Of a stretch of DNA of 64,000 bases, positions 1-64,000 are shown one piece after another. Below the pieces are notes generated by a model, which was not told where the DNA came from, made no database searches, and saw only the letters and a list, made by a program, of their open reading frames with translations. The stretch spans positions 3,744,001 to 3,808,000 of the forward strand of contig OZ242005.1 of NCBI GenBank assembly GCA_965204725.1, given 5' to 3'. Position 1 is the first letter of the stretch, and every line of letters starts with the position of its first letter. The position numbers and the translations under genes were made by a program. Source of the DNA: Candidatus Latescibacterota bacterium. Lineage in GTDB: Bacteria > Latescibacterota > UBA2968 > UBA8231.

Positions 1-1068
1 ACTGGCGAAGTGCGGTATCGGGAGTGGATCGAGGAATACGTGGGGGCTTGGATAGAGCGAACCGAGGCCAACGGCGGCATCGTCCCGGACAACATCGGCC
101 CCAACGGCATCGTCGGCGAGATGCGCCAAGGGCAATGGTGGGGTGGGCTGTACGGCTGGACCGGGCGTTATGGACACGGCATGATGGCCCACGCGATCAC
201 CGCCGCGGCAGAGGCCGCGCTGCTGGTCACGGGCGAGACCCGCTACTTGGACCTGCTCCGCATGCATCTAAATACGCTGGTGGAGCACGGCGAGGAGGAA
301 GGGGGGCGGCTGCTCGTGCCCTACAAGCACACGGACGAAGGTTGGACCGACTTCAACCCCATTGATCCCAATGCGCCGATCCACTTGTGGGCTGCGTCTA
401 TGGAGGCGCGGGATTGGCAGCGGCTGGAGGCCTTGCGCCGCGGTGCCGAAGACGAGTGGAGGCAGGTGGGGCCGCGCGGGCCGCGCTCGCTCGACGACCG
501 CGCTTGGACCCGCTTTCTCGCGGGCGAGTTCCCGGATTATCCCGAGCGCATCTTGCAGGCCAACTACCGAGAGGTCTGTGACCGCATCGCCAAGGTGCTT
601 GCCGACGAGCAGGATCTCACCCAGCTCGACGTGCATTGGTGGCAGCAGGTCAACCCGGTGGTCACCGAAGCCTTGGTGCAGCTAACGACCGGCGCGCCGC
701 AGACCATCTACTGGGGCGGGTTGGCACAAGGGCGGGTGCGCTATTTCGACGGCGAGCAGCAACGGCCGGGTTTGCCCCCAGACGTAGCCGCGCTGGTGAC
801 CGGCCTCAGCAACGAAAGTGCGGAGTTGACGTTGGTCAACTTGAGCGCGCGCCGCATTCGGCGCGTGATCGTCGGTGCTGGCAGCTTTGGGGAGCACTGC
901 TTTGACCGGGTGCGAGCTGGCGACGAGGCCCTCGACGTGGACAGCACCTATTTCCAAGTCGAATTGGCACCGGCCAGCCAAATAGACTTGTCGCTCGCCA
1001 TGCGGCGGTACTGCCGGCCGCCCAGCTTTCGCCTGCCTTGGCACGGCGACGAGGTTCCCCAGCGGTAG
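1..1068 (+). CDS. Hypothetical protein, 5'-truncated by the window edge; Trp/Gly-rich, possibly an (alpha/alpha)-barrel carbohydrate-active enzyme
   Basis: Frame is open from base 1 (ACT GGC GAA GTG...) to TAG at 1068; no motif recognised with confidence. Confidence 0.6.
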   Translation, partial: TGEVRYREWIEEYVGAWIERTEANGGIVPDNIGPNGIVGEMRQGQWWGGLYGWTGRYGHGMMAHAITAAAEAALLVTGETRYLDLLRMHLNTLVEHGEEEGGRLLVPYKHTDEGWTDFNPIDPNAPIHLWAASMEARDWQRLEALRRGAEDEWRQVGPRGPRSLDDRAWTRFLAGEFPDYPERILQANYREVCDRIAKVLADEQDLTQLDVHWWQQVNPVVTEALVQLTTGAPQTIYWGGLAQGRVRYFDGEQQRPGLPPDVAALVTGLSNESAELTLVNLSARRIRRVIVGAGSFGEHCFDRVRAGDEALDVDSTYFQVELAPASQIDLSLAMRRYCRPPSFRLPWHGDEVPQR

Positions 1069-1093
1069 GGCAGCAATTTTGTATAGGCTCTTA

Positions 1094-1227
1094 GAAGCGT
1101 TCTTAAAATCAGGGTTTCCGTTTCTGATTCGGCTTGGTCCTTTTCTGGATTCCCGCTTTCGCGGGAATGACGGACCCCGTCTTTACGGCTCGTTCAACAC
1201 CCCCAAGGTGGGTTTTCAGACCGCTTC
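1094..1227. mobile_element. 134-bp MITE (type A) with IS5-like terminal inverted repeats and an internal dRS3-like palindrome
   Basis: GAAGCGTTCTTAAAA at the left end vs TTTTCAGACCGCTTC at the right end (13/15 inverted match); TA on both flanks; GGATTCCCGCTTTCGCGGGAATGAC inside; partial inverted copy at 8258-8335. Confidence 0.75.
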
Positions 1228-1258
1228 TAAGCATTCAACCTAAAATGGAGACTGGACT

Positions 1259-2002
1259 GTGGACCAAGCCGACCGAGATTTCTTTGCCGCAAATGGCTAT
1301 CTCAACCTAGGGCAGGTGCTCGCCGACGAGGTGCAATACTTCCGCGGCCTGTTCGATGGGGATATGGAAAAGCATCCCTATTTCTGGCACCGCTACGGCT
1401 ACCACCAACACGCCAACTACGAGGCGTTGATCACCTCGCCGCAGTTCGACGAGTTGATTCGCCACCCGAAGATATACCCAACGGTCGAGGCACTGATGGG
1501 CGGTCCGCTCTGCTTTGGCGAGATCGGGCTGCGGATGATGCGGGCCTACGACGGCCCGTTGCACCAAGGCTGGCACCGCGACCGGCCGCATTGGGACGAC
1601 CATCCGCTACGAATGGACTACATCCAACTCATGGTCTATCTGACCGATGTCAACGAAGGAACGCATTGTTTTTCGCTGTCACCGGAGTCGATAAGCCAGC
1701 CGGTGCTCGAAGACAAGGAAGCACAGCTCAAGCGAGGCGGCGAGTACCACTTGCACGGTCCGGCCGGGACTTGTGCGCTGTTTAACGTGGCTGCACTCCA
1801 CACGGCGACGACGCGGCCCACGCCGGCCGAGCGGCGGACGGTGCAGATTTACTATGGACATCGCAGCCGGGCGCCGCTGGCGAACGATTCGACTATTCCG
1901 GCGGCGTTTTGGCGGGATAGCCAAGATGCAGAGACGCGGGCTTTTTACGGAGTTTTGAACGAGCGCACCAAGGCGTATTTGGCGGCGTTTCCCGGAGCTT
2001 GA
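1259..2002 (+). CDS. Phytanoyl-CoA dioxygenase (PhyH) family Fe(II)/2OG dioxygenase
   Basis: F...GYL N-terminus, WHRD (HxD), distal LH, GGAG RBS. Confidence 0.85.
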   Translation: MDQADRDFFAANGYLNLGQVLADEVQYFRGLFDGDMEKHPYFWHRYGYHQHANYEALITSPQFDELIRHPKIYPTVEALMGGPLCFGEIGLRMMRAYDGPLHQGWHRDRPHWDDHPLRMDYIQLMVYLTDVNEGTHCFSLSPESISQPVLEDKEAQLKRGGEYHLHGPAGTCALFNVAALHTATTRPTPAERRTVQIYYGHRSRAPLANDSTIPAAFWRDSQDAETRAFYGVLNERTKAYLAAFPGA

Positions 2003-2065
2003 CCCCTTCGGCCCGCAGCAAAGCTCCCTCCCTTTAGGGCGGGGAGATGTAGAGATCAGGTTATT

Positions 2066-3220
2066 TTGCACACCCCCCTGTTGCATATCGCACCCACGGA
2101 TCTGGTGGACATTGCAGTCGTCGGTTTGCTGCTTTGGGGTCTAGTCGCTTGGACCCGCCGAGTGCATACGCGGATGGCCCTGCTCGGGTTGGCTTTTTTG
2201 GGCGTCTTCTACCTGATAGCACAGCAGTTCGAGTTGCAGCTAACAGCTTGGATCTTCCAAGGCTTTTTCGCGGTGCTAGTGGTGGTCGTGGTGGTCGTCT
2301 TCCAAGACGACTTGCGCCGGCTCTTTGAGCAGATCGCCACGCTCGGCCTGCGCCGCAAGGCTCCGCGCCCCGATCCCTCCAACTTGGCGGCGCTGATTAG
2401 GGGGCTGCGTCAGTTGGCCGCGAAGAGACGCGGGGCCTTGGTGGTCCTACCGGGGCGCGAGCCGATAGCGCGGCATTTGCAGGGCGGAGTCTCTCTGGAC
2501 GCGGAGGTCCGCGAAGAACTCCTCGACAGCCTTTTCGACCCCGGTTCGGCTGGGCACGATGGGGCACTGGTGATGCAGAATAATAGGATCGCGTCCTTTG
2601 GGGTGCATTTACCGCTTTCCGAGAATCGGGACGAGCTAAAGGGGGGCAGTACGCGACACGCTGCCGCGTTGGGCTTAGCCGAGCGCAGCGATGCCCTGTG
2701 TTTGGTCGTATCAGAGGAGCGCGGCACCATCGGGATTGCAGCGCGGGGGCAACTCGAGGTTTTGGACGATCCGGGCGATTTGTTGGACCGGATCCAAGAC
2801 CACTTGCAGCATACCGGCACCGAGGTGACGGTGCGCCGGGCCGGCCAGCGTTTGGTAGAAGGTCTTTTGTCTTTCGCCTTGGCTTTGGGTGCGTGGGTGG
2901 TCTTTGTGCCGGGCGCGACGCTTGATAAAACAGAGCTCCAAGTGCCCATAGCCGTGGAGCATATACCCGAGGGATATGTGCTAGAGGACGTCAAACCCTC
3001 AGCGGTGGAGGTCGCGGTGGCCGGATCGCGGGTGGATCTGTTTTTGGCGAGCAATGCGGATTTCCAAGTCGTCATTGACGCCAAGCTGGTCGAGTGGGGG
3101 CGGCGGACCTTTGAGGTATCCGCCCAGTCCGTGCGCCATGCAACCGGCCTAGAGGTCAAAAGCGTCAAGCCAGAGAAAGTGAGACTAACCGTGCATAAAG
3201 CGCGAGGAGGTGCGCGATGA
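2066..3220 (+). CDS. cdaA: Membrane diadenylate cyclase (CdaA/DacA) fused to a YbbR-like domain
   Basis: Three N-terminal TM helices, FQDDLRR, HDGA, TRHAAALG, VVSEERG; then a TM helix and a YbbR-like segment (VPI...PSAVEVAVAG...PEKVRLTV). Confidence 0.85.
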   Translation: MHTPLLHIAPTDLVDIAVVGLLLWGLVAWTRRVHTRMALLGLAFLGVFYLIAQQFELQLTAWIFQGFFAVLVVVVVVVFQDDLRRLFEQIATLGLRRKAPRPDPSNLAALIRGLRQLAAKRRGALVVLPGREPIARHLQGGVSLDAEVREELLDSLFDPGSAGHDGALVMQNNRIASFGVHLPLSENRDELKGGSTRHAAALGLAERSDALCLVVSEERGTIGIAARGQLEVLDDPGDLLDRIQDHLQHTGTEVTVRRAGQRLVEGLLSFALALGAWVVFVPGATLDKTELQVPIAVEHIPEGYVLEDVKPSAVEVAVAGSRVDLFLASNADFQVVIDAKLVEWGRRTFEVSAQSVRHATGLEVKSVKPEKVRLTVHKARGGAR

Positions 3221-3343
3221 AAATTGAATCGCTGTGAGAGGAGCCGCTCAGCCCCCTGTGAAATTTGCCCGTTTCAGCAGAATCGTATAATTTTTGTACC
3301 ATTACGCCCTCTACCAGTCACCTTTCATCCTGCGGGAGTTACA

Positions 3344-3589
3344 ATGGCCAAGTCGATGTTTTCTCGGGAAGTCGCTCTCAAGTTAGAAAGCGAAATCAAC
3401 GCCTTTCAAGCCTGTCGCAGCCTGTCGCATCGCGCACGAGACATTAACATAGAACGCAAAGTGAGAGAATCCGAAGGCGCAGTTTCCGAGGAAGAGCAGC
3501 CCAATTCGTCGGCCAGTGCCATGCTGGATTTTGCCGAGGGGCGCATCGTCCTCGTGCCGGAAGAAAGTGCAGACTCAGACGAGGTCTGA
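3344..3589 (+). CDS. rpoZ: Probable RNA polymerase omega subunit
   Basis: 81 aa with NAFQACRSLSHRARDIN...AMLDFAEGRI, matching the omega pattern N.F/Y...S.RAR.IN...A..EF..G.I; GGGAG RBS before ATG 3344. Confidence 0.55.
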   Translation: MAKSMFSREVALKLESEINAFQACRSLSHRARDINIERKVRESEGAVSEEEQPNSSASAMLDFAEGRIVLVPEESADSDEV

Positions 3590-3667
3590 ATCGCTGCGGC
3601 CCGCCTCCTCGTGGGCCTTGCTGTCTCCACCCAAAGAGCCGAAAAGCCTGCCGCTGGTCGCCTAGCT

Positions 3668-4600
3668 ATGCTTGCAAACTGCTGCCCCCGCCGCCGCTGG
3701 GGCAAAACCGAGCTTTCCATACCCGTAATCCCATTCGGGACGCAAGGATTCGGCGGCCACTTTGGGCCGGTCAGCGACGAAGAGGCCATGGCCCTGATGC
3801 GCCGAGCCGTCGATTTGGGCGTCAATCACTTCGACTGCGCCCGCTGCTACGGCGACTCACTGCCCAAGCTGGGCCGAGCGATCAAGGAAGGCGTCATCGC
3901 CCGCAGCGAGATCATCATCAGCGGGCGCGTATGCTGCCACAGCGCGGCTGAGTGGGGCGGCTACGGCGTGGGGCGGCCCGACTACTCGGCGGCGCGAGCT
4001 TTGGCCGATGTGGAAGACCAGCTAGAAATTTTGGGGATCGACAAATTCGATGTGCTCTTCCTCCACGACCCGCCCGAAGTGGAGCCGACCCTTGAGGCCG
4101 GCGGCGCGCTCGAAGGGCTGGAACGGGGGCGTCAGCAAGGCGCTGTGGACTTCATCGGCTATGGCATGAGGCCCCACGACTTTCACCTCGTACATATTGC
4201 TTCGGGCCGCACCGACGCCATGCTGTGTTTCAGCGACTACAACTTGCTCCGGCAGAGCGCGGCCGACGCTATCCTACCAGCGGCCGCGGCGGCCGACCTG
4301 GGAGTCCTCAACGGCTGGTCCATCATGCGCGGCTGGCTGACGGGCGTGCCCGTGGAGCGCTTTATACCACGCGACAAGTGGGGCGAAGACCAGCAACGAG
4401 CCGAGGCCATGCGCTTGTGGTGCGGCGAACAGGGCATCGACATGCTCGCGCTGACGTTGCAATTTTGCCTGCGCGAGGAACGAATCCACGGCAACCCAAT
4501 CGGCTCGCTGAACATCGAGCAGCTAGAGCGGAATGTCGCGGCCGCCATGGCCTCTGTCGCGGACGACACCATCGCCGAGTTTCGGGCCGCGGCACTTTGA
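3668..4600 (+). CDS. Aldo/keto reductase
   Basis: RRRWGKTELSIPVIPFGT, GVNHFDCARCYG, DVLFLHDP. Confidence 0.85.
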   Translation: MLANCCPRRRWGKTELSIPVIPFGTQGFGGHFGPVSDEEAMALMRRAVDLGVNHFDCARCYGDSLPKLGRAIKEGVIARSEIIISGRVCCHSAAEWGGYGVGRPDYSAARALADVEDQLEILGIDKFDVLFLHDPPEVEPTLEAGGALEGLERGRQQGAVDFIGYGMRPHDFHLVHIASGRTDAMLCFSDYNLLRQSAADAILPAAAAADLGVLNGWSIMRGWLTGVPVERFIPRDKWGEDQQRAEAMRLWCGEQGIDMLALTLQFCLREERIHGNPIGSLNIEQLERNVAAAMASVADDTIAEFRAAAL

Positions 4601-4618
4601 ACAGGAGAAACTGCGTGC

Positions 4619-5389
4619 ATGAGCGCTGCTGAAGAGTACTACGCGCAGACGATGGAGTTGTTGCAACGGCTGCGCGATACGCAGATGGATTCTATAGACC
4701 GGGCCGCCGAAATCTGCATCGAGAGCATTGCCAACGGCGGCCTGGTCTTTCTCTTTGGTGCTGGGCACTCGCGGATGATGTGCGAGGAAATGACGCCGCG
4801 CCAAGGATGTTTCGTGGGCTTTTTTGCGTTGGTCGAGCTCGCGGTATCGACCCATGCGTCAATTGTCGGCACCAATGGATTGCGCGGGCCGCTCTTTTTG
4901 GAGAAGTGCGAAGGCTACGCCGAAGAGATCCTGCAAGGATTTGAGTTCGGGCCGCACGACGCCTTTATCTTGATCTCGACGAGTGGCATTCGGCCCCTAA
5001 TCGTCGAGATGGCCATGGGGGCTAAGGCGCGGGGCCTATCCGTAATCGCCATGCTGTCGAAGCCGCACGGCGACCAGTCGCCGCCCGCGCACTCGTCGGG
5101 CAAAAAGCTGATGGATCTGGCCGATGTCGTCCTCGACAATCAATGTCCGCCGGGAGACTGCGTTCTGGAGCTAGAGGGCTTGGAGTGGCGGACTGGCCCG
5201 GTATCGACGGTGACCGGCGCGATGATGATGAATATGCTCCGTTGCGAGGTAGCCGAGCGATTGTTGGCGCGGGGGATCAAGCCGGAGCTATTGCCGAGCC
5301 ATCAGTTCGTGGGCAATGCAAGTGCGGAAGAGCAGCTAGAGCGGTTCTACGAGGGCTATCGCAAGAGCCTCAAGCATTTGTACGCGTAG
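4619..5389 (+). CDS. SIS-domain sugar isomerase
   Basis: FLFGAGHS, ISTSG, ADVVLDN..PPGD, GPVST. Confidence 0.85.
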   Translation: MSAAEEYYAQTMELLQRLRDTQMDSIDRAAEICIESIANGGLVFLFGAGHSRMMCEEMTPRQGCFVGFFALVELAVSTHASIVGTNGLRGPLFLEKCEGYAEEILQGFEFGPHDAFILISTSGIRPLIVEMAMGAKARGLSVIAMLSKPHGDQSPPAHSSGKKLMDLADVVLDNQCPPGDCVLELEGLEWRTGPVSTVTGAMMMNMLRCEVAERLLARGIKPELLPSHQFVGNASAEEQLERFYEGYRKSLKHLYA

Positions 5390-5435
5390 GATCGTAGAAC
5401 AAATGCCTATCGCCCCGACTCCAATCCACTGAACC

Positions 5436-6215
5436 GTGGGCACTCTCGAAAACAGGGTTTGTCTGATTACCGGCTCCACCGGCATCGCAGAAGCCACGGC
5501 TCTACACGCCGCCGAGGAAGGGGCCAAGGTTTTCGTCACTTCGCGCACGGAAGACCATTGTAGGACCCTTGCCGAGCAGTTGGGGGGCCAAGGAGCGCAT
5601 CGGGCCGCCGATCTGACCCAGCAAGAACAGGTCGCCGAGGCCGTGGGGGCCTGCGTGGAGCGGTGGGGGCGGATCGACGGGTTGTTCAATGTGGCGGGGA
5701 TCAGCGGACGGCGCTTTGGCGACGGGCCGCTGCACGAGTGTACAGAGGAGGGATGGGACGCGACGCTGGACGCCAACGCCAAGAGCATGTTCTTGGTGTG
5801 CCGCACCGTGCTGCAACAGATGTTGACCCAAAAACTGCGCGCTGGCGGCGTGCGCGGGGCGATTCTCAACATGGCCAGTGTGTTGGCCTTTGCGCCGGAG
5901 CGGAGGTTTTTTGCCTCGCACGCCTATGCGGCCAGCAAGGGGGCGATTGTGTCGCTGAGCAAGGCGATGGCCAGCTACTACGCGCCCCACGGGATTCGGG
6001 TCAATGCCATTGCGCCGGCCCTGGTGGAGACCCCCATGAGCAAGCGGGCCGGAGCAAGCGCGGAGATCATGGCGTTTATGCGCGACAAGCAGCCGCTCGG
6101 GGCGATGATGAGCGCGGCAGACGTGGCGGGGATGGCGGTCTTTTTGTTGGGGGACCGAGCGCGGGCCATTACCGGGGCCGTAGTACCCGTAGATGCGGGT
6201 TGGTGCGTAAGCTGA
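5436..6215 (+). CDS. SDR family oxidoreductase
   Basis: TGSTGIA, NVAG, YAASK, IRVNAIAP. Confidence 0.9.
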   Translation: MGTLENRVCLITGSTGIAEATALHAAEEGAKVFVTSRTEDHCRTLAEQLGGQGAHRAADLTQQEQVAEAVGACVERWGRIDGLFNVAGISGRRFGDGPLHECTEEGWDATLDANAKSMFLVCRTVLQQMLTQKLRAGGVRGAILNMASVLAFAPERRFFASHAYAASKGAIVSLSKAMASYYAPHGIRVNAIAPALVETPMSKRAGASAEIMAFMRDKQPLGAMMSAADVAGMAVFLLGDRARAITGAVVPVDAGWCVS

Positions 6216-6230
6216 CGAGGAGAGGGCACT

Positions 6231-7208
6231 ATGAAGGAATACGTCATCGGCTTTGACGTGGGCGGCACTCGGGTCAAAAGCGGCGCGGTGACTCGGCGGG
6301 GGCGGATGCTGGCACCGGGCATCAATCCGTCGGGTTTTGCGCTGGGCATGGGCAATTTGCTCAAGACGCTGCAAGGAGAATGCAGGCGGATTGCCAAGCG
6401 GCTGGGCGGCGAGCCGCTGGCCATTGGCTTGGGCTTTCCCGGGGCTGTGGATCCCGAGGTCGGCGTGGTGTACATGCCGGGGAAGATCAAGGGGCTGGAA
6501 GGCTATCCCATTGTCAAACGGCTGGCCAAGGCCACGGGGATTCCAGTCGTCGCCGACAACGATGGCCGCATCTCCATCTATGCCGAGCGACACTACGGCC
6601 TAGCGCGGGATTTGGATTGGGCGGTGACCATCACCCTTGGCACGGGCGTTGGCTCCGGGGTTTTGCTCGACGGCAAAATTCTGCGCGATCCCCATCTCCA
6701 GTTCGGGACCCAGATGAGCCATATCGTCATGCAGGCTCTGGGGGGGAGGCTGTGCCTGACCAACGCGCGGGGCACCGCCGAGATGATGTGCTCGGCCACG
6801 GCCCTGACTCAGCAGGTGCGGGACGGGCTGGCGCGCGGCATTCCCTCGGTCTTGAGCGACCAGTACTTCAAGGACTCCAGCGCAATTGACTTTAAGGCGG
6901 TGATCCGCGGCGTGGTGCGTCAAGACCGGCTCTGCATGGACGAGTTGGAGCACTGGACCCGCAATCTGGGTTGGCTGCTGGTGAGCGCGGTACACGTGTA
7001 CGCGCCCCAGCGGATTATCCTCAGCGGCGGGGCTACCAATGCGGCCAAGCACTTTCTCGAGCCGCTGCAAACGCAAGTGAACGAGCATTTATTTCGCCAC
7101 CCAGCGGGCGCGGGAGTGCCGATTGTGTTGTCCAAGCTACGCGACCACGCCGGCGTTTTGGGGACGGCGGCAATCGCTTGGGAAAAAGTCAATGGAGAAA
7201 AGACGTGA
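6231..7208 (+). CDS. ROK family sugar kinase
   Basis: GFDVGGT, GFPGAVD, DNDG, TLGTGVGSG. Confidence 0.88.
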   Translation: MKEYVIGFDVGGTRVKSGAVTRRGRMLAPGINPSGFALGMGNLLKTLQGECRRIAKRLGGEPLAIGLGFPGAVDPEVGVVYMPGKIKGLEGYPIVKRLAKATGIPVVADNDGRISIYAERHYGLARDLDWAVTITLGTGVGSGVLLDGKILRDPHLQFGTQMSHIVMQALGGRLCLTNARGTAEMMCSATALTQQVRDGLARGIPSVLSDQYFKDSSAIDFKAVIRGVVRQDRLCMDELEHWTRNLGWLLVSAVHVYAPQRIILSGGATNAAKHFLEPLQTQVNEHLFRHPAGAGVPIVLSKLRDHAGVLGTAAIAWEKVNGEKT

Positions 7209-8233
7209 AAGAGCAACCCCTTCGCACCACCGTTATCGGCTCTTACCCCTTCCCGAGCTGGCTCGAACACGCGGCTGAGCACCTCAATGCTTTCGGGCCG
7301 GACGACATCGCCGAGATGCAGGACGACGCGGTCGTTGCCGCGCTCGGCGACCAAGTGCGTGCCGGGTTGGACGTCGTCTCCGATGGCGAGCAAACCCGTT
7401 TTGATTTTAACCTCTCCTTTTACGGCTATCTAGAAGGCATCGACCTAGAGTCCGCACCGCCTAGACGCTTCGGTCCGCCCGCCCACGACCAGCGCGGTCG
7501 CCATGCAATCACCGGACCGCTGCAAGCGCCGCACGGCTTGGGGGCCGTGGAGGAGTTTGCGCGGCTCAAGCGGTTGGCGCCAGCAGGGCCAACGCTCAAG
7601 GCCAGCGTACCGGGGCCTTATACCTTGAGCGGCCGCTTGGTGCCCAACGGCCAGTACCCGGACCGCTGGGCCGTGACCGAGGCGTTGTTGCCGATTGTGC
7701 GGAGCGAGTTGGCGGCGCTCTGTGCGGCGGGTTGCACGGAACTGACCGTTGATGAGCCGTCGATGAGTTGCTACGCCCACCGCGAGGATCCAGCGCGTTT
7801 TGTCGATATCTTCAACCGCACGGTCGAGTCTGTCGTGGGCCAGTGCCGGCTCTCGACCCACCTGTGCTTTGGCAACTACAAGGGCCGCGCCGTAGGGCTG
7901 CGCCGCTACGCGCCCATGTTCCCGGCATTCTTGGACATGCAGGTCAATGAGATGCACGTTGAGATGGCCAGCCGCGAGTTCGCCGAGCTGGAGACCATCG
8001 GCCCGATCGCCGAGAAGATGGACGTGGCGGTGGGAATCGTCGATGTGAAGAGCTATTACCTAGAAACCGTAGAAGACATCGCAGCGCGGGTGGAGGCGTG
8101 CTTGGAGTATGCTCCAGCCGACAAGCTCGCCTTCGCGCCCGATTGCGGGCTGAGCCAAACGGCGCGCTGGGCGGCGCGGCAGAAGCTGGAGAACATGGTG
8201 GCTGGGGTGTGCGCCGTGCGGGAGAAGCTGTGA
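7205..8233 (+). CDS. Cobalamin-independent methionine synthase II (MetE C-terminal-like) family protein
   Basis: TTVIGSYP, SDGEQTR, HLCFGN, PDCGL zinc ligands; GTG start overlaps the ROK stop (GTGA). Confidence 0.85.
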   Translation: MKEQPLRTTVIGSYPFPSWLEHAAEHLNAFGPDDIAEMQDDAVVAALGDQVRAGLDVVSDGEQTRFDFNLSFYGYLEGIDLESAPPRRFGPPAHDQRGRHAITGPLQAPHGLGAVEEFARLKRLAPAGPTLKASVPGPYTLSGRLVPNGQYPDRWAVTEALLPIVRSELAALCAAGCTELTVDEPSMSCYAHREDPARFVDIFNRTVESVVGQCRLSTHLCFGNYKGRAVGLRRYAPMFPAFLDMQVNEMHVEMASREFAELETIGPIAEKMDVAVGIVDVKSYYLETVEDIAARVEACLEYAPADKLAFAPDCGLSQTARWAARQKLENMVAGVCAVREKL

Positions 8234-8257
8234 GAGGATTGCCTGACGACGCTAGGG

Positions 8258-8335
8258 GTCATTCCCGCGCAAGCGGGAATCCAGAAAAGGACCCAGCCGA
8301 ATCAGAAACTGAAACCCTAATTGTAAGAACGCTTC
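8258..8335. repeat. Partial inverted copy of MITE type A (one end plus dRS3-like palindrome)
   Basis: Near-identical to the reverse complement of 1094-1171; its flanking TA is part of the PhyH stop codon. Confidence 0.8.
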
Positions 8336-9141
8336 TAAGGCGTATGATCCGTGTCAACCGGCATTTCGTCGTTGGTCAGAAAGCGTTCCGTAGTATTGTG
8401 GGTCGCTGGGTTGGTGCGGAAGTCGGCGATCCAAGGCTGGCGGAAATAGGCCTGCTTTTCGCGCGGCAGGCTGTGCAGCACCGCCGGGGGGATCTTCAGC
8501 CGGTGCCAGTGGGTGGCCAAATGCGAATAGGCGTGGAGGATGGCCACACGCGGAGTGTCGCGACGCCACACCGGTCCAGCGTGGCACAAGTTTTCGGTAA
8601 AGAAAACCGCGCTGCCGGCCGGGCAGGAATATGTGGTGAGGAAAGGGCTGCGCTTGCCCTCTTCCAGCGACAAATGATCCTCGTGGATGGGAAATTCCGA
8701 CTTGTGGCTGCCGATTAAGAAATGGGTGCTCTGGTCTGCTAGCGCAATATCGGTCAATTCAAAAATAACCCGCACCATACCGGCGTGGATGCGCCCGTTC
8801 TTTACCCGATAGCCAAAAATGGGATCGGCTTGTCTAGGCCCGCCCCCGTGTAGCGGGCCGTGTTCCTCGCCCTTTTTGCGCCAAACGCAGCCACAGCCTT
8901 CCACTCTTATATCGGGTCCGATTACTTCGCGGATTACATCAACCACTTGGGGATGGTCAATCAGTGCGCTGGCCGGGCCGCCGGGCACGTCGCGGTGCTC
9001 GGGCGGCAGCGACTGCGGGTCGTGTTTGATGCGGTCAATCTGATCGACGATGGCGGCGACTTGGGCTGGCTCCAAGATGGCGGGGCGGACCAAAAAGCCG
9101 GTGAGGTCAAAGCGGAAGCGTTCTTCTTCGGTCATGGCCAT
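8335..9141 (-). CDS. PhyH family dioxygenase
   Basis: MTEEERFRFDLTGFL start, LHGG, GSHKS, FTENLCHAG. Confidence 0.8.
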   Translation of the reverse strand: MAMTEEERFRFDLTGFLVRPAILEPAQVAAIVDQIDRIKHDPQSLPPEHRDVPGGPASALIDHPQVVDVIREVIGPDIRVEGCGCVWRKKGEEHGPLHGGGPRQADPIFGYRVKNGRIHAGMVRVIFELTDIALADQSTHFLIGSHKSEFPIHEDHLSLEEGKRSPFLTTYSCPAGSAVFFTENLCHAGPVWRRDTPRVAILHAYSHLATHWHRLKIPPAVLHSLPREKQAYFRQPWIADFRTNPATHNTTERFLTNDEMPVDTDHTP

Positions 9142-9302
9142 GAGATACCTTTCGGGAAACGTTTTTGGTGAGTGTAGGAGAAGCCGACGACCGCCGGCCT
9201 CAGTTGACCCCCTGCATGAGGCGTTGGGTGATAAATTGGCGTTCAAGATACCCCGATCCACCGCTGCAATCAAGCACAGCGCACCCTCGGAAAAAGGCGC
9301 GG

Positions 9303-9426
9303 ACTGGATTCCCGCCCCGTGTCGGGGCACGGGGTGACGTTCTTTCGCGGGAAGGACGCCTTATATGCAAAAAAGACCGGGCCGATCAACATTCCATGCT
9401 TTCGAGTCATTTAGGACTGCTATATA
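9303..9426. repeat. Partial MITE type B copy with a 27-bp hairpin inserted in its dRS3-like loop
   Basis: Closely matches the reverse complement of 41672-41768 apart from inserted CCCGTGTCGGGGCACGGGGTGACGTTC. Confidence 0.78.
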
Positions 9427-9436
9427 GTGGTTCATA

Positions 9437-10280
9437 GAAGCTATCTCATAAATACCGTAGCAGTATGAGGATGCATCCGAGTTGTACAAAGCCGAGGTAG
9501 TTTTCAGCATAGTATTCGTATCGAACCACGATGCGGCGGAAGTTATGCAACCAAGCAAACAGTCTTTCTATTTTCCAGCGTCTTTTGTAGCCCCGCAACC
9601 GCCGCCCGTCCTGGGTTTTGGCCTGCGTACGATTGCGGCGATGCGGCGCGATCATCTCAATGCCTTGGTCGGCCAGGCTCGCATCCAATCGATCCGAGTC
9701 GTAGGCTCGGTCCCCGATGAGTCGTTGCGGTCGGGGCTGGACCCATCGGTTTTCCAGGGTGGCTTCTACGAGGGTGACTTCGTGCGGCGAAGCACTTTGG
9801 ATGAGTACGGCGATAGGAAGACCAGCGCGGTCTGCCACTGCCATGAGCTTCGTACCTTTGCCCCGCTTGGTCGGACCCACTTGGTCCCCCCTTTTTTCGC
9901 CGCGACAAACAGGCCATCGATGAAGCATTCGCTCACATCAAGGCCCCCGCGCTCATGCAAGTCGTGCGCGAGGGTGCGCAGAATATGTTCAAAGGTGCCA
10001 TCAGACGACCACTGTTGGAATCGACGATGGCAGGTCTGGTAGGACGGATAGCGAGCAGGCAGGTCATGCCCAGGCGCCCCGGTGCGGAGAATCCACAGAA
10101 TACCATTGAGCACCGCTCGGTTACAACGCCACGGACGACCCCGGCCATCGCGGCGTTTGGGACACGCCGGCAGCAGTGGGGACACTATCGACCACTGTTC
10201 GTCTGTAAGATCCATAAGAGATACCTCCGAAAGGGAATACCACTAACGTAGCACAGCCAGACTATTTATGAGATAGCTTC
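9437..10280 (-). mobile_element. IS5-family (IS427-like) insertion sequence, 844 bp
   Basis: Perfect 18-bp TIR GAAGCTATCTCATAAATA (9437-9454 / 10263-10280) around a two-ORF transposase. Confidence 0.92.
9446..10215 (-). CDS. IS5-family transposase in two overlapping frames (probable programmed -1 frameshift)
   Basis: OrfA MDLTDEQW...[10 protein letters not shown]; OrfB GDRAYDSD...[14 protein letters not shown]; A6G6 slippery run at 9886-9897 (minus strand). Confidence 0.88.
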
Positions 10281-10281
10281 A

Positions 10282-10929
10282 AGTGCCCAACAGGGCAAGT
10301 TCACCCTGCAACTGATCCTACGCCGCCATCTTTTGCGCCTCGGCTACCGAGTCGGTCAGATCGGCACGGAGCACCATGCAGCACTGTTTGGCATGGACCT
10401 CGCCTTTCCCATGGGCTATGCCTCCAATGTGTCGCTGCCGTTGCAATACTACGTGCCCTATCTGGACTATAAGTTGCGGCAACTCAGCCAGCAGCAGCCC
10501 GATCTCATCTTGGTTGGCTCGCAGTCGGGCACCATCCCCTACGATGTACATGAACATCGCACCTATTCTTTGACTTCGACAGCCTTTCTGTTGGGGACTA
10601 AGCCGGATGCGTGTATCCTCGTGGTCAACAGCATCGACGTCGACGAGTATATCCAAGACACCATCGACGCCCTTCGTGCGCTCGCCAAAGCACCGACGCT
10701 GCTGTTGGCTATGAGCGACCAAGAAAAGCACATCCGCGCCGCTTACGGGCGCACGTTCATCAAGCCACGTCCGATGACTGCGGAGCACATCAAACGCACC
10801 TTGGGTCGGCTCGAAGACCGCTTTGGCTTGCCGGCGGTGTCTATCCTTTCAGAGGCCGGCCAGCAGCGGATGGTGGATACGGTGGTCAACCACTTTGCCG
10901 AGGAGTCTGTATCGTGTCCGATCAACTGA
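10282..10929 (+). pseudogene. 5'-truncated DUF1611-like P-loop protein
   Basis: Frame starts at the IS end with SAQQGKFTLQL...GYRVGQIGTE, then LVGSQSG and FLLGTKPDA; N-terminal part is absent. Confidence 0.7.
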
Positions 10930-11174
10930 AAGCAGAGATTAAACACCTGATCGTCGCCGCGCTTGGATTGGACGTGGACCCGGCGGAGATTCCCGACGAC
11001 GAGACGCTGTTCGGTGGAGGCATGGACCTCGACTCAATAGCCACCTTAGAGATCATCGTCGCCGCAGAGGAGGCATTCGGCATTACGGTCGAAGATGACG
11101 AACTGACCGTCGAACTGTTTGACTCGGTAGAAGCACTGGCTGAATACGTCGCCAGTAAGCAGATGGCAGATTGA
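10914..11174 (+). CDS. Acyl carrier protein
   Basis: Acidic 86 aa with MDLDSIATLE phosphopantetheine Ser motif; GAGGAG RBS before GTG. Confidence 0.88.
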   Translation: MSDQLKAEIKHLIVAALGLDVDPAEIPDDETLFGGGMDLDSIATLEIIVAAEEAFGITVEDDELTVELFDSVEALAEYVASKQMAD

Positions 11175-11207
11175 CTCCGTGCAACGTACCCTACCCCTGC
11201 ACCCACT

Positions 11208-11813
11208 ATGCAACATTATCCTCTTGACCTCAGCCAATACTTAAATAATGACGGCATCTCTTTCGAGATCGATGTAGAAGATGGCGACTTCGATGGATTA
11301 GGTAACACCTATCCGGCTGAAAAACTACCGGACTCAAAGCAGCTCACCACCCTGTATGGGACTCCGATGCTATTTCCCGACAAATGCGACGGTGCCTTTA
11401 ATAATATCGTCCTCGAAGCCCAGCAGATTGTGGTACCTTCTGGGCACTATTCCACGTTGGCAGTTATCGGAGCTTCGGACTCTGGACGCTATGTGAACGG
11501 CGGTTATCAAGACCTGCTCGTCTTCTCGTATCGGGACGCTGAGGAATGCGCGACATTGAGATTGAAAGACTGGATATGTATAGAGGAGCAGCGGTCAGGA
11601 GGACGCGAAGCACTGCGCTGTCCCTATATGCACGGCCCTACCGGTCGCTGCGCGTTGTCTGAGCGAGGATATGAGACCTATCCGACCCTTTGGTACGAGG
11701 AAATCGAGATAGACGAGTCAAAAACGCTGGAACGCATCCAGCTACCGGACAACCCCTGTATGCACATCTTTTCAATGACCTTGATGGCGCGAAGATGTTC
11801 TCGAAAGGAATAA
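11208..11813 (+). CDS. Hypothetical beta-sandwich protein
   Basis: NNDGIS...GDFDG.GNTYPAEKLP...NNI...Q.I.VP.G.Y resembles accessory domains of some glycoside hydrolases; tightly linked to its neighbours. Confidence 0.5.
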   Translation: MQHYPLDLSQYLNNDGISFEIDVEDGDFDGLGNTYPAEKLPDSKQLTTLYGTPMLFPDKCDGAFNNIVLEAQQIVVPSGHYSTLAVIGASDSGRYVNGGYQDLLVFSYRDAEECATLRLKDWICIEEQRSGGREALRCPYMHGPTGRCALSERGYETYPTLWYEEIEIDESKTLERIQLPDNPCMHIFSMTLMARRCSRKE

Positions 11814-11814
11814 C

Positions 11815-12813
11815 ATGAAGCGACGAGCTACGTTATACCATTTAGATCGGCGGCCGATGTACTACGGCTGCGCGGGCACGACCATGGCTGCACTCCAATA
11901 CTATAATCCCGTATTGGCTGATCCGCTAGCGTACTACGCCTCTCTGCTGAGTTGGACTTTTTTCTTTGATAAAGATCGGGGTATGCCCCTCAAAATTCCG
12001 GCAAGCCAGCTCATGCAGCGGAATTTGCAGCACTTGTACGGAATTATCCAAGATGAAATCCGCGAGGACCGTTTTGACGACTTATGGCTAGCGATTGAAA
12101 GCCTGTTGGTACAAGGGCGCGTCGTCGTCGTATGGGTTGACGCCAACCATATCAACGACAACGCGTTCCATTATAACCGAGTTTCCGGGGAAGTTGAACT
12201 CATGGTCATTTGCGATTGCGACCACAGCAACGACACATTGGAGATCATCGTCAATCCTCAGCGTTTCCATGGCTCCATACCGCTTTCGTGCCTTTCAGAC
12301 ATCTTAATGTTCAATCTTGCCTATGATTATCGAGTGCCCGAACGTTTGGTCCCGTGGCCTGCAAGCCAAGGCAAACAGCTTTTGCAAGCAGACGTATTGG
12401 GAATGCTGCACGGAGGCACTAGGGGAATGGTAGAAACAGGCTTCTCCGCGATCCGTTTGTTCATAGAAGAAATGAAATCGCACACTGGTTCCAGCGATGA
12501 TGTACTGCGTCCGTGGATGCACGAAGCATTTAAGCAGTTGGCCTTTACCGGGCCGCAACGCACGGTCTTCGGCCAGACGCTCGAACGACTCGCCGATCTA
12601 CATTGTGTCCCCAAGCTGGAGACCATCGCCCAGCGTTTTCTTGCTATCGCCCAGAGTTGGGAGGTCGCCCGCAATATGTTCTTCAAAGGCTGTAAGCGAG
12701 CACCAGCCGCCATGTTGCCGCGTATTCTCAAACGAGTTGAAGCACTGCTTATCGAGGAGCAAGAACAGGCCTACATGATCCAAACGTGGCTGCAAAAATC
12801 CCCGAACCAATGA
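11815..12813 (+). CDS. BtrH-like protein (papain-like N-terminal domain plus helical C-terminal domain)
   Basis: N-terminal Cys (YYGC), GRVVVVWVDANH, C-terminal F..IA..W...R; ACP nearby. Confidence 0.55.
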   Translation: MKRRATLYHLDRRPMYYGCAGTTMAALQYYNPVLADPLAYYASLLSWTFFFDKDRGMPLKIPASQLMQRNLQHLYGIIQDEIREDRFDDLWLAIESLLVQGRVVVVWVDANHINDNAFHYNRVSGEVELMVICDCDHSNDTLEIIVNPQRFHGSIPLSCLSDILMFNLAYDYRVPERLVPWPASQGKQLLQADVLGMLHGGTRGMVETGFSAIRLFIEEMKSHTGSSDDVLRPWMHEAFKQLAFTGPQRTVFGQTLERLADLHCVPKLETIAQRFLAIAQSWEVARNMFFKGCKRAPAAMLPRILKRVEALLIEEQEQAYMIQTWLQKSPNQ

Positions 12814-13257
12814 CAACAGCAAAATCCGAGTGCGGGCGATACGCTTCGCCCATTGGCGACAAACTGAGTGCGTTGCTCTGGCCCGATGACGTGGTGCCCT
12901 TTTGGGTTGATGGCGAATTCAGCATTCCGCTCTTCCGTGGGATCCAGAACATAATGCCCGCTGTGTTGGTTGGACCGCTACATAAGGAAGTCTTCTTCAC
13001 GTGGCGTTCTGTATCAAACCTTGCAGACAAAGCTCTTTTGGGTTTTCAGTACGCTGTTATGCACCGCCGCTTTCGCGTCGCTACACGATCCTCCGGCGCA
13101 GATGACAGATGCGTTGTTGCTCGGCTTGGTTACATGCTATGTCATGAAAAAGCGCGGTTCGATTACGGAATGCTTCGCAATACATGCTGTGAATAATTTC
13201 TTTGTCTTAGCTGAGCGGATTGGATACGAATACATGACCACGGTCGCGTATCCGTGA
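12810..13257 (+). pseudogene. Frameshifted CPBP/Abi (CAAX-protease-like) membrane protein
   Basis: GPLHKEVFF then +1 shift at ~12999 into RGVLYQ...FASLH...IHAVNN; the EE motif reads KE. Confidence 0.7.
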
Positions 13258-13295
13258 TATAATCCGCGGCCCGGCCTTGAGCTGACCATGGTGTA

Positions 13296-14240
13296 TTACG
13301 AAAGCGGCCCGTAGGCGCTGAGAGCCGCGTCGTGGAAAAGTGCCCGGCACTCGTCGCCCGAAAAGCCGGTGGTCCATTTGAGGAACTTGGCGTAGAGATA
13401 GCCAATGCTAATGCCCCGCAGTTTATCAACCGGATAGTTGCTGGCAAACATGCAGCGGCTACAGCCAAAGCGTTCGATCAGCTCGTGAACGACCGCGGCG
13501 ATTTTGGCCTCTTTGGCCGCGTCTTCGTGGAAGGCGTCCCGGGCAAACCACGCCATAGACAGCTTCATATAGACATTGGGCAAAGCGGCCAGCGCGGCCA
13601 TGCCTTCGCGCCAGAGGGCCTCGTGCGCTTGGTCCTCGCCGTCGTGGAGGAAGCCGAGGTGATTGGCGACGACGCGGAGGTTGGGGAAGTCGCGGAAAAC
13701 CGCGACCGCGTCGGCCACTTGGTGGGGATTGCAGGAAAGGTCAAAGGCGAGGTTGTGGCGTTCTAACAGGGCCAAGCCCGTGCGGAAGCGGCTGCTTTGC
13801 AACACGCCATCTTCGACCTGCGGCCAAGTCAGGTCGGGGTTGTCGGGATGGTGATTGAGGATCATGCGCACACCGCGCAGACGGCCCCCAGCGGCCTCTA
13901 AGTGTTGTTCGATGGTGCGCTCGGCCGCGGCTATGTCGCGCTCCAGATGCACGTACGCGACTATGCCAAAGGGCTGTTCGGCCGCGGTCGGTTCGAGCTG
14001 GTCGCGCACCCAGCGCGTTTCCTCAACGGTATCGACGGGAACGCCGCCCGCGACTTGGCCGACGACGGTTTCGACGTGGACGCCGCTGACCCGTTGCAAC
14101 TCAGGAGGGAGCTCGCTCATGTCTTGGGCGTAATCGGCGGCTCGGTACGCCGGCATGACGGCCCCGAGGTTGGGGTTGGGCCGCTCGGCTAGGTCCCAGA
14201 GGTGGAAGTGGGGGTCGCACAAGGGGATGGGAGTCTGCAT
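13296..14240 (-). CDS. Amidohydrolase_2 family protein (sugar-lactonase-like)
   Basis: DPHFHLWD, LRGVR, NHLG, YMKLS, MFASNYPVD. Confidence 0.85.
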   Translation of the reverse strand: MQTPIPLCDPHFHLWDLAERPNPNLGAVMPAYRAADYAQDMSELPPELQRVSGVHVETVVGQVAGGVPVDTVEETRWVRDQLEPTAAEQPFGIVAYVHLERDIAAAERTIEQHLEAAGGRLRGVRMILNHHPDNPDLTWPQVEDGVLQSSRFRTGLALLERHNLAFDLSCNPHQVADAVAVFRDFPNLRVVANHLGFLHDGEDQAHEALWREGMAALAALPNVYMKLSMAWFARDAFHEDAAKEAKIAAVVHELIERFGCSRCMFASNYPVDKLRGISIGYLYAKFLKWTTGFSGDECRALFHDAALSAYGPLS

Positions 14241-14266
14241 GGAGAAAACCTTTCGCTGATAAGTAG

Positions 14267-15130
14267 CTAAGCAAACGCCGCTTTCACGGCTTGGGGCAGC
14301 GGGCAATGCGCCCCGCGGTGCTGCACCGCGCTGGCGCCGGCGGCACACGCTAAGTCTAGTGTCTGTTGCGGGTGGGTGCCGAGCAGGGCACTGGCGGCCA
14401 AAACCCCGCTGAAGGCGTCGCCCGCACCGACCGCATCGACGACGGACACAGGCGCGGGCCGGGCGGCAAACGAGGCCCCCGGAAGGTGGAGCTGAGCGCC
14501 GTCGCGGCCAAAGGTAATCGCGAGGCGGTCCAGCGCGTAGCGGGCGAGCAAGTCGGCGGGCGCGGAGACTGCGGCAAGGTCCCGCACGGCCTCCCACTCT
14601 TCGCCGTTGAGTTTGACAGTGGTCGCCGCTTCGAGACCCAAGCGCACGGTCTGCGGCGTATAGCAACCTGCACGCAGGTTGACATCGAAAAACCGATGCC
14701 GGGGCTGGGCGGCCAGCAAGTGGGCTAGTCCCGGGCGATTGGCCGGGCTGCGCTGCGCGGCCGTTCCATAGTAAATCAGGTCGATGGGCCGGTCCAATGT
14801 CGGCTTCGTTTTGATGTGATCCCAAGCCACGCCGGCGCGAATGGTGTAGGAGGGCTGGCCATTGTTGAGTGATACATCGACCGTGCCCGTAGGCTCGGGC
14901 CGATCGGCGACCCATTGCTGACCAATGTCGGTGCGCCGCAGAAAGCCCCGCGCTTGTCGCCCTAGCTCGTCCCGCCCCACAGCGCTGACCATGGCCACGG
15001 GAAAGCCGAGTTGGCGCAAGTTCCAAGCGAAGTTCAGGGAGGCCCCTCCCAAGCAGGTGCGATCGGGGAAGCAATCGTAGAGGATCTCGCCAAAGACGAT
15101 GGAAGTGAAGTGCGCTTTGTCCATTGCCAT
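14267..15130 (-). CDS. PfkB family carbohydrate kinase
   Basis: FGEILYD, GGASLNFA, FDVNLR, DAVGAGDAF; TGATG coupling to the upstream gene. Confidence 0.88.
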   Translation of the reverse strand: MAMDKAHFTSIVFGEILYDCFPDRTCLGGASLNFAWNLRQLGFPVAMVSAVGRDELGRQARGFLRRTDIGQQWVADRPEPTGTVDVSLNNGQPSYTIRAGVAWDHIKTKPTLDRPIDLIYYGTAAQRSPANRPGLAHLLAAQPRHRFFDVNLRAGCYTPQTVRLGLEAATTVKLNGEEWEAVRDLAAVSAPADLLARYALDRLAITFGRDGAQLHLPGASFAARPAPVSVVDAVGAGDAFSGVLAASALLGTHPQQTLDLACAAGASAVQHRGAHCPLPQAVKAAFA

Positions 15131-16098
15131 CACAACGCGGGAAAGAGCACATAGCCCACTGCGCTGCGCTCCAACCAGATTTTGCAAAATTCCTCGAGGT
15201 CGTACGCTCGTGCAACCTCGGCGGGCGCGGCCGGGTCGTTGACCAGCACGGTAGGCCCGGCGCAACCCCGCACGACCAGCAAATGCCCAGCCGTCCGCTC
15301 AATAGCCGCCCGGGTCAACTCGCCTGCCTCGTAGCGGACGGAGGCAATAATGGGAAAGCCTGCGTTGAGCAGCGCGTACGCCGCCGCCCAAGAGGGAAAG
15401 TGCAACAGATAGCCTAAGAGCCCTTGGCCGGCCGCGGCGTGGATATTGGCCGGCCACACGCCGTATAGTCCGCTCGGCTGGTGGTGCGCCGCTGCGATCA
15501 CGTCGTAGATGTCGGGGCGATGGCCGTAGTACGCGAGGACCATGGCGACGCTGGTCGGCGAGCAGACGCGGGAAGCGAGCGCGGGCCGCAGAGCCATCTG
15601 GCTTTGCTGTGGCACCGCGAGGGCCGTATCGCGGCCGGCGAGCGTCGGAGCGGGCACTGCGCCCTTGTGGCGCACCGAGACCGAGAGCAAGGCCGGGGCC
15701 TTGGGGGCGACGCCTTGGACGCGCAGGTGGAGGGTGACCGCTTGCAATGGGGTGCGGATGCGCAGGAGGTCGGTAGCCGCTTCGACCGCCTCGGTTGCCT
15801 CGCCGACTTCGGCCCCGAGAAACGAGCCGACCGGTTCGAGGACGGCCCGGCTGCGCTGACCCGTTTTGGTTTCGCATTCCACTGCGAACTGATAGCCCCA
15901 CGCGCCGTCGTGGACGACCGAGAGGCACGGCAGGATTTCTAGCGCACCGTCTAGCACTGCGGGTGGCAAGCCAAACGAGAACTCGTCGCCATGCCATGCC
16001 AACGGCTCGATTTGCTGGGGCCAAAGGGACGGCGGGACAGCGCGTTTTAGAACGGCCTCGTCCAGCCTGTGGGCAAACAATAGAAGGGCGTTGTTCAT
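15130..16098 (-). CDS. Peptidase C39-like family protein
   Basis: VPQQSQM...CSPTSVAMVL...GHLLVV...VNDP (Q/C/H/D). Confidence 0.8.
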   Translation of the reverse strand: MNNALLLFAHRLDEAVLKRAVPPSLWPQQIEPLAWHGDEFSFGLPPAVLDGALEILPCLSVVHDGAWGYQFAVECETKTGQRSRAVLEPVGSFLGAEVGEATEAVEAATDLLRIRTPLQAVTLHLRVQGVAPKAPALLSVSVRHKGAVPAPTLAGRDTALAVPQQSQMALRPALASRVCSPTSVAMVLAYYGHRPDIYDVIAAAHHQPSGLYGVWPANIHAAAGQGLLGYLLHFPSWAAAYALLNAGFPIIASVRYEAGELTRAAIERTAGHLLVVRGCAGPTVLVNDPAAPAEVARAYDLEEFCKIWLERSAVGYVLFPAL

Positions 16099-16154
16099 CA
16101 GATTGAAAGGGGAAGAATACACTGAATCGCTACCTGCGTCCAGCAAGCAACAGC

Positions 16155-17135
16155 CTATCCCCAGAGTTGCGGATGGGGCGGATGGAGGAGGCTGCCTTCG
16201 TAGCGCAGCCCGTGTTGCCGATCTTTTTGCAGGAGCAGGGGACCGTCGAGATCGACGAAACGGGCGCGTTGCGCCAGCAGGACCGCCGGTGCCATGGCCA
16301 GCGAGGTGGCGACCATGCAGCCGACCATCAGGTCCAATCCACACGCGCCCGCCTCGGCTGCCAAGCGCAGGGCCTCGCTGAAGCCGCCGGTCTTGTCCAG
16401 CTTGAGGTTGACGCATTCGTAGCGGGAGGCCAGCTCAGGGAGATCGGCGGTGGTGTGGCAGGATTCGTCGGCGCAGAAGGGGACCGGGTGTTCAAACTCG
16501 GCGAGCAGGGCGTCTTGGTCGGCGGGTAAAGGCTGTTCGATGAGCGCGACGCCCAAGCGAGCCAGTGCGACCGCGAGCGGCTCGACTTGGTCGGCGGACC
16601 AACCTTCGTTGGCATCGACGATCAGGGTCGAGTTTGGGGCGTTGGCGCGGATCGCGGCGACGCGGTCGAGATCGTCGCGACCGGCGAGTTTGACCTTGAG
16701 CAGCGGGCGGTTGGCGTGCAGGGCCGCGGCCCGACCCATGGCCGCTGGGTCGTCGAGCGAGAGGGTGTAGGCTGTCGCCACCGGGCGCGGTGCTACTAGG
16801 CCGGCTAGCTGGTAAGCCGGGCGGCCGCTGAGCTTGGCTTCTAGATCCCACAGGGCGCAGTCCAAGGCATTGCGGGCCGCACCGGGCGGCAGGGCGCGGT
16901 GCAATGCCGCTCGGTCGAGGTCGGCTTCCACCTGTGGGCGCAACGATTCTAACGCTTCTATGGTCCCGACCACGCTTTCGCGGTAGCGGGGATAAGGGAC
17001 GCATTCGCCGCGGCCAACGCAGCCATCGCGGCTCAATTCAACGACGACGACCTCGGCGGTAGTTTTGACGCCGCGCGAGATGGTGAAGGGCTGGGCGAGG
17101 GGAAAGTGCTCGCTGCGCACGGAGAATCGGGTCAC
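16155..17135 (-). CDS. dgcA: N-acetyl-D-Glu racemase / L-Ala-D/L-Glu epimerase (enolase superfamily)
   Basis: FTISRG, KVKL, DANEGW, EQPL, ADES, KLDKTGG, DLDGP. Confidence 0.85.
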   Translation of the reverse strand: MTRFSVRSEHFPLAQPFTISRGVKTTAEVVVVELSRDGCVGRGECVPYPRYRESVVGTIEALESLRPQVEADLDRAALHRALPPGAARNALDCALWDLEAKLSGRPAYQLAGLVAPRPVATAYTLSLDDPAAMGRAAALHANRPLLKVKLAGRDDLDRVAAIRANAPNSTLIVDANEGWSADQVEPLAVALARLGVALIEQPLPADQDALLAEFEHPVPFCADESCHTTADLPELASRYECVNLKLDKTGGFSEALRLAAEAGACGLDLMVGCMVATSLAMAPAVLLAQRARFVDLDGPLLLQKDRQHGLRYEGSLLHPPHPQLWG

Positions 17136-18130
17136 AGGGCATCAACCAAGCGCGCGGCCCCTTGGCGCAGCGGATCAACGGCGGGCAGGCCGGCTTGCTG
17201 TTCTATGGTCCTGAGCAGGTCTAAGGCGTGGTTTTCCGGCAAGTGCGAGGTGTTGACTGCAATGCCAACGGTGCGGCAGGCCGGGTTGGTGAGCCGGCCG
17301 CATTGCTCGTTGAGGCGAATGCAGTCGAGCAGATCGGGGAGCCGGTATTCGGGCAGGCCGCGCATGTGGGGGCGGTTGGGATCGTGGCAGAGGACGAGCG
17401 CGTCGGGCTGGGCACCGTGCATGAGGCCCAGCGACACGCCGGCATAGGAGGCGTGGAACAGCGAGCCTTGGCCTTCAATTAGGTCCCAGTGCTCGGGGTG
17501 GTTGGCCGGGGTCAGGAGCTCGACAGCCCCAGCGAGGAAGTCGGAAACTACAGCGTCCACAGCAACGCCCGTCCCGGCGATGAAGATGCCGGTTTGGCCG
17601 GTGGCGCGAAAGGTACAGGCCATGGCTCGCGCTTGCATCTCGCGCTCAATGGCCAGCGCGGTAAACATCTTGCCGACCGAGCAGTCCGTGCCAACGGTGA
17701 GCAGGCGTTTGCCCGGGCGTTTGACGCCGGTTGCAATGGGGAAATCGCGGTCGGAAAAGCGCGCATCCACGAGGCGAGTGCCCTTTGCGCGAGCGCGGTC
17801 GGCCAAGCCGGGGATGGTGCCAAGGCGGGTGTGTAGGCCACTGGCGAGGTCGTAGCCGAGGTCAATGGCCTGCAAGAGGGTCTCGCGCCAGAGGTCGGAG
17901 ACCATGCCGCCGCGATTGACGACGCCGATGATGAGGGTGCGGGCACCGGCGGCTCGGGCTTGGGCGAGGGTTTGGTCCGGTAGGCCGAGGTCGGCGCGGC
18001 AGCCCGGAAGGCGAAGCTGACCAAGGCATTGTTCGGGACGCCAATGGGCGATGCCAACGGCCGTTTTGGCGGCTAGCTGGTCGGCAGCATCGCCGAGGAA
18101 CAACAGGTATGGGGGCGCGAGTTGGAACAT
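17132..18130 (-). CDS. dgcN: DUF1611 family protein / D-glutamate N-acetyltransferase
   Basis: PYLLFLGD, AAKTA, VGTDCSVGKMFT, ATGQTG, EGQGSLFH; overlaps dgcA. Confidence 0.85.
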   Translation of the reverse strand: MFQLAPPYLLFLGDAADQLAAKTAVGIAHWRPEQCLGQLRLPGCRADLGLPDQTLAQARAAGARTLIIGVVNRGGMVSDLWRETLLQAIDLGYDLASGLHTRLGTIPGLADRARAKGTRLVDARFSDRDFPIATGVKRPGKRLLTVGTDCSVGKMFTALAIEREMQARAMACTFRATGQTGIFIAGTGVAVDAVVSDFLAGAVELLTPANHPEHWDLIEGQGSLFHASYAGVSLGLMHGAQPDALVLCHDPNRPHMRGLPEYRLPDLLDCIRLNEQCGRLTNPACRTVGIAVNTSHLPENHALDLLRTIEQQAGLPAVDPLRQGAARLVDAL

Positions 18131-18296
18131 GGAGATAAGATAGGAATTGCGGCAAAACGCGGATAGCGCGGGGTTTCCGCAGAGTGTACCTTATTGACAA
18201 GAGCAAGGTGGATTTTCCCCGTGCCCGAGCGCATGGGGTATTCGCCTGATGCGGTTTTTCCGCACTCCATAAAATGATAACTCTTAGAAATAGACC

Positions 18297-21200
18297 ATGC
18301 TAAGCTCATCAACTGATCCCCTTGAAATACTCGCGGACGCGCTTGAGGAGAAGCGGCCGCTGGTGTTGTTCGCAGGCCAGAGTCTCGACTCGGCCCATGA
18401 TGCCATACTTGGTGCCCTCCTCGATCGCTTTGGATGCACAGATCGCAATTCGGGATGGTGCGTAGCCCTCAAGCAGGGCATAAGTGTGGACGATATGGCG
18501 TGGCTTTCTGAACGGTTTGAACGAAGTGTTCCCTCTGCCGCCGCCGCCGCTATCTTCGATGTCGCATGGAGTGCGGTGTTCACTTCATCTATAGATCCCC
18601 GGTTTGCGAGGCGTTTCGAGACCAGAGGGCGGCAGCCCGAATCCGTGCTTTCCAAAGACACCTACTCGAAGGTGCCGCGTAGCCGCTCAAGGCCGCCGAT
18701 CCACTATCTCTTTGGAAAATCCAATGAAACCGTTGAGTATGCGCGAGCACCCGGAAACCAAATTGATCTGACGCGCCGCCTTAGCCTACACGCGACGGAA
18801 TTGCTGAACCGCATTGCGGAAACCGCGACAGTGCATGGCTTGGTGGTCATAGCGGGCTACGACCCAAGCAAAGATTGGATGCAACTGGACTCGTTATTGG
18901 CCCCGCTATCTGTCCCCGTCGGCCCCAAGGTTCTATTGTTGGGCTGTCCCGGCAAACTGGACTCGATCTTCGCTGACGAAATGATCCAGCGCGGTTCGCT
19001 CACTGTGACCGAAACGACCCTTGCAAGCGCGATAAGCCAACTCGAACTCCGCGGTGTGCTCGACATTGCGGGATCCGCTGCCCCAGATAATCCGGGCATG
19101 GTGTCGCTTTCCGAGGAAACGGCACTGGACATCACGCCTGCCCTGCGGCTCCGAGTGGAAGCGTCGGCAGCTATTGTCGATGACGGATGGACGGAAGAGA
19201 TCGAACCCTTAGGCGACTTAGAACGATACGACGCATTCCGCCGCTTTCACAGTACGCTCGGTAACTTCAGATTGCTGGTGGAGGGAATATCGCGTGGATT
19301 TGCAGTAGAACGCGAGTTCGAGCAAACCCTTTGGAGGACAGTGAACGACGAGTTCGAGCGATTCGGGCAAGCTGATTCCGACAATGTGGTTATTCTGCAT
19401 GGGCAGTCGGGCACTGGAAAGAGCATCGCACTCGCACGGCTGGCTTGGAAGATTCGTCGCAAACTGCACCTGCCCGTTGTGGTCGCGACGAATCGGATAC
19501 CGAATCCCACAGACATCGAAGCATTCTGCTTGGAGGCCGAACGCTTGGGAGCGAAAGCGACGGTCTTGGTCTGCGACGCCAGCCAACCCCCACAACGCTA
19601 CGACGATTTGGCCTCTGCGCTGCGAAGTATGGGGCGCCGATTGCTCATCGTGGGCACTTGTTATCGGATGGAGGATCAAAATGGCGGCGCGTTGAATCGA
19701 CATGTCGAGTCCCCCGCCAGCGTTTCACAGGGCGAATTATCCGCGTTTGAGGAACTGTTGAACAAATTCGACCATCCCTCAACAAGCTACTACACTCAAC
19801 TCACCACTGACTCGATCTTTGCCATGCTATACCGCAGTTTGCCTTCCTCACGCGAACGCCTCACCACAGGCGTGTCATCGGAAGCGAGGGCTACCGAAAG
19901 TGTGGTACGGGATCGGGCAAGGTATGCGCCGCGGTCATCTACTGGGCTATCTCTCTTAGCGGAGCAGTTGATTAAGTCGGGCATTGCTAGTCCAACTTCG
20001 CCGTTGTTTGAGGAGGATGAAAAGCTCGCGGCTTTGGGCTTGGACGAAGCAGGACGATTGGTTGACTATGTGATGGTAGCTGGTCGGCTGGACTGTGCAG
20101 TGCCCGTTAATCTTATTTTTCGTCTGCTCGGTCAGGCAGGTGGTCTGCATCTGGATCAAATCACCTATCTCCTCGCCGACCTCGATCTGTTCCGTTGGAT
20201 AGATGACCAAGAAGGAGCGGATTTTCTGATTTCGCCACGCATACAGCTCGAGGCAGAGCTTATATGTAGGCGAAGGCTTACTCCCGAGCAGGAAATCGAC
20301 CGCCTGCTCGATCTAATCGGCAGCGTCAGATTTGGATTGGATCAAAGTGCCGAGCGTTCGTTCTTGCTCAACTTGCTGTTCATGATTCGGAATGGACCGC
20401 GCAAAGAGGCGTACCGCTCTGGTTACCTTCGGTTTGCCGACGCGCTCAAGCAGTTGCGGGAGCAGAATAGAATATCCGATCCAGACCTCGTCTTGCCCGA
20501 GTGCGTGTTCCGACGAAGAGCGGTCTCCCGGTCACAAAGCGATTACGATGCAGATAGAACTGACGACGAGCGATTGGCTATTCTGGATGAGGCTCGCGAT
20601 ACAGTCGAAAAGACGCTCCGCCAGATTGACGACGGGAAGATTTTAGTGTCCAGAAAAACAAAACAAAGCCTAATTGCAGAACGCTCGGCGATATACGGAT
20701 ACCTTGCAATTGAGCGTGCTCGATCCAGTGGCAGCGAGGACTTTTGGTCGGACTATCTCGCTGCAAGGACAGCAAGCGAGAAAGCTATTGGGCTTGGCAG
20801 AAATACCCATCCCATTGACATCGCCCTTTGGACAGCGAGCGATGTGCTCAAACTAAAAAAGGACGAAATGTCCGATGCACAACATGCGGAAGTTTTAGCC
20901 GACCTGCACGCAACCATTGATGTTGCCGATGAAGTCTTCAGGGTGAAGGGACAAAAGACAGGGATGTCGAGCGATTTACCAGAATACAGTGACCCGGACG
21001 AGGGGTTAGCCGCTTTAGATCAAAAAACGAAGTATCTCTATCGTCGAAGCCGTGTTGCAGACGTTATGGGCGACGCGAAACTGAGCGATGAGACACTTGC
21101 CGAGTTGGAAAATATCGCGCCCGCGGCAGCAACCTTCCTCATCGCAAAGCGGCAGGCGGAGCAGGTGTATATGGGCGAGCCGCCTTTCGACTACAAGATT

Positions 21201-21791
21201 CGCGGAATCGCAGCAAAAGCGGCGGACTACATATCCCGCCGCGTCAATAAAGGAATTGTGCTGGATGACCGCTGCCAACGGCTCTTGCTCAGGTTGCGGT
21301 GGGCACAGGCAACGGGCGAGCGTCTGATGTTCAATCAGCGTAGCCGTACGCCCGTGGACACGGACCTGATTTTTGAGTTGCGTAAAATCGTAAATGTTCT
21401 CAACGAACAAGCCGGGGCCGACGCCCGCAACCGGGAGCGGTTTCTCGAAGCAGTGTTATGCTGGCTGCTCAAGGATACGAACCGCGCCATCGAGATATGG
21501 CGGGCGCTGTCGCGTGATACAGAATACGAAGATCGAGCACGAGTAGTTCGGTGGCTCGTAGCGACGGACGAGAACGGTTCCCCGCGTCAATTTCGCGGGC
21601 GCGTCGAAGCGGGAAGGGAGAACAACTGGCAAGTGCGAGTAGAGGGTGTTGAAAGGCCCATCTCATTGCTAGCGCGCGATTTCCCAAACGCTGAGCTCGC
21701 CCATGGTCGAGAACTGAGAGAGTTTGGCATCGCCTTCAACTATATTGGCCCCATTGCCGATCCGCTCTCCCACCCGAGGCGCGGACGATGA
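18297..21791 (+). CDS. Large multidomain protein: degenerate SIR2-like domain, P-loop (STAND-like) NTPase, helical repeats, C-terminal OB-fold; putative defence sensor
   Basis: LVLFAGQ, WSAVFTSSID, IHYLFG, VIAGY; Walker A GQSGTGKS (aa 369-376); Walker B VLVCD; C-terminal FRGRV...FGIAFNYIGPIA. Confidence 0.65.
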   Translation: MLSSSTDPLEILADALEEKRPLVLFAGQSLDSAHDAILGALLDRFGCTDRNSGWCVALKQGISVDDMAWLSERFERSVPSAAAAAIFDVAWSAVFTSSIDPRFARRFETRGRQPESVLSKDTYSKVPRSRSRPPIHYLFGKSNETVEYARAPGNQIDLTRRLSLHATELLNRIAETATVHGLVVIAGYDPSKDWMQLDSLLAPLSVPVGPKVLLLGCPGKLDSIFADEMIQRGSLTVTETTLASAISQLELRGVLDIAGSAAPDNPGMVSLSEETALDITPALRLRVEASAAIVDDGWTEEIEPLGDLERYDAFRRFHSTLGNFRLLVEGISRGFAVEREFEQTLWRTVNDEFERFGQADSDNVVILHGQSGTGKSIALARLAWKIRRKLHLPVVVATNRIPNPTDIEAFCLEAERLGAKATVLVCDASQPPQRYDDLASALRSMGRRLLIVGTCYRMEDQNGGALNRHVESPASVSQGELSAFEELLNKFDHPSTSYYTQLTTDSIFAMLYRSLPSSRERLTTGVSSEARATESVVRDRARYAPRSSTGLSLLAEQLIKSGIASPTSPLFEEDEKLAALGLDEAGRLVDYVMVAGRLDCAVPVNLIFRLLGQAGGLHLDQITYLLADLDLFRWIDDQEGADFLISPRIQLEAELICRRRLTPEQEIDRLLDLIGSVRFGLDQSAERSFLLNLLFMIRNGPRKEAYRSGYLRFADALKQLREQNRISDPDLVLPECVFRRRAVSRSQSDYDADRTDDERLAILDEARDTVEKTLRQIDDGKILVSRKTKQSLIAERSAIYGYLAIERARSSGSEDFWSDYLAARTASEKAIGLGRNTHPIDIALWTASDVLKLKKDEMSDAQHAEVLADLHATIDVADEVFRVKGQKTGMSSDLPEYSDPDEGLAALDQKTKYLYRRSRVADVMGDAKLSDETLAELENIAPAAATFLIAKRQAEQVYMGEPPFDYKIRGIAAKAADYISRRVNKGIVLDDRCQRLLLRLRWAQATGERLMFNQRSRTPVDTDLIFELRKIVNVLNEQAGADARNRERFLEAVLCWLLKDTNRAIEIWRALSRDTEYEDRARVVRWLVATDENGSPRQFRGRVEAGRENNWQVRVEGVERPISLLARDFPNAELAHGRELREFGIAFNYIGPIADPLSHPRRGR

Positions 21792-22687
21792 CGCCGATCG
21801 ATCTCAGCAACCTGTATCAAACACTTCGCACTCGTGTCTCTATCCACTGCCCGAACAGTTGTGCCGAAATCTCCCTGCGGTTGCCATCCAACTTCGGCGA
21901 TGAGTTGGCGTTCTATCGGCTGGTCAATTGGGGCTATGTTCTCGTCCAAGAGTCAGCAAAAATTCCGCTTGCCTTTCTCACCAACCTGCCGCCCCTGAAG
22001 GCGGACAATTCGTTCCGAAAGGAAGTTTCTCGCCTGCGAACCTATGTGGCCCACAATCTCGATACAAAAAGCACGAGAGATCAGAAAACGTATGCCTTCG
22101 TTCATCGTTGGTTCAAGGAGGCGTGTGGGCGCGGAACTCCAGACAGCGTCGCCCATTACGGGGATTGCTGTGCTTACCTTGCTAGCAGGCTTCAAGAAGT
22201 GCTCAATGGCGCGATTGAAGCATGCGACCTGCTCGACGCCCCAGAGGATGGGCCAAGGCTCGTTGCCGATCTCAAGGGCCGCATTGACCTCGTTTGGGAG
22301 GCGCATCGCTTCGATCCAATAGTTGCAAAGTGTGCCGCTCGGTTGGGCAATCCGGGGCTCGATCTGCTGGCGATCCGATCAAGGCACCTTGAGAAGTGGC
22401 GCGATGTGTTGGCCCAAGCCGACGAGAACGAACGCGAGCGCGTCCTCGAACAGCGAATTGAATCCGATCTACTGCAAGCCATCGGCGACGCCCTGCCGCT
22501 AATCATACGTGAAAACTTGCAACGGGTTGCGGCGAACATCCATGCGACCGTCGCCGCATTGCTCTTGTTGCGCGAGGCCCGACGCATTGGTGCTATGACA
22601 CTGCCGCAGATTATTGAGTTTGTAAGCCGGCAAGTCTTGGGGCGGGATAATTCCCAAGGCGACGCGGAGCTTGTTGATGCTCGCTGA
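21788..22687 (+). CDS. Hypothetical helical protein with HEPN-like RxxxxH motif
   Basis: LRTYVAHNLD (R84/H89); ATGA overlap with the upstream gene. Confidence 0.5.
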   Translation: MTPIDLSNLYQTLRTRVSIHCPNSCAEISLRLPSNFGDELAFYRLVNWGYVLVQESAKIPLAFLTNLPPLKADNSFRKEVSRLRTYVAHNLDTKSTRDQKTYAFVHRWFKEACGRGTPDSVAHYGDCCAYLASRLQEVLNGAIEACDLLDAPEDGPRLVADLKGRIDLVWEAHRFDPIVAKCAARLGNPGLDLLAIRSRHLEKWRDVLAQADENERERVLEQRIESDLLQAIGDALPLIIRENLQRVAANIHATVAALLLLREARRIGAMTLPQIIEFVSRQVLGRDNSQGDAELVDAR

Positions 22688-22944
22688 TCCTCCCACGGCG
22701 AGACAGGGCCAAGTAGAGCTTTAATCAATTCTCAGATAATTTAGTTTCAACTTGTCAGTTAAAAAGATCTTTGTCTTAATTAAAGTACACTTTTTCGCAC
22801 TTTTAGATGTACATACAAGTATGTGCTTTTCTCGGGATTCGCCGAACTAGCGTATTATTAGTGAGTTATACGTTAGCAGGTTCCACGCGCTCGCAGGTTC
22901 ATGGAGAAATCCTACAATTATGAGCCAACTAAACCGTCGGCTAG

Positions 22945-22974
22945 AGTACTTAATTTAGTACCATATAAGGTACA
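22945..22974. promoter_or_regulatory. Probable Phd/YefM autorepression operator
   Basis: Three GTAC cores at 22946, 22958 and 22970 (12-bp period) just upstream of the antitoxin RBS. Confidence 0.6.
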
Positions 22975-22985
22975 AAAGAGGAAAT

Positions 22986-23243
22986 ATGATCCAATCCATG
23001 CCCATTGCCGAAGCTCGCAAAGTCCTGAATCAACTACCCGATCGCTTCGTCGCCGAACCCGAAGCAAGTGCTCTCGCCGTAACGCGCCGCGGTCAGCCGG
23101 TACTCGCGCTGATGCCGTGGTCGCTTTATCAGGGCATTGTCGAAACCTTAGAGGTACTCGGGGACGAGGCCCAGTGTGCTGCGTTGCGCGAAGGCATCCG
23201 CCAGATTGAGGCGGGCGAGCGCACCGTTTGGGAGGTGCAGTAA
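22986..23243 (+). CDS. Phd/YefM family antitoxin
   Basis: PIAEARK.LNQL, VTRRGQPVLALM, ETLEVL. Confidence 0.85.
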   Translation: MIQSMPIAEARKVLNQLPDRFVAEPEASALAVTRRGQPVLALMPWSLYQGIVETLEVLGDEAQCAALREGIRQIEAGERTVWEVQ

Positions 23244-23274
23244 GCCACCGCCCGCTGAAGGGAGGAGTTGTGCT

Positions 23275-23592
23275 ATGAGATTCCGCGTCGTCTTGGCGCA
23301 GTGCGCCTTAGAGTCGCTGCAAGGTCTGCTCAACCGGCGGATTGCCGAGCAGGTTGACCAATACATCACAGGGCTAGCCAGCGATCCCGAGGAACAGGGC
23401 TGGCCCTTGGTCGGCGAGTTAAAGGGCTATCGCTGCCTGCGTCCGCCGGGAGGCTGGTTCCGCATTGTCTATCGGATAGGGCTGGGTGAGGTCGAGGTGG
23501 TACTGGTGTCGGTAGGGCAGAGCCATTCGGCAGGCGAGCGAGACGTGCGCACCTTGGCGCGGACGCTATTTAGCGAGCGGTTGCTGCGCTAA
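23275..23592 (+). CDS. RelE/ParE family toxin
   Basis: L..DP..QG.PL.GELKGYR.LR...FRIVYRI; GGAGGAG RBS. Confidence 0.8.
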   Translation: MRFRVVLAQCALESLQGLLNRRIAEQVDQYITGLASDPEEQGWPLVGELKGYRCLRPPGGWFRIVYRIGLGEVEVVLVSVGQSHSAGERDVRTLARTLFSERLLR

Positions 23593-23723
23593 GCGAGGGC
23601 TTCCCCGCCCTTGGGGGTGCTTCATTCATTGAACCTGTGAAGCTATCTGAATACATGATAAATGCGTATATTAAGTGCGCTCAAGTGATGGCCCAAAAAT
23701 AAAGCGAGTTAAGGAGGCATGAC

Positions 23724-24890
23724 ATGCGCTGTACGCTGTATCTCACCTTGCTATGCACTTATGTCGTTTGCGACTGGGCTTACGCCGAAAGGGAAATCAG
23801 CCTAAGTGGCCAGATCCGGCCGCGCTACGAATTCCGCGAGCCGCTCCGCGACGGCACCGAGGCTACCGAGGCTTTTACCTCAATGCGGGTACGCGCCCAG
23901 CTAAGTGCTGCGCTCGCTGGCGATGTTGACGCGATGATTCAGTTCCAAGATGTGCGCTTCTTCGGCGAGGAGCAGAATACCTTAACCGATTACAACGCCG
24001 ACAACTTCGACGTGCATCAGGCCTATATTCACCTCAGACAGCTCGGCGGCAGCCGCCACGCGCTCAAGATCGGGCGTCAAGCCGTTGCCTTCGGCGGCCA
24101 GCGCCTGATCGGGGCCGTTGAATGGACCCAGCAAGGCCGGGTTTTCGACGGGCTGCGATTGTCGCTCGCGCCGTCTTGGGGCAAGGTGGATGTAGTGGCA
24201 ATCCAGCTAGCCGAAGCGAAGTCGGCGCAGTTTTCCGACGACGCCTATTTGGCCGGTATCTATGCGACGTCGGGGGACTTGGACATGTTCGGGCTCTACG
24301 ACAGAGCGTCTGGTGCGCCGACTACCGACCGAGCTACGCTCGGTTTGCGTCTGGCGGGGCAGAGAGCGGCCTACACGTACCGCTTGGAAGGTTCGTATCA
24401 GACCGGTACGCACCGCGGCGAGGATGTGGCGGCGTTTATGTTCGGTGGTCGGGTCGGCCGCCCCTTTGGCCGCCTGAAGCTGGACCTGTGGTACGATTAC
24501 CTGTCCGGCGATAGCAACCCAAATGACGGCGAAACCAAGGTCTTTGACACGCTCTTTGCCACGAATCACAAGTTCTACGGTTTCGCCGACCGCTTTCTCA
24601 ATATCCCAGAACACACCAAGGGATTGGGCCTACAGGACTTCGCGCTCAAAGGCTCCGTGCCGCTGAGTACCCGCACCTCGCTGGCCGTACACGGGCACTC
24701 GTTTTTCACGGCCGCAAAAGGCGAGCACTTGTGCGAGGAGGTCGATTTGACGCTGAGCTATCAGTATCGGCCAAACGTCGCCGTAGTAGGTGGGCTATCG
24801 CAGGTCGTCTCCGACGAGGCCATGGAGGAGGTAAACGGATTGAAGGGCAACATGACTTTTGCGTTTCTACTAACCAACGCGACCTTCTGA
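23724..24890 (+). CDS. Alginate-export (AlgE-like) outer-membrane beta-barrel
   Basis: Signal peptide, GQIRPRYE, HQAY, KIGRQ...RLIG..WTQQGR.FDG, TNHKFYG, terminal Phe. Confidence 0.8.
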   Translation: MRCTLYLTLLCTYVVCDWAYAEREISLSGQIRPRYEFREPLRDGTEATEAFTSMRVRAQLSAALAGDVDAMIQFQDVRFFGEEQNTLTDYNADNFDVHQAYIHLRQLGGSRHALKIGRQAVAFGGQRLIGAVEWTQQGRVFDGLRLSLAPSWGKVDVVAIQLAEAKSAQFSDDAYLAGIYATSGDLDMFGLYDRASGAPTTDRATLGLRLAGQRAAYTYRLEGSYQTGTHRGEDVAAFMFGGRVGRPFGRLKLDLWYDYLSGDSNPNDGETKVFDTLFATNHKFYGFADRFLNIPEHTKGLGLQDFALKGSVPLSTRTSLAVHGHSFFTAAKGEHLCEEVDLTLSYQYRPNVAVVGGLSQVVSDEAMEEVNGLKGNMTFAFLLTNATF

Positions 24891-24979
24891 CAATAAGTGC
24901 AGCAAGGGGCGCGAGGCCGACAACGCTTGTGCGGTGTCTAGCCTATTAACAACACACTCATGGAGAGGAGCAGTTCATT

Positions 24980-25567
24980 ATGCAGAAGAGCAAGTTCATT
25001 GCGCGTTTTGTGTGCGTACTAGGGCTGGCGGTCTTGTTTTGCAGCTCGGGGCCGACCTTTGCCCAAGACGACGAGATAACGGCTAGCGACGTGGTGGATC
25101 GGGCTACTTTGGAAGCCTTTGTCCTGAGAGCTAAGGGAGTGGTGGAGAGCTTTACCTCCCTTGCAGAGGCGTTGGGGTCTTTTGGGACCTTCAGGGAAGA
25201 AGGCGAGTGGAACAAAGGCCCGATCTATCTTTACGTTTTTACCGTTGAAGGGGTCGGCATCTTTCACGGCGAGGATCAAAGTCTCGAGGGCCAAAACCTA
25301 ATCGATCTCGAGGATGCCAACGGCGTCAAAATCCTGCAAGAGCTCATCAGCGCGGCCGCCGATGGGGGTGGTTTTGTCGAGTATCTTTGGGACAATCCGG
25401 TCGTAGATGGCGATGAAGAAAACGGCTCGCTTAAAGTGGGCTATGCCGCTCCGCTCAACGTCTTTGGGCAAGAGCTCATAATTGGTTCGGGCTTTTATCC
25501 GGCCCCCGATGCGATGACGTCGGTTGAGCACACTGCTTGGGGCCAGCTAAAAAGCAGTTTTAGATAG
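24980..25567 (+). CDS. Secreted stand-alone Cache-domain protein
   Basis: Signal peptide, YLYVF, GQNLIDLEDANG, GGGFVEYLWDNP, IGSGFY; C-terminal AWGQLKSSFR. Confidence 0.78.
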   Translation: MQKSKFIARFVCVLGLAVLFCSSGPTFAQDDEITASDVVDRATLEAFVLRAKGVVESFTSLAEALGSFGTFREEGEWNKGPIYLYVFTVEGVGIFHGEDQSLEGQNLIDLEDANGVKILQELISAAADGGGFVEYLWDNPVVDGDEENGSLKVGYAAPLNVFGQELIIGSGFYPAPDAMTSVEHTAWGQLKSSFR

Positions 25568-25625
25568 AGACAACGCCGAGGCGGGGCCATAGGACACCCG
25601 CGGCCAGCCTTCCAAGGGTCGAGGG

Positions 25626-25925
25626 CATCTTGCCCTCGACCCCAGATTCATCGGGAACAACCACCTGTCTGCGGCGGAACGGGCGATTGCGGAGGATGTC
25701 TGGCAGCAATACGGCCATTTGCCCCCATGGGGTTCCAATAGCATCGTCGAGCATACTCATCGCCTCCCCGAGTAGGAAAATCCCGCAGAAAATCCGCACG
25801 GTCCCCAAGCGACGCCCATCCCTATCCAACGCATCCTGCTCGCCTTGAAGAAGAGCGACGAAGAAATCCAAGCCCTCTTGGAGTTGGAACAGACCGACGC
25901 TTGGCTGGATAGGGTCTTGGCGTGA
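25626..25925 (+). pseudogene. C-terminal remnant of a Panacea (DUF4065/SocA-like) antitoxin
   Basis: Frame not in the ORF track: LSAAERAIAEDVWQQYGHLPPW...HTHRLPE*ENP, with TAG at 25773-25775 where Trp is expected. Confidence 0.6.
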
Positions 25926-26104
25926 TCCGAGCCGGTGCCGTCGTCCAGTCGAACGTCGCTCCTTACCACCACTTCATCGTTCTGACCAGTCCCAACGCGG
26001 CCGACGAAGTCCTCCCTCTGAATGCCGCCGTGCTCCAACGCCTTCAAGCCGCAGCCAAAGCGTCGGGCCGTTTGCCGCCCGCTTGGATAGACGATCTGCC
26101 ATAG
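25922..26104 (+). pseudogene. Short, probably internally deleted toxin partner
   Basis: GTGA overlap with the Panacea remnant; 60 aa with HHFIVLT and LQRLQ motifs reminiscent of the ends of PemK/MazF-like folds. Confidence 0.35.
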
Positions 26105-26214
26105 ACGGTGTTGGTTCGCGGACCTAAGTGCGCGAGACCTATTTGAGTACGCTTTTCTGGTATTTCAACCGACGGCATTGAAATCAGCATGAACAACCCC
26201 ATGGAGATTCCACC

Positions 26215-27330
26215 ATGATACCGCATAGACTGGCTATCGTCGTGTGGTCCGTCTTGGTCCTGCTGGCGGGTCGTGCGGTAGCGGTAGATGGGAAGGCAGA
26301 GACGCTGCCGAGGAGTGCGGCGCAAGCCATCGACCATACCGACGACACGCGCCCGTATTGGACGGGTCGGATCGAACAGGACACGACGTGGCGCGATACG
26401 GTGTATGTCGGCGGCGATGTGACGATTGCGGCAGCCGCGACGCTGACGCTGGCTCCCAATACGCAGGTTCACTTTCTACCTTATCACGATGCGACCCAAG
26501 GCGGCTTGGACTCGACCCGTGCGGAACTGATCGTCGAAGGGCGGCTGGCGGCGCAAGCCGGTGGCATCGTCTTTCGTTCAGCGGATGCGGGTTCGTTGGG
26601 GGCCGATTGGTATGGCCTTGTCGTCGAGCGGGGTGGGCAAGCCGACGTATCCCACGCTGCGATACGAGACGGCTTGCGCTGTGTGTATGCCAAGCGGGGT
26701 GGGCGCGTCACAATGGACGCTATCGCCTTTGCCAACTGTGGGAAGCCGACCGCGCCAGAAGACGCCGCTGGTCTTTCGATAAGTCAGAGGCGTACCCAAC
26801 CGCTGCCCGCTCTCCGCCAAGAGCTACCACCTCTTTCGATGAAAGCGAGTAGAGGGGACGACAGAGGGATTGACAAACGTATTGCCAAAAAGTTGAAGGC
26901 CGGTGCTTTAGGAGGATTCGTGGGGTTCTTAGGTGGGACTGTCTTGGGTTTTGCCGCCTTGGGTGTCGGTGGTGGTGGCGACGGTATTGGTGGCCGTGAA
27001 GTTTTCTATTTCGTCGGGTCTGTCGGCTCTGCGGTCGGATCCGCGGTCAGCGTGAGTCAAGTTGATCCGCATGATCTCTTCGCAGCCTCACTGATGGGCA
27101 GTATACTAGGATTTGGAGCAGGTTTGGGGCTGGCCTACATATCTGGAAATCCTAATGCCTTTCTTGTCTCCCCCGTTTTCTCAGTTGCCTCGGCAGTATG
27201 GCTGTCAGAAGACTCTCGCAATCGTTCGGCTGAACCCACACTGAAGCCTCCTGAAACCGGCCGTTTCTCGCTCGGACTAGGCACGAATCCCCGGAGGCAT
27301 TTATTAGCTATCGCCAAGTTACGATTCTGA
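26215..27330 (+). CDS. Secreted/membrane protein, array member 1 (beta-helix-like N-domain plus Gly-rich hydrophobic C-domain)
   Basis: Signal peptide; GRIEQDTTW..TVYV.GDVTI...TLTL.P; ends LRF. Confidence 0.7.
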   Translation: MIPHRLAIVVWSVLVLLAGRAVAVDGKAETLPRSAAQAIDHTDDTRPYWTGRIEQDTTWRDTVYVGGDVTIAAAATLTLAPNTQVHFLPYHDATQGGLDSTRAELIVEGRLAAQAGGIVFRSADAGSLGADWYGLVVERGGQADVSHAAIRDGLRCVYAKRGGRVTMDAIAFANCGKPTAPEDAAGLSISQRRTQPLPALRQELPPLSMKASRGDDRGIDKRIAKKLKAGALGGFVGFLGGTVLGFAALGVGGGGDGIGGREVFYFVGSVGSAVGSAVSVSQVDPHDLFAASLMGSILGFGAGLGLAYISGNPNAFLVSPVFSVASAVWLSEDSRNRSAEPTLKPPETGRFSLGLGTNPRRHLLAIAKLRF

Positions 27331-27484
27331 ACGAATACGTCGAGGAAAACATCCAATTCAGTAGCGGAGGAGGCTAGGGCACTATTGGATAATTGCTTGT
27401 CTGATAATTGATAAAGGCGGACGCCAGTAATTGCTTTTCTTCCGTCTCTTTTCACGAAAGTAAACCCTTCATGAAGGCCCCACC

Positions 27485-28480
27485 ATGATACCGCATAGAC
27501 TGGCTATCGTCGTGTGGTTCGTCTTGGTCCTGCTGGCGGGTCGTGCGGCTCAAGCCATCGACCATACCGACGACACACGCCCCTACTGGACAGGTCGGAT
27601 CGAACAGGATACCACGTGGCGCGATACGGTGTACGTCGGCGGCGACGTGACGATTGCAGCAGCCGCGACGCTGACGCTGGCTCCCAATACGAAGGTTCTC
27701 TTTCTACCTTATCACGATGCGACCCAAGGCGGCTTAGACTCGACCCGTGCGGAACTGATCGTCGAAGGGCGGCTTCATGCCCAAGCCGGTAGCATCGTCT
27801 TTCGTTCAGCGGATGCGGGTTCGTTGGGAGCGGATTGGTATGGCCTTGTCGTTGAGCGGGGTGGGCAAGCTGACTTATCCAACGCTACGATACGCGATGG
27901 CTTGCGCTGTGTGTATGCCAAGCGGAGTGGGCGCGTCACGATGGACGCTATCTCCTTTGCCAACTGTGGGAAGCCGACCGCGCCAGAGGATACCGCTGGC
28001 CTTTCGATAAGTAGGAGGAGTGCCCAACCGCGGCCCGCTCTCAACGTGGCAGTAGAAAACCCAGTCATTCGGGTTGCTAAAAAGTTGGGGGCCGGTGTTC
28101 TTGGGGGCAGCCTTGGCGTTCTAGTAGTGTTTGTCATCGGAGAGAGTGCCGACTCCGACTCCGACCCAATCGCTGCTGCTGCTGCTGGTCCTCATATTGC
28201 CCTTATCGGATACACGCTCGGCTCTCCGATTGGCATGAGTCGGGTTGATTCACGAGATAAAGGGATACTGACATGGGCTGGTAGCATAGCGGGATGGTTT
28301 GTCGGCAGAATGGCACTAGAACGCGATACTTCTTGGCCCTTCGCTCCTCTCATTGGTGCAACACTGGCGTCTGAACTATGGCGCAAGCCTCCTCAAGATA
28401 GTCAAAACAGCCGCGTCTCCGTCAATTTAGGACCGGCCCCCAACGGCGGCCTCTCCGCCGTTGCCACCTTACGCTTTTGA
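27485..28480 (+). CDS. Array member 2 (N-domain of member 1, C-domain type of member 3)
   Basis: First ~530 bp near-identical to member 1; last 111 bp near-identical to member 3. Confidence 0.72.
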   Translation: MIPHRLAIVVWFVLVLLAGRAAQAIDHTDDTRPYWTGRIEQDTTWRDTVYVGGDVTIAAAATLTLAPNTKVLFLPYHDATQGGLDSTRAELIVEGRLHAQAGSIVFRSADAGSLGADWYGLVVERGGQADLSNATIRDGLRCVYAKRSGRVTMDAISFANCGKPTAPEDTAGLSISRRSAQPRPALNVAVENPVIRVAKKLGAGVLGGSLGVLVVFVIGESADSDSDPIAAAAAGPHIALIGYTLGSPIGMSRVDSRDKGILTWAGSIAGWFVGRMALERDTSWPFAPLIGATLASELWRKPPQDSQNSRVSVNLGPAPNGGLSAVATLRF

Positions 28481-28485
28481 CCCTT

Positions 28486-29265
28486 ATGCCCATTGTGATC
28501 GCTGTACTTACCCTATTCGCTGCTCTCATGGCAGCGGAGGCCGATGCGGAAACAGAGCCAACAGAAATCACGATTCATATCCGCGGCGAGCACAAGGAAG
28601 TGGTTTCGGCTCTGTTGGAAGCTGCTGACGAGGGGACGCCAGTTACCGGAATCGCCGAGTTGGATTCTCTGGCGGCTACATACGGCCTGATTGGGATATA
28701 TCGTACGAATAGGAGATCGTCTGGCTTTTATGGGTATCGTTTTCGGTTGACGTTTCCGCCGGGTGCGGATGTGGCCGTCATGGCCAAAGCCTATCGGAAC
28801 TATACAGAGAAAATGGACACCCAACGTTCCATGCGGGTTGATCGAGTAGAAAATCCAGTCATTCGGATTGCTAAAAAGTTGGGGGGCGGTGTTCTTGGGG
28901 GTATCCTTTCCGCGGGACTGTTTGCGGTCTTACCTTCCAGCGACGACCCATTCGTTGAAATTAATGCTTCTTTTGAGATGGCTCTTCTCGGAGAGATGGT
29001 CGGAACTGCGGTTTGCGTCAGTTGGGTCGATCCACGGGATAGATGGATGCTGACATGGGGTGGCAGTGTAGCGGGATGGTTGATCGGCAGAATGGGAGTA
29101 AAACGGGACTATTGGCCCTTAATATACAGCCCTATTGCTGGTGCAATCATTGGGTCTGAACTATGGCGCAAGCCTCCTCAAGATAGTCAAAACAGCCGCG
29201 TCTCCGTCAATTTAGGACCGGCCCCCAACGGCGGCCTCTCTGCCGTTGCCACGTTGCGCTTTTGA
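28486..29265 (+). CDS. Array member 3 (subtilase-propeptide-like N-domain plus Gly-rich C-domain)
   Basis: Signal peptide; TGIAELDSLAATYG...YRFRLTFPPGADV; ends LRF. Confidence 0.65.
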   Translation: MPIVIAVLTLFAALMAAEADAETEPTEITIHIRGEHKEVVSALLEAADEGTPVTGIAELDSLAATYGLIGIYRTNRRSSGFYGYRFRLTFPPGADVAVMAKAYRNYTEKMDTQRSMRVDRVENPVIRIAKKLGGGVLGGILSAGLFAVLPSSDDPFVEINASFEMALLGEMVGTAVCVSWVDPRDRWMLTWGGSVAGWLIGRMGVKRDYWPLIYSPIAGAIIGSELWRKPPQDSQNSRVSVNLGPAPNGGLSAVATLRF

Positions 29266-29374
29266 CCTTGTAACCTTACTACACGACACCAGCCGCTAGC
29301 CTGCCAAGGATCGAGGACGGGACGCAGTGGGAACCGCGAAAAGGGCCTAAGCAAAGTAAGTGTCGCGTACTTAG

Positions 29375-29421
29375 GACTGCGGGCATTGCGCACAAGTAGC
29401 GCAATGCCCGTAGCCGTTTTT
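29375..29421 (+). terminator. Rho-independent terminator
   Basis: CTGCGGGCATTGCGC / GCGCAATGCCCGTAG stem followed by GTTTTT, between convergent genes. Confidence 0.7.
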
Positions 29422-29445
29422 GGCCCGCCTAACGCACCAAGCGGC

Positions 29446-31755
29446 TCAGTAGCTCAAACCGATGCTGCGGATTAGGGTGCGGGTGAGCGAGTCGCCAGCG
29501 ACCCGCAAGCGGAGGAGGTAGAGGCCGGGCCGGGCCATAGCACCGGAGTTTCGGCGGCCGTCCCACGTTAGCTGGTAGTGGCCGGCCACGCCGCTGGCGT
29601 CTCGCAGAGTGCGGACGAGGCGACCGCGCAGGTCAAAGATGCGGGCGTCAATCGGGCGGGCGTCGATGACCTTGAGCACGTCAAAAGAGATGACGAGCGC
29701 GTCGTTTATGCCGTCGCCGTTGGGCGTAAAAATCCCGTTGCCGATGTCGAGGTGGGCGAGCAGGCCCTCGTTGATGGGCAGAGCAACGACATCGCCGCTG
29801 CCCGCTAGATCCGGGACGGCGTCGCCCGGGTCAACCTGCTGACGCAGGGTATCAGGCCCGCTTACGCGCTCTAAGAAAGCGCGAAAGCGGGTATTGTTTT
29901 GAAACACGGTAGCGGCGAAACCCAGCTCCACGCGCTCGGCCACGGCGACCGGTGCGGGCAAGTGCAAGCGGAAGCCCGCATCCGTCTTTTTTATCTCGGC
30001 GTTGACTGACGCGCCGTCGATTTGCAGGGCGCGGAACGCGAGGGGAACCGAGGCTTCGAGGGCGATCGCGGCAAAGCCTTGACTGTCGCGGGCGAATTCT
30101 GGGCGGAGGAAGTACGTGAAGTCGGTTTGCTCCCCCGGCTCCACGCGCGTCGGGTGGACTTCGCCTACGGCGGTACGGGCCAAAGGACGGGAGTAGTTCA
30201 AGATAAGCGCGTCGAGGGCAATGCCGGCCTGCGGATTGTCGGCGTGCAGTTCGGCTTCGAGTTGCACGTAGCGCCGGGGCGAAGGCGAGCGGAAGCGGGT
30301 GCCGGCTTGGATGTACTCCTCGCTCCACACGCTCCAGCCATCGCCCGGTTGAAGCGTGGTTTCGATGGGGCCGCGGAACGAGGCGATCAGCTTTTCGTAA
30401 CGCCTTTTGGACACCTCTTTGCCGTTTTTGTCAAAGTAGCGCATCTCCTCAACGACGTGGTCGCCGGTGCGGCTACGCAAGGCGAATTGAGCACCGAGCG
30501 GCGCGTCAATTTCCCAGTCAATCGCAGTAATGTTCCAATTGGTGCCGAGGTCGATAACGGGCGAGCGAAGGACGACGCGGGCCGGGTATCCCTCACCGTA
30601 AACTTGGAACTCACTGACTAGACCCAATCCGTCCAAGCGGCCGGTGTTGTCGAAAGCGTTGCCCGACAGGCCGCCGCCGATGATGTAGCCGCCTTGGCTC
30701 GTGGGATAGATCAAACGCAGATAGCGGGCGGCGATTAGGGGGACATCGTGGCGAAAATTGCGGACATCGAAGAGGTTGCGGGGGTCGAGGGGAATGGAGG
30801 CCAATGCCTGCCAAGCCAGCGAACCGTCGGGGGCCAGCGAGCCATCGGAGTACTGCATCTGATAGGCGAGGAAGTTGGCGTAGGACTGCCGCAGCCGTGG
30901 CGGAATGCCCAACGGCTCACCCAAGAGCCAGACCGAATCGATCCAATAGGTCGCTCCCAGATCAATGCGGTAGTCGCCGAAGGTCTCGCTGCCGCCGCTG
31001 GAGCCTTTGGCGAGGGGGTTGACGCGCCACATGGTCGAAACATTGCCGTCGAACATGACGGAAGGGATGCCGGCCACGGCGACAATGGCCGCTTCAACAT
31101 CAACGGTGCCGCCTTTGGCAATCAAGTCAAAGGCGATATTGTCGCCAAAGGCCCTGACTTGGATTTCGGCAAGCGCGGGTGCCCCAGCCACTTCGCGCGT
31201 GGCCTCGATGCGGAGAACTTGAACGAATTCGTCGTCGAGGTCGATCGTCACATCATGCGCCTCGTTGAAGGCGAAGTGCCTGCTGTGGCTGTAGATTAGG
31301 GTCCCTTCGACGACGACATTGGCACTGTTGATAAAGCGCTCGCCCTTGGAGAGTGAAACATTAAAAAAGGGCAGGGGCGGCGCACCGGGGGCGAAGCGCA
31401 AGCGAATCTGCTGGACCGGAAAGACTTGTCCCAAGTCGATCTCGATCCACCAGTCCTTTGGGGCCGTGCCCGGAGGTGGATTCCAGCTTGTGGCAAGGTC
31501 GCCGTCAAAGGCTTGGGCAGCAGTAGATTGTGCCGCTCCGACCCCGCGAATGGCAGCCTCGGAGAGCGGGTCAATGCCCTTGCCGATTCGCACTGGCCGC
31601 ACCGAGCCTGCTTCGTCTAGGCGCAGGGCACCGGGGGGATAGACCCAGTGTTCCCATATATCCTCCGAGGTCATAACTAGGCGCTCGGCACGCATGGGGC
31701 TGCTGAACGGCACGATCATGCACAGTGCTAAGGGCAAGAGGCGGAATGGCGACAA
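29446..31755 (-). CDS. Secreted protein with discoidin-like domains and C-terminal FlgD-Ig domain
   Basis: AFDGDLATSW, IDLG (several), FTPNGDGIND, IFDLRGRLVRTL, WDGR...PGLY. Confidence 0.75.
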   Translation of the reverse strand: MSPFRLLPLALCMIVPFSSPMRAERLVMTSEDIWEHWVYPPGALRLDEAGSVRPVRIGKGIDPLSEAAIRGVGAAQSTAAQAFDGDLATSWNPPPGTAPKDWWIEIDLGQVFPVQQIRLRFAPGAPPLPFFNVSLSKGERFINSANVVVEGTLIYSHSRHFAFNEAHDVTIDLDDEFVQVLRIEATREVAGAPALAEIQVRAFGDNIAFDLIAKGGTVDVEAAIVAVAGIPSVMFDGNVSTMWRVNPLAKGSSGGSETFGDYRIDLGATYWIDSVWLLGEPLGIPPRLRQSYANFLAYQMQYSDGSLAPDGSLAWQALASIPLDPRNLFDVRNFRHDVPLIAARYLRLIYPTSQGGYIIGGGLSGNAFDNTGRLDGLGLVSEFQVYGEGYPARVVLRSPVIDLGTNWNITAIDWEIDAPLGAQFALRSRTGDHVVEEMRYFDKNGKEVSKRRYEKLIASFRGPIETTLQPGDGWSVWSEEYIQAGTRFRSPSPRRYVQLEAELHADNPQAGIALDALILNYSRPLARTAVGEVHPTRVEPGEQTDFTYFLRPEFARDSQGFAAIALEASVPLAFRALQIDGASVNAEIKKTDAGFRLHLPAPVAVAERVELGFAATVFQNNTRFRAFLERVSGPDTLRQQVDPGDAVPDLAGSGDVVALPINEGLLAHLDIGNGIFTPNGDGINDALVISFDVLKVIDARPIDARIFDLRGRLVRTLRDASGVAGHYQLTWDGRRNSGAMARPGLYLLRLRVAGDSLTRTLIRSIGLSY

Positions 31756-31859
31756 GAGCGATCCGTTGTTTTTTTAAGGGAGAAGCGCCGCTTAATCGGC
31801 GAATATAAAATATAAGGTTGCCGAAAGATATATCGGCTTTGTCGCGGGCGAAAACACCC

Positions 31860-32612
31860 ATGTTTAAGCGCAACAACATTACTTTAATCATCGTTCCAGA
31901 AAAGGGTCGCAAGACCTTTGAGTTTAAGATCTCCGGCACACTCGTGTGGTTGCTGGGGCTGTGTGGCGTCGCCTTGCTGGTGCTCTTGTCCTTTGGGCTT
32001 AGTTCCTATCTCGACATGCGCGAGACAGCGCAGAAGGCAGCACTCCTCGAACAGGACAATGCCCTGCTCGAAGAGCAAGTAGGGCAAATCGATCGGCTCG
32101 AAAAAATGCTGGTTCGGCTCAAGCGCGGCAACGACCGACTGCGCGCCATTTTAGGCAAGCCCGGGGCATTAGACGAGGAGGCCGCACAGCCCAGCGATGA
32201 TCCCCCTTATATCTCCTCCATGCAGCGGCTGAGTTGGGGACACGTACACACCGTCCCCACCTTGTGGCCGTTGCACGGGCCTGTGCTCAGGCCCTTTAGC
32301 GAGGAGCACCCCTCGGTTGTTATTGCGGCGACCGCGGGCAGCTTGGTAAGGGCCAGTGCCGCGGGCCAAGTGCTGCAAGCGGGCTACGACAAGGACCTCG
32401 GCTACGTGGTGATTCTCGACCACGGCAATGGTCTGCTGACCCAATACGGGTACAACGCTCGCCTGCTCGTCGATGTGGGGGACTATGTGCTCAAGGGGCA
32501 GTCCATCGCGCTCTTGGACGAGGGGCGTGGCTCCCGGAGGCCGGGACTACACTACGCCGTTCAAGAGGATGGGCAGTTCCGCGACCCCTTGCTCTATAGA
32601 TTGTGGATGTGA
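31860..32612 (+). CDS. Membrane-anchored coiled-coil M23-family protein, probably catalytically degenerate
   Basis: PTLWPLHG, ASAAGQV, DHGNG; HxxxD reads HPSVV and HxH reads GLH. Confidence 0.75.
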   Translation: MFKRNNITLIIVPEKGRKTFEFKISGTLVWLLGLCGVALLVLLSFGLSSYLDMRETAQKAALLEQDNALLEEQVGQIDRLEKMLVRLKRGNDRLRAILGKPGALDEEAAQPSDDPPYISSMQRLSWGHVHTVPTLWPLHGPVLRPFSEEHPSVVIAATAGSLVRASAAGQVLQAGYDKDLGYVVILDHGNGLLTQYGYNARLLVDVGDYVLKGQSIALLDEGRGSRRPGLHYAVQEDGQFRDPLLYRLWM

Positions 32613-32629
32613 AAAGAGAATAGGGAATA

Positions 32630-32666
32630 AAAAAGGCTCGCTGCTTCTTCGGCAGCGAGCCTTTTT
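32630..32666. terminator. Bidirectional rho-independent terminator
   Basis: AAAAAGGCTCGCTGC-TTCTTCG-GCAGCGAGCCTTTTT between the convergent M23 gene and groL. Confidence 0.88.
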
Positions 32667-32683
32667 CGTTTGCGACAGAAGGG

Positions 32684-34363
<1,680 letters not shown>

Positions 34364-34384
34364 TTATAGCCATTAAATAAGAAT

Positions 34385-34411
34385 CTGGCACTCAAAAAAA
34401 GAGAGTGCTAA
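34385..34411 (-). promoter_or_regulatory. CIRCE element (HrcA operator)
   Basis: TTAGCACTC-N9-GAGTGCCAG on the minus strand, 60 bp upstream of groL. Confidence 0.9.
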
Positions 34412-34570
34412 AAAGCAAAGCTGAATTGTTGAATATAGAAATCGCGCCCTTTTTGTGCAAGAATGACCTCTGCTTTTTGCTGGACGCACGATGGGGTGGC
34501 CTATTGAATCCGCATCGCCGCCGACAGATGCCCGGTCGCCGCAGCGGGTGTGGGCAGAGGCGTCGCTATA

Positions 34571-37500
34571 TCACTGAGCGACTACGACGACCTTGCTAGC
34601 TGAAGAGCAGTTGTTCTCGATGTCGCGCTCGCCGCTGACGGATTGTACACAGGCACCGTAGTAGTAGGTCCCCGGACTCGATGGTGCTGTCAGCCGGATC
34701 AATTTGAAAGTAGTACTTGGGGCGGCCGATCCGCTCACCGTGCTCGTGCCTACCTCGATGTCTTCGTTGGTGATAGTCGAGTCGTTAGAGCGATAGTAGC
34801 GCACCGTCGTCGGTGGTGCCGGTGCGTTGCCTCGGTTGTGAATCGCGACCGATAAAGTGAAGGACTGACTTGAGGCTAGGTTGGGCGGATTCACCGAAGG
34901 CGACGCGACCACTAGGTCTGGGGCGTCTGGGACGACGATTTCTAAGGCCAAGCCCACCGGGTCGCTCAATCCGGTGACGAGGTCTTCGATCCGCGTGCCG
35001 TCGAGGTTGGCCCGCCGGATATCTTTCGTGCCCGAGTCCGTCCAGTATATCTTGCCTCCGGCCCCATCGAGTGCCAAGCCTATTGTTGGATACCCCAATC
35101 CAGAGACGACCACGTCTTCGACTTGGGATCCGTCAAGGTTGGCTCGCTGCATTCTGAGTGTGCCCGAGTCCGTCCAGTATATCTTGCCTCCGGCTACATC
35201 AAGTGCTAAGGCCCGCGGACTGTTCAATGATGGGGTGACGAGGTCTTCAAACTGCGAGCCGTCCAAGTTCGTCCGTCCAATCCTAGATCTCCCGGTGTCC
35301 GTCCAGTACATCTTGCCTGCAGTCAAGTCCAGCGCAAGGCCTGCCGGAGTGCCCACTTCGGTTAGGAGATCTTCGACTTGGGAGCCATCAAGGTTGGCCC
35401 GCGAAATCCTGCCCTCGTCCCAGTCCTCGTCTGTCCAGTATATTTTGCCCCCGGCCACATCCAAGGCCAAGTTTCTTGGAACGAACAATCCGGTGGTAAC
35501 GAGGTCTTCGACTTGGGAGCCATCGAGATTCGCCCGCTGAATTTTGTCCGTTCCTGCATCTATCCAGTACATCTTGCCCCCGGCCACATCGAGAGCCAAG
35601 CCGCTTGGATAATCCAACCCGGTAGTGACGAGGTCTTCGACTTGGGAGCCATCGAGATTCGCCCGCTGAATTTTGTCCGTTTCCCAATCCGTCCAGTACA
35701 TCCTGCCCCGGCTTTCGGGTATAGGGACCGTCACCTTCACCGTGAAGGTCTGCGTGGTGGTCGCGTCGCTGGCATCACTCGCCATTACCGCTACTGTGGC
35801 GACGCCAAGTGTTACAGGACTGATCGTTAGCTGGCGGCCGGACACGCTCACTGTCGCCACGCCGGGGGCGTTGGACTCCGCCTCATAGGTAACCTCATCC
35901 CCTTCGGGATCGCGGGCGACCAAGTCAACGCGAAGGAGTTCTCCCTCCGCAACGCTCTGCTTGCCGATGCCGTCTAGTACCGGCGGACGATTCACTTTGA
36001 TTTCCGGCATGTCGGCCAAGTCTAGGGCTAAGCCAGATGGAGTTTCCAATCCGGTGGCTAGTAGGTCTTCGACTTGGGAGCCATCGAGATTCGCCCGCGA
36101 AATCCTGCCCTCGTCCCAGTCCTCGTCTGTCCAGTATATCTTGCCCCCGGCCACATCCAAGGCCAAGTTTCTTGGATCGAACGATCCGGTGATGACGAGG
36201 TCTTCGACTTGAGATCCGTTGAGGTTAGCCCGCTGAATTTTGCCCAGATCAGCCCAGTACATCTTGCCTCCGGCCAAGTCTAGGGCCAGGCCAGATGGAA
36301 AGTCCAATCTGGTGGTTACGAGTGCTTCGACCCGGGATCCGTCCAAGTTCGCCCGCTGAATCTTCTCAGTGCCCCAGTCCGTCCAGTACATTTTGCCTCC
36401 GGCGACGTCCAAGGCTAGGCCATCTATCTGAAATAATCCGGTAGTGACGAGGTCTTCGATTTGGGACCCGTCGAGATTCGCCCGCTGAATTTTTTGTCTC
36501 GGCCAAGCCGCGTCCGTCCAGTACATCTTGCCTCCGGTGATGTCCAGAGCTAGGCTCCAGATATCGCCCAGCCCAGTGACGAGGTCTTCCACTTGGGACC
36601 CGTCCAAGTTCGCCCGCTGAATCCTGTTGGTGCCCCGATCCGTCCAGTACATCTTGCCCTCGTCTAAATCCAAAGCGAGATCTGTCGGTTGCTCCAACCC
36701 GGTGGTGACGAGGTCTTCGATTTGGGACCCGTCAAGATTCGCCCGCTGAACTTTAGCCTCCCTCCGATCCACCCAGTACATTTTGCCCTCGGCGACCACG
36801 CTACTTGGGGTGCCGATTCCCGGCGGCAGCGAGGGGTCGGTCGGATTGACGCTATAGGTGGCGATGAGATAAGCGTCGGTGATGTCGATGCGACCGTCGC
36901 GATTCACATCGCCTAGTGAAGATGTCTCCGTCGTTTGGGATGGTGATTGAGGCATCGAGGCTGTACAATCCCACCAGTAGCGCGTCAAAGATGTCAACTT
37001 GGCCATTGGCATCTACATCGCCCCAGATCCTGTCACTCGTGGTCTCCTTCATCGCGGCTAGGCCAGTGGTGCTGGTGTGCGCTTCGACCACGATCTCCAC
37101 TGGCCCGCCGCTAGCTCGGAAGGCTGGGTCTATATGGGTGACCACATCGAGTCCCGAGACGGTCAGCCCGTAAGTCGGCTCGGATGCCGCCAAGTTCGCC
37201 GGAGGCTCAGCGGCAGTCGCCGCTCCCGGAGCATGGACCGGCCCATCAATGAGCACCATCCTCCGGGTCTCACTCGGCCCAGTCCCACGGATGCGATAGA
37301 GATACAGGCCCGCTGCTACAGCGCGACCGGCTGCATCTGTGCCGTGCCAAGTCGCCGTGTGCCAGCCGGCTGGCTGTTCCCGATCGACTAAGGTCGCGAT
37401 GTGCTGCCCAAGTACATTGAAGACCTCAAGCCGTACGTGCGTCGGTGCCGAAAGCTGATAGGGGATAATTGTGGAAGGATTGAATGGATTGGGATAGTTC

Positions 37501-37778
37501 TGTAGTAGCGCGAAGTCTTGAGGGCGGGCATCGGCTAAGCGGGGAGCGGCCAGCGCGAAGTACCCTTCTGCATCCGCCGTGGTGCCGACCGAGCGGCGCG
37601 GATCGGTCTGGTCGAAAAGCCGCACCTGTACTCCGGCCGCCGGCTGCCCAGAGGCCAGCCGCACCCAGCCCTCAAGCCGCGGCTCGGGTTCCACCGCTCC
37701 GCTCCTTCCGCTCAATAACACCAGCCCGAGGAGACCTCCAGTCCCCAATTTCACAGCTTGCTGTCTCCATGCGCTCAT
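34571..37778 (-). pseudogene. Frameshifted secreted protein: FlgD-Ig, dockerin-like pair, two six-bladed YWTD (LDL-receptor class B) propellers, Ig-like domain, CARDB-like domain
   Basis: NYPNPFNPST; GDVDANG/GDVNRDG; 12 x (K/R)(M/I)YW.D; one extra base near 36917-36922 joins ORFs 36852-37838 and 34571-37012; AAGGAG before ATG 37778. Confidence 0.78.
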
Positions 37779-37928
37779 AGCTTCTAGCTCCTTGTTATCG
37801 GCAACCAAAGAAAGATAGAACTTGACGCCGGTTGCCACCTCTGGTCAAACCGATGCCTTTTTGAGATGGTAAAGGCCGACGCTGAGACCGCGACTCAGCA
37901 GGGAGTGGTGCAGGTAGTGCCCTAAATG

Positions 37929-38135
37929 CTAATCGAGCAAGCTCTGAAGTTCGAGCGGCAAGCCTTGGCGCAATGAGTCGGGAAAGTTGTCGCGGTACTT
38001 GGTGTCGATATGGGCACGAACTGCGGCCGTAGTGTCGCGGTCGAGATAATCGGGAAACACGGTGTACCCTCGGCTGTCTAGTTCCTGCAACCGAGTGCTG
38101 AGATTGGCCAATTCGGGATAGGTCTTATTCGCCAT
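37929..38135 (-). pseudogene. Truncated PhyH-like N-terminus
   Basis: ELDSRGYTVFPDYL matches PhyH starts, but the ORF is only 68 aa and has no HxD. Confidence 0.5.
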
Positions 38136-38212
38136 GGTCGAATTTTCCCTACGTTCTCAGGAACATTGGCACTATTCTTAGCATGTCCTCAGTCGTGCTG
38201 TAGAAATCAAAC

Positions 38213-38608
38213 TTACAGGTGGTTGGCGTTTGGAAGGCCCGCCATTTTGCGATCCAGCGTCAAGGTCTCTAGCTCGGCTCGCGTATAGTCGTTGACGATT
38301 AAGCGGTCAAGGAGACCCGGGCCAGTATTGGATGCGAGCGCGGCCAGTACGGTGTAGCCATTAAGCGGTGCGATCAGTCCGCTTTGCAGCACTTGGCCCA
38401 ATGCACTCCGTACCTCCGTTTTCGAGACTCCGTAGTGATGCTGCACGGCAATGTAGGCTTCGCCAATGACTTGGTTGGATGCAAAAATCTCTGCGCCTTC
38501 TTCAGCCAACGCAGTGAGTCGCCGTACACAACGAACAAACTCCGGTTCAGGGTCTCCGGTGAGCAGGCGGACCAATATCGAAGTGTCAATCCCGAAGCGT
38601 TGGGTCAT
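38213..38608 (-). CDS. PIN-domain (VapC) toxin
   Basis: IDTSILVRLL, E in helix 2, GLLDRLI, TLDRK. Confidence 0.85.
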   Translation of the reverse strand: MTQRFGIDTSILVRLLTGDPEPEFVRCVRRLTALAEEGAEIFASNQVIGEAYIAVQHHYGVSKTEVRSALGQVLQSGLIAPLNGYTVLAALASNTGPGLLDRLIVNDYTRAELETLTLDRKMAGLPNANHL

Positions 38609-38828
38609 AGGATTGGTCTCGAAAGGACTGGAGATCGAACATCCCCCTGCCACGCACTAGCTTATCTTTGAGGGGGGCGAGGCGTGTGGGATCAATTCGC
38701 TGGGGCCGCAGTATGAATCCATCCGGGCCTTCCTCTAGGGAGAGCCGATCGCCCGGCCCTACTCCTAGCGCGTCCAATACTCTGGCAGGGAAGGTGACTT
38801 GGTGCTTGGAGGTAATTTTGATTAGCAT
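38586..38828 (-). CDS. AbrB/MazE/SpoVT family antitoxin
   Basis: KITSKHQVTFP...LGVGPGDRL; overlaps the PIN gene. Confidence 0.85.
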   Translation of the reverse strand: MLIKITSKHQVTFPARVLDALGVGPGDRLSLEEGPDGFILRPQRIDPTRLAPLKDKLVRGRGMFDLQSFRDQSYDPTLRD

Positions 38829-38883
38829 GAGTGGTTCCTTTGGGAAAAAAGATACATCGTGAAAGGTAACTTGGACAAGGTAC

Positions 38884-39570
38884 TTGAATAGGTCGAACGA
38901 AACGCACGTTTGCCGAGTCGGGCGGATCGATTTTGCTCGGGCTTGGGCTTGGCAAGAGTCGCTGCGCCAGTTGCGGCGCGCCGAGCAAATTCCAGATACG
39001 CTCATGCTGGTTGAACACCCGCCAACCTATACGGGCGGCAGGGCGACGCTGCCCGAGCATCTCCTAACCAAAGGGCTAGATGTGGTCGCGATTGACCGCG
39101 GGGGCAGCGTGACGTTTCACGGGCCGGGCCAGATTGTGGCCTATCCAATCGTCGATCTACGCCAGCGCGGTCGGGATGTACATCAATACTTGCGCGATCT
39201 GGAGACCGTGCTAATCCGCACGTTGGACGCCTGTGGCTTGGCGGGAGAGGCGCGGCGCGGCTTGACCGGTGCTTGGGTCGGCTCGTCCAAAGTGGCGTCG
39301 ATAGGCGTCAACGTGCGGCACTGGATCACGGTACACGGCTTGGCCCTGAATGTGGCTACCGATTTGAGCTACTTTGCGGCAATCAAGCCCTGCGGCTTAG
39401 GGAGCGAGGAGATGACTACGATGACCGCGCTTTTAGGGCGTGGGTTGGACCGGAGCGAAGTCGAGTCTGAACTCCTGTGCGCCTATGCCGATGTATTCGC
39501 CTGCGAGTTGGTCGAGGTTGAGCGCAGTGCTTTAGCGGCTCGCATTGGCCGTCTCGAGCGAAATCCTTAG
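38884..39570 (+). CDS. lipB: Lipoyl(octanoyl) transferase
   Basis: EHPPTYT, DRGGSVTFHGPGQ, KVASIG, HGLALN, PCG. Confidence 0.93.
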   Translation: MNRSNETHVCRVGRIDFARAWAWQESLRQLRRAEQIPDTLMLVEHPPTYTGGRATLPEHLLTKGLDVVAIDRGGSVTFHGPGQIVAYPIVDLRQRGRDVHQYLRDLETVLIRTLDACGLAGEARRGLTGAWVGSSKVASIGVNVRHWITVHGLALNVATDLSYFAAIKPCGLGSEEMTTMTALLGRGLDRSEVESELLCAYADVFACELVEVERSALAARIGRLERNP

Positions 39571-39669
39571 ATTCAAAAGCCGCGGCACATAGGCCCCGAG
39601 CACCGCGGTCAAACTGAGCCGATTGTTCCTTTTATCCCTTAAATACAAAGAACGAGGAGTCTTATCATT

Positions 39670-40923
39670 ATGGCCGATTGGCAGCCTCAGGTCCCCGCAA
39701 ATGGCGACAAAATAACGTTAGTCGATGGCGCACTCCGCGTTCCCGACCAGCCCATCATCCCCTTTATCGAAGGCGACGGCACGGGGCCGGATATCTGGGC
39801 GGCGGCCGTGCGCGTTTTCGACTCAGCCGTTGAGAAGGCTTATGGCGGTCAGCGAAGGATCGCTTGGATGGAGGTTTTGGCCGGTGGGAAGGCGTTTGAG
39901 CAGACCGCTAGCTGGCTGCCCGACTCCACGGTGGAGGCCTTTAGTACCTATCTGGTCGGCATCAAGGGGCCGCTGACGACGCCTGTTGGGGGTGGGATCC
40001 GCAGCCTCAACGTGGCTTTGCGCCAGATACTCGACCTCTATGTGTGTCTGCGCCCCGTGCGCTACTTCAGCGGCGTCCCCTCGCCGGTGCGGCAACCCGA
40101 ACTGGTCGATATGGTTATCTTCCGCGAAAACACCGAGGACATCTACGCCGGGATCGAGTTTGAACAGGGTACAGACGACAACGTGCGCTTTAAGTCGCTC
40201 CTTGCCGAGCACTTTGCCGATCGCTACGGAAAAATTCGCTTTCCAGATACCGCTGGCTTGGGCGTCAAGCCCATCTCGCAAGAGGGCACCGAGCGGCTGG
40301 TCCGTGCTGCTATTGACTACGCCGCGGCCCAAGGCCGCGAGAGCGTTACTTTGGTACACAAGGGCAACATCATGAAGTTCACCGAAGGGGCCTTCCGCGA
40401 CTGGGGCTACGAGGTGGCGCGAAAGGCGTATGGCGGCGAGGAAATCGACGGCGGCCCTTGGACGAGCCTCGTGGTTGACGGCACCCAGATCACGGTCAAG
40501 GACGCGATCGCCGACGCCTTTTTACAGCAGATTCTCACGCGCCCGGCCGAGTATTCGGTCATCGCCACGATGAACCTCAACGGCGATTACATCAGCGACG
40601 CGCTGGCCGCTTGCGTCGGCGGCATCGGCATCGCGCCGGGGGGCAACATCAATTACGCCACGGGCCATGCCATCTTTGAGGCCACCCACGGCACCGCTCC
40701 CAAATACGCGGGCCAAGACAAGGTCAACCCCGGTTCGGTGATCCTGTCGGGCGAGATGATGTTCCGCCACTTGGGGTGGAACGAGGCGGCCGACCGGATC
40801 GTCAAGGGGCTGGAGCAGACGATTGCGAGCCGGGTCGTCACCTACGACTTTGCGCGGCTGATGGACGCGCCGACCGAGGTCAAGTGCTCGGAGTTCGGCG
40901 CAGCCATTATCGAGAACATGTAG
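39670..40923 (+). CDS. icd: NADP-dependent isocitrate dehydrogenase
   Basis: [48 protein letters not shown]. Confidence 0.96.
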
Positions 40924-41420
40924 TGGCCGACGCGCTGACTCACCTCGACGAGCAGGGCCGCCTCAAGATGGTTGATGTGAGCGGCAAGGAGCCGACGGCG
41001 CGGATGGCGCGGGTGCGCGGCGAGATTCGCATGGACGGCGCGACGGCACGGCTGATTGCTGAGAATAAAGTCGCCAAGGGCAGCGTCTTGGAAGCGGCGC
41101 GACTGGCCGGGATCATGGCCGCCAAGCGCACGGGGGAGTTAATTCCCTTGTGCCATCCGCTCAACCTGACTGCGGTCAGCGTGGATTTGCACGTTGGCGA
41201 GGATCGGGTCGAAGTTGAGGCCGAGGCGAGGATTGACGACCGCACGGGCGTAGAGATGGAGGCACTGGTGGCGGCGAGCACGGCGCTTTTGACGATCTAC
41301 GACATGTGCAAGGGCGTCGATCGCGGAATGGTGATCTCCGAGTTGCGGCTCATGGAGAAACGGGGCGGGCAGAGTGGGGCGTGGGTGCGGGACGAGGATA
41401 GAACGGGATCGAACTGTTGA
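40923..41420 (+). CDS. moaC: Cyclic pyranopterin monophosphate synthase
   Basis: LTH...MVDV, LIPLCHP, TGVEMEAL, IYDMCK. Confidence 0.93.
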   Translation: MADALTHLDEQGRLKMVDVSGKEPTARMARVRGEIRMDGATARLIAENKVAKGSVLEAARLAGIMAAKRTGELIPLCHPLNLTAVSVDLHVGEDRVEVEAEARIDDRTGVEMEALVAASTALLTIYDMCKGVDRGMVISELRLMEKRGGQSGAWVRDEDRTGSNC

Positions 41421-41673
41421 GCGATGGGAGCCTGCTAGCGTCTTCGACCAAGGATATGTTAAATGATGACTTTTGTAACTTTGAGAGCGGTATTGTATTA
41501 GCCCGGCTTGTCCGCCTCCACTGTGCGTAAAAAGAGAGGCCAGATCGTCTTTACTTCTCATCCAAGACGAACCGAAACCAACGCCGATTTGGTGTGTTCT
41601 TTCGGTCTCGGCTTCCAAGCATTGCGCGAGCAGTACACAACCCACAAAACCCCAACCAATACGCCGCATTATA

Positions 41674-41792
41674 TATAGCAGTCCTAAATAACTTGAAAGC
41701 ATGGAATGTTGATCGGCCCGGTCTTTTTTGCCGATGAGGCGTCATTCCCGCGCAAGCGGGAATCCAGTCTCGAAGGATGTAGGATTGCTATA
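41674..41792. mobile_element. ~119-bp MITE (type B) with TATAGCA.TCCTA ends and an internal dRS3-like palindrome
   Basis: TATAGCAGTCCTA / TAGGATTGCTATA inverted ends; GTCATTCCCGCGCAAGCGGGAATCC at 41741-41765; second copy at 9303-9426. Confidence 0.78.
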
Positions 41793-41802
41793 TGACTCCA
41801 TC

Positions 41803-42717
41803 CTATACCGCCGATCCCAGCTTGAGCAACACGGCCTTCTGACTGTGCAGGCGGTTTTCGGCCTGAGTGAATATCAGCGAGCGCTCGTCGTGCAAGAGGT
41901 CACCTTCGATCTCGTAGCCGTGGTGGGCGGGTAAGCAGTGCAGGATTTTCAGGTCCAGACCGGCGAGCAACTCGCGGCTGAGTTGATAGGGCTGGAAGGT
42001 TTGGACCCGGCGCTCCTTTTCGCGGGCGAACTTGGGGTCGGTGAAAAACTCCATGTCGATCCAAGTGTCGGTGTACACGGCGTCAGACTTTGCCAACGCC
42101 GGGTGCAGATCCTCAGTGTGCTCGTAGAGTCCCAAGCGCTTGGCTTCGGCGTAGAGCGCGTCGTCGCGGGCAGCCTCGTTGATCTCCGGGCAGACGCAAG
42201 TGACGTGCATGCCCACTTTGACGCCAGCGGCAATGAGCGAGTTGGCGACGTTGTTGAGAACCCCGATGTATGTCAGGCGCATTCCTTCGAGCCGACCGAA
42301 AGCCTCCTGTAGGGTCATTAGATCGGCCAATGCCTGCAAGGGGTGGTAGCGGTTGCAGCAGCCGTTCATCAGCGGTACTTGCGAGGCCGCGGCCGCCCGG
42401 CGCACATCGGCGTGTTCGAGCAGGCGAGCGACGATGAAGTCGGAGTAGCCGGAGAGGACGCGGAACTCGTCGCCTAAGTCGGCGAGGCCGAAGTTGGTGT
42501 TTAGCCAATCGAGGTAGAGGGCGTGGCCGCCTAGCTGAGCGGTGCCGATTTCGCCGGCGCACCGGGTGCGGGTCGAAGTCTTTTGGAAGAGCAGGATCAC
42601 CGTGCGTCCAGAGAGGGCGTCGGCGTAGTGCTGCGGGGTGGCCTTGACGGCGAGGCCGAGCTCGACAGCTTGCTGCACGTCGGCTGGGGACCAGTCCTTT
42701 AGGGTAATTAAATGCAA
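41803..42717 (-). CDS. argF: Ornithine carbamoyltransferase
   Basis: STRTR, HPLQALAD, YTDTW, HCLP, QAENR. Confidence 0.9.
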   Translation of the reverse strand: MHLITLKDWSPADVQQAVELGLAVKATPQHYADALSGRTVILLFQKTSTRTRCAGEIGTAQLGGHALYLDWLNTNFGLADLGDEFRVLSGYSDFIVARLLEHADVRRAAAASQVPLMNGCCNRYHPLQALADLMTLQEAFGRLEGMRLTYIGVLNNVANSLIAAGVKVGMHVTCVCPEINEAARDDALYAEAKRLGLYEHTEDLHPALAKSDAVYTDTWIDMEFFTDPKFAREKERRVQTFQPYQLSRELLAGLDLKILHCLPAHHGYEIEGDLLHDERSLIFTQAENRLHSQKAVLLKLGSAV

Positions 42718-42784
42718 TGGAACGTTTCCTTACTTTGTTGCTTCGTTGGAGTGAAGTAAAACTATAGTAAATAAAAATTTGCAA

Positions 42785-43753
42785 TCAAGAATAATTATTA
42801 CTAAAGCGCAAGTGGCGGTCAATTTCGGCCAATACGTTCTCCACTATCTCTTGGGGCGCGCCCGTTAGCTCTAGCCCGGCGGCGCGGGCGTGACCGCCGC
42901 CACCAAAAGTGCCGGCGACTTGGCTGACGTCGACCTCGGCGCGGGAGCGCAAGCTGATGCGGTAGCATCCGGGGGAGCGTTCCTTGAGCAGCACGGCCAC
43001 TTCAACGCCCCTAATCATCAGGCCGTAGTTGACGACTTCGTCCGGTTCGCCCGCGCCCATGGCTTCGTGGTCGAGATGGAGCACCGCCACTCGGCCGCCA
43101 AGGCGCAGCACCAAGCTCTCAATGGCTTGGCCGCGCTGCTTGACCGAGCCGAGGCTCTTGTTGCCAAAGACGCCCTCGGCGATAGCGTCGAGCTGTGCGC
43201 CGCGCCGCACTAGGTCGGCCGCCACTTCAAAGGTGGTTGCCGTGGTTAGCGAGAAGCGAAAGCCGCCGGTATCAAAGAGAATCCCCGCATAGAGTTGGGC
43301 GGCGACGACCGCGTCGATCTCATAGCCGAGGCCGCTGGCGACATGGTAGAGGAGCTCGCAGGTAGAGCTGATCTCCGCCACGATATTCACCGCGCCAAAG
43401 CCCTCATTGCCGCGGTGGTGATCGATGTTGAGGAGACGAATGTCGGGGCTGAGACTTGGGCGCACCGGGCCGATGCGGTCGAGGGAGGGGCAGTCGGCGA
43501 CAATGGCGCAGCGATAGCGGGCCAAGTCGAGGTCGGCAAAGTGGCGCACGCCGTCCCAGCCGGCGAGAAAGGAGCATTGGTCCGCTGGTGGCTCGGGCAG
43601 GCCGATGTCGGCGCGCTTGCCGAGGCCCCTCAGCAGGTGCGCCCAAGCCATGCAGGCCCCTAGGCCATCGGCGTCGCTGTTGACGTGGGTGGTAAGCAGG
43701 AAGTCGTCTGCTGCCTCAATGAAGGCCTGCGTTGCTTTTAGCTTCAGGTCCAA
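42785..43753 (-). CDS. nrnA: DHH/DHHA1 phosphoesterase (NrnA-like)
   Basis: H..SDADGLG, IDHH, DTGGF, SLRS, GGGGH. Confidence 0.85.
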   Translation of the reverse strand: MDLKLKATQAFIEAADDFLLTTHVNSDADGLGACMAWAHLLRGLGKRADIGLPEPPADQCSFLAGWDGVRHFADLDLARYRCAIVADCPSLDRIGPVRPSLSPDIRLLNIDHHRGNEGFGAVNIVAEISSTCELLYHVASGLGYEIDAVVAAQLYAGILFDTGGFRFSLTTATTFEVAADLVRRGAQLDAIAEGVFGNKSLGSVKQRGQAIESLVLRLGGRVAVLHLDHEAMGAGEPDEVVNYGLMIRGVEVAVLLKERSPGCYRISLRSRAEVDVSQVAGTFGGGGHARAAGLELTGAPQEIVENVLAEIDRHLRFSNNYS

Positions 43754-43755
43754 AG

Positions 43756-44514
43756 TTATTTCTCCGCTCGCGGAGCGCGTAGGACAAAGTGAACGCGGTC
43801 CGATTCCTCGGTCCCCTCGTCAAAGGTGAAACCGTCAAAGAACGCGAGCAACTCCCAAGGACTCGCCTCGACGCGGGCGGCGACCGCAGCGACCCGGTAG
43901 ATGCGCTGAACATGGGTTTCCTCTAGCGCGACGTCGCTCCCGTCGCGGCGGATGCGGAAGTGGTTGCTCTGTAGCCGCCGGTCTGGGTCGTAGATGCTGT
44001 GCCGCTCGTAGGAAAAACCCGGCCCCCGCTCGCTGGTGCGCATATTGCGGAAGTAGCGCAGCGAGTTACGCTCGGTGCAGACGTCAAAGACGAAAAGCCC
44101 ACCCGGCTGCACAATGGCATGCACACCGCGCAGGGCCGCGTCGAGGTCGGCAGGTGAGAGCAGGTAGTTGAAGCTGTCGTACAGGCAAGTGGCCGCGTCA
44201 AAAGGGCCTAGGCCCGCTAGCTGGCGCAAGTCCTGCTCGATGAACTCGACATCGGTGCCGGCGGCCTTTTCGCGGGCGACTTGCAGCATGGCCTCGGAGC
44301 GGTCCACGCCCGTTACCTCATAGCCGAGGCGGTGGAGCGCGAAAGACACGTTGCCGGTGCCGCAGGCCAAGTCCGCGACGCGGATGGCGTTTGGGGCAAA
44401 GCGGGCGAAGATCGCGTGGATGTAAGCGGCCCACGCGCCGTAATCGACGTGGGCCATTACATAGTCGTAAATCGGGGCTAGCCCTTGATAGGGTGCTTGC
44501 GCGGCGTTACCCAC
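43756..44514 (-). CDS. Class I SAM-dependent methyltransferase
   Basis: DLACGTG, GVDRS..ML, DSFNY, PGGLFVFD. Confidence 0.88.
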   Translation of the reverse strand: MGNAAQAPYQGLAPIYDYVMAHVDYGAWAAYIHAIFARFAPNAIRVADLACGTGNVSFALHRLGYEVTGVDRSEAMLQVAREKAAGTDVEFIEQDLRQLAGLGPFDAATCLYDSFNYLLSPADLDAALRGVHAIVQPGGLFVFDVCTERNSLRYFRNMRTSERGPGFSYERHSIYDPDRRLQSNHFRIRRDGSDVALEETHVQRIYRVAAVAARVEASPWELLAFFDGFTFDEGTEESDRVHFVLRAPRAEK

Positions 44515-44524
44515 AGGTCGCGTC

Positions 44525-44806
44525 CTAAAAGCTCAAGTCTTCGTACGGGTCGCGGTATTCTTCGCGGAGGATCCGATAAAAGCGGCCGCGGTCCCGCCGG
44601 GCGGGCGGGCGCTCTGGGAGGCCGAGGACCTCGATGTCGAGCAGGCGGGTGGGCGTGGCAATGTGGATCTGCTCGCCCACGACCACGGCGTGGGAAGCCT
44701 TCGCCTGCTGGCCGCCGATCTGAACTCGCCCGGCGTCGCAGGCCCGCTTGGCTTCACTGCGCTGCTTGATCAGCCCCGTGTTCTTCAGAAATATATCCAG
44801 TCGCAT
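44525..44806 (-). CDS. S4-domain RNA-binding protein (Hsp15/RqcP-like)
   Basis: MRLDIFL...LIKQRSEAKRACDAGRV. Confidence 0.85.
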   Translation of the reverse strand: MRLDIFLKNTGLIKQRSEAKRACDAGRVQIGGQQAKASHAVVVGEQIHIATPTRLLDIEVLGLPERPPARRDRGRFYRILREEYRDPYEDLSF

Positions 44807-46091
44807 CCCGTACTGGTCGGCGCAAGTTCTCCTCGTCGAGCCGAACCTCGATGTGGATTTGCTGCCGGTATTCGTCGATTAGTTGGCGCATGGCCTCTTC
44901 GGTGCGGATTTCGCGGATTAGGCCCTCGATCGCGGCTTGGTCGTCGTTGATTTTGACGAGGTAGCCCCCATCGTCCAGAAAGAAAGGCTCGCTAACGCCG
45001 CCCAGCTTGAGGTTGCGGAGGTACGGCTGGAGGAAGGGGGGAATCTGGTCCTTGGGGAAGGTCCCCCACAGGCCCCCCTGCATGGCCGTCTGCGGGTTGG
45101 CCGAATAGAGGCGAGCGAGCTGGGAAAACTCCTCGCTGTTCAGGGCGCGGCGGCGCAAATCCGCTAGCGTTTCCCGTGTGCGGGCTTGGTCGCTTTCCGA
45201 GGTTTTGGCCAAAACGAGGATGTGGCTGGCGCAGATGGAGGTTTCGCGTTTTTCGCGCACCTGTATCAGGTGGTAGCCGTACGGGCTCAAAACCGGCTCG
45301 CTCGTCTGGCCCGGCTTGAGGGCGAAGGCCGCTTCCTCAAACTCGGGCACCAAAGTCCGCGGCGCGAAACAGCCCAAGTCGCCGCCGAGAGAGGCGCTGC
45401 CGGGGTCTTCAGAGTGGGCGCGGGCTATGGCGGCAAAGTCGCCACCAGCCGCTAGCAGGGCTTGAATCTCTTCGATCCGCGCCCGTTTCTCTTTTAGCAC
45501 CTCATCGCTGGGCTGGACCTTGAGCAGAATGTGGCTGAGCGAGATTTGGGAAGGTAAGGTGTCTTGGTATGCGCTGCGGAACGCCTCTACATCGCGGTGG
45601 CTGACGTGTACCCGATACGAGACAAAGGCGCGCATCTGGCGCGAGAGCAGGCGGTGGCGGATTTCCTTGCGGTAGCGAGCCTTGAGTTGGCGCTCGCTCA
45701 AGCCCACGCGCGCTAGCATTTTCTCGAATTCTCCGTCGTCCATGCTGCTCTTGGCCATCTGGAACTGCTGGCCGAGCATTTCCTCGACTTCGGATGGATC
45801 AATCTGAATGCTGTCCTGCTTGGCCTTGAGAACCAGTACTTGCTCGTCGATCATGGCGTTGAGAATCGCGCGGCGCTCGGCCGCCAACTCCGCGGATTCG
45901 ACGAAGAGCGAGAGCCCGCGCTGCTCGGCCTCAAAGCGCAGCCGATAGTTGAGCTCAGACCAGAGGATCGTGTGATTGTCAACGGTGGCGACGATGCGGT
46001 CAATGAGTTCGGGCAAAGCCCCCGCGCGCGGCGCGATGCACAGGGTGAGGCAGAGCGTTAATAGCAGGCGATTTGGCGAATGCAGTGGCAT
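44754..46091 (-). CDS. surA: SurA-like peptidyl-prolyl isomerase
   Basis: DRIVATVD, HIL, SEDPGSA..GGDLG, YGYHLI; two parvulin domains. Confidence 0.8.
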   Translation of the reverse strand: MPLHSPNRLLLTLCLTLCIAPRAGALPELIDRIVATVDNHTILWSELNYRLRFEAEQRGLSLFVESAELAAERRAILNAMIDEQVLVLKAKQDSIQIDPSEVEEMLGQQFQMAKSSMDDGEFEKMLARVGLSERQLKARYRKEIRHRLLSRQMRAFVSYRVHVSHRDVEAFRSAYQDTLPSQISLSHILLKVQPSDEVLKEKRARIEEIQALLAAGGDFAAIARAHSEDPGSASLGGDLGCFAPRTLVPEFEEAAFALKPGQTSEPVLSPYGYHLIQVREKRETSICASHILVLAKTSESDQARTRETLADLRRRALNSEEFSQLARLYSANPQTAMQGGLWGTFPKDQIPPFLQPYLRNLKLGGVSEPFFLDDGGYLVKINDDQAAIEGLIREIRTEEAMRQLIDEYRQQIHIEVRLDEENLRRPVRDATGYISEEHGADQAAQ

Positions 46092-46093
46092 AC

Positions 46094-46915
46094 TCAGGGG
46101 GGGGTGGGGGCTGCGATAGCCCAGTCGGCAGAGTCTTTGAGTTTGGCGACGAGTTGGTCGAGCTGAGATTGATGATGCGCGCGCACGAGTGCCGCAACGA
46201 TCTGAGAGCGCACTTGCGCGAGGTCGCGGATCGTGCCAACCTCGCAGTGCTCTAGGATCTGGATGAGATGGTAGCCGTACTCTGTGTATATCGGCTCGGA
46301 GATGCGATTGAGCGGCAGGTCTTGGCACACGGCCCATAGCACGGGATTTTCTGCTTCGGAGAAATAGCCCAGCTCACCGCCCTGGTTGCGGGTAGCGTCG
46401 TCGTGCGAGTACTTGCGGGCCACCTCGGCAAAACTCTCGCCGCGCTGGCGCAGAGTTTGGCGCTGGGCGTTGGCCTCGCGCTGGCTGGTCAAGAGGATGT
46501 GCCGCGCCCGAATCTCGGGGTGAAGCCGGCGAAAATCGGCTTGATGCGCGTCGTAGTAGCGGCGAATAGCGGCCTCGCCGAAAGCGAGCTCCCGGTCTTG
46601 AAACTCGGCGTCGAGCAGGGCCGCTATTAGCAGGTCGCGCCGCATCTGCGCTAGGAGCGTTTTGAGCCGCGTCTGCTGATGAAGCCCGCGGGCGAGCGCT
46701 TCCTGATAGATCAACTCTTGGCGCACCCAGTCCTCAATGAGCTGCGCTCGCTCGCCTTCGGTTAAATCGGCACTGGGGCGCAGAGCGAGCTGGCTCGTCA
46801 GCTCGCTTTCCGTGAGCACGGCGTCGCCAACGCGGGCGACGATGTCGCGGGTGCCCGACGGTTCACAGCCGAATAGGGCGCTGAGCGCGAGGGCGCTGGC
46901 AAGCAGGGTTTTCAG
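46094..46915 (-). CDS. Parvulin-type PPIase lipoprotein (start uncertain, probably CTG)
   Basis: Lipobox LFGC, ARHIL, GGELGY, YGYHLI; CTGA overlap with the mfd stop and GGAGG upstream. Confidence 0.78.
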   Translation of the reverse strand: MKTLLASALALSALFGCEPSGTRDIVARVGDAVLTESELTSQLALRPSADLTEGERAQLIEDWVRQELIYQEALARGLHQQTRLKTLLAQMRRDLLIAALLDAEFQDRELAFGEAAIRRYYDAHQADFRRLHPEIRARHILLTSQREANAQRQTLRQRGESFAEVARKYSHDDATRNQGGELGYFSEAENPVLWAVCQDLPLNRISEPIYTEYGYHLIQILEHCEVGTIRDLAQVRSQIVAALVRAHHQSQLDQLVAKLKDSADWAIAAPTPP

Positions 46916-49900
46916 AGGATTTCCTCCAAAATGTTGTGCGCCTTTTTTAAGCGCTCTATCTCGTCGCGGCCCGGCACCCGAGCCTCGACCCTGAACTGAT
47001 CGCCCAAGTCGAAGTCTAGCTGGGTGGAACACTGCTCCACCATCTTCTGAATATCGGCCGGTGAGACTGGCCGGTCTGGCAGAAAGGCGAGGCGAAAGCG
47101 GCTTTGCTCCAACTGGACGCTTTCAAGGCCGAGTTGGCGGGCCATGATCTTGATTTCCATGATGTGCATGAGTGCGTGCGCTGGCTGGGGCAGGCGTCCA
47201 AAGCGATCTTGCATCTCCTCGCGAATATCCAAAAGATCGACGATGCGGCCGGCGTCGGCTAAGCGCTGATAAAATTCCATCTTTTGGTCTGGGTCGCGCA
47301 GATATTCATCTGGAATATAAGCCGAGACCGCAATTTTTATCTCGGGTTCGGGGCTGTCGGGTGCGTACTCGCCCTTGATTTCGCGCATGGCCTCGTCGAG
47401 CAAGCGGCAGTAGAGGTCAAAGCCGACCGCGGCGATAAACCCGTGTTGCTGCGCCCCCACTAGATTGCCGGCACCGCGGATCTCTAGATCGCGCATGGCG
47501 ATGTTGAATCCAGACCCTAAATCGGCAAATTCCTCAATGGCGCGCAGGCGCAGGCGGCTCTTCTTGGTCAGCTTCTTGCCCTTGGGCACCAGCAAATAGG
47601 CGTAGGCGCGCTCGTTGGAGCGGCCGACTCGGCCTCTGATTTGGTAGAGTTGGCTCAGGCCCAGCGCGTCGGCGCGGTTGACGATGATGGTGTTGACCGA
47701 AGGGATGTCGATACCCGATTCAATGATCATAGTGCAGACTAAACAATCGTACTTTCGTTCCAAGAAATCGACCATGACCTTCTCTAGCTGCCTAGGGGGC
47801 ATCTGCCCGTGGGCGACGCCAAAGCGCACCTGTGGCAGAAGGTCTTGCAGGTATTCCTTGAGCCGCTGAATCGACTGTACTCGGTTGTGGACGAAATAGA
47901 CTTGACCGCCGCGCTCGACCTCGCGGTGGATGGCCTCGGCAATGCGGGCCTCGTCAAAGGCTAGTATCTCGGTGTGAATGGGCAGGCGGTCCTGCGGCGG
48001 GGTGTTGATCACCGACATGTCCCGAGCACCCATCATCGACATGTGTAAGGTGCGCGGAATCGGGGTCGCCGTCAGGGTCAGCACATCGACGAGCCGCTTT
48101 AGCTGCTTGAGCCGTTCCTTGTGGCGGACCCCAAAGCGCTGCTCCTCATCGACGATCAAAAGCCCTAAGTCGCGGAAGCGAATGTCCTTGGAGAGGATGC
48201 GATGGGTGCCGATGAGCACATCGACTTGGCCGTTTTTGACGGCGCGGAGGATCTGCTGTTGTTCCTTGGGCGAGCGGAAGCGGCTGAGTACCTCGACCCG
48301 CGCTGGGGTGTGCCCCATGCGTTCGGAGAAGGTCTGGTGGTGCTGCTCGGCGAGAATGGTGGTGGGCACCAGCACGGCGGTCTGCTTGTGGTCGCAAACG
48401 GCCTTGAAGGCCGCGCGCACGGCGATTTCGGTCTTGCCATAGCCTACATCGCCGCAGACTAAGCGATCCATCGGATGCGGCGTTTCCATGTCATTTTTGA
48501 CTTCTTCCATGGTGCGTAACTGGTCGGGCGTCTCTTGGAAGGGAAAGGCCGCCTCTAACTCGCGGTGCAGAGTTCCATCGGCTGAGAACACAAAGCCGGG
48601 CCTTGCCTTGCGCTCGGCGTAGAGGTGTACCAACTCGCTGGCCATTTTGAAGATCTCTTTGCGTGTGCGCTCCTTGAGCTTTTCCCAAGCGGCGCTGCCC
48701 AGCTTGTTGAGCATGGGTATCTCGCCGTCGGCACTGGAATACTTGCGCAAGCGATCGAGCTGTTCGACCGGGACGAAGACGCGGTCTTGGTCCTGATAGG
48801 CCACGACGAGGCAATCGTGCTCGCGCCCGCCGATTCGCAGGCGGCGGATGCCCGAGTAGCGGCCAATGCCGTGGTCGATGTGAACGACGAAATCGCCGCG
48901 CTGCAAGGCGCCGTAGTTGGCGATGGACTGGGCGGAGCGGAACCTGCGGTAGCGGTAGCGGCGCTTCTGGCGGCTGAAGATCTCGTGGTCGTTGAGCAGG
49001 GCTAGCTGGGCTTGCGGAAAGATGAAGCCTCGATGCAGCGAACCCAAGCCGAAGTGGATCTCGGGGCAATCGGCGAACACCTCTTGTAAGCGGCTCGCCT
49101 GCCCTTTGGTCTCGCAGCGGATGTGGATGGCGTAGGACTCGGCTGCGAGTCGGTCCATTTCCTGCTGGAGGAGGGCGCGCTCGCCGGCAAAGCTGCGCGG
49201 CGTCGTGGCCTCGAAGCGGACAGCGTTGTCGAGCTGGCCCAAGGGGGCTGGCTCGAGCCGGGTGCGGTGGTCTAGCTGCGCGATGAGCCAATCCCGGTCG
49301 CGCAGGAGTGCGGACGGAGGCAGCCGCGATTCCTTTTGCCGCGACCGTTCGTACTCTTGGCGCGGCTTTGCTAGGGCCTTGTCGAGGGCTGCGGCGATGT
49401 CCTCGCGCTCCGCCAAAAAGAGCACCGGCTCCTTGAGGTACTCGAAAAGCCCGTCGTCGCGGCCGTAGAGGAGGGACATGTAGCACTCAATGCCGTCGAG
49501 CGACTCGCCGAACTCCAGCTGGTCTTTCAGCGGCGCGAGGGCTTCGGCCGCGTCAGCGGCCTCAATCCGCTGGAGATAATCTTCGTAAAAGGGGGAATCG
49601 AGCAGCACCTCGCGCGCCGGCAGCACCCAAGCCTCTTCGCAGGTGCTCAGCGAGCGCTGAGTGCCGACGTCAAAGTGGCGGATGGATTCGATCTCGTCGC
49701 CGAAGAACTCGCAGCGGTAGGGGTGCTCAACGCCAAAAGGGTATATGTCGAGGATGCCGCCGCGCAGGCTGAACTGACCGATGCCGTCGATGGCCGCGAC
49801 GCGATCAAAGCCACAGGCGACCCAGTGCGAGCAGAGTGCGTCGAGGTCTCGTTCCTCCCCTACCTTGAGGAGCTCAGTGCCCAATTCGAGGGCATGGGGC

Positions 49901-50310
49901 GGAATTAGCGGATTGAGCAGCGCCGAGGCCGGGGCGACGACGAGGGCCGGTCCGCCGCGCATGAGCCGATCGGCCGCGGCCACGCGCAAGCTGGTAATTT
50001 CGAGGTCTGGGGACTGCCGGTCGTAGATTCCAGTGTCCCAAGCGGGGAAGTAATAGACCATCTGCTCGCCGGCAATGACTTGGAGGTCGTCGCGCCACTG
50101 CTCGGCCTGATCTTCGTCGGCCGCGACGATGAAGACGGGGCGCTCAAAGGCCGTGCGAATGTGACTGGCGAGAAACGCGGCTAGGGTTGTAGGCAACCCG
50201 TGGAAGAGGATGTGTTGCTCGCCATTCGCAAGCCGGGCCGCGGCCTCTTTGAAGCTATTCGTCTGAGAGGTCAGGCGAACGATGTGGTCGAGTGAATGGG
50301 CCGAATCCAT
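46912..50310 (-). CDS. mfd: Transcription-repair coupling factor
   Basis: RGGILDIY, VHIDHGIG, GDVGYGKT, DEEQRFG, QIRGRVGR, RDLEIRGAG. Confidence 0.97.
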   Translation of the reverse strand: MDSAHSLDHIVRLTSQTNSFKEAAARLANGEQHILFHGLPTTLAAFLASHIRTAFERPVFIVAADEDQAEQWRDDLQVIAGEQMVYYFPAWDTGIYDRQSPDLEITSLRVAAADRLMRGGPALVVAPASALLNPLIPPHALELGTELLKVGEERDLDALCSHWVACGFDRVAAIDGIGQFSLRGGILDIYPFGVEHPYRCEFFGDEIESIRHFDVGTQRSLSTCEEAWVLPAREVLLDSPFYEDYLQRIEAADAAEALAPLKDQLEFGESLDGIECYMSLLYGRDDGLFEYLKEPVLFLAEREDIAAALDKALAKPRQEYERSRQKESRLPPSALLRDRDWLIAQLDHRTRLEPAPLGQLDNAVRFEATTPRSFAGERALLQQEMDRLAAESYAIHIRCETKGQASRLQEVFADCPEIHFGLGSLHRGFIFPQAQLALLNDHEIFSRQKRRYRYRRFRSAQSIANYGALQRGDFVVHIDHGIGRYSGIRRLRIGGREHDCLVVAYQDQDRVFVPVEQLDRLRKYSSADGEIPMLNKLGSAAWEKLKERTRKEIFKMASELVHLYAERKARPGFVFSADGTLHRELEAAFPFQETPDQLRTMEEVKNDMETPHPMDRLVCGDVGYGKTEIAVRAAFKAVCDHKQTAVLVPTTILAEQHHQTFSERMGHTPARVEVLSRFRSPKEQQQILRAVKNGQVDVLIGTHRILSKDIRFRDLGLLIVDEEQRFGVRHKERLKQLKRLVDVLTLTATPIPRTLHMSMMGARDMSVINTPPQDRLPIHTEILAFDEARIAEAIHREVERGGQVYFVHNRVQSIQRLKEYLQDLLPQVRFGVAHGQMPPRQLEKVMVDFLERKYDCLVCTMIIESGIDIPSVNTIIVNRADALGLSQLYQIRGRVGRSNERAYAYLLVPKGKKLTKKSRLRLRAIEEFADLGSGFNIAMRDLEIRGAGNLVGAQQHGFIAAVGFDLYCRLLDEAMREIKGEYAPDSPEPEIKIAVSAYIPDEYLRDPDQKMEFYQRLADAGRIVDLLDIREEMQDRFGRLPQPAHALMHIMEIKIMARQLGLESVQLEQSRFRLAFLPDRPVSPADIQKMVEQCSTQLDFDLGDQFRVEARVPGRDEIERLKKAHNILEEIL

Positions 50311-50393
50311 TCCGTTCTCAACGTGCTATTAGAGCAGTTTATTCAGCGAAAACAGCCGAGGTAGGGCCTGTCCGCAGCCGAGCAATCCGAAAA

Positions 50394-50426
50394 AAAGGGT
50401 CTGCGACGGCATGTCGTAAACCCTTT
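50394..50426 (-). terminator. Probable terminator downstream of the tRNA
   Basis: Imperfect hairpin AAAGGGT..CGAC/GTCG..ACCCTTT with a T-run on the minus strand. Confidence 0.5.
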
Positions 50427-50442
50427 CTACCTGACAGTATCA

Positions 50443-50518
50443 TGGTGGAGCTGAGGGGAATCGAACCCCTGACCTCCTGAATGCCATTCAGGCGCTCTCC
50501 CAACTGAGCTACAGCCCC
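50443..50518 (-). tRNA. tRNA-Ala(GGC)
   Basis: GGGGCTGTAGCTCAGTTGGGAGAGCG...TGGCA...GGTTCGATTCC...CTCCACCA; 76 nt, CCA encoded. Confidence 0.97.
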
Positions 50519-50569
50519 ATAAGGGTAAACAAGATAAGCAATCTCCCTCTACATCGTCAAGGAGTCGAG

Positions 50570-51034
50570 TTAAGGCACAGCCGCTTTCAGCCTAAGCCAC
50601 GTGTGGCCGCGCCGAGCCTCCACTTGCACCTCGGCCCCAAAGTCTGCGAGGTGGGCATCAACGTAGGCGTCGGTAGCGGCCAAGGCGACCGAGAGCGCGA
50701 AATAGAGCAGGCGATTGTTGCGGCGGGTGATGTGGTCTTGGTGTTGCTCGGGCGTAAGCGAGGGGCGGATGCGGCGATGTTCGACCACAACTGCGGCGAG
50801 GGCGGTTGCACTCGCCGCCCCGAAGAACAGCCCTTTGACAGGGCGGCCGTTATAAAACTGTCCCCAGCCGGGCAGCACTGCCGAGCGCAGGAGCGCGCCA
50901 TGGGCCGAAGGCAGCGCGTCGGTGCGAGTCGAATCGGTACTGGCCTTTGTGGCGGCGGCCGGTCGTCCAGCGAACAGGGCGAGGAGCAGGCTAGCCCAGC
51001 CGCATACCAGCCGCAATCGGGTAGCCCCGGACAA
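50570..51034 (-). CDS. DUF5683-like membrane protein
   Basis: ALLRSAVLPGWGQFYN, DAYVDAHL. Confidence 0.75.
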   Translation of the reverse strand: MSGATRLRLVCGWASLLLALFAGRPAAATKASTDSTRTDALPSAHGALLRSAVLPGWGQFYNGRPVKGLFFGAASATALAAVVVEHRRIRPSLTPEQHQDHITRRNNRLLYFALSVALAATDAYVDAHLADFGAEVQVEARRGHTWLRLKAAVP

Positions 51035-51914
51035 AGGCCGTTCCTTCCATGGCGGCTTTGCCCGCCGGTTGTACTTGGGTTAGTTGTAAGGCGCCCTCGC
51101 CGCAGGCCAAGGTTAAACCTCGGCGGCCATCGGCGCAGAGTACGGTACCGGGAGTGCCGCCGCCCGTAGCGTGCTGAGTTCGGTGTACTTTGAGCGTTTT
51201 GCCCTGCCAGTGGGTATAGGCCCCGGGCGCGGGGTTCATGCTGCGGACGAGGTTGCGGACCCGCTCGGCGGGTTGGCCCCAGTCAATCCGGCTGTCCTCT
51301 TTGGTCAGCTTGGGGGCACAACTGACGCCGTCCGCGCTTTGGGGCTGTCCGGTGAGGCGGCCGTCTTCTAGCCCATCAACGGTCTCCACGACCATATCGG
51401 CACCCTCCACACACAAGCGGGCCTCCAGCTCACCGGCCGTCTCAGCGCAGCCGATGGCAAAGCGGCGCTGGAGCAGGATATGCCCTGCGTCAATGCGCGG
51501 GCTGAGTTGGAAAGTAGTGATGCCGGTCTCCTGCTCGCCATTGGCTATCGCCCAGATAATGGGGGCCGCGCCGCGATACGCTGGCAAGAGCGAGGGATGT
51601 AGATTGATTGAGCCGAGGCGGGGAATGGCGAGTAGGGGGCGGGGCAGGATTGAAAAGGCGACGACGACAAAGAGGTCGGGCGGCCGGGCGGCCAGTGTTG
51701 CGGCTAGCGTGGGATCTTTGATCGTGGCCGGTTGCAGCACTTCTAATCCGAGCTGTAGCGCTTGTTCTTTGACCGGCGGACTGGCAAGCTGACGCCCTCG
51801 CCCTTGGGGGCGGTCGGGATTGGTGACCACGGCGATGATCTGGTGGCGGCTGTGGGCGAGGGCCTTTAAGGAGGGAACCGCAAAGCTAGGGGTTCCCATA
51901 AACACGACCCGCAC
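50991..51914 (-). CDS. fmt: Methionyl-tRNA formyltransferase
   Basis: FMGTPSFAV, NLHPSLLPAYRGAAPI. Confidence 0.95.
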   Translation of the reverse strand: MRVVFMGTPSFAVPSLKALAHSRHQIIAVVTNPDRPQGRGRQLASPPVKEQALQLGLEVLQPATIKDPTLAATLAARPPDLFVVVAFSILPRPLLAIPRLGSINLHPSLLPAYRGAAPIIWAIANGEQETGITTFQLSPRIDAGHILLQRRFAIGCAETAGELEARLCVEGADMVVETVDGLEDGRLTGQPQSADGVSCAPKLTKEDSRIDWGQPAERVRNLVRSMNPAPGAYTHWQGKTLKVHRTQHATGGGTPGTVLCADGRRGLTLACGEGALQLTQVQPAGKAAMEGTAFVRGYPIAAGMRLG

Positions 51915-52261
51915 TACTTCCCCTTGCCGTCGGCGTCTTCTTTGTTTTTCACTCGGGAAACGGCCGCCCGCGAGATCTCGATCTTGACGTTGTCGGCGAT
52001 TTTGACCACGAGAATATCGTCTTTGATGTTGAGAATGGTGCCGTGAATTCCGCCGCTGGTGACGATTTTATCGTTTTTTTCGAGTTCGTCGATCATCCGC
52101 TGTTGGTTCCTCTGTTTTTTCATCTGCGGCCTCAATATCAAGAGGTAGAGAACCAAAAACATCAGCACAAAGGGGAGGAACTGAACGATGGGGTTGGGCT
52201 GTTGGCCGCCTTCGGCGGGTGCGCCGCCCATAGCGTAGGCAGTGGCGATGAGATCGAACAC
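51914..52261 (-). CDS. yajC: Preprotein translocase subunit YajC
   Basis: YLLILRPQ.K, VTSGGIHG. Confidence 0.93.
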   Translation of the reverse strand: MFDLIATAYAMGGAPAEGGQQPNPIVQFLPFVLMFLVLYLLILRPQMKKQRNQQRMIDELEKNDKIVTSGGIHGTILNIKDDILVVKIADNVKIEISRAAVSRVKNKEDADGKGK

Positions 52262-52407
52262 GGATTAATTCCTTTCAGAAGAGTAAAACCTAGCAACTAA
52301 ATACCCGCGAGCGTTCAGAGTACGAGGCGGGAACGCCTTTGTCAAACCCTTTGACATTGCAGCATGGTCGCCGTTAAGATGGAGAGGTTGAGACAGGAGA
52401 ATTGGAC

Positions 52408-52971
52408 ATGAGCAGAAAAGGACCCAAGGCGCGGCCCAAGGGGCTAAACAAGTATCAGCGGGCGGCCTTTCGCCAAGGCGAACTGCGCGTGGGGCGCGAA
52501 GAGATTCAAGAGCTGTTGCTTATGTCGCGTAGCGCCGACCCAGACGATCGCTTACAGGCTGCGTCCTTTTTGTGCCCCTGCCACGTGCGTCGGAGCATAA
52601 ACGCGGTCTGGAAGGCACTCTATCGGATGCTCGAAGACCAAGATGTGCGGGTGCGCCGCGCCGCTTGGCACACGCTCGAAGACGGCGGCAAACCCGACGA
52701 CCCAGCCCTCGACGCGATCATAGAGCGGACCTTGGAGCGCGAGACCGACAAGCAAGTGCTCAATTTTGCGCGGCTGTTTTCCCAAGGGCGCGAAAAGCGC
52801 AAACAGGTCGAGTTCGAGGCAGCGGCAATGCCCGAGTATGCAGAGCGCGGCAAGTGCGATTTCTGCGGCGCGCGGCAGGTGCCGGTCAAGCGGGATTTTG
52901 CGACCGAACTCGATGTGGGCGGGGCGCGGCGGTTCGCCCTAGTATGCGCTCCCTGCGATCGAGCGGCCTGA
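52408..52971 (+). CDS. HEAT-repeat protein with CPCH motif and C-terminal CxxC...CxxC zinc ribbon
   Basis: LCPCHV, D.RVRRAAWHTL, CDFC...CAPC; AGGAG RBS. Confidence 0.65.
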   Translation: MSRKGPKARPKGLNKYQRAAFRQGELRVGREEIQELLLMSRSADPDDRLQAASFLCPCHVRRSINAVWKALYRMLEDQDVRVRRAAWHTLEDGGKPDDPALDAIIERTLERETDKQVLNFARLFSQGREKRKQVEFEAAAMPEYAERGKCDFCGARQVPVKRDFATELDVGGARRFALVCAPCDRAA

Positions 52972-52980
52972 GCCGATGTT

Positions 52981-55229
<2,249 letters not shown>

Positions 55230-55233
55230 CGGC

Positions 55234-55899
55234 TCAGGGCGCGACTTGCTGCTTTAGAGCCGCCCAGCTAAAGGCGGTTGCCAAGGGCTTGCCGGCCTCG
55301 CCGCAGGAACCGGTCAAGGCATCGTTCTCCCAGCGGACGATCTTCCACAGGTTGTCGTCTGGGTCGAGGCGGAGCTTGTAGGTCATGTTCTGATCGACGC
55401 GGAAGCCATCGCCGTTCTCGTCGATCAGGGTCATCTGCACCCGGCCGTAAAATACCGCCCAATCTTCGTCTGGGTGGCCGTTGGGATCGCCGGGAAAGGC
55501 TTCCGGGTGTTCGTCCCCAAATTCTTGAAAGCGGCGAATAAGATCAAAGCTGTACTCAAAATTGCGATAGATGTCGAAAATACCCGGTCGCGATCCATCG
55601 CGGCTGCCGCCCATGATTTCCAGTTCTTCTTCCAAGTTGTTGAAGTACGCTACTTCGAGGAGACAATTTTTCTCGGTAAACAAGAAATCCTTATCGAGCA
55701 AGCTCTCGTAGAGCTCCGGGTCGCGGGTGTCCATGGCGCGGTCGAGATTGTCCATGAGTTGCTCGGGCGTTGTGGCCTCGGGGGCGGGTGGTTCCGGCGG
55801 CTCTAATTCGGCGGGAGGGATTTTATCAGCTCCAAAGGGGTTGTCGCAGGCACTCAGGGCGAGGAGGCCGCAAAAGCTCAAGAGGGCAAGTGATTTCAC
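55234..55899 (-). CDS. Lipoprotein, possible NTF2-like fold
   Basis: Lipobox LSAC; TPEQLMDNL...DFLF...WKIVRWEND; C-terminal SWAALK. Confidence 0.65.
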   Translation of the reverse strand: MKSLALLSFCGLLALSACDNPFGADKIPPAELEPPEPPAPEATTPEQLMDNLDRAMDTRDPELYESLLDKDFLFTEKNCLLEVAYFNNLEEELEIMGGSRDGSRPGIFDIYRNFEYSFDLIRRFQEFGDEHPEAFPGDPNGHPDEDWAVFYGRVQMTLIDENGDGFRVDQNMTYKLRLDPDDNLWKIVRWENDALTGSCGEAGKPLATAFSWAALKQQVAP

Positions 55900-55990
55900 G
55901 GTTGTACTCCATTTCGTTACGGGGTTCGTTGTGCTACTTACAATATACATTATTCGAGAAGTATAGGAGAATTAGGAACGCGCCGAGCGT

Positions 55991-56749
55991 TCATTGCGAG
56001 AAGACCGCCCGCAGTTCCCCCCAAGAGAACTTGGCCGAAGCCCGGTCGCGCTGGTCGCGCCAAACCGCGATGGACCACACGGGATTTTCCGCCGTTGGCG
56101 TCACCAAATCGATTTCCGCCAGCCCCTTAATGCCGATGGTGTTGAACGTCGTTTCCTCGGCGTCCGACTCGGCCGCGCTGATTCGCTCGACGAACTCGGC
56201 CTCGTAGGGAAAGATGAAGGTCTGGCGCAGCTCGTCGTCGGAGAGGATGCGCTCGTCCAAAGACGATCTGAACCAGCGCACAAAGCGCGCACTATGGATC
56301 CGCTCTGGTGAGAGAATGAGGCGGGCGAAGTTGCGTTCCTCGGTCGCCGCCCAGAGGGTGTCGCGGTTGGCGGCGTAGATCTCTGGATATAGCTGCACAT
56401 CCTCGGGGTCGGGGATAAAGACAAAATCGTCGGTGAGCTGATCCATGTACTGTTGGGGGCTGCGGAACTCGGGTTGGGCTTGAAAGATAGAAGTGAGATT
56501 GGCCAGCACCGCTTCGGGGCGCGTGCGCTCGTTCAGGAAGAGTTGTGGTCCGCTGGGGCAATCGGGAATCTGGGTCGAGAGCGGAGTCTTAGGGTCGGGG
56601 CGCGCCTCCGCGGCGGTGACGTCCGCGCAGTGGGGAAAAAGCTGGACACTCGTCTCGTCGGGCACACAGCGACAATCCACTTGTTCGCTGTCTCCGATGG
56701 CGCAGCCAGCCAACAGCACCGCAAGCAGAAATGATCGGGACGAGGGCAT
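55991..56749 (-). CDS. Lipoprotein paralogous to the adjacent one
   Basis: Lipobox LAGC; RPEAVLANL...DDFVF...WSIAVWRD; C-terminal SWGELR. Confidence 0.65.
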   Translation of the reverse strand: MPSSRSFLLAVLLAGCAIGDSEQVDCRCVPDETSVQLFPHCADVTAAEARPDPKTPLSTQIPDCPSGPQLFLNERTRPEAVLANLTSIFQAQPEFRSPQQYMDQLTDDFVFIPDPEDVQLYPEIYAANRDTLWAATEERNFARLILSPERIHSARFVRWFRSSLDERILSDDELRQTFIFPYEAEFVERISAAESDAEETTFNTIGIKGLAEIDLVTPTAENPVWSIAVWRDQRDRASAKFSWGELRAVFSQ

Positions 56750-56757
56750 GGCGCGGC

Positions 56758-57699
56758 TCAGTGGGTGACAAAAGGCACGGGCGCGAAACAGACGACAAAG
56801 ACCAGCAGGCAGAGGTAGCCGACGACGTGCCGACTGCGGTCCAGCGTGACGAAGGGGTCGTAGGGAGCCGGGTGATCCTTGCCAAAAAGCGCGAGGAAAA
56901 AGGCCAGCGCGAGCCACCCCGGCCATCCTTGGGGCCATTCCCACAGCAGGGATAGGACCCCATAAACCCCCAAGGCCAGCAACGCGACGTACGCCGTGCG
57001 GGCGATCAGCCGGTGCCGGGGGCCAAAGAGCGCGTAGGTAATATGGCCCCCGTCGAGTTGGCCGATCGGAAAGAGATTGAAGGCCGTGATAAACAGCCCA
57101 ACCCAACCGGCAAAAGCCACCGGATCCAAAAGGACCATTTGGTCCGGCCCAATGGCGGGCAAGACGAGCGCGGCGATGCCGGAAAAGAGCAAGGGCGCCC
57201 CCAATTCGATGGGGGAAGAGTGAAAGTAATCGACCGAAACCACGGCCGAGCGCGAAAGCCCGACAAAGCAGGCCGCGAGGGCGACGACAAAGCCCGCTAG
57301 GGGGCCGGCCGCGCCAATGTCGAGGAGGGCGCGCTTGTTGGGGATGGGGGAGCGAATTTTGATGACCGCGCCCAAAGTGCCGAGGAAGGAAACATAGGGC
57401 AGGGGGAGAAAGTACGGCAGCGAGGCCCTGACTCCCCAGCGGTGGGCCGCAAAGTAATGGCCGAATTCGTGGACTGTGAGAATAAAGAGCAAGGTCGCGG
57501 CAAACGGGATGCCCTCAACGAGGTGGACCAAGGCCGCAATGCTGCTCAGCGGGTCAACCCCTTGCTGCATGGCGCCAGCCATCGTAGTCGAGGCAATGGT
57601 ACAGAAAAACAGCAGCAGGTGGACCCATAGGCGCGGGGGCGGGGGGCGGGTCGAGGTAGGCGGCACCACCGGCGACGCCGTTTTGCGCCAGAAGTTCAA
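56758..57699 (-). CDS. Site-2 protease (M50 family)
   Basis: HEFGH, AGPLAG, NLFPIGQLDGGH. Confidence 0.9.
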   Translation of the reverse strand: MNFWRKTASPVVPPTSTRPPPPRLWVHLLLFFCTIASTTMAGAMQQGVDPLSSIAALVHLVEGIPFAATLLFILTVHEFGHYFAAHRWGVRASLPYFLPLPYVSFLGTLGAVIKIRSPIPNKRALLDIGAAGPLAGFVVALAACFVGLSRSAVVSVDYFHSSPIELGAPLLFSGIAALVLPAIGPDQMVLLDPVAFAGWVGLFITAFNLFPIGQLDGGHITYALFGPRHRLIARTAYVALLALGVYGVLSLLWEWPQGWPGWLALAFFLALFGKDHPAPYDPFVTLDRSRHVVGYLCLLVFVVCFAPVPFVTH

Positions 57700-58553
57700 G
57701 GGTTTGCCTTTTCTAGCTGGAGGCTGACCCAGTGCGCGTCGCCCAAGCCCGCGCCAAAAGGCAGATAGGCGTAGTCGATGACCCAGCGCTTGCCCACGAG
57801 GCCCAGCCCGGCCGCGAGGCTGCGGTTTTCAGTGCTCTGATAGCCTGCGCGCAGGCGCAAGCGCTCGCCGGCCCGGTATTCGCCGCCCAGATGCAGCGTG
57901 AGGTCGTCGCCGCGGGCCTTGCGCGCTTCAACGGCCACGAGCAGATCGGCCCGGCCGACAAAGGTGCCGCCGACCCGAGCTTCTAAGGGCAGGTCGGTCT
58001 CCCGGCGGTCGAGGCGATTCATGCGACCCACGTTGCGGACTGTGGCCCCCAAGCGCACACGGGCCGCGATGTCGAACACTAGGCCAAAATCAGCGGCCAA
58101 GCCGCTGGCGTTTTGCGTGAAAATGGACTGGCGGATGAATTTTAGCTGCAAGCCGAGGCGCGTCCGCTTTAGCTGGCGGGCGTAGCTCAGGCCCACTGCT
58201 CCCTCATATACGCCGAAGTGCCCCAGCGGCTCGGCCGAGGGGCCGGTGCGGCGCGCTAGGCCGCTGTCGTGCAATAGCTGGGCGGAAAGTGCCCATGTAC
58301 TGCGGCCACGAGCCTGCGTCAGGTCTAGGTGGTTCTGGCGAATATTCTGGATCGAGACTTGGTGGTTAAAGGCGACGCTGCGCCCACGCGATTGCCGGGC
58401 CGCTGGGTTGAGGGCTTGGGCGTTGAGCAGGGCCGTCCCCGCGCCGGCCAAAGCCGCGGCGTATGCCCCGCCACCTTGGCGCAGCGAGGGCAGCCCGGCC
58501 GCGGCGAGGGCCGTGGGCAGCACTAAGAGGGCGACCAATAAGAGAGCCATCAC
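57696..58553 (-). CDS. PorV/PorQ-like beta-barrel
   Basis: AAALAGA...NPA, ADFG, NVG, LP, IDYAYLPF..LG..H.VS. Confidence 0.7.
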   Translation of the reverse strand: MMALLLVALLVLPTALAAAGLPSLRQGGGAYAAALAGAGTALLNAQALNPAARQSRGRSVAFNHQVSIQNIRQNHLDLTQARGRSTWALSAQLLHDSGLARRTGPSAEPLGHFGVYEGAVGLSYARQLKRTRLGLQLKFIRQSIFTQNASGLAADFGLVFDIAARVRLGATVRNVGRMNRLDRRETDLPLEARVGGTFVGRADLLVAVEARKARGDDLTLHLGGEYRAGERLRLRAGYQSTENRSLAAGLGLVGKRWVIDYAYLPFGAGLGDAHWVSLQLEKANP

Positions 58554-58557
58554 TTGG

Positions 58558-59472
58558 TCAGAACGCCAGCACTAGCCCCACGGTCGTGCGGCCCCCAGTG
58601 CCGAGGGGATCGGTTAAGTACGCATATTGGAATTGCAAGGTCTCGCGGTGCATGGGGTGCAAGGTCAGCCCGACCGAGAGTTGGCCTCCGTCTTCGACGC
58701 CGAGGCGGTGGAGGCCGCCGCGCATTGCGAGCAACGCACTGAGCTGCCATTCGGCCCCGAGGTTGACGCTTTGCTCCCCATCGGCGCGCAGTTCGGCGGC
58801 CAACAGCAGGGCGTCCAAAAGCCGATGGGAGGCACCAAAGACGAAAATGCGCGGCAGGGCATTCTCCGTGGTATTCGACCGCTGATCGGCGTGGCGCACC
58901 TTCCAAGTGAGTTCGGTGCCAAAATTGGACGCGCTCGCTCCGAGCCAAGTATGCTCGGCCACGCGGAACTGCACCCCCAAATCGAAGCCGCTGCCGTTGG
59001 CCGTGGCTTGGGGAGCGGAGGGCCTAGCGATGCCCTGTCTGAGGAGTTTAACGGCCAGACCAACTGCGAGGCGCGGCCCTAGGGAGCGCCCTATTCCCAA
59101 GATAAAAGCGTCCGCTCGGTCGTCGATTGGCCCTGTGTACTGACCACTCGCCGTGCGGCCCTTGATCCCGCCGACTGCGGCATGGGACCAAGCAAAGCCA
59201 AAGCCCATGTCGCCGCGGACGTTGAACGCGAGCGCAGCACTGCCTTGCCGCCGCCCTAGCGAGAGCGACTGAATGGAGGTCTGTAGGGTCTTGCCGCGCA
59301 GGCGGGCGAGGCCGGCCGGATTCCAGTAGGGGGAGGACGCATCGTCGGCCGCGGCGACAAAGGCGCCCAGCCCTAGGCCGCGGGCACCCAGCCCCGTTCT
59401 GAGAAAGGCGGCCGCAAAATCGGCCCCGTGCGCGGCCGAGGCCGCGAGCAATAGCGCGCAGAGCGTTTTCAA
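58558..59472 (-). CDS. PorV/PorQ-like beta-barrel
   Basis: AAFLRTGLGARGLGLG.A..A.ADD.S..YWNPAGL. Confidence 0.78.
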   Translation of the reverse strand: MKTLCALLLAASAAHGADFAAAFLRTGLGARGLGLGAFVAAADDASSPYWNPAGLARLRGKTLQTSIQSLSLGRRQGSAALAFNVRGDMGFGFAWSHAAVGGIKGRTASGQYTGPIDDRADAFILGIGRSLGPRLAVGLAVKLLRQGIARPSAPQATANGSGFDLGVQFRVAEHTWLGASASNFGTELTWKVRHADQRSNTTENALPRIFVFGASHRLLDALLLAAELRADGEQSVNLGAEWQLSALLAMRGGLHRLGVEDGGQLSVGLTLHPMHRETLQFQYAYLTDPLGTGGRTTVGLVLAF

Positions 59473-61130
59473 TCGAGCACCACCACTCGGCCAAAGGCCC
59501 GTTGACCGGTGTTTAGGGCAATGCGGTAAAAGTACGTGCCATTGGCTACTAGTTGGCCATCTTGGTCGCGGCCATCCCAAAGGATGCGGTGATCAACGCC
59601 GCCAGCAAAGGGCGCGTCGGCCGCGAGGTTGCGGACGAGGCCGCTGGCAAAGTCGTAGATCGCGACCGAGACCGCTGCGTCCTGCGACAGGCTAAAGACG
59701 ATGGTCGTCGTTTCGCGCGAGGGAGCAAAAGGGTTGGGGGCTGCATACGCGAGGGCGGTGCTGTCGGGTACGCCTCCAGCGCGGACGAAGGTGCCTTCGT
59801 CGAGGGTGCGCGTGCGGACTAGGTCGCGGATGACGCGCCAAGTGGCCCCTTCGTCCGCAGAGCGTCCAAGGCCCTGCTCGGCTCCCACCCAGAGCACCTC
59901 GCCCACCCTCGCCAGCCCGACGAAGGTTCCGGTTAGAGGCTGTCCATCAGCGACTTCTATCGGGTCCCAAGCGCGTTCTGAGTCGGTCGTCAGGGTTGGG
60001 TCTGGGCTGGCTAGCAGCCCTTGGTCGGTGCCGGCCCAAACAAAATTGGGGGTAAAAGCAAAGTCCCAGGCAAAAGTCGGCCCGGTGTGTCCCCAAGTCT
60101 GGCCGAGGTCGCGGCTGACGCTGATGGCTTGGGTTTGCCCGGGCGCTGTGGTGTTGGTTCCCGCCCAGATGGCCGTGGTGCCGTCGGGTAGAATTTGGCG
60201 TTCGAGTGCAACGACCCAGTTGCCGGATGGATGGCCGCGGAGGGGAGTGCCCTCTTCGCTGAGGCGCACTTTGGCGTTTTGCCAATGTTGGCCGCCATCA
60301 AAGGTGAAGGCGATCCCACCCGAAGTGCCGATCCACACCGTATCTCCGTAAGCGACAACCGCAAAAGTGCGGTGCAGAAGTGCTTGGCTAGCCAAGCTGT
60401 CGGCGGCGGTGCGCAACGAGGCAATGCGGCTCGGATCGGCGTTTTCGCTGGCGAGGCTGTCGGCCACACTTTGCAAGCTGTCGGCGGTCGTTTCGCTGGC
60501 GAAGAAGACGATCTCGTCTGCGCCGCCGGGCAAGAAGGGTTCCCAAGTGCGGCCTTGGTCGAGCGACCGCACAGTAGAGCCGGCGAAAAAGGCGGCGTAC
60601 ACGGCCTCCCCGTCGATGGAGAGGTCAAAACAAGCATTGAGGATCGTCGTGCCGGGAGTGCGCTCAAAACCGGGCTTGGCGGGGTCGAAAATGAACTCGT
60701 TGGGAATGTGGTGCCAAGAGCCGCCGCCATCGTGGGAAAAACTCAACCCAGTGCCCGCTTGTTGCGCACCCTGTCCCGCGATAACCGAATCGATCAAGGT
60801 CCCTACCCACACGGTATCGCCGACCGCGTCGAGGGCACTAATTGCACCGCGGCCGAGGCCGTTGAGCTCGGTAAAGGTGACCCAGTCCGCCGAGTTGAGG
60901 CCGTTGCTTTGCGCTGGATCGAGCCGCGCCACTCCGCTTTCGGTACCGACCCATACATAGCGCCCACTCCAAACGATGTCGCCTATTGAAGTGCCGAATA
61001 GCCCGCGGATAGGCTCGGACGCCTGATGGAACCGCTGGGGCCGGAGCGCGTGGCCGGGCGATAGATGGAGCGCGAGGACGAGCAACGCGAAAGAGCAGAG
61101 GACGGACAGCCGAAAGAAGAAATAGGTCAT
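59469..61130 (-). CDS. Secreted beta-propeller (BNR/Asp-box) protein with C-terminal FlgD-Ig domain
   Basis: Repeated S.D.G.TW and VWVGT; PNPF.P...WDGRD..G..VANGTYFY. Confidence 0.78.
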   Translation of the reverse strand: MTYFFFRLSVLCSFALLVLALHLSPGHALRPQRFHQASEPIRGLFGTSIGDIVWSGRYVWVGTESGVARLDPAQSNGLNSADWVTFTELNGLGRGAISALDAVGDTVWVGTLIDSVIAGQGAQQAGTGLSFSHDGGGSWHHIPNEFIFDPAKPGFERTPGTTILNACFDLSIDGEAVYAAFFAGSTVRSLDQGRTWEPFLPGGADEIVFFASETTADSLQSVADSLASENADPSRIASLRTAADSLASQALLHRTFAVVAYGDTVWIGTSGGIAFTFDGGQHWQNAKVRLSEEGTPLRGHPSGNWVVALERQILPDGTTAIWAGTNTTAPGQTQAISVSRDLGQTWGHTGPTFAWDFAFTPNFVWAGTDQGLLASPDPTLTTDSERAWDPIEVADGQPLTGTFVGLARVGEVLWVGAEQGLGRSADEGATWRVIRDLVRTRTLDEGTFVRAGGVPDSTALAYAAPNPFAPSRETTTIVFSLSQDAAVSVAIYDFASGLVRNLAADAPFAGGVDHRILWDGRDQDGQLVANGTYFYRIALNTGQRAFGRVVVLD

Positions 61131-61153
61131 CGAGCGAGCATTTTTACTGCGGC

Positions 61154-61981
61154 TCAAACATAAGTGGAGGCCCGCTCGCGCATGGCCTCGATTACTTCGT
61201 AACCGACTCCGTAGTCGCCGATGCGGGTGCCGTGGCTGTCTCCGTGGCTGTCGGAGCCTCCCGACTTGATCAGGCCATAGCGGTCGGCGAGTTGGTCGTA
61301 GTATTCCATTTGCGCCGGCTGGTGGGCTGGGTGGAAGACCTCAATGCCGTCGAGCCCGTAGGCGACTAACTGCTCAATGATGGCCTCGAGGAGGCGGATG
61401 CTGGGGTGGGCGAGCACGGCCACTCCCCCTGTGCGATGGATGAGGGTGATGAGATCTTTGGCCGCGACGTAGGGCTTAGGCTTAAAAGCCGGCCCGTGAT
61501 CGCCGATGTAGCGGCTGAAGGCTTCGTCTTTGTCGGCTACTAGGCCGTTTGCCACCATGGCCGCGGCGATGTGCGGCCGCCCGAGCGGGCTGCCTTTGGC
61601 TTGGGAGAGCACGTCGTCGAGGCTGACGGCCAGCCCCATGGCGTTGAGTGCTTTGATGATCGCGACCCCCCGCTGGTAGCGGGCTTGGAAAGACTGGGCG
61701 AGCGTCGTGCCGAGCTGGTCGTCTTGGTAGTCTATGCAGTAGGCGAGAATGTGGACTTCGCGGTCGCGGATGTGGGCACTCAACTCGGTGCCGGGCACCA
61801 CTTCCATCTGCATCCGCTCGCCAGCCGCCGTGGCCTCGGGGACGCCCTTGACCGTGTCGTGATCGGTCAAACTCATCGCTTGCAAACCCGCTTCGCAGGC
61901 CTCTTCGACTGCTTCAGTCGGCGTCCGCAACCCGTCGGAGCACAGGGAGTGCGTATGGAGATCAGCTAAATTGTACGACAT
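61154..61981 (-). CDS. PHP-domain phosphoesterase
   Basis: DLHTHS..SDG, LTDHD, GRPHIA, LAHP, GGSDSHG. Confidence 0.9.
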   Translation of the reverse strand: MSYNLADLHTHSLCSDGLRTPTEAVEEACEAGLQAMSLTDHDTVKGVPEATAAGERMQMEVVPGTELSAHIRDREVHILAYCIDYQDDQLGTTLAQSFQARYQRGVAIIKALNAMGLAVSLDDVLSQAKGSPLGRPHIAAAMVANGLVADKDEAFSRYIGDHGPAFKPKPYVAAKDLITLIHRTGGVAVLAHPSIRLLEAIIEQLVAYGLDGIEVFHPAHQPAQMEYYDQLADRYGLIKSGGSDSHGDSHGTRIGDYGVGYEVIEAMRERASTYV

Positions 61982-62112
61982 GAGGGTCTTTATCTGTGAT
62001 TCTGTGAGAAGGCTATTCCAAAGTCCCGTTAATACATAATGAAAGAAAGCCTTTTGCCGCGCTCAATCAAGCCCACAGCGCGATGCGCCTCCCATAGCAA
62101 GGGCGCGTCTTG

Positions 62113-62961
62113 CTAGGCGGGAGCGTTGGAAAGCTCGAGTAGTAGATCGCCGGCGTGGAGTCGCATTTTGTCGAGGGCTTCGTCTCTGAGTTGGCGCACT
62201 CGCTCGCGCGTGAGGCCCAATTGGACGCCAATTTGTTCCAGCGTCTGTGGCTTTTGGTCGTCGAGGCCGAAGTACGCACGGATGACTCGGCGCTCGCGCC
62301 GATCGAGCAAGTCGAGACACGCATGCAAGGTGTGAGCAAGCGCGGCGCGCTCGTAGCAATCGGCCGGATCGGGAGTGCGAGCCGCAAAAGTAGCCATTAG
62401 CGGCTCCCGTTCATCGGGCATGGTCGGCATGTCCATAGAGACATCGGGTTGGGCCATATACAGGGCATTGTGCGTCCGCTCCAGCGATAATCCGGTGCTG
62501 TTGGCGATTTCCTCTGGAGTGGGATCGCGCCCTAGTTTTTGGGCGAGGATGCCCCTCCAGCGCTCGACCTTTTGCAGGTCGTTGACCCGGCTCAGCGGGG
62601 GGCGGGCAATTTTGCCGTGTTCGGCCAAGGCCCGGAGGATGGCTTGGCGAATCCACCACACCGCATAGGTGATGAACTTAAAGCCGCGGGTCTCGTCGAA
62701 GCGCTGGACGGCTTCGAGCAGCCCGAGGTTGCCCTCCGAAATCAGTTCCATAAAGGAAAGCCCGCGCCCGTGGTATCCCCGCGCGATGCGGACGACAAAA
62801 CGCAAATTGGCCTCGACAATCTGGTGCATGGCGCGCTCGTCGCCCGTGTGCGCTCTGTGGACCAGCTCGATCTCTCGTTGGCGGCTCAGCGGCTGAAAGT
62901 GCTGAATGTCGCGCCAGTAGGACTCGGTCAGGCCCAGCGAATCGAGGCTGCCTTTTCCCAT
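62113..62961 (-). CDS. RNA polymerase sigma-70 factor (short RpoD/SigA-like)
   Basis: ANLRFVV, EGNLGL, GFKFITYAVWWIRQ, LTRERVRQ. Confidence 0.92.
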   Translation of the reverse strand: MGKGSLDSLGLTESYWRDIQHFQPLSRQREIELVHRAHTGDERAMHQIVEANLRFVVRIARGYHGRGLSFMELISEGNLGLLEAVQRFDETRGFKFITYAVWWIRQAILRALAEHGKIARPPLSRVNDLQKVERWRGILAQKLGRDPTPEEIANSTGLSLERTHNALYMAQPDVSMDMPTMPDEREPLMATFAARTPDPADCYERAALAHTLHACLDLLDRRERRVIRAYFGLDDQKPQTLEQIGVQLGLTRERVRQLRDEALDKMRLHAGDLLLELSNAPA

Positions 62962-63086
62962 AGTAGCCCAACAATCGAAAGGTGAGAAATAGCCAGTGCG
63001 CTAGCCTTGGGGAGCCGGTAGCGCACTGGTAGCGTACCATACAGTAAGTAAGACGACGGAGGAAGAGGCGCGGTTCCAGCCCGGAA

Positions 63087-64000
63087 TCAGGCCGGGGGGA
63101 GCAGCGAGCGGAAGCGGTCGTAGGCCGCGTCCCAAGCGGCGGCTCGTTCCGGCTCGTACCCAACGGGCGCGAAGGAGTGCCGCACAACTTGGCGGATTTC
63201 GGCCAGCGAGGACATCTGGCCTAGGCCCATGAGCTGGAGCATTAGATTGCCGATGGCCGTCGCTTCGAGCGGCCCAGCGACGACCGGACGCCCGGTAGCC
63301 GAGGCGGTAAATTGGCAGAGCAGGCGGTTTTGGATCCCGCCGCCGACTATGTGGATGCATTCGAGGCGGCGGCCTAGAATGGCCTCTAGCGCGTCGAGGA
63401 CGTAGCGGTACTTAAACGCTAGGCTTTCGAGAGCCACGCGCACGACCTGCCCTGCATCGGCGGGAATGGCTTGGCCCGTCTCTTGACAATAGGCGCGGAT
63501 TCTGGCGGGCATATCGCCCGGCGCGAGAAAGCATTCGGCGTCTGGATCGACGAAAGCGGTAAAGGGGGCCGTGCTTTGGGCCATGGCCGCCAGCTCGTCG
63601 TAGGAAAAGGGGTGTCCCTCGCGTTGCCACGTGCGCCGGCACTCCTGTATCAGCCACAGGCCCATGATGTTTTTGAGGAAGCGATAGGTCGGCCCGACGC
63701 CCCCTTCGTTGGTGAAATTGTACTGGAATGCCTGCTCGCTGATGAGCGGTTGGTCGAGCTCGACGCCCATCAGCGACCAAGTGCCCGAGCTGATATAGGC
63801 GTAGTCGCGGACTTCGGCGGGCACGGCCGCCACGGCCGCGCCGGTATCGTGGGTCGCTGGAGCGATGACCGGGACCGAGTGGAGCCCTGTTTCAGCAGCA
63901 ATGGAAGGCAGGAGCGAGCCTATGCGGGTTCCCGGTTGGACGATCGGGGGAAGAAAATGGGTCGGCAGCCCCAGCCTTTCCATGAGCTCGACCGACCAAG
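63087..64000 (-). CDS. rhaB: Rhamnulokinase (FGGY family), 5'-truncated by the window edge
   Basis: HDT, ISSGTWSLMG, FTNEGG, LKNIMGLW, EATAIGN. Confidence 0.85.
   Translation of the reverse strand, partial: WSVELMERLGLPTHFLPPIVQPGTRIGSLLPSIAAETGLHSVPVIAPATHDTGAAVAAVPAEVRDYAYISSGTWSLMGVELDQPLISEQAFQYNFTNEGGVGPTYRFLKNIMGLWLIQECRRTWQREGHPFSYDELAAMAQSTAPFTAFVDPDAECFLAPGDMPARIRAYCQETGQAIPADAGQVVRVALESLAFKYRYVLDALEAILGRRLECIHIVGGGIQNRLLCQFTASATGRPVVAGPLEATAIGNLMLQLMGLGQMSSLAEIRQVVRHSFAPVGYEPERAAAWDAAYDRFRSLLPPA

Follow-up and report, generated by a model that had tools for sequence, protein, structure and literature searches.

What do two overlapping genes, inserted between conserved flanks in a genome of Candidatus Latescibacterota, encode, and do they act against viruses? 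A sequence-only reading of the locus had proposed a new two-gene defence system, in which a degenerate SIR2/STAND sensor triggers a HEPN-like partner in trans. We followed up this proposal by comparative genomics, profile searches and structure prediction.

A two-gene insert between conserved flanks

Within the window, the whole 64,000-nucleotide stretch of DNA that we analysed, the insert extends over positions 18133-22778 (about 4.65 kb) and contains the two genes only. In genus mates that lack the pair, the match to the window breaks off at 18132 and picks up again at 22779-22783; the insert is a clean indel at a single site and is carried by 6 of the 31 genomes of the genus. GC content falls from about 0.66 at 14-18 kb to 0.51-0.57 at 18-23 kb, and the spacer at 22700-22900 is AT-rich, as had been noted. 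The insert is made up of:

18133..18296, + strand: left insert end with the operon's 5' leader (conserved flank up to 18132)
18297..21791, + strand: gene 1, encoding a 1164-aa SAMD9/Avs5-like STAND NTPase of the Pfam nSTAND_NTPase5 clade
21788..22687, + strand: gene 2, encoding a 299-aa all-helical partner of an unannotated family, a putative HEPN-like RNase effector
22688..22778, + strand: AT-rich 3' end of the insert, followed by conserved flank from 22779-22783 on

Both reading frames are as first reported, and so is the ATGA at 21788-21791 (+ strand) in which the stop codon of gene 1 overlaps the start codon of gene 2. We read this overlap directly from the sequence, and an ORF script called an identical 4-nt overlap at no fewer than 15 of 22 genome loci. 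A simple scan of the + strand of 18133..18296 found no sigma-70-like promoter.

A toxin-antitoxin pair lies downstream, at 22986-23243 and about 23272-23592, with matches to Phd/YefM (E 2.9e-10) and a ParE-like family (E 0.0027, below the Pfam cut-off). The sequence-only reading had counted this module into the accessory block and thus partly misread the genomic setting, because genus mates that lack the insert have the pair too, as part of the conserved flank. The flanks in the window are metabolic genes, with no defence island around the insert. Among 97 flanking ORFs at 18 other loci, housekeeping families are in the majority, and defence neighbours (restriction-modification, MADS, TIR or Mokosh-like) are found at some other loci only.

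The two genes are always inherited together

We found that the partner gene is always co-inherited with the gene for the large protein. The two are adjacent in all 42 informative loci, which come from many phyla; the pairing seen in the window is conserved. The STAND gene lies directly upstream of the partner in 22 of 22 genome loci and likewise in 20 of 22 metagenome loci, the remaining two having no upstream DNA; the clade of the metagenome loci is only about 27% / 20-25% identical. In the phylum, both genes occur in the same 12 of 168 genomes, adjacent in each, and in G553 both have decayed together. Identity to the window's two proteins drops in parallel across loci (r = 0.98, n = 20). Close copies (72-82% identical) occur in records labelled with different phyla. 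In the phylum of the Methylomicrobium-titled MAG, 400 other genomes were sampled and all lack the pair.

The large protein is predicted to be built like the core of SAMD9

A structural model of the large protein (pLDDT 78.9 overall) shows a SIR2-like domain, a STAND NTPase, helical repeats and a C-terminal beta-barrel, in that order:

18303..19070, + strand: SIR2-like Rossmann domain, aa 3-258, placed by VIA-align; predicted docking surface for the partner
19071..19286, + strand: linker, aa 259-330, from the secondary structure of the model, located where SAMD9 has its delta domain
19287..20405, + strand: STAND NOD module, aa 331-703; contains Walker A (GQSGTGKS, 19401-19424) and Walker B (Asp427)
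20406..21521, + strand: helical-repeat (TPR-like) region, aa 704-1075, the presumed sensor
21549..21776, + strand: C-terminal beta-barrel, OB/cold-shock-like, aa 1085-1160, from the model

In Foldseek searches with the whole model, the best solved match was human SAMD9 (E 4.8e-18 to 1.8e-16), followed by EfAvs5 (E 1.5e-13) and the AVAST5 filament (E 2.7e-11). [quoted passage not shown] Foldseek TM-scores against SAMD9 are low (0.17-0.26) because the domain arrangement differs. Sequence similarity to SAMD9 was not detectable with a 33-homologue profile, which returned P-loop matches only (E>0.03) from PDB sequences.

The individual domains called from the sequence are borne out. The NTPase matches Pfam PF25199 (nSTAND_NTPase5) over aa 331-455 (E 9.9e-9; 35.6 bits, cut-off 34), with nSTAND3 at E 0.087, and model 294..703 aligns with CED-4 (VIA-align Z 13.5). 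Walker A is intact (GQSGTGKS 369-376, including K375): across 33 sequences, G369, Q370, S371, G372, G374 and K375 do not vary, and conservation of D427 is at least 90%. DSSP assigns helices from 703 to 1075, a region that the SAMD9 alignment covers, and one distant homologue gives weak TPR_2/TPR_16 matches (E 0.006-0.012). The barrel has five strands within 1099-1155. A language-model comparison of residues 1080-1164 led to clusters carrying PF22707 (S1CSD-TOTE-2; score 0.78), a lead only; Pfam PF22707 and PF22708 themselves have no match at E<=1 in the large protein. No PADLOC model matches either protein, and Pfam finds no DNA-binding output domain in the pair. As modelled, the large protein is an ATP-dependent switch built like the SAMD9 core.

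The SIR2-like head lacks the sirtuin NADase residues

VIA-align places the head among defence sirtuins, with ThsA (8btp) at Z 15.8 (rmsd 3.5 A, 226 residues aligned, model 8..256) and KomC and DSR2 at Z about 14.5 over about 3-258. Pfam SIR2_2 gives no match at E<=1 in the large protein, nor any match in three further homologues and eight distant ones. Canonical SIR2_2 genes are numerous in the same phylum, occurring in 23 of 61 genomes sampled. The motifs quoted from the sequence are all in place (VLFAG 22-27, W..VFTSSID 91-100, IHYLFG 135-140, VIAGY 184-188), and two of them bear on catalysis:

18579..18596, + strand: FTSSID, aa 95-100, where sirtuins have TTNxD
18708..18716, + strand: LFG, aa 138-140, where sirtuins have HG

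The replacements read as S98 and F139 extend through all 46 family members examined. Position 98 is Ser in 32 of 33 close homologues and Thr in one; its equivalent in the distant clade is Ala in 12 of 13 and Ser in one. Position 139 is Leu in 22 and Phe in 11 of the close homologues, next to a G140 present in 33/33, and its distant equivalent is Phe (10/13) or Tyr (3/13). Asn at the TTN position was found in 0/33 close and 0/13 distant members, and His at the HG position in 0/46. The equivalence of S98 and F139 to the catalytic Asn and His is drawn from the order of the motifs, the positions of the strands and a weak local profile alignment, in which hhalign pairs WSAVFTSSIDP with W..VFTTNYD (E 0.025, probability 1.9%), and not from residue-level superposition. 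The glycine-rich GAGxS motif is degraded to [FL][AL]GQx, with Ser at position 29 in only 17/33, and a basic loop, RSRSRPP (128-134), is invariant. Judged by these alignments, the head is without the residues needed by sirtuin NADases in both clades of the family. Since it is strongly conserved despite this loss, it presumably has another job. The SIR2-like domain of SAMD9 is described as having no NAD-binding lid, as not binding NAD and as serving for activating contacts (PMC13600222).

The partner carries an invariant Rx4H motif and is predicted to bind the head

The partner has no family match in Pfam, NCBIfam or PADLOC. Its model (pLDDT 85.6) has 13 helices, and a profile search at E<=1e-3 gathered 435 representatives of its helical family, which is unannotated; of the 150 listed, most have no further domain and are about 280-320 aa long. 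We confirmed the motif proposed as its active site:

22037..22054, + strand: R84-T-Y-V-A-H89, a putative catalytic Rx4H, from invariant columns and position in the model

In an alignment of 50 diverse partners, each 19-40% identical to the query, no column other than R84 and H89 is invariant, and both residues are kept in three fused relatives. R84 ends helix 75-88 in the model and H89 opens the loop to helix 96-113, matching the HEPN arrangement of an Rx4H motif at a helix end and the start of the next loop (PMC3710099). The HEPN description is also matched by a conserved acidic residue, E55, in the long helix that precedes, and by a short helix inserted ahead of the motif helix. The residue after the HEPN Arg is usually Asn, Asp or His (PMC3710099); here it is Thr.

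The earlier description of the partner as HEPN-like stands for the motif and its place in the model, and it rests on these two because no structural or profile search recovered a HEPN fold. Foldseek against the PDB gave no match at E<=1e-3, the best VIA-align hits were to lyase helices (Z 6.0-6.1), and BFVD gave no match. No HEPN-clan Pfam family matched any of the 50 members at E<=0.05, and hhalign against 17 DUF4145 HEPN domains stayed below 1% probability. A C-terminal Pfam tRNA_NucTran2_2 match, to a domain like the tail of CCA-adding enzymes, is present in 24 of the 50 (best E 7.2e-7); the window partner's subfamily has lost the G.D / PGP signature of this tail domain and has no PF13735 match. 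Three relatives are fused C-terminally to TIR_2 (P0283, P0367) or PNP_UDP_1 (P0337). TIR and PNP are defence effector domains, and such fusions could make the shared partner domain an adaptor instead of an effector. On the strength of the motif and the model, the partner probably cuts RNA.

Complex prediction puts the partner on the SIR2-like head, with scores, the model's own confidence obtained with alignments made for this analysis, of 0.70, 0.74 and 0.74 against 0.00 for the best of three controls. Of 80 solved complexes, 58 attain this mark, as do 2 of 110 mismatched pairs. At least 64% of contacts agree between runs, and the partner pLDDT is at least 75. The predicted interface takes in residues 32-40, 73-85, 102-111 and 241-251 of the head, including the family-invariant R73, R76 and V78, and residues 264-303 of the linker; R84 and H89 lie outside the predicted contacts. 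The partner is thus predicted to bind the head and the adjoining linker.

A split STAND module with a putative RNase effector

The pair is a new two-gene variant of Avs/SAMD9-like STAND systems, and most likely an unstudied anti-virus system. It is named neither in the papers searched nor in PADLOC, and the claim that it is not a named system holds to that extent; the SAMD9-core architecture had gone unrecognised, however, and the system is therefore not wholly new. We favour, at a probability of about one half, a split SAMD9/Avs5-like immune module in which the partner is a HEPN-type RNase effector that acts through R84 and H89 in abortive infection. Computation supports the ATP-dependent switch encoded by gene 1, a head conserved for something other than NAD hydrolysis, and the docking of the gene 2 product on it. 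From there, the repeat/OB region would sense a phage product, and the NOD would open and oligomerise, gathering or releasing bound partners. The partner would then act as a metal-independent RNase, to stop translation and abort the infection; a C-terminal domain akin to the CCA-adding enzyme tail may direct it to tRNA. Abortive-infection immunity via a trans-acting RNase is probably the role of the pair.

The partner might instead be a non-nuclease adaptor, co-sensor or regulator that docks on the head, the toxic output coming from fused TIR or PNP domains in some relatives, a recruited host factor or the STAND protein. The missing HEPN match, the adaptor-plus-effector layout of the three fusions and the large, confident interface that an adaptor needs all suit this idea. 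We nevertheless consider it unlikely: the window protein and most of the 150 listed representatives have no further domain to deliver, and in a pure adaptor one would expect conservation of the interface rather than of a solvent-exposed Arg/His pair that is alone invariant, persists in the fused forms and lies away from the contacts.

Still less probable is that the head remains the effector, using a non-canonical active site as an NADase or ADP-ribosyl-type enzyme, with the partner only modulating it. The head does have the fold of defence sirtuins (Z 14-16) and is highly conserved, invariant basic loop included, and in Avs5, Asn-Gly can stand in for the canonical His-Gly (PMC12931631). Yet the TTNxD Asn is essential in Avs5, where N110A abolishes immunity (PMC12931631), and it is replaced in 46/46 family members; the degraded GAGxS motif and the absent lid described for SAMD9 point the same way. 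We give equally little credence to a non-immune signal-transduction or RNA-metabolism module, although some bacterial STAND proteins are regulators. The metabolic and toxin-antitoxin surroundings in this genus, the housekeeping neighbours elsewhere and the silence of PADLOC would fit such a role. Against it stand the patchy distribution in genus and phylum, the clean, lower-GC indel, the close pairs under different phylum labels, the joint decay in G553, the antiviral nature of the closest solved structures, the TIR and PNP fusions, the defence neighbours at some loci and the lack of a DNA-binding output domain.

Comparison with known systems

Several known systems share parts with the pair favoured here as a split immune module. 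Like HEPN RNases, including the anticodon nucleases PrrC and RloC, the partner has an all-helical domain with an invariant Rx4H at a helix end and loop start; in both, the Arg is followed by a polar residue, and a conserved Glu lies upstream (PMC3710099). Table 1 of that paper lists HEPN domains fused to 'STAND-ATPase, TPR, S1', the same parts as in the pair but in one chain. The partner, in contrast, is a separate gene product with no HEPN HMM, profile or solved-structure match, and has about 140 more helical residues and an end resembling the CCA-enzyme tail. TOTE conflict systems (TPR, OB, TBP, Effector; 10.1101/2025.09.15.676423) likewise join a TPR-plus-S1/CSD module with a separate effector gene; in our pair a SIR2-like STAND protein ends in the TPR-OB part, and there is no TBP gene, because the insert holds just two genes.

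Avs5 (AVAST type 5, SIR2-STAND; PDB 9jap, 9nc9), the second-best solved match (Z 13.9, model 2..935), also runs from an N-terminal SIR2-fold domain through a STAND NTPase to a helical sensor. It is, however, a single gene whose SIR2 domain is an NADase effector with an essential TTNxD Asn (PMC12931631), whereas our large protein has an nSTAND5 rather than an nSTAND3 NTPase, no SIR2_2 or PADLOC match, an additional barrel at the C-terminus and a partner gene that is obligatory. Avs9 and Avs6, compared by description only, are bacterial STAND proteins with a SAMD9-like core, as here (PMC12680541). Their effector (AlbA_2 or PNP) is fused N-terminally in one polypeptide, and the output of Avs9 is described as its nuclease domain, not its SIR2 domain (PMC12680541); our large protein begins with the SIR2-like domain, and the putative effector is the next gene.

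The closest relative by structure is the human antiviral STAND protein SAMD9/SAMD9L (PDB 9zjr, 9zjs), which shares the order of SIR2-like Rossmann domain, linker, NOD, helical repeats and OB barrel; its published domain order includes the delta domain and a C-terminal OB domain (PMC13600222). The SIR2-like domain is not expected to act as an NADase in either, and both have an RNA-directed nuclease as output (PMC13600222, PMC12680541), putatively so in our pair. Unlike SAMD9, the large protein has no SAM domain and no AlbA_2 tRNase domain, and the putative nuclease is found in a second protein, whose family is a different one and all-helical. Read in this way, the pair would be a split counterpart of SAMD9 and Avs9, whose nuclease is fused before the SIR2-like domain.

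The pair is a two-gene insert at a variable site

The sequence-only reading had described two open reading frames joined by an ATGA overlap. We found both frames, with every quoted motif present in their translations, and read the 4 shared bases ATGA at 21788-21791. The features of the region, in window coordinates, are as follows.

17132-18130, minus strand: DUF1611-family gene
18297-21791, plus strand: gene of P0001, the large protein or sensor (1164-aa ORF)
21788-22687, plus strand: gene of P0002, the partner (299-aa ORF)
22986-23243, plus strand: Phd/YefM antitoxin (Pfam E 2.9e-10)
~23272-23592, plus strand: ParE-like toxin (Pfam E 0.0027, under the cut-off)

To map the insert, we searched the 31 genomes of the genus with 11 kb of sequence surrounding the pair. 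The flanks are present in all 31 and the pair in six, the window's own genome included, at the same site every time. In pair-less genomes the left flank stops at window 18132, immediately upstream of the DUF1611-family gene, with the right flank picking up at 22779-22783, so the accessory unit is window 18133-22778 and consists of two genes only. GC content falls from ~0.66 in the 4 kb before the pair to 0.51-0.57 over 18-23 kb, and the window's genome (5.43 Mb, two contigs) holds a single copy of each gene. The genes upstream of the insert are metabolic (an amidohydrolase, a C39-like peptidase, an MR/MLE enzyme and DUF1611), and a simple scan for a promoter and a terminator gave nothing above shuffled expectation.

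The downstream type II toxin-antitoxin pair, which had been assigned to the accessory block, turned out to be conserved flank: genus mates without the insert keep it, and we rejected it as part of the system. A 102-aa ORF near it (22901-23209) is probably in the wrong frame. Where the pair is missing, three genomes examined hold a different 300-400-aa ORF on the minus strand and two have ~440-460 bp only; the interval between the DUF1611-family gene and the toxin-antitoxin pair is a variable spot, as seen at the five loci L057, L058, L061, L059 and L060. Two further stretches (window ~25659-26014 and 26195-26500) are 80-92% identical to many other places, both in the window's genome and in genus mates, which suggests a repeated element downstream of a Cache-domain gene.

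The two genes are conserved as a pair

The coupling proposed from the sequence recurs widely. A search with the partner through 185,579 species genomes gave 22 loci, and at all 22 a homologue of the sensor lies directly upstream on the same strand. These genomes are titled Latescibacterota, Gemmatimonadota, Acidobacteriota, Binatia, Gamma- and Alphaproteobacteria, and Spirochaetia. Metagenomes yielded another 22 loci from a distant partner clade (two look identical), 20 of which have a sensor-like gene directly upstream; at the remaining two, the contig starts inside the partner gene. The genes are thus adjacent at all 42 informative loci, an arrangement different from the single-gene Avs5 type. 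Across 168 genomes of the phylum, the profiles of both proteins match the same 12, and the genes are adjacent in each of them. From locus to locus, sensor and partner also drop in step in their identity to the window's proteins (r = 0.98, n = 20 intact loci). The motif LRxxxxHN is found at 44/44 loci, a count that is circular and not evidence, since the loci were found through that motif.

All eight distant sensors scanned, and that of L022 (a locus in a Methylomicrobium-titled MAG, G061), match Pfam nSTAND_NTPase5 and none matches SIR2_2, so this Pfam clade appears to mark the two-gene family. In a sample of 400 other genomes from the phylum of that MAG, neither search found the partner family. 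One genus mate (G553:C13:3122753-3126666) has both genes in decay, the sensor spread over three open frames and the partner cut to ~160 matched residues. We conclude that the pair is real, conserved and mobile, and we regard it as almost certainly a functional unit.

At L018 (4544-8879) and L020 (4712-8567) the sensor gene looks frameshifted, with tblastn matches split over frames, and the partner match at L020 is interrupted too. A Spirochaetia-titled MAG (G064, locus L016) contains two partner-family copies, at C1:3261206-3262087 and C1:2873003-2873881.

The large protein is modelled with a SAMD9-like architecture

Sequence libraries detect the NTPase alone in P0001. Residues 331-455 match Pfam nSTAND_NTPase5 (E 9.9e-9, 35.6 bits, cut-off 34), SIR2 families are absent from the Pfam results at E<=1, and NCBIfam yields P-loop matches alone (E 0.08-0.12, far under cut-offs). 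The protein matches no PADLOC Avs model and no SIR2_2, and nSTAND3 appears at E 0.087 only. The list below gives what an AlphaFold2 model built with 33 homologues (mean pLDDT 78.9) resembles.

Table. Structural relatives of the P0001 model; Foldseek TM-scores for this model are low, 0.17-0.28.
Structure; Foldseek; VIA-align
Human SAMD9; E 4.8e-18 to 1.8e-16; Z 17.1, 737 residues, model 3..1160 = chain 389..1589
EfAvs5; E 1.5e-13; Z 13.9, model 2..935
AVAST5 filament; E 2.7e-11; Z 12.7, model 4..874
DSR2; E 1.6e-5 to 3.6e-4; Z ~14.5, model ~3-258
ThsA; E 7.6e-5 (8wc0); Z 15.8 (8btp), rmsd 3.5 A, 226 residues, model 8..256
KomC; not listed; Z ~15
CED-4; E 3.6e-4; Z 13.5, model 294-703

Model residues ~3-258 align to the SIR2 domains of ThsA, KomC, DSR2 and SPARSA (Z 12.2-15.8, rmsd 3.5-4.5 A, 219-237 residues), which places a SIR2-fold domain N-terminal to the NTPase, as in SAMD9-like STAND proteins. 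The STAND NOD carries Walker A and B motifs, in which K375 is invariant and D427 shows at least 90% conservation. These matches bear out the SIR2-like and STAND assignments made from sequence, and the long helical region that was also claimed is seen in the model as helices 703-1075 (~370 residues). Five strands (1099-1155, read within the whole-protein model) follow; for this putative C-terminal barrel the ESM Atlas provides a lead with a score of only 0.78. On the SAMD9 side the alignment begins where the SIR2-like domain does and reaches the C-terminal OB domain, and this range together with the terminal strands points to the order SIR2-like domain, linker, NOD, helical repeats and OB-like barrel. 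The same order is given for the SAMD9 core in PMC5445408 and PMC13600222; P0001 would be that core without the N-terminal nuclease. A search of PDB sequences with the 33-homologue profile yielded P-loop matches only, with SAMD9 and Avs5 chains absent at E<=1. As modelled, the likeness to SAMD9 and Avs5 is one of architecture and domain folds, with sequence likeness undetectable.

One metagenome sensor (L067, 435-4634) has an ORF open for 1399 aa, with an N-terminus ~270 aa longer than the others. Pfam finds nothing in the extra part, which could be a fused domain or merely an open upstream frame.

The SIR2-like head has probably lost the catalytic residues

We compared the sirtuin motifs across the family and found that a catalytic-position Asn or His occurs in 0 of 46 members, as the sequence-only reading had proposed for the window's sensor; the equivalence of these positions to the sirtuin Asn and His is drawn from motif order, a weak local hhalign match and a strong fold match.

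Table. Sirtuin motifs in the sensor family.
Motif; 33 homologues (51-85% identical); 13 distant-clade proteins (~27% identical)
GAGxS; [FLVY][AT]GQx; L[GQ]-type
TTNxD; TS[ST][IL][DN], Ser 32, Thr 1; [ST][ST][AS][IV]D, Ala 12, Ser 1
HG; [LF]G, Leu 22, Phe 11, Gly 33/33; L[FY]G, Phe 10, Tyr 3

The window's protein reads FAGQx and TSSID in place of the competent GAGxS and TTNxD found in Avs5, where the Asn of TTNxD is described as essential (PMC12931631). Its motifs follow the sirtuin order, each at the end of a strand in the model (22-26, 93-96 and 135-137). In hhalign, WSAVFTSSIDP lines up with W..VFTTNYD from a set of 13 canonical SIR2_2 domains belonging to the same phylum, a weak match of 33 columns (E 0.025, probability 1.9%); that a comparison with canonical SIR2_2 gave so little means that this profile-profile set-up is insensitive and that its negatives carry little weight. 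The head is among the most conserved parts of P0001 (invariant W54, W69, R73, F74, R76, V78, W91 and an RSRSRPP loop), and such strong conservation points to a retained, non-NADase role. A SAMD9-like architecture with an inactive SIR2-like domain is very probable.

The window's genome also encodes two canonical SIR2_2 (PF13289) genes outside the window, at G000:C1:1913039-1913476 and G000:C1:4613027-4613440. One lies within a 1262-aa open frame and may be a single-gene system of the usual Avs5-like or DSR-like type.

The partner family conserves an Arg-His pair

P0002 receives no family name from Pfam, NCBIfam or PADLOC-DB 2.0.0, matches unnamed hypothetical clusters only in the ESM Atlas, and has homologues in a large protein collection whose only name is "hypothetical protein". 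Of 1.84 billion cluster representatives searched by profile, 435 match at E<=1e-3 and, among these, 322 at E<=1e-10. In a 50-member alignment (19-40% identical to P0002, mean column identity 18%) R84 and H89 are the sole invariant columns, which upholds the conservation expected of them; they sit within L-R-T-x3-H-N-L and conform to the conserved Rx4-6H of the HEPN superfamily. Conservation is at least 90% at T85 and at E55.

In the partner model (pLDDT 85.6, 13 helices), R84 lies at the end of helix 75-88, H89 opens the loop 89-95, and helix 96-113 comes next; E55 sits at the far end of the long helix 39-56, with a short helix (58-65) inserted ahead of the motif helix. This setting agrees with the HEPN description in PMC3710099, which gives Asn, Asp or His as the usual residue after the Arg and E-x3-[KR] as the Glu motif; the partner differs in having Thr after the Arg and E-x2-[KR].

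Foldseek of the partner model against the PDB returned nothing at E<=1e-3, the top rows being unrelated helical proteins with no HEPN chain among them, and the BFVD viral library likewise gave nothing at E<=1e-3. VIA-align of the whole model, in a wide search and a second look, reached a best Z of 6.0-6.1 with no HEPN entry among the matches listed; the best ones, helices of adenylosuccinate lyase or fumarase and sigma-70 region 2, were rejected because such Z values are under the chance level for helical models. HEPN-clan Pfam families match neither P0002 (E<=1) nor any of the 50 members (E<=0.05), and hhalign of the N-terminal part against 17 DUF4145 HEPN domains gave a probability <1%. As HEPN folds and families were absent from the results of all these searches, the earlier label "HEPN-like" is an inference from the invariant Rx4H and its modelled placement.

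A possible link to tRNA comes from the C-terminus, where 24 of the 50 members match Pfam tRNA_NucTran2_2 (best E 7.2e-7), by its Pfam name a domain of tRNA nucleotidyltransferases. This domain binds tRNA. The window's own partner subfamily has diverged from the signature. Three members carry C-terminal fusions, to TIR_2 (P0283 and P0367) or PNP_UDP_1 (P0337). A search for fused forms >1093 aa with the partner profile found none, which is weak evidence. We give even odds to the partner being an RNase effector. Two other relatives, P0373 and P0388, have a ~300-aa N-terminal extension with weak AAA_lid_14 matches.

The partner is predicted to contact the SIR2-like head

Co-folding of the partner with sensor residues 1-700 gave complex scores of 0.70, 0.74 and 0.74, whereas the best of three controls scored 0.00. 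When the tool was calibrated, 58 of 80 solved complexes attained the score mark, as did 2 of 110 mismatched pairs; these counts hold only roughly here because the alignments were user-made. The runs share at least 64% of contacts, with partner pLDDT at least 75. On the sensor side, the predicted interface comprises the SIR2-like head (32-40, 73-85, 102-111, 241-251) and the linker (264-303). The partner contributes 63-82, 95-110, 148-168 and 207-226, helices that flank the R84-H89 loop, with R84 and H89 themselves outside. Sensor residues R73, R76 and V78 and partner residues L64, L67, D154 and L158 belong to this predicted interface. The modelling supports binding of the partner to the SIR2-like head.

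Proposed mechanism and role in defence

In the boldest reading, the pair would be a split, ancient bacterial counterpart of SAMD9, in which a dead sirtuin domain would be repurposed as a docking and control platform for a trans-acting, unrecognised HEPN-like nuclease targeting tRNA, switched on as STAND oligomerisation gathers the partners; we put this reading at roughly 40%. In the mechanism proposed here, the repeat/OB region would sense a phage component and the NOD would oligomerise, partners held on the SIR2-like heads would be brought together or released, and they would then cut RNA, perhaps tRNA, aborting the infection. The scheme parallels SAMD9, as described in PMC13600222: its SIR2-like domain is unlikely to bind NAD and makes activating SIR2/SIR2 and OB/SIR2 contacts, and oligomerisation is proposed to bring its tRNase domains together.

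An antiviral role is likely on several indirect grounds: the patchy distribution, clean indel and apparent horizontal transfer of the pair; the antiviral nature of the closest structures, with TIR and PNP fusions in relatives; and genes of defence type next to some of the loci. Near L012 there is a Type III methyltransferase, and near L075 a TIR protein; among 97 flanking ORFs, MADS-type models match two and Mokosh-type models two. Flanking genes are mostly housekeeping.

The human genes SAMD9 and SAMD9L act against viruses and are linked to disease, and what their SIR2-like domain does is only just becoming understood. How a SIR2-like domain governs a nuclease, and where the fused eukaryotic and Avs9 architectures came from, could be studied more easily in a small bacterial version, whose dead SIR2-like head is predicted to bind an effector encoded by another gene. 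If the split-SAMD9 reading is true, the use of a SIR2-like domain as an effector platform, known from human SAMD9, predates nuclease fusion, and a new RNase family of >400 sequence clusters is added. The unannotated partner family, with 435 clusters at 50% identity and an invariant Arg/His pair, is a candidate new RNase in its own right, and the Pfam nSTAND_NTPase5 clade would gain a candidate function.

Comparison with known systems

PADLOC-DB 2.0.0 contains no system model for either protein: P0001 matches only PbeC (E 0.0061, over a 40-residue P-loop stretch) and P0002 nothing. A full-text literature search found the pair, PF25199 and PF13735 not named in a defence context, though supplementary tables from the Aravind lab may list the clade. 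In the main text of a 2026 survey of 589 STAND clades (10.64898/2026.01.04.697583), the terms SIR2, in trans, operon and separate gene do not occur, and HEPN comes up three times, always in connection with a different protein; the clade may be in its supplementary tables.

TOTE systems are described as a TPR-OB protein with TBP and an effector (10.1101/2025.09.15.676423), whereas the insert holds two genes only and its partner is all-helical. P0001 also has no Pfam match to PF22707 or PF22708 at E<=1. A listing from 2013 includes fusions of HEPN domains to STAND-TPR-S1 proteins (PMC3710099), and Avs5, Avs6 and Avs9, the latter two SAMD9-like, are described with fused effectors (PMC12680541). 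Avs5 is a single gene, and competent GAGxS/TTNxD motifs with the essential Asn belong to it and not to P0001. SAMD9 and Avs9 proper have an N-terminal AlbA_2 nuclease domain in the same chain; here it is absent (no Pfam match in P0001 at E<=1), and the SIR2-like domain begins at ~residue 3-8. The pair is a two-gene variant of Avs/SAMD9-like STAND systems, added to a mostly single-gene Avs repertoire, which combines a dead sirtuin head with a trans-encoded, probably RNA-cutting partner from an unannotated family.
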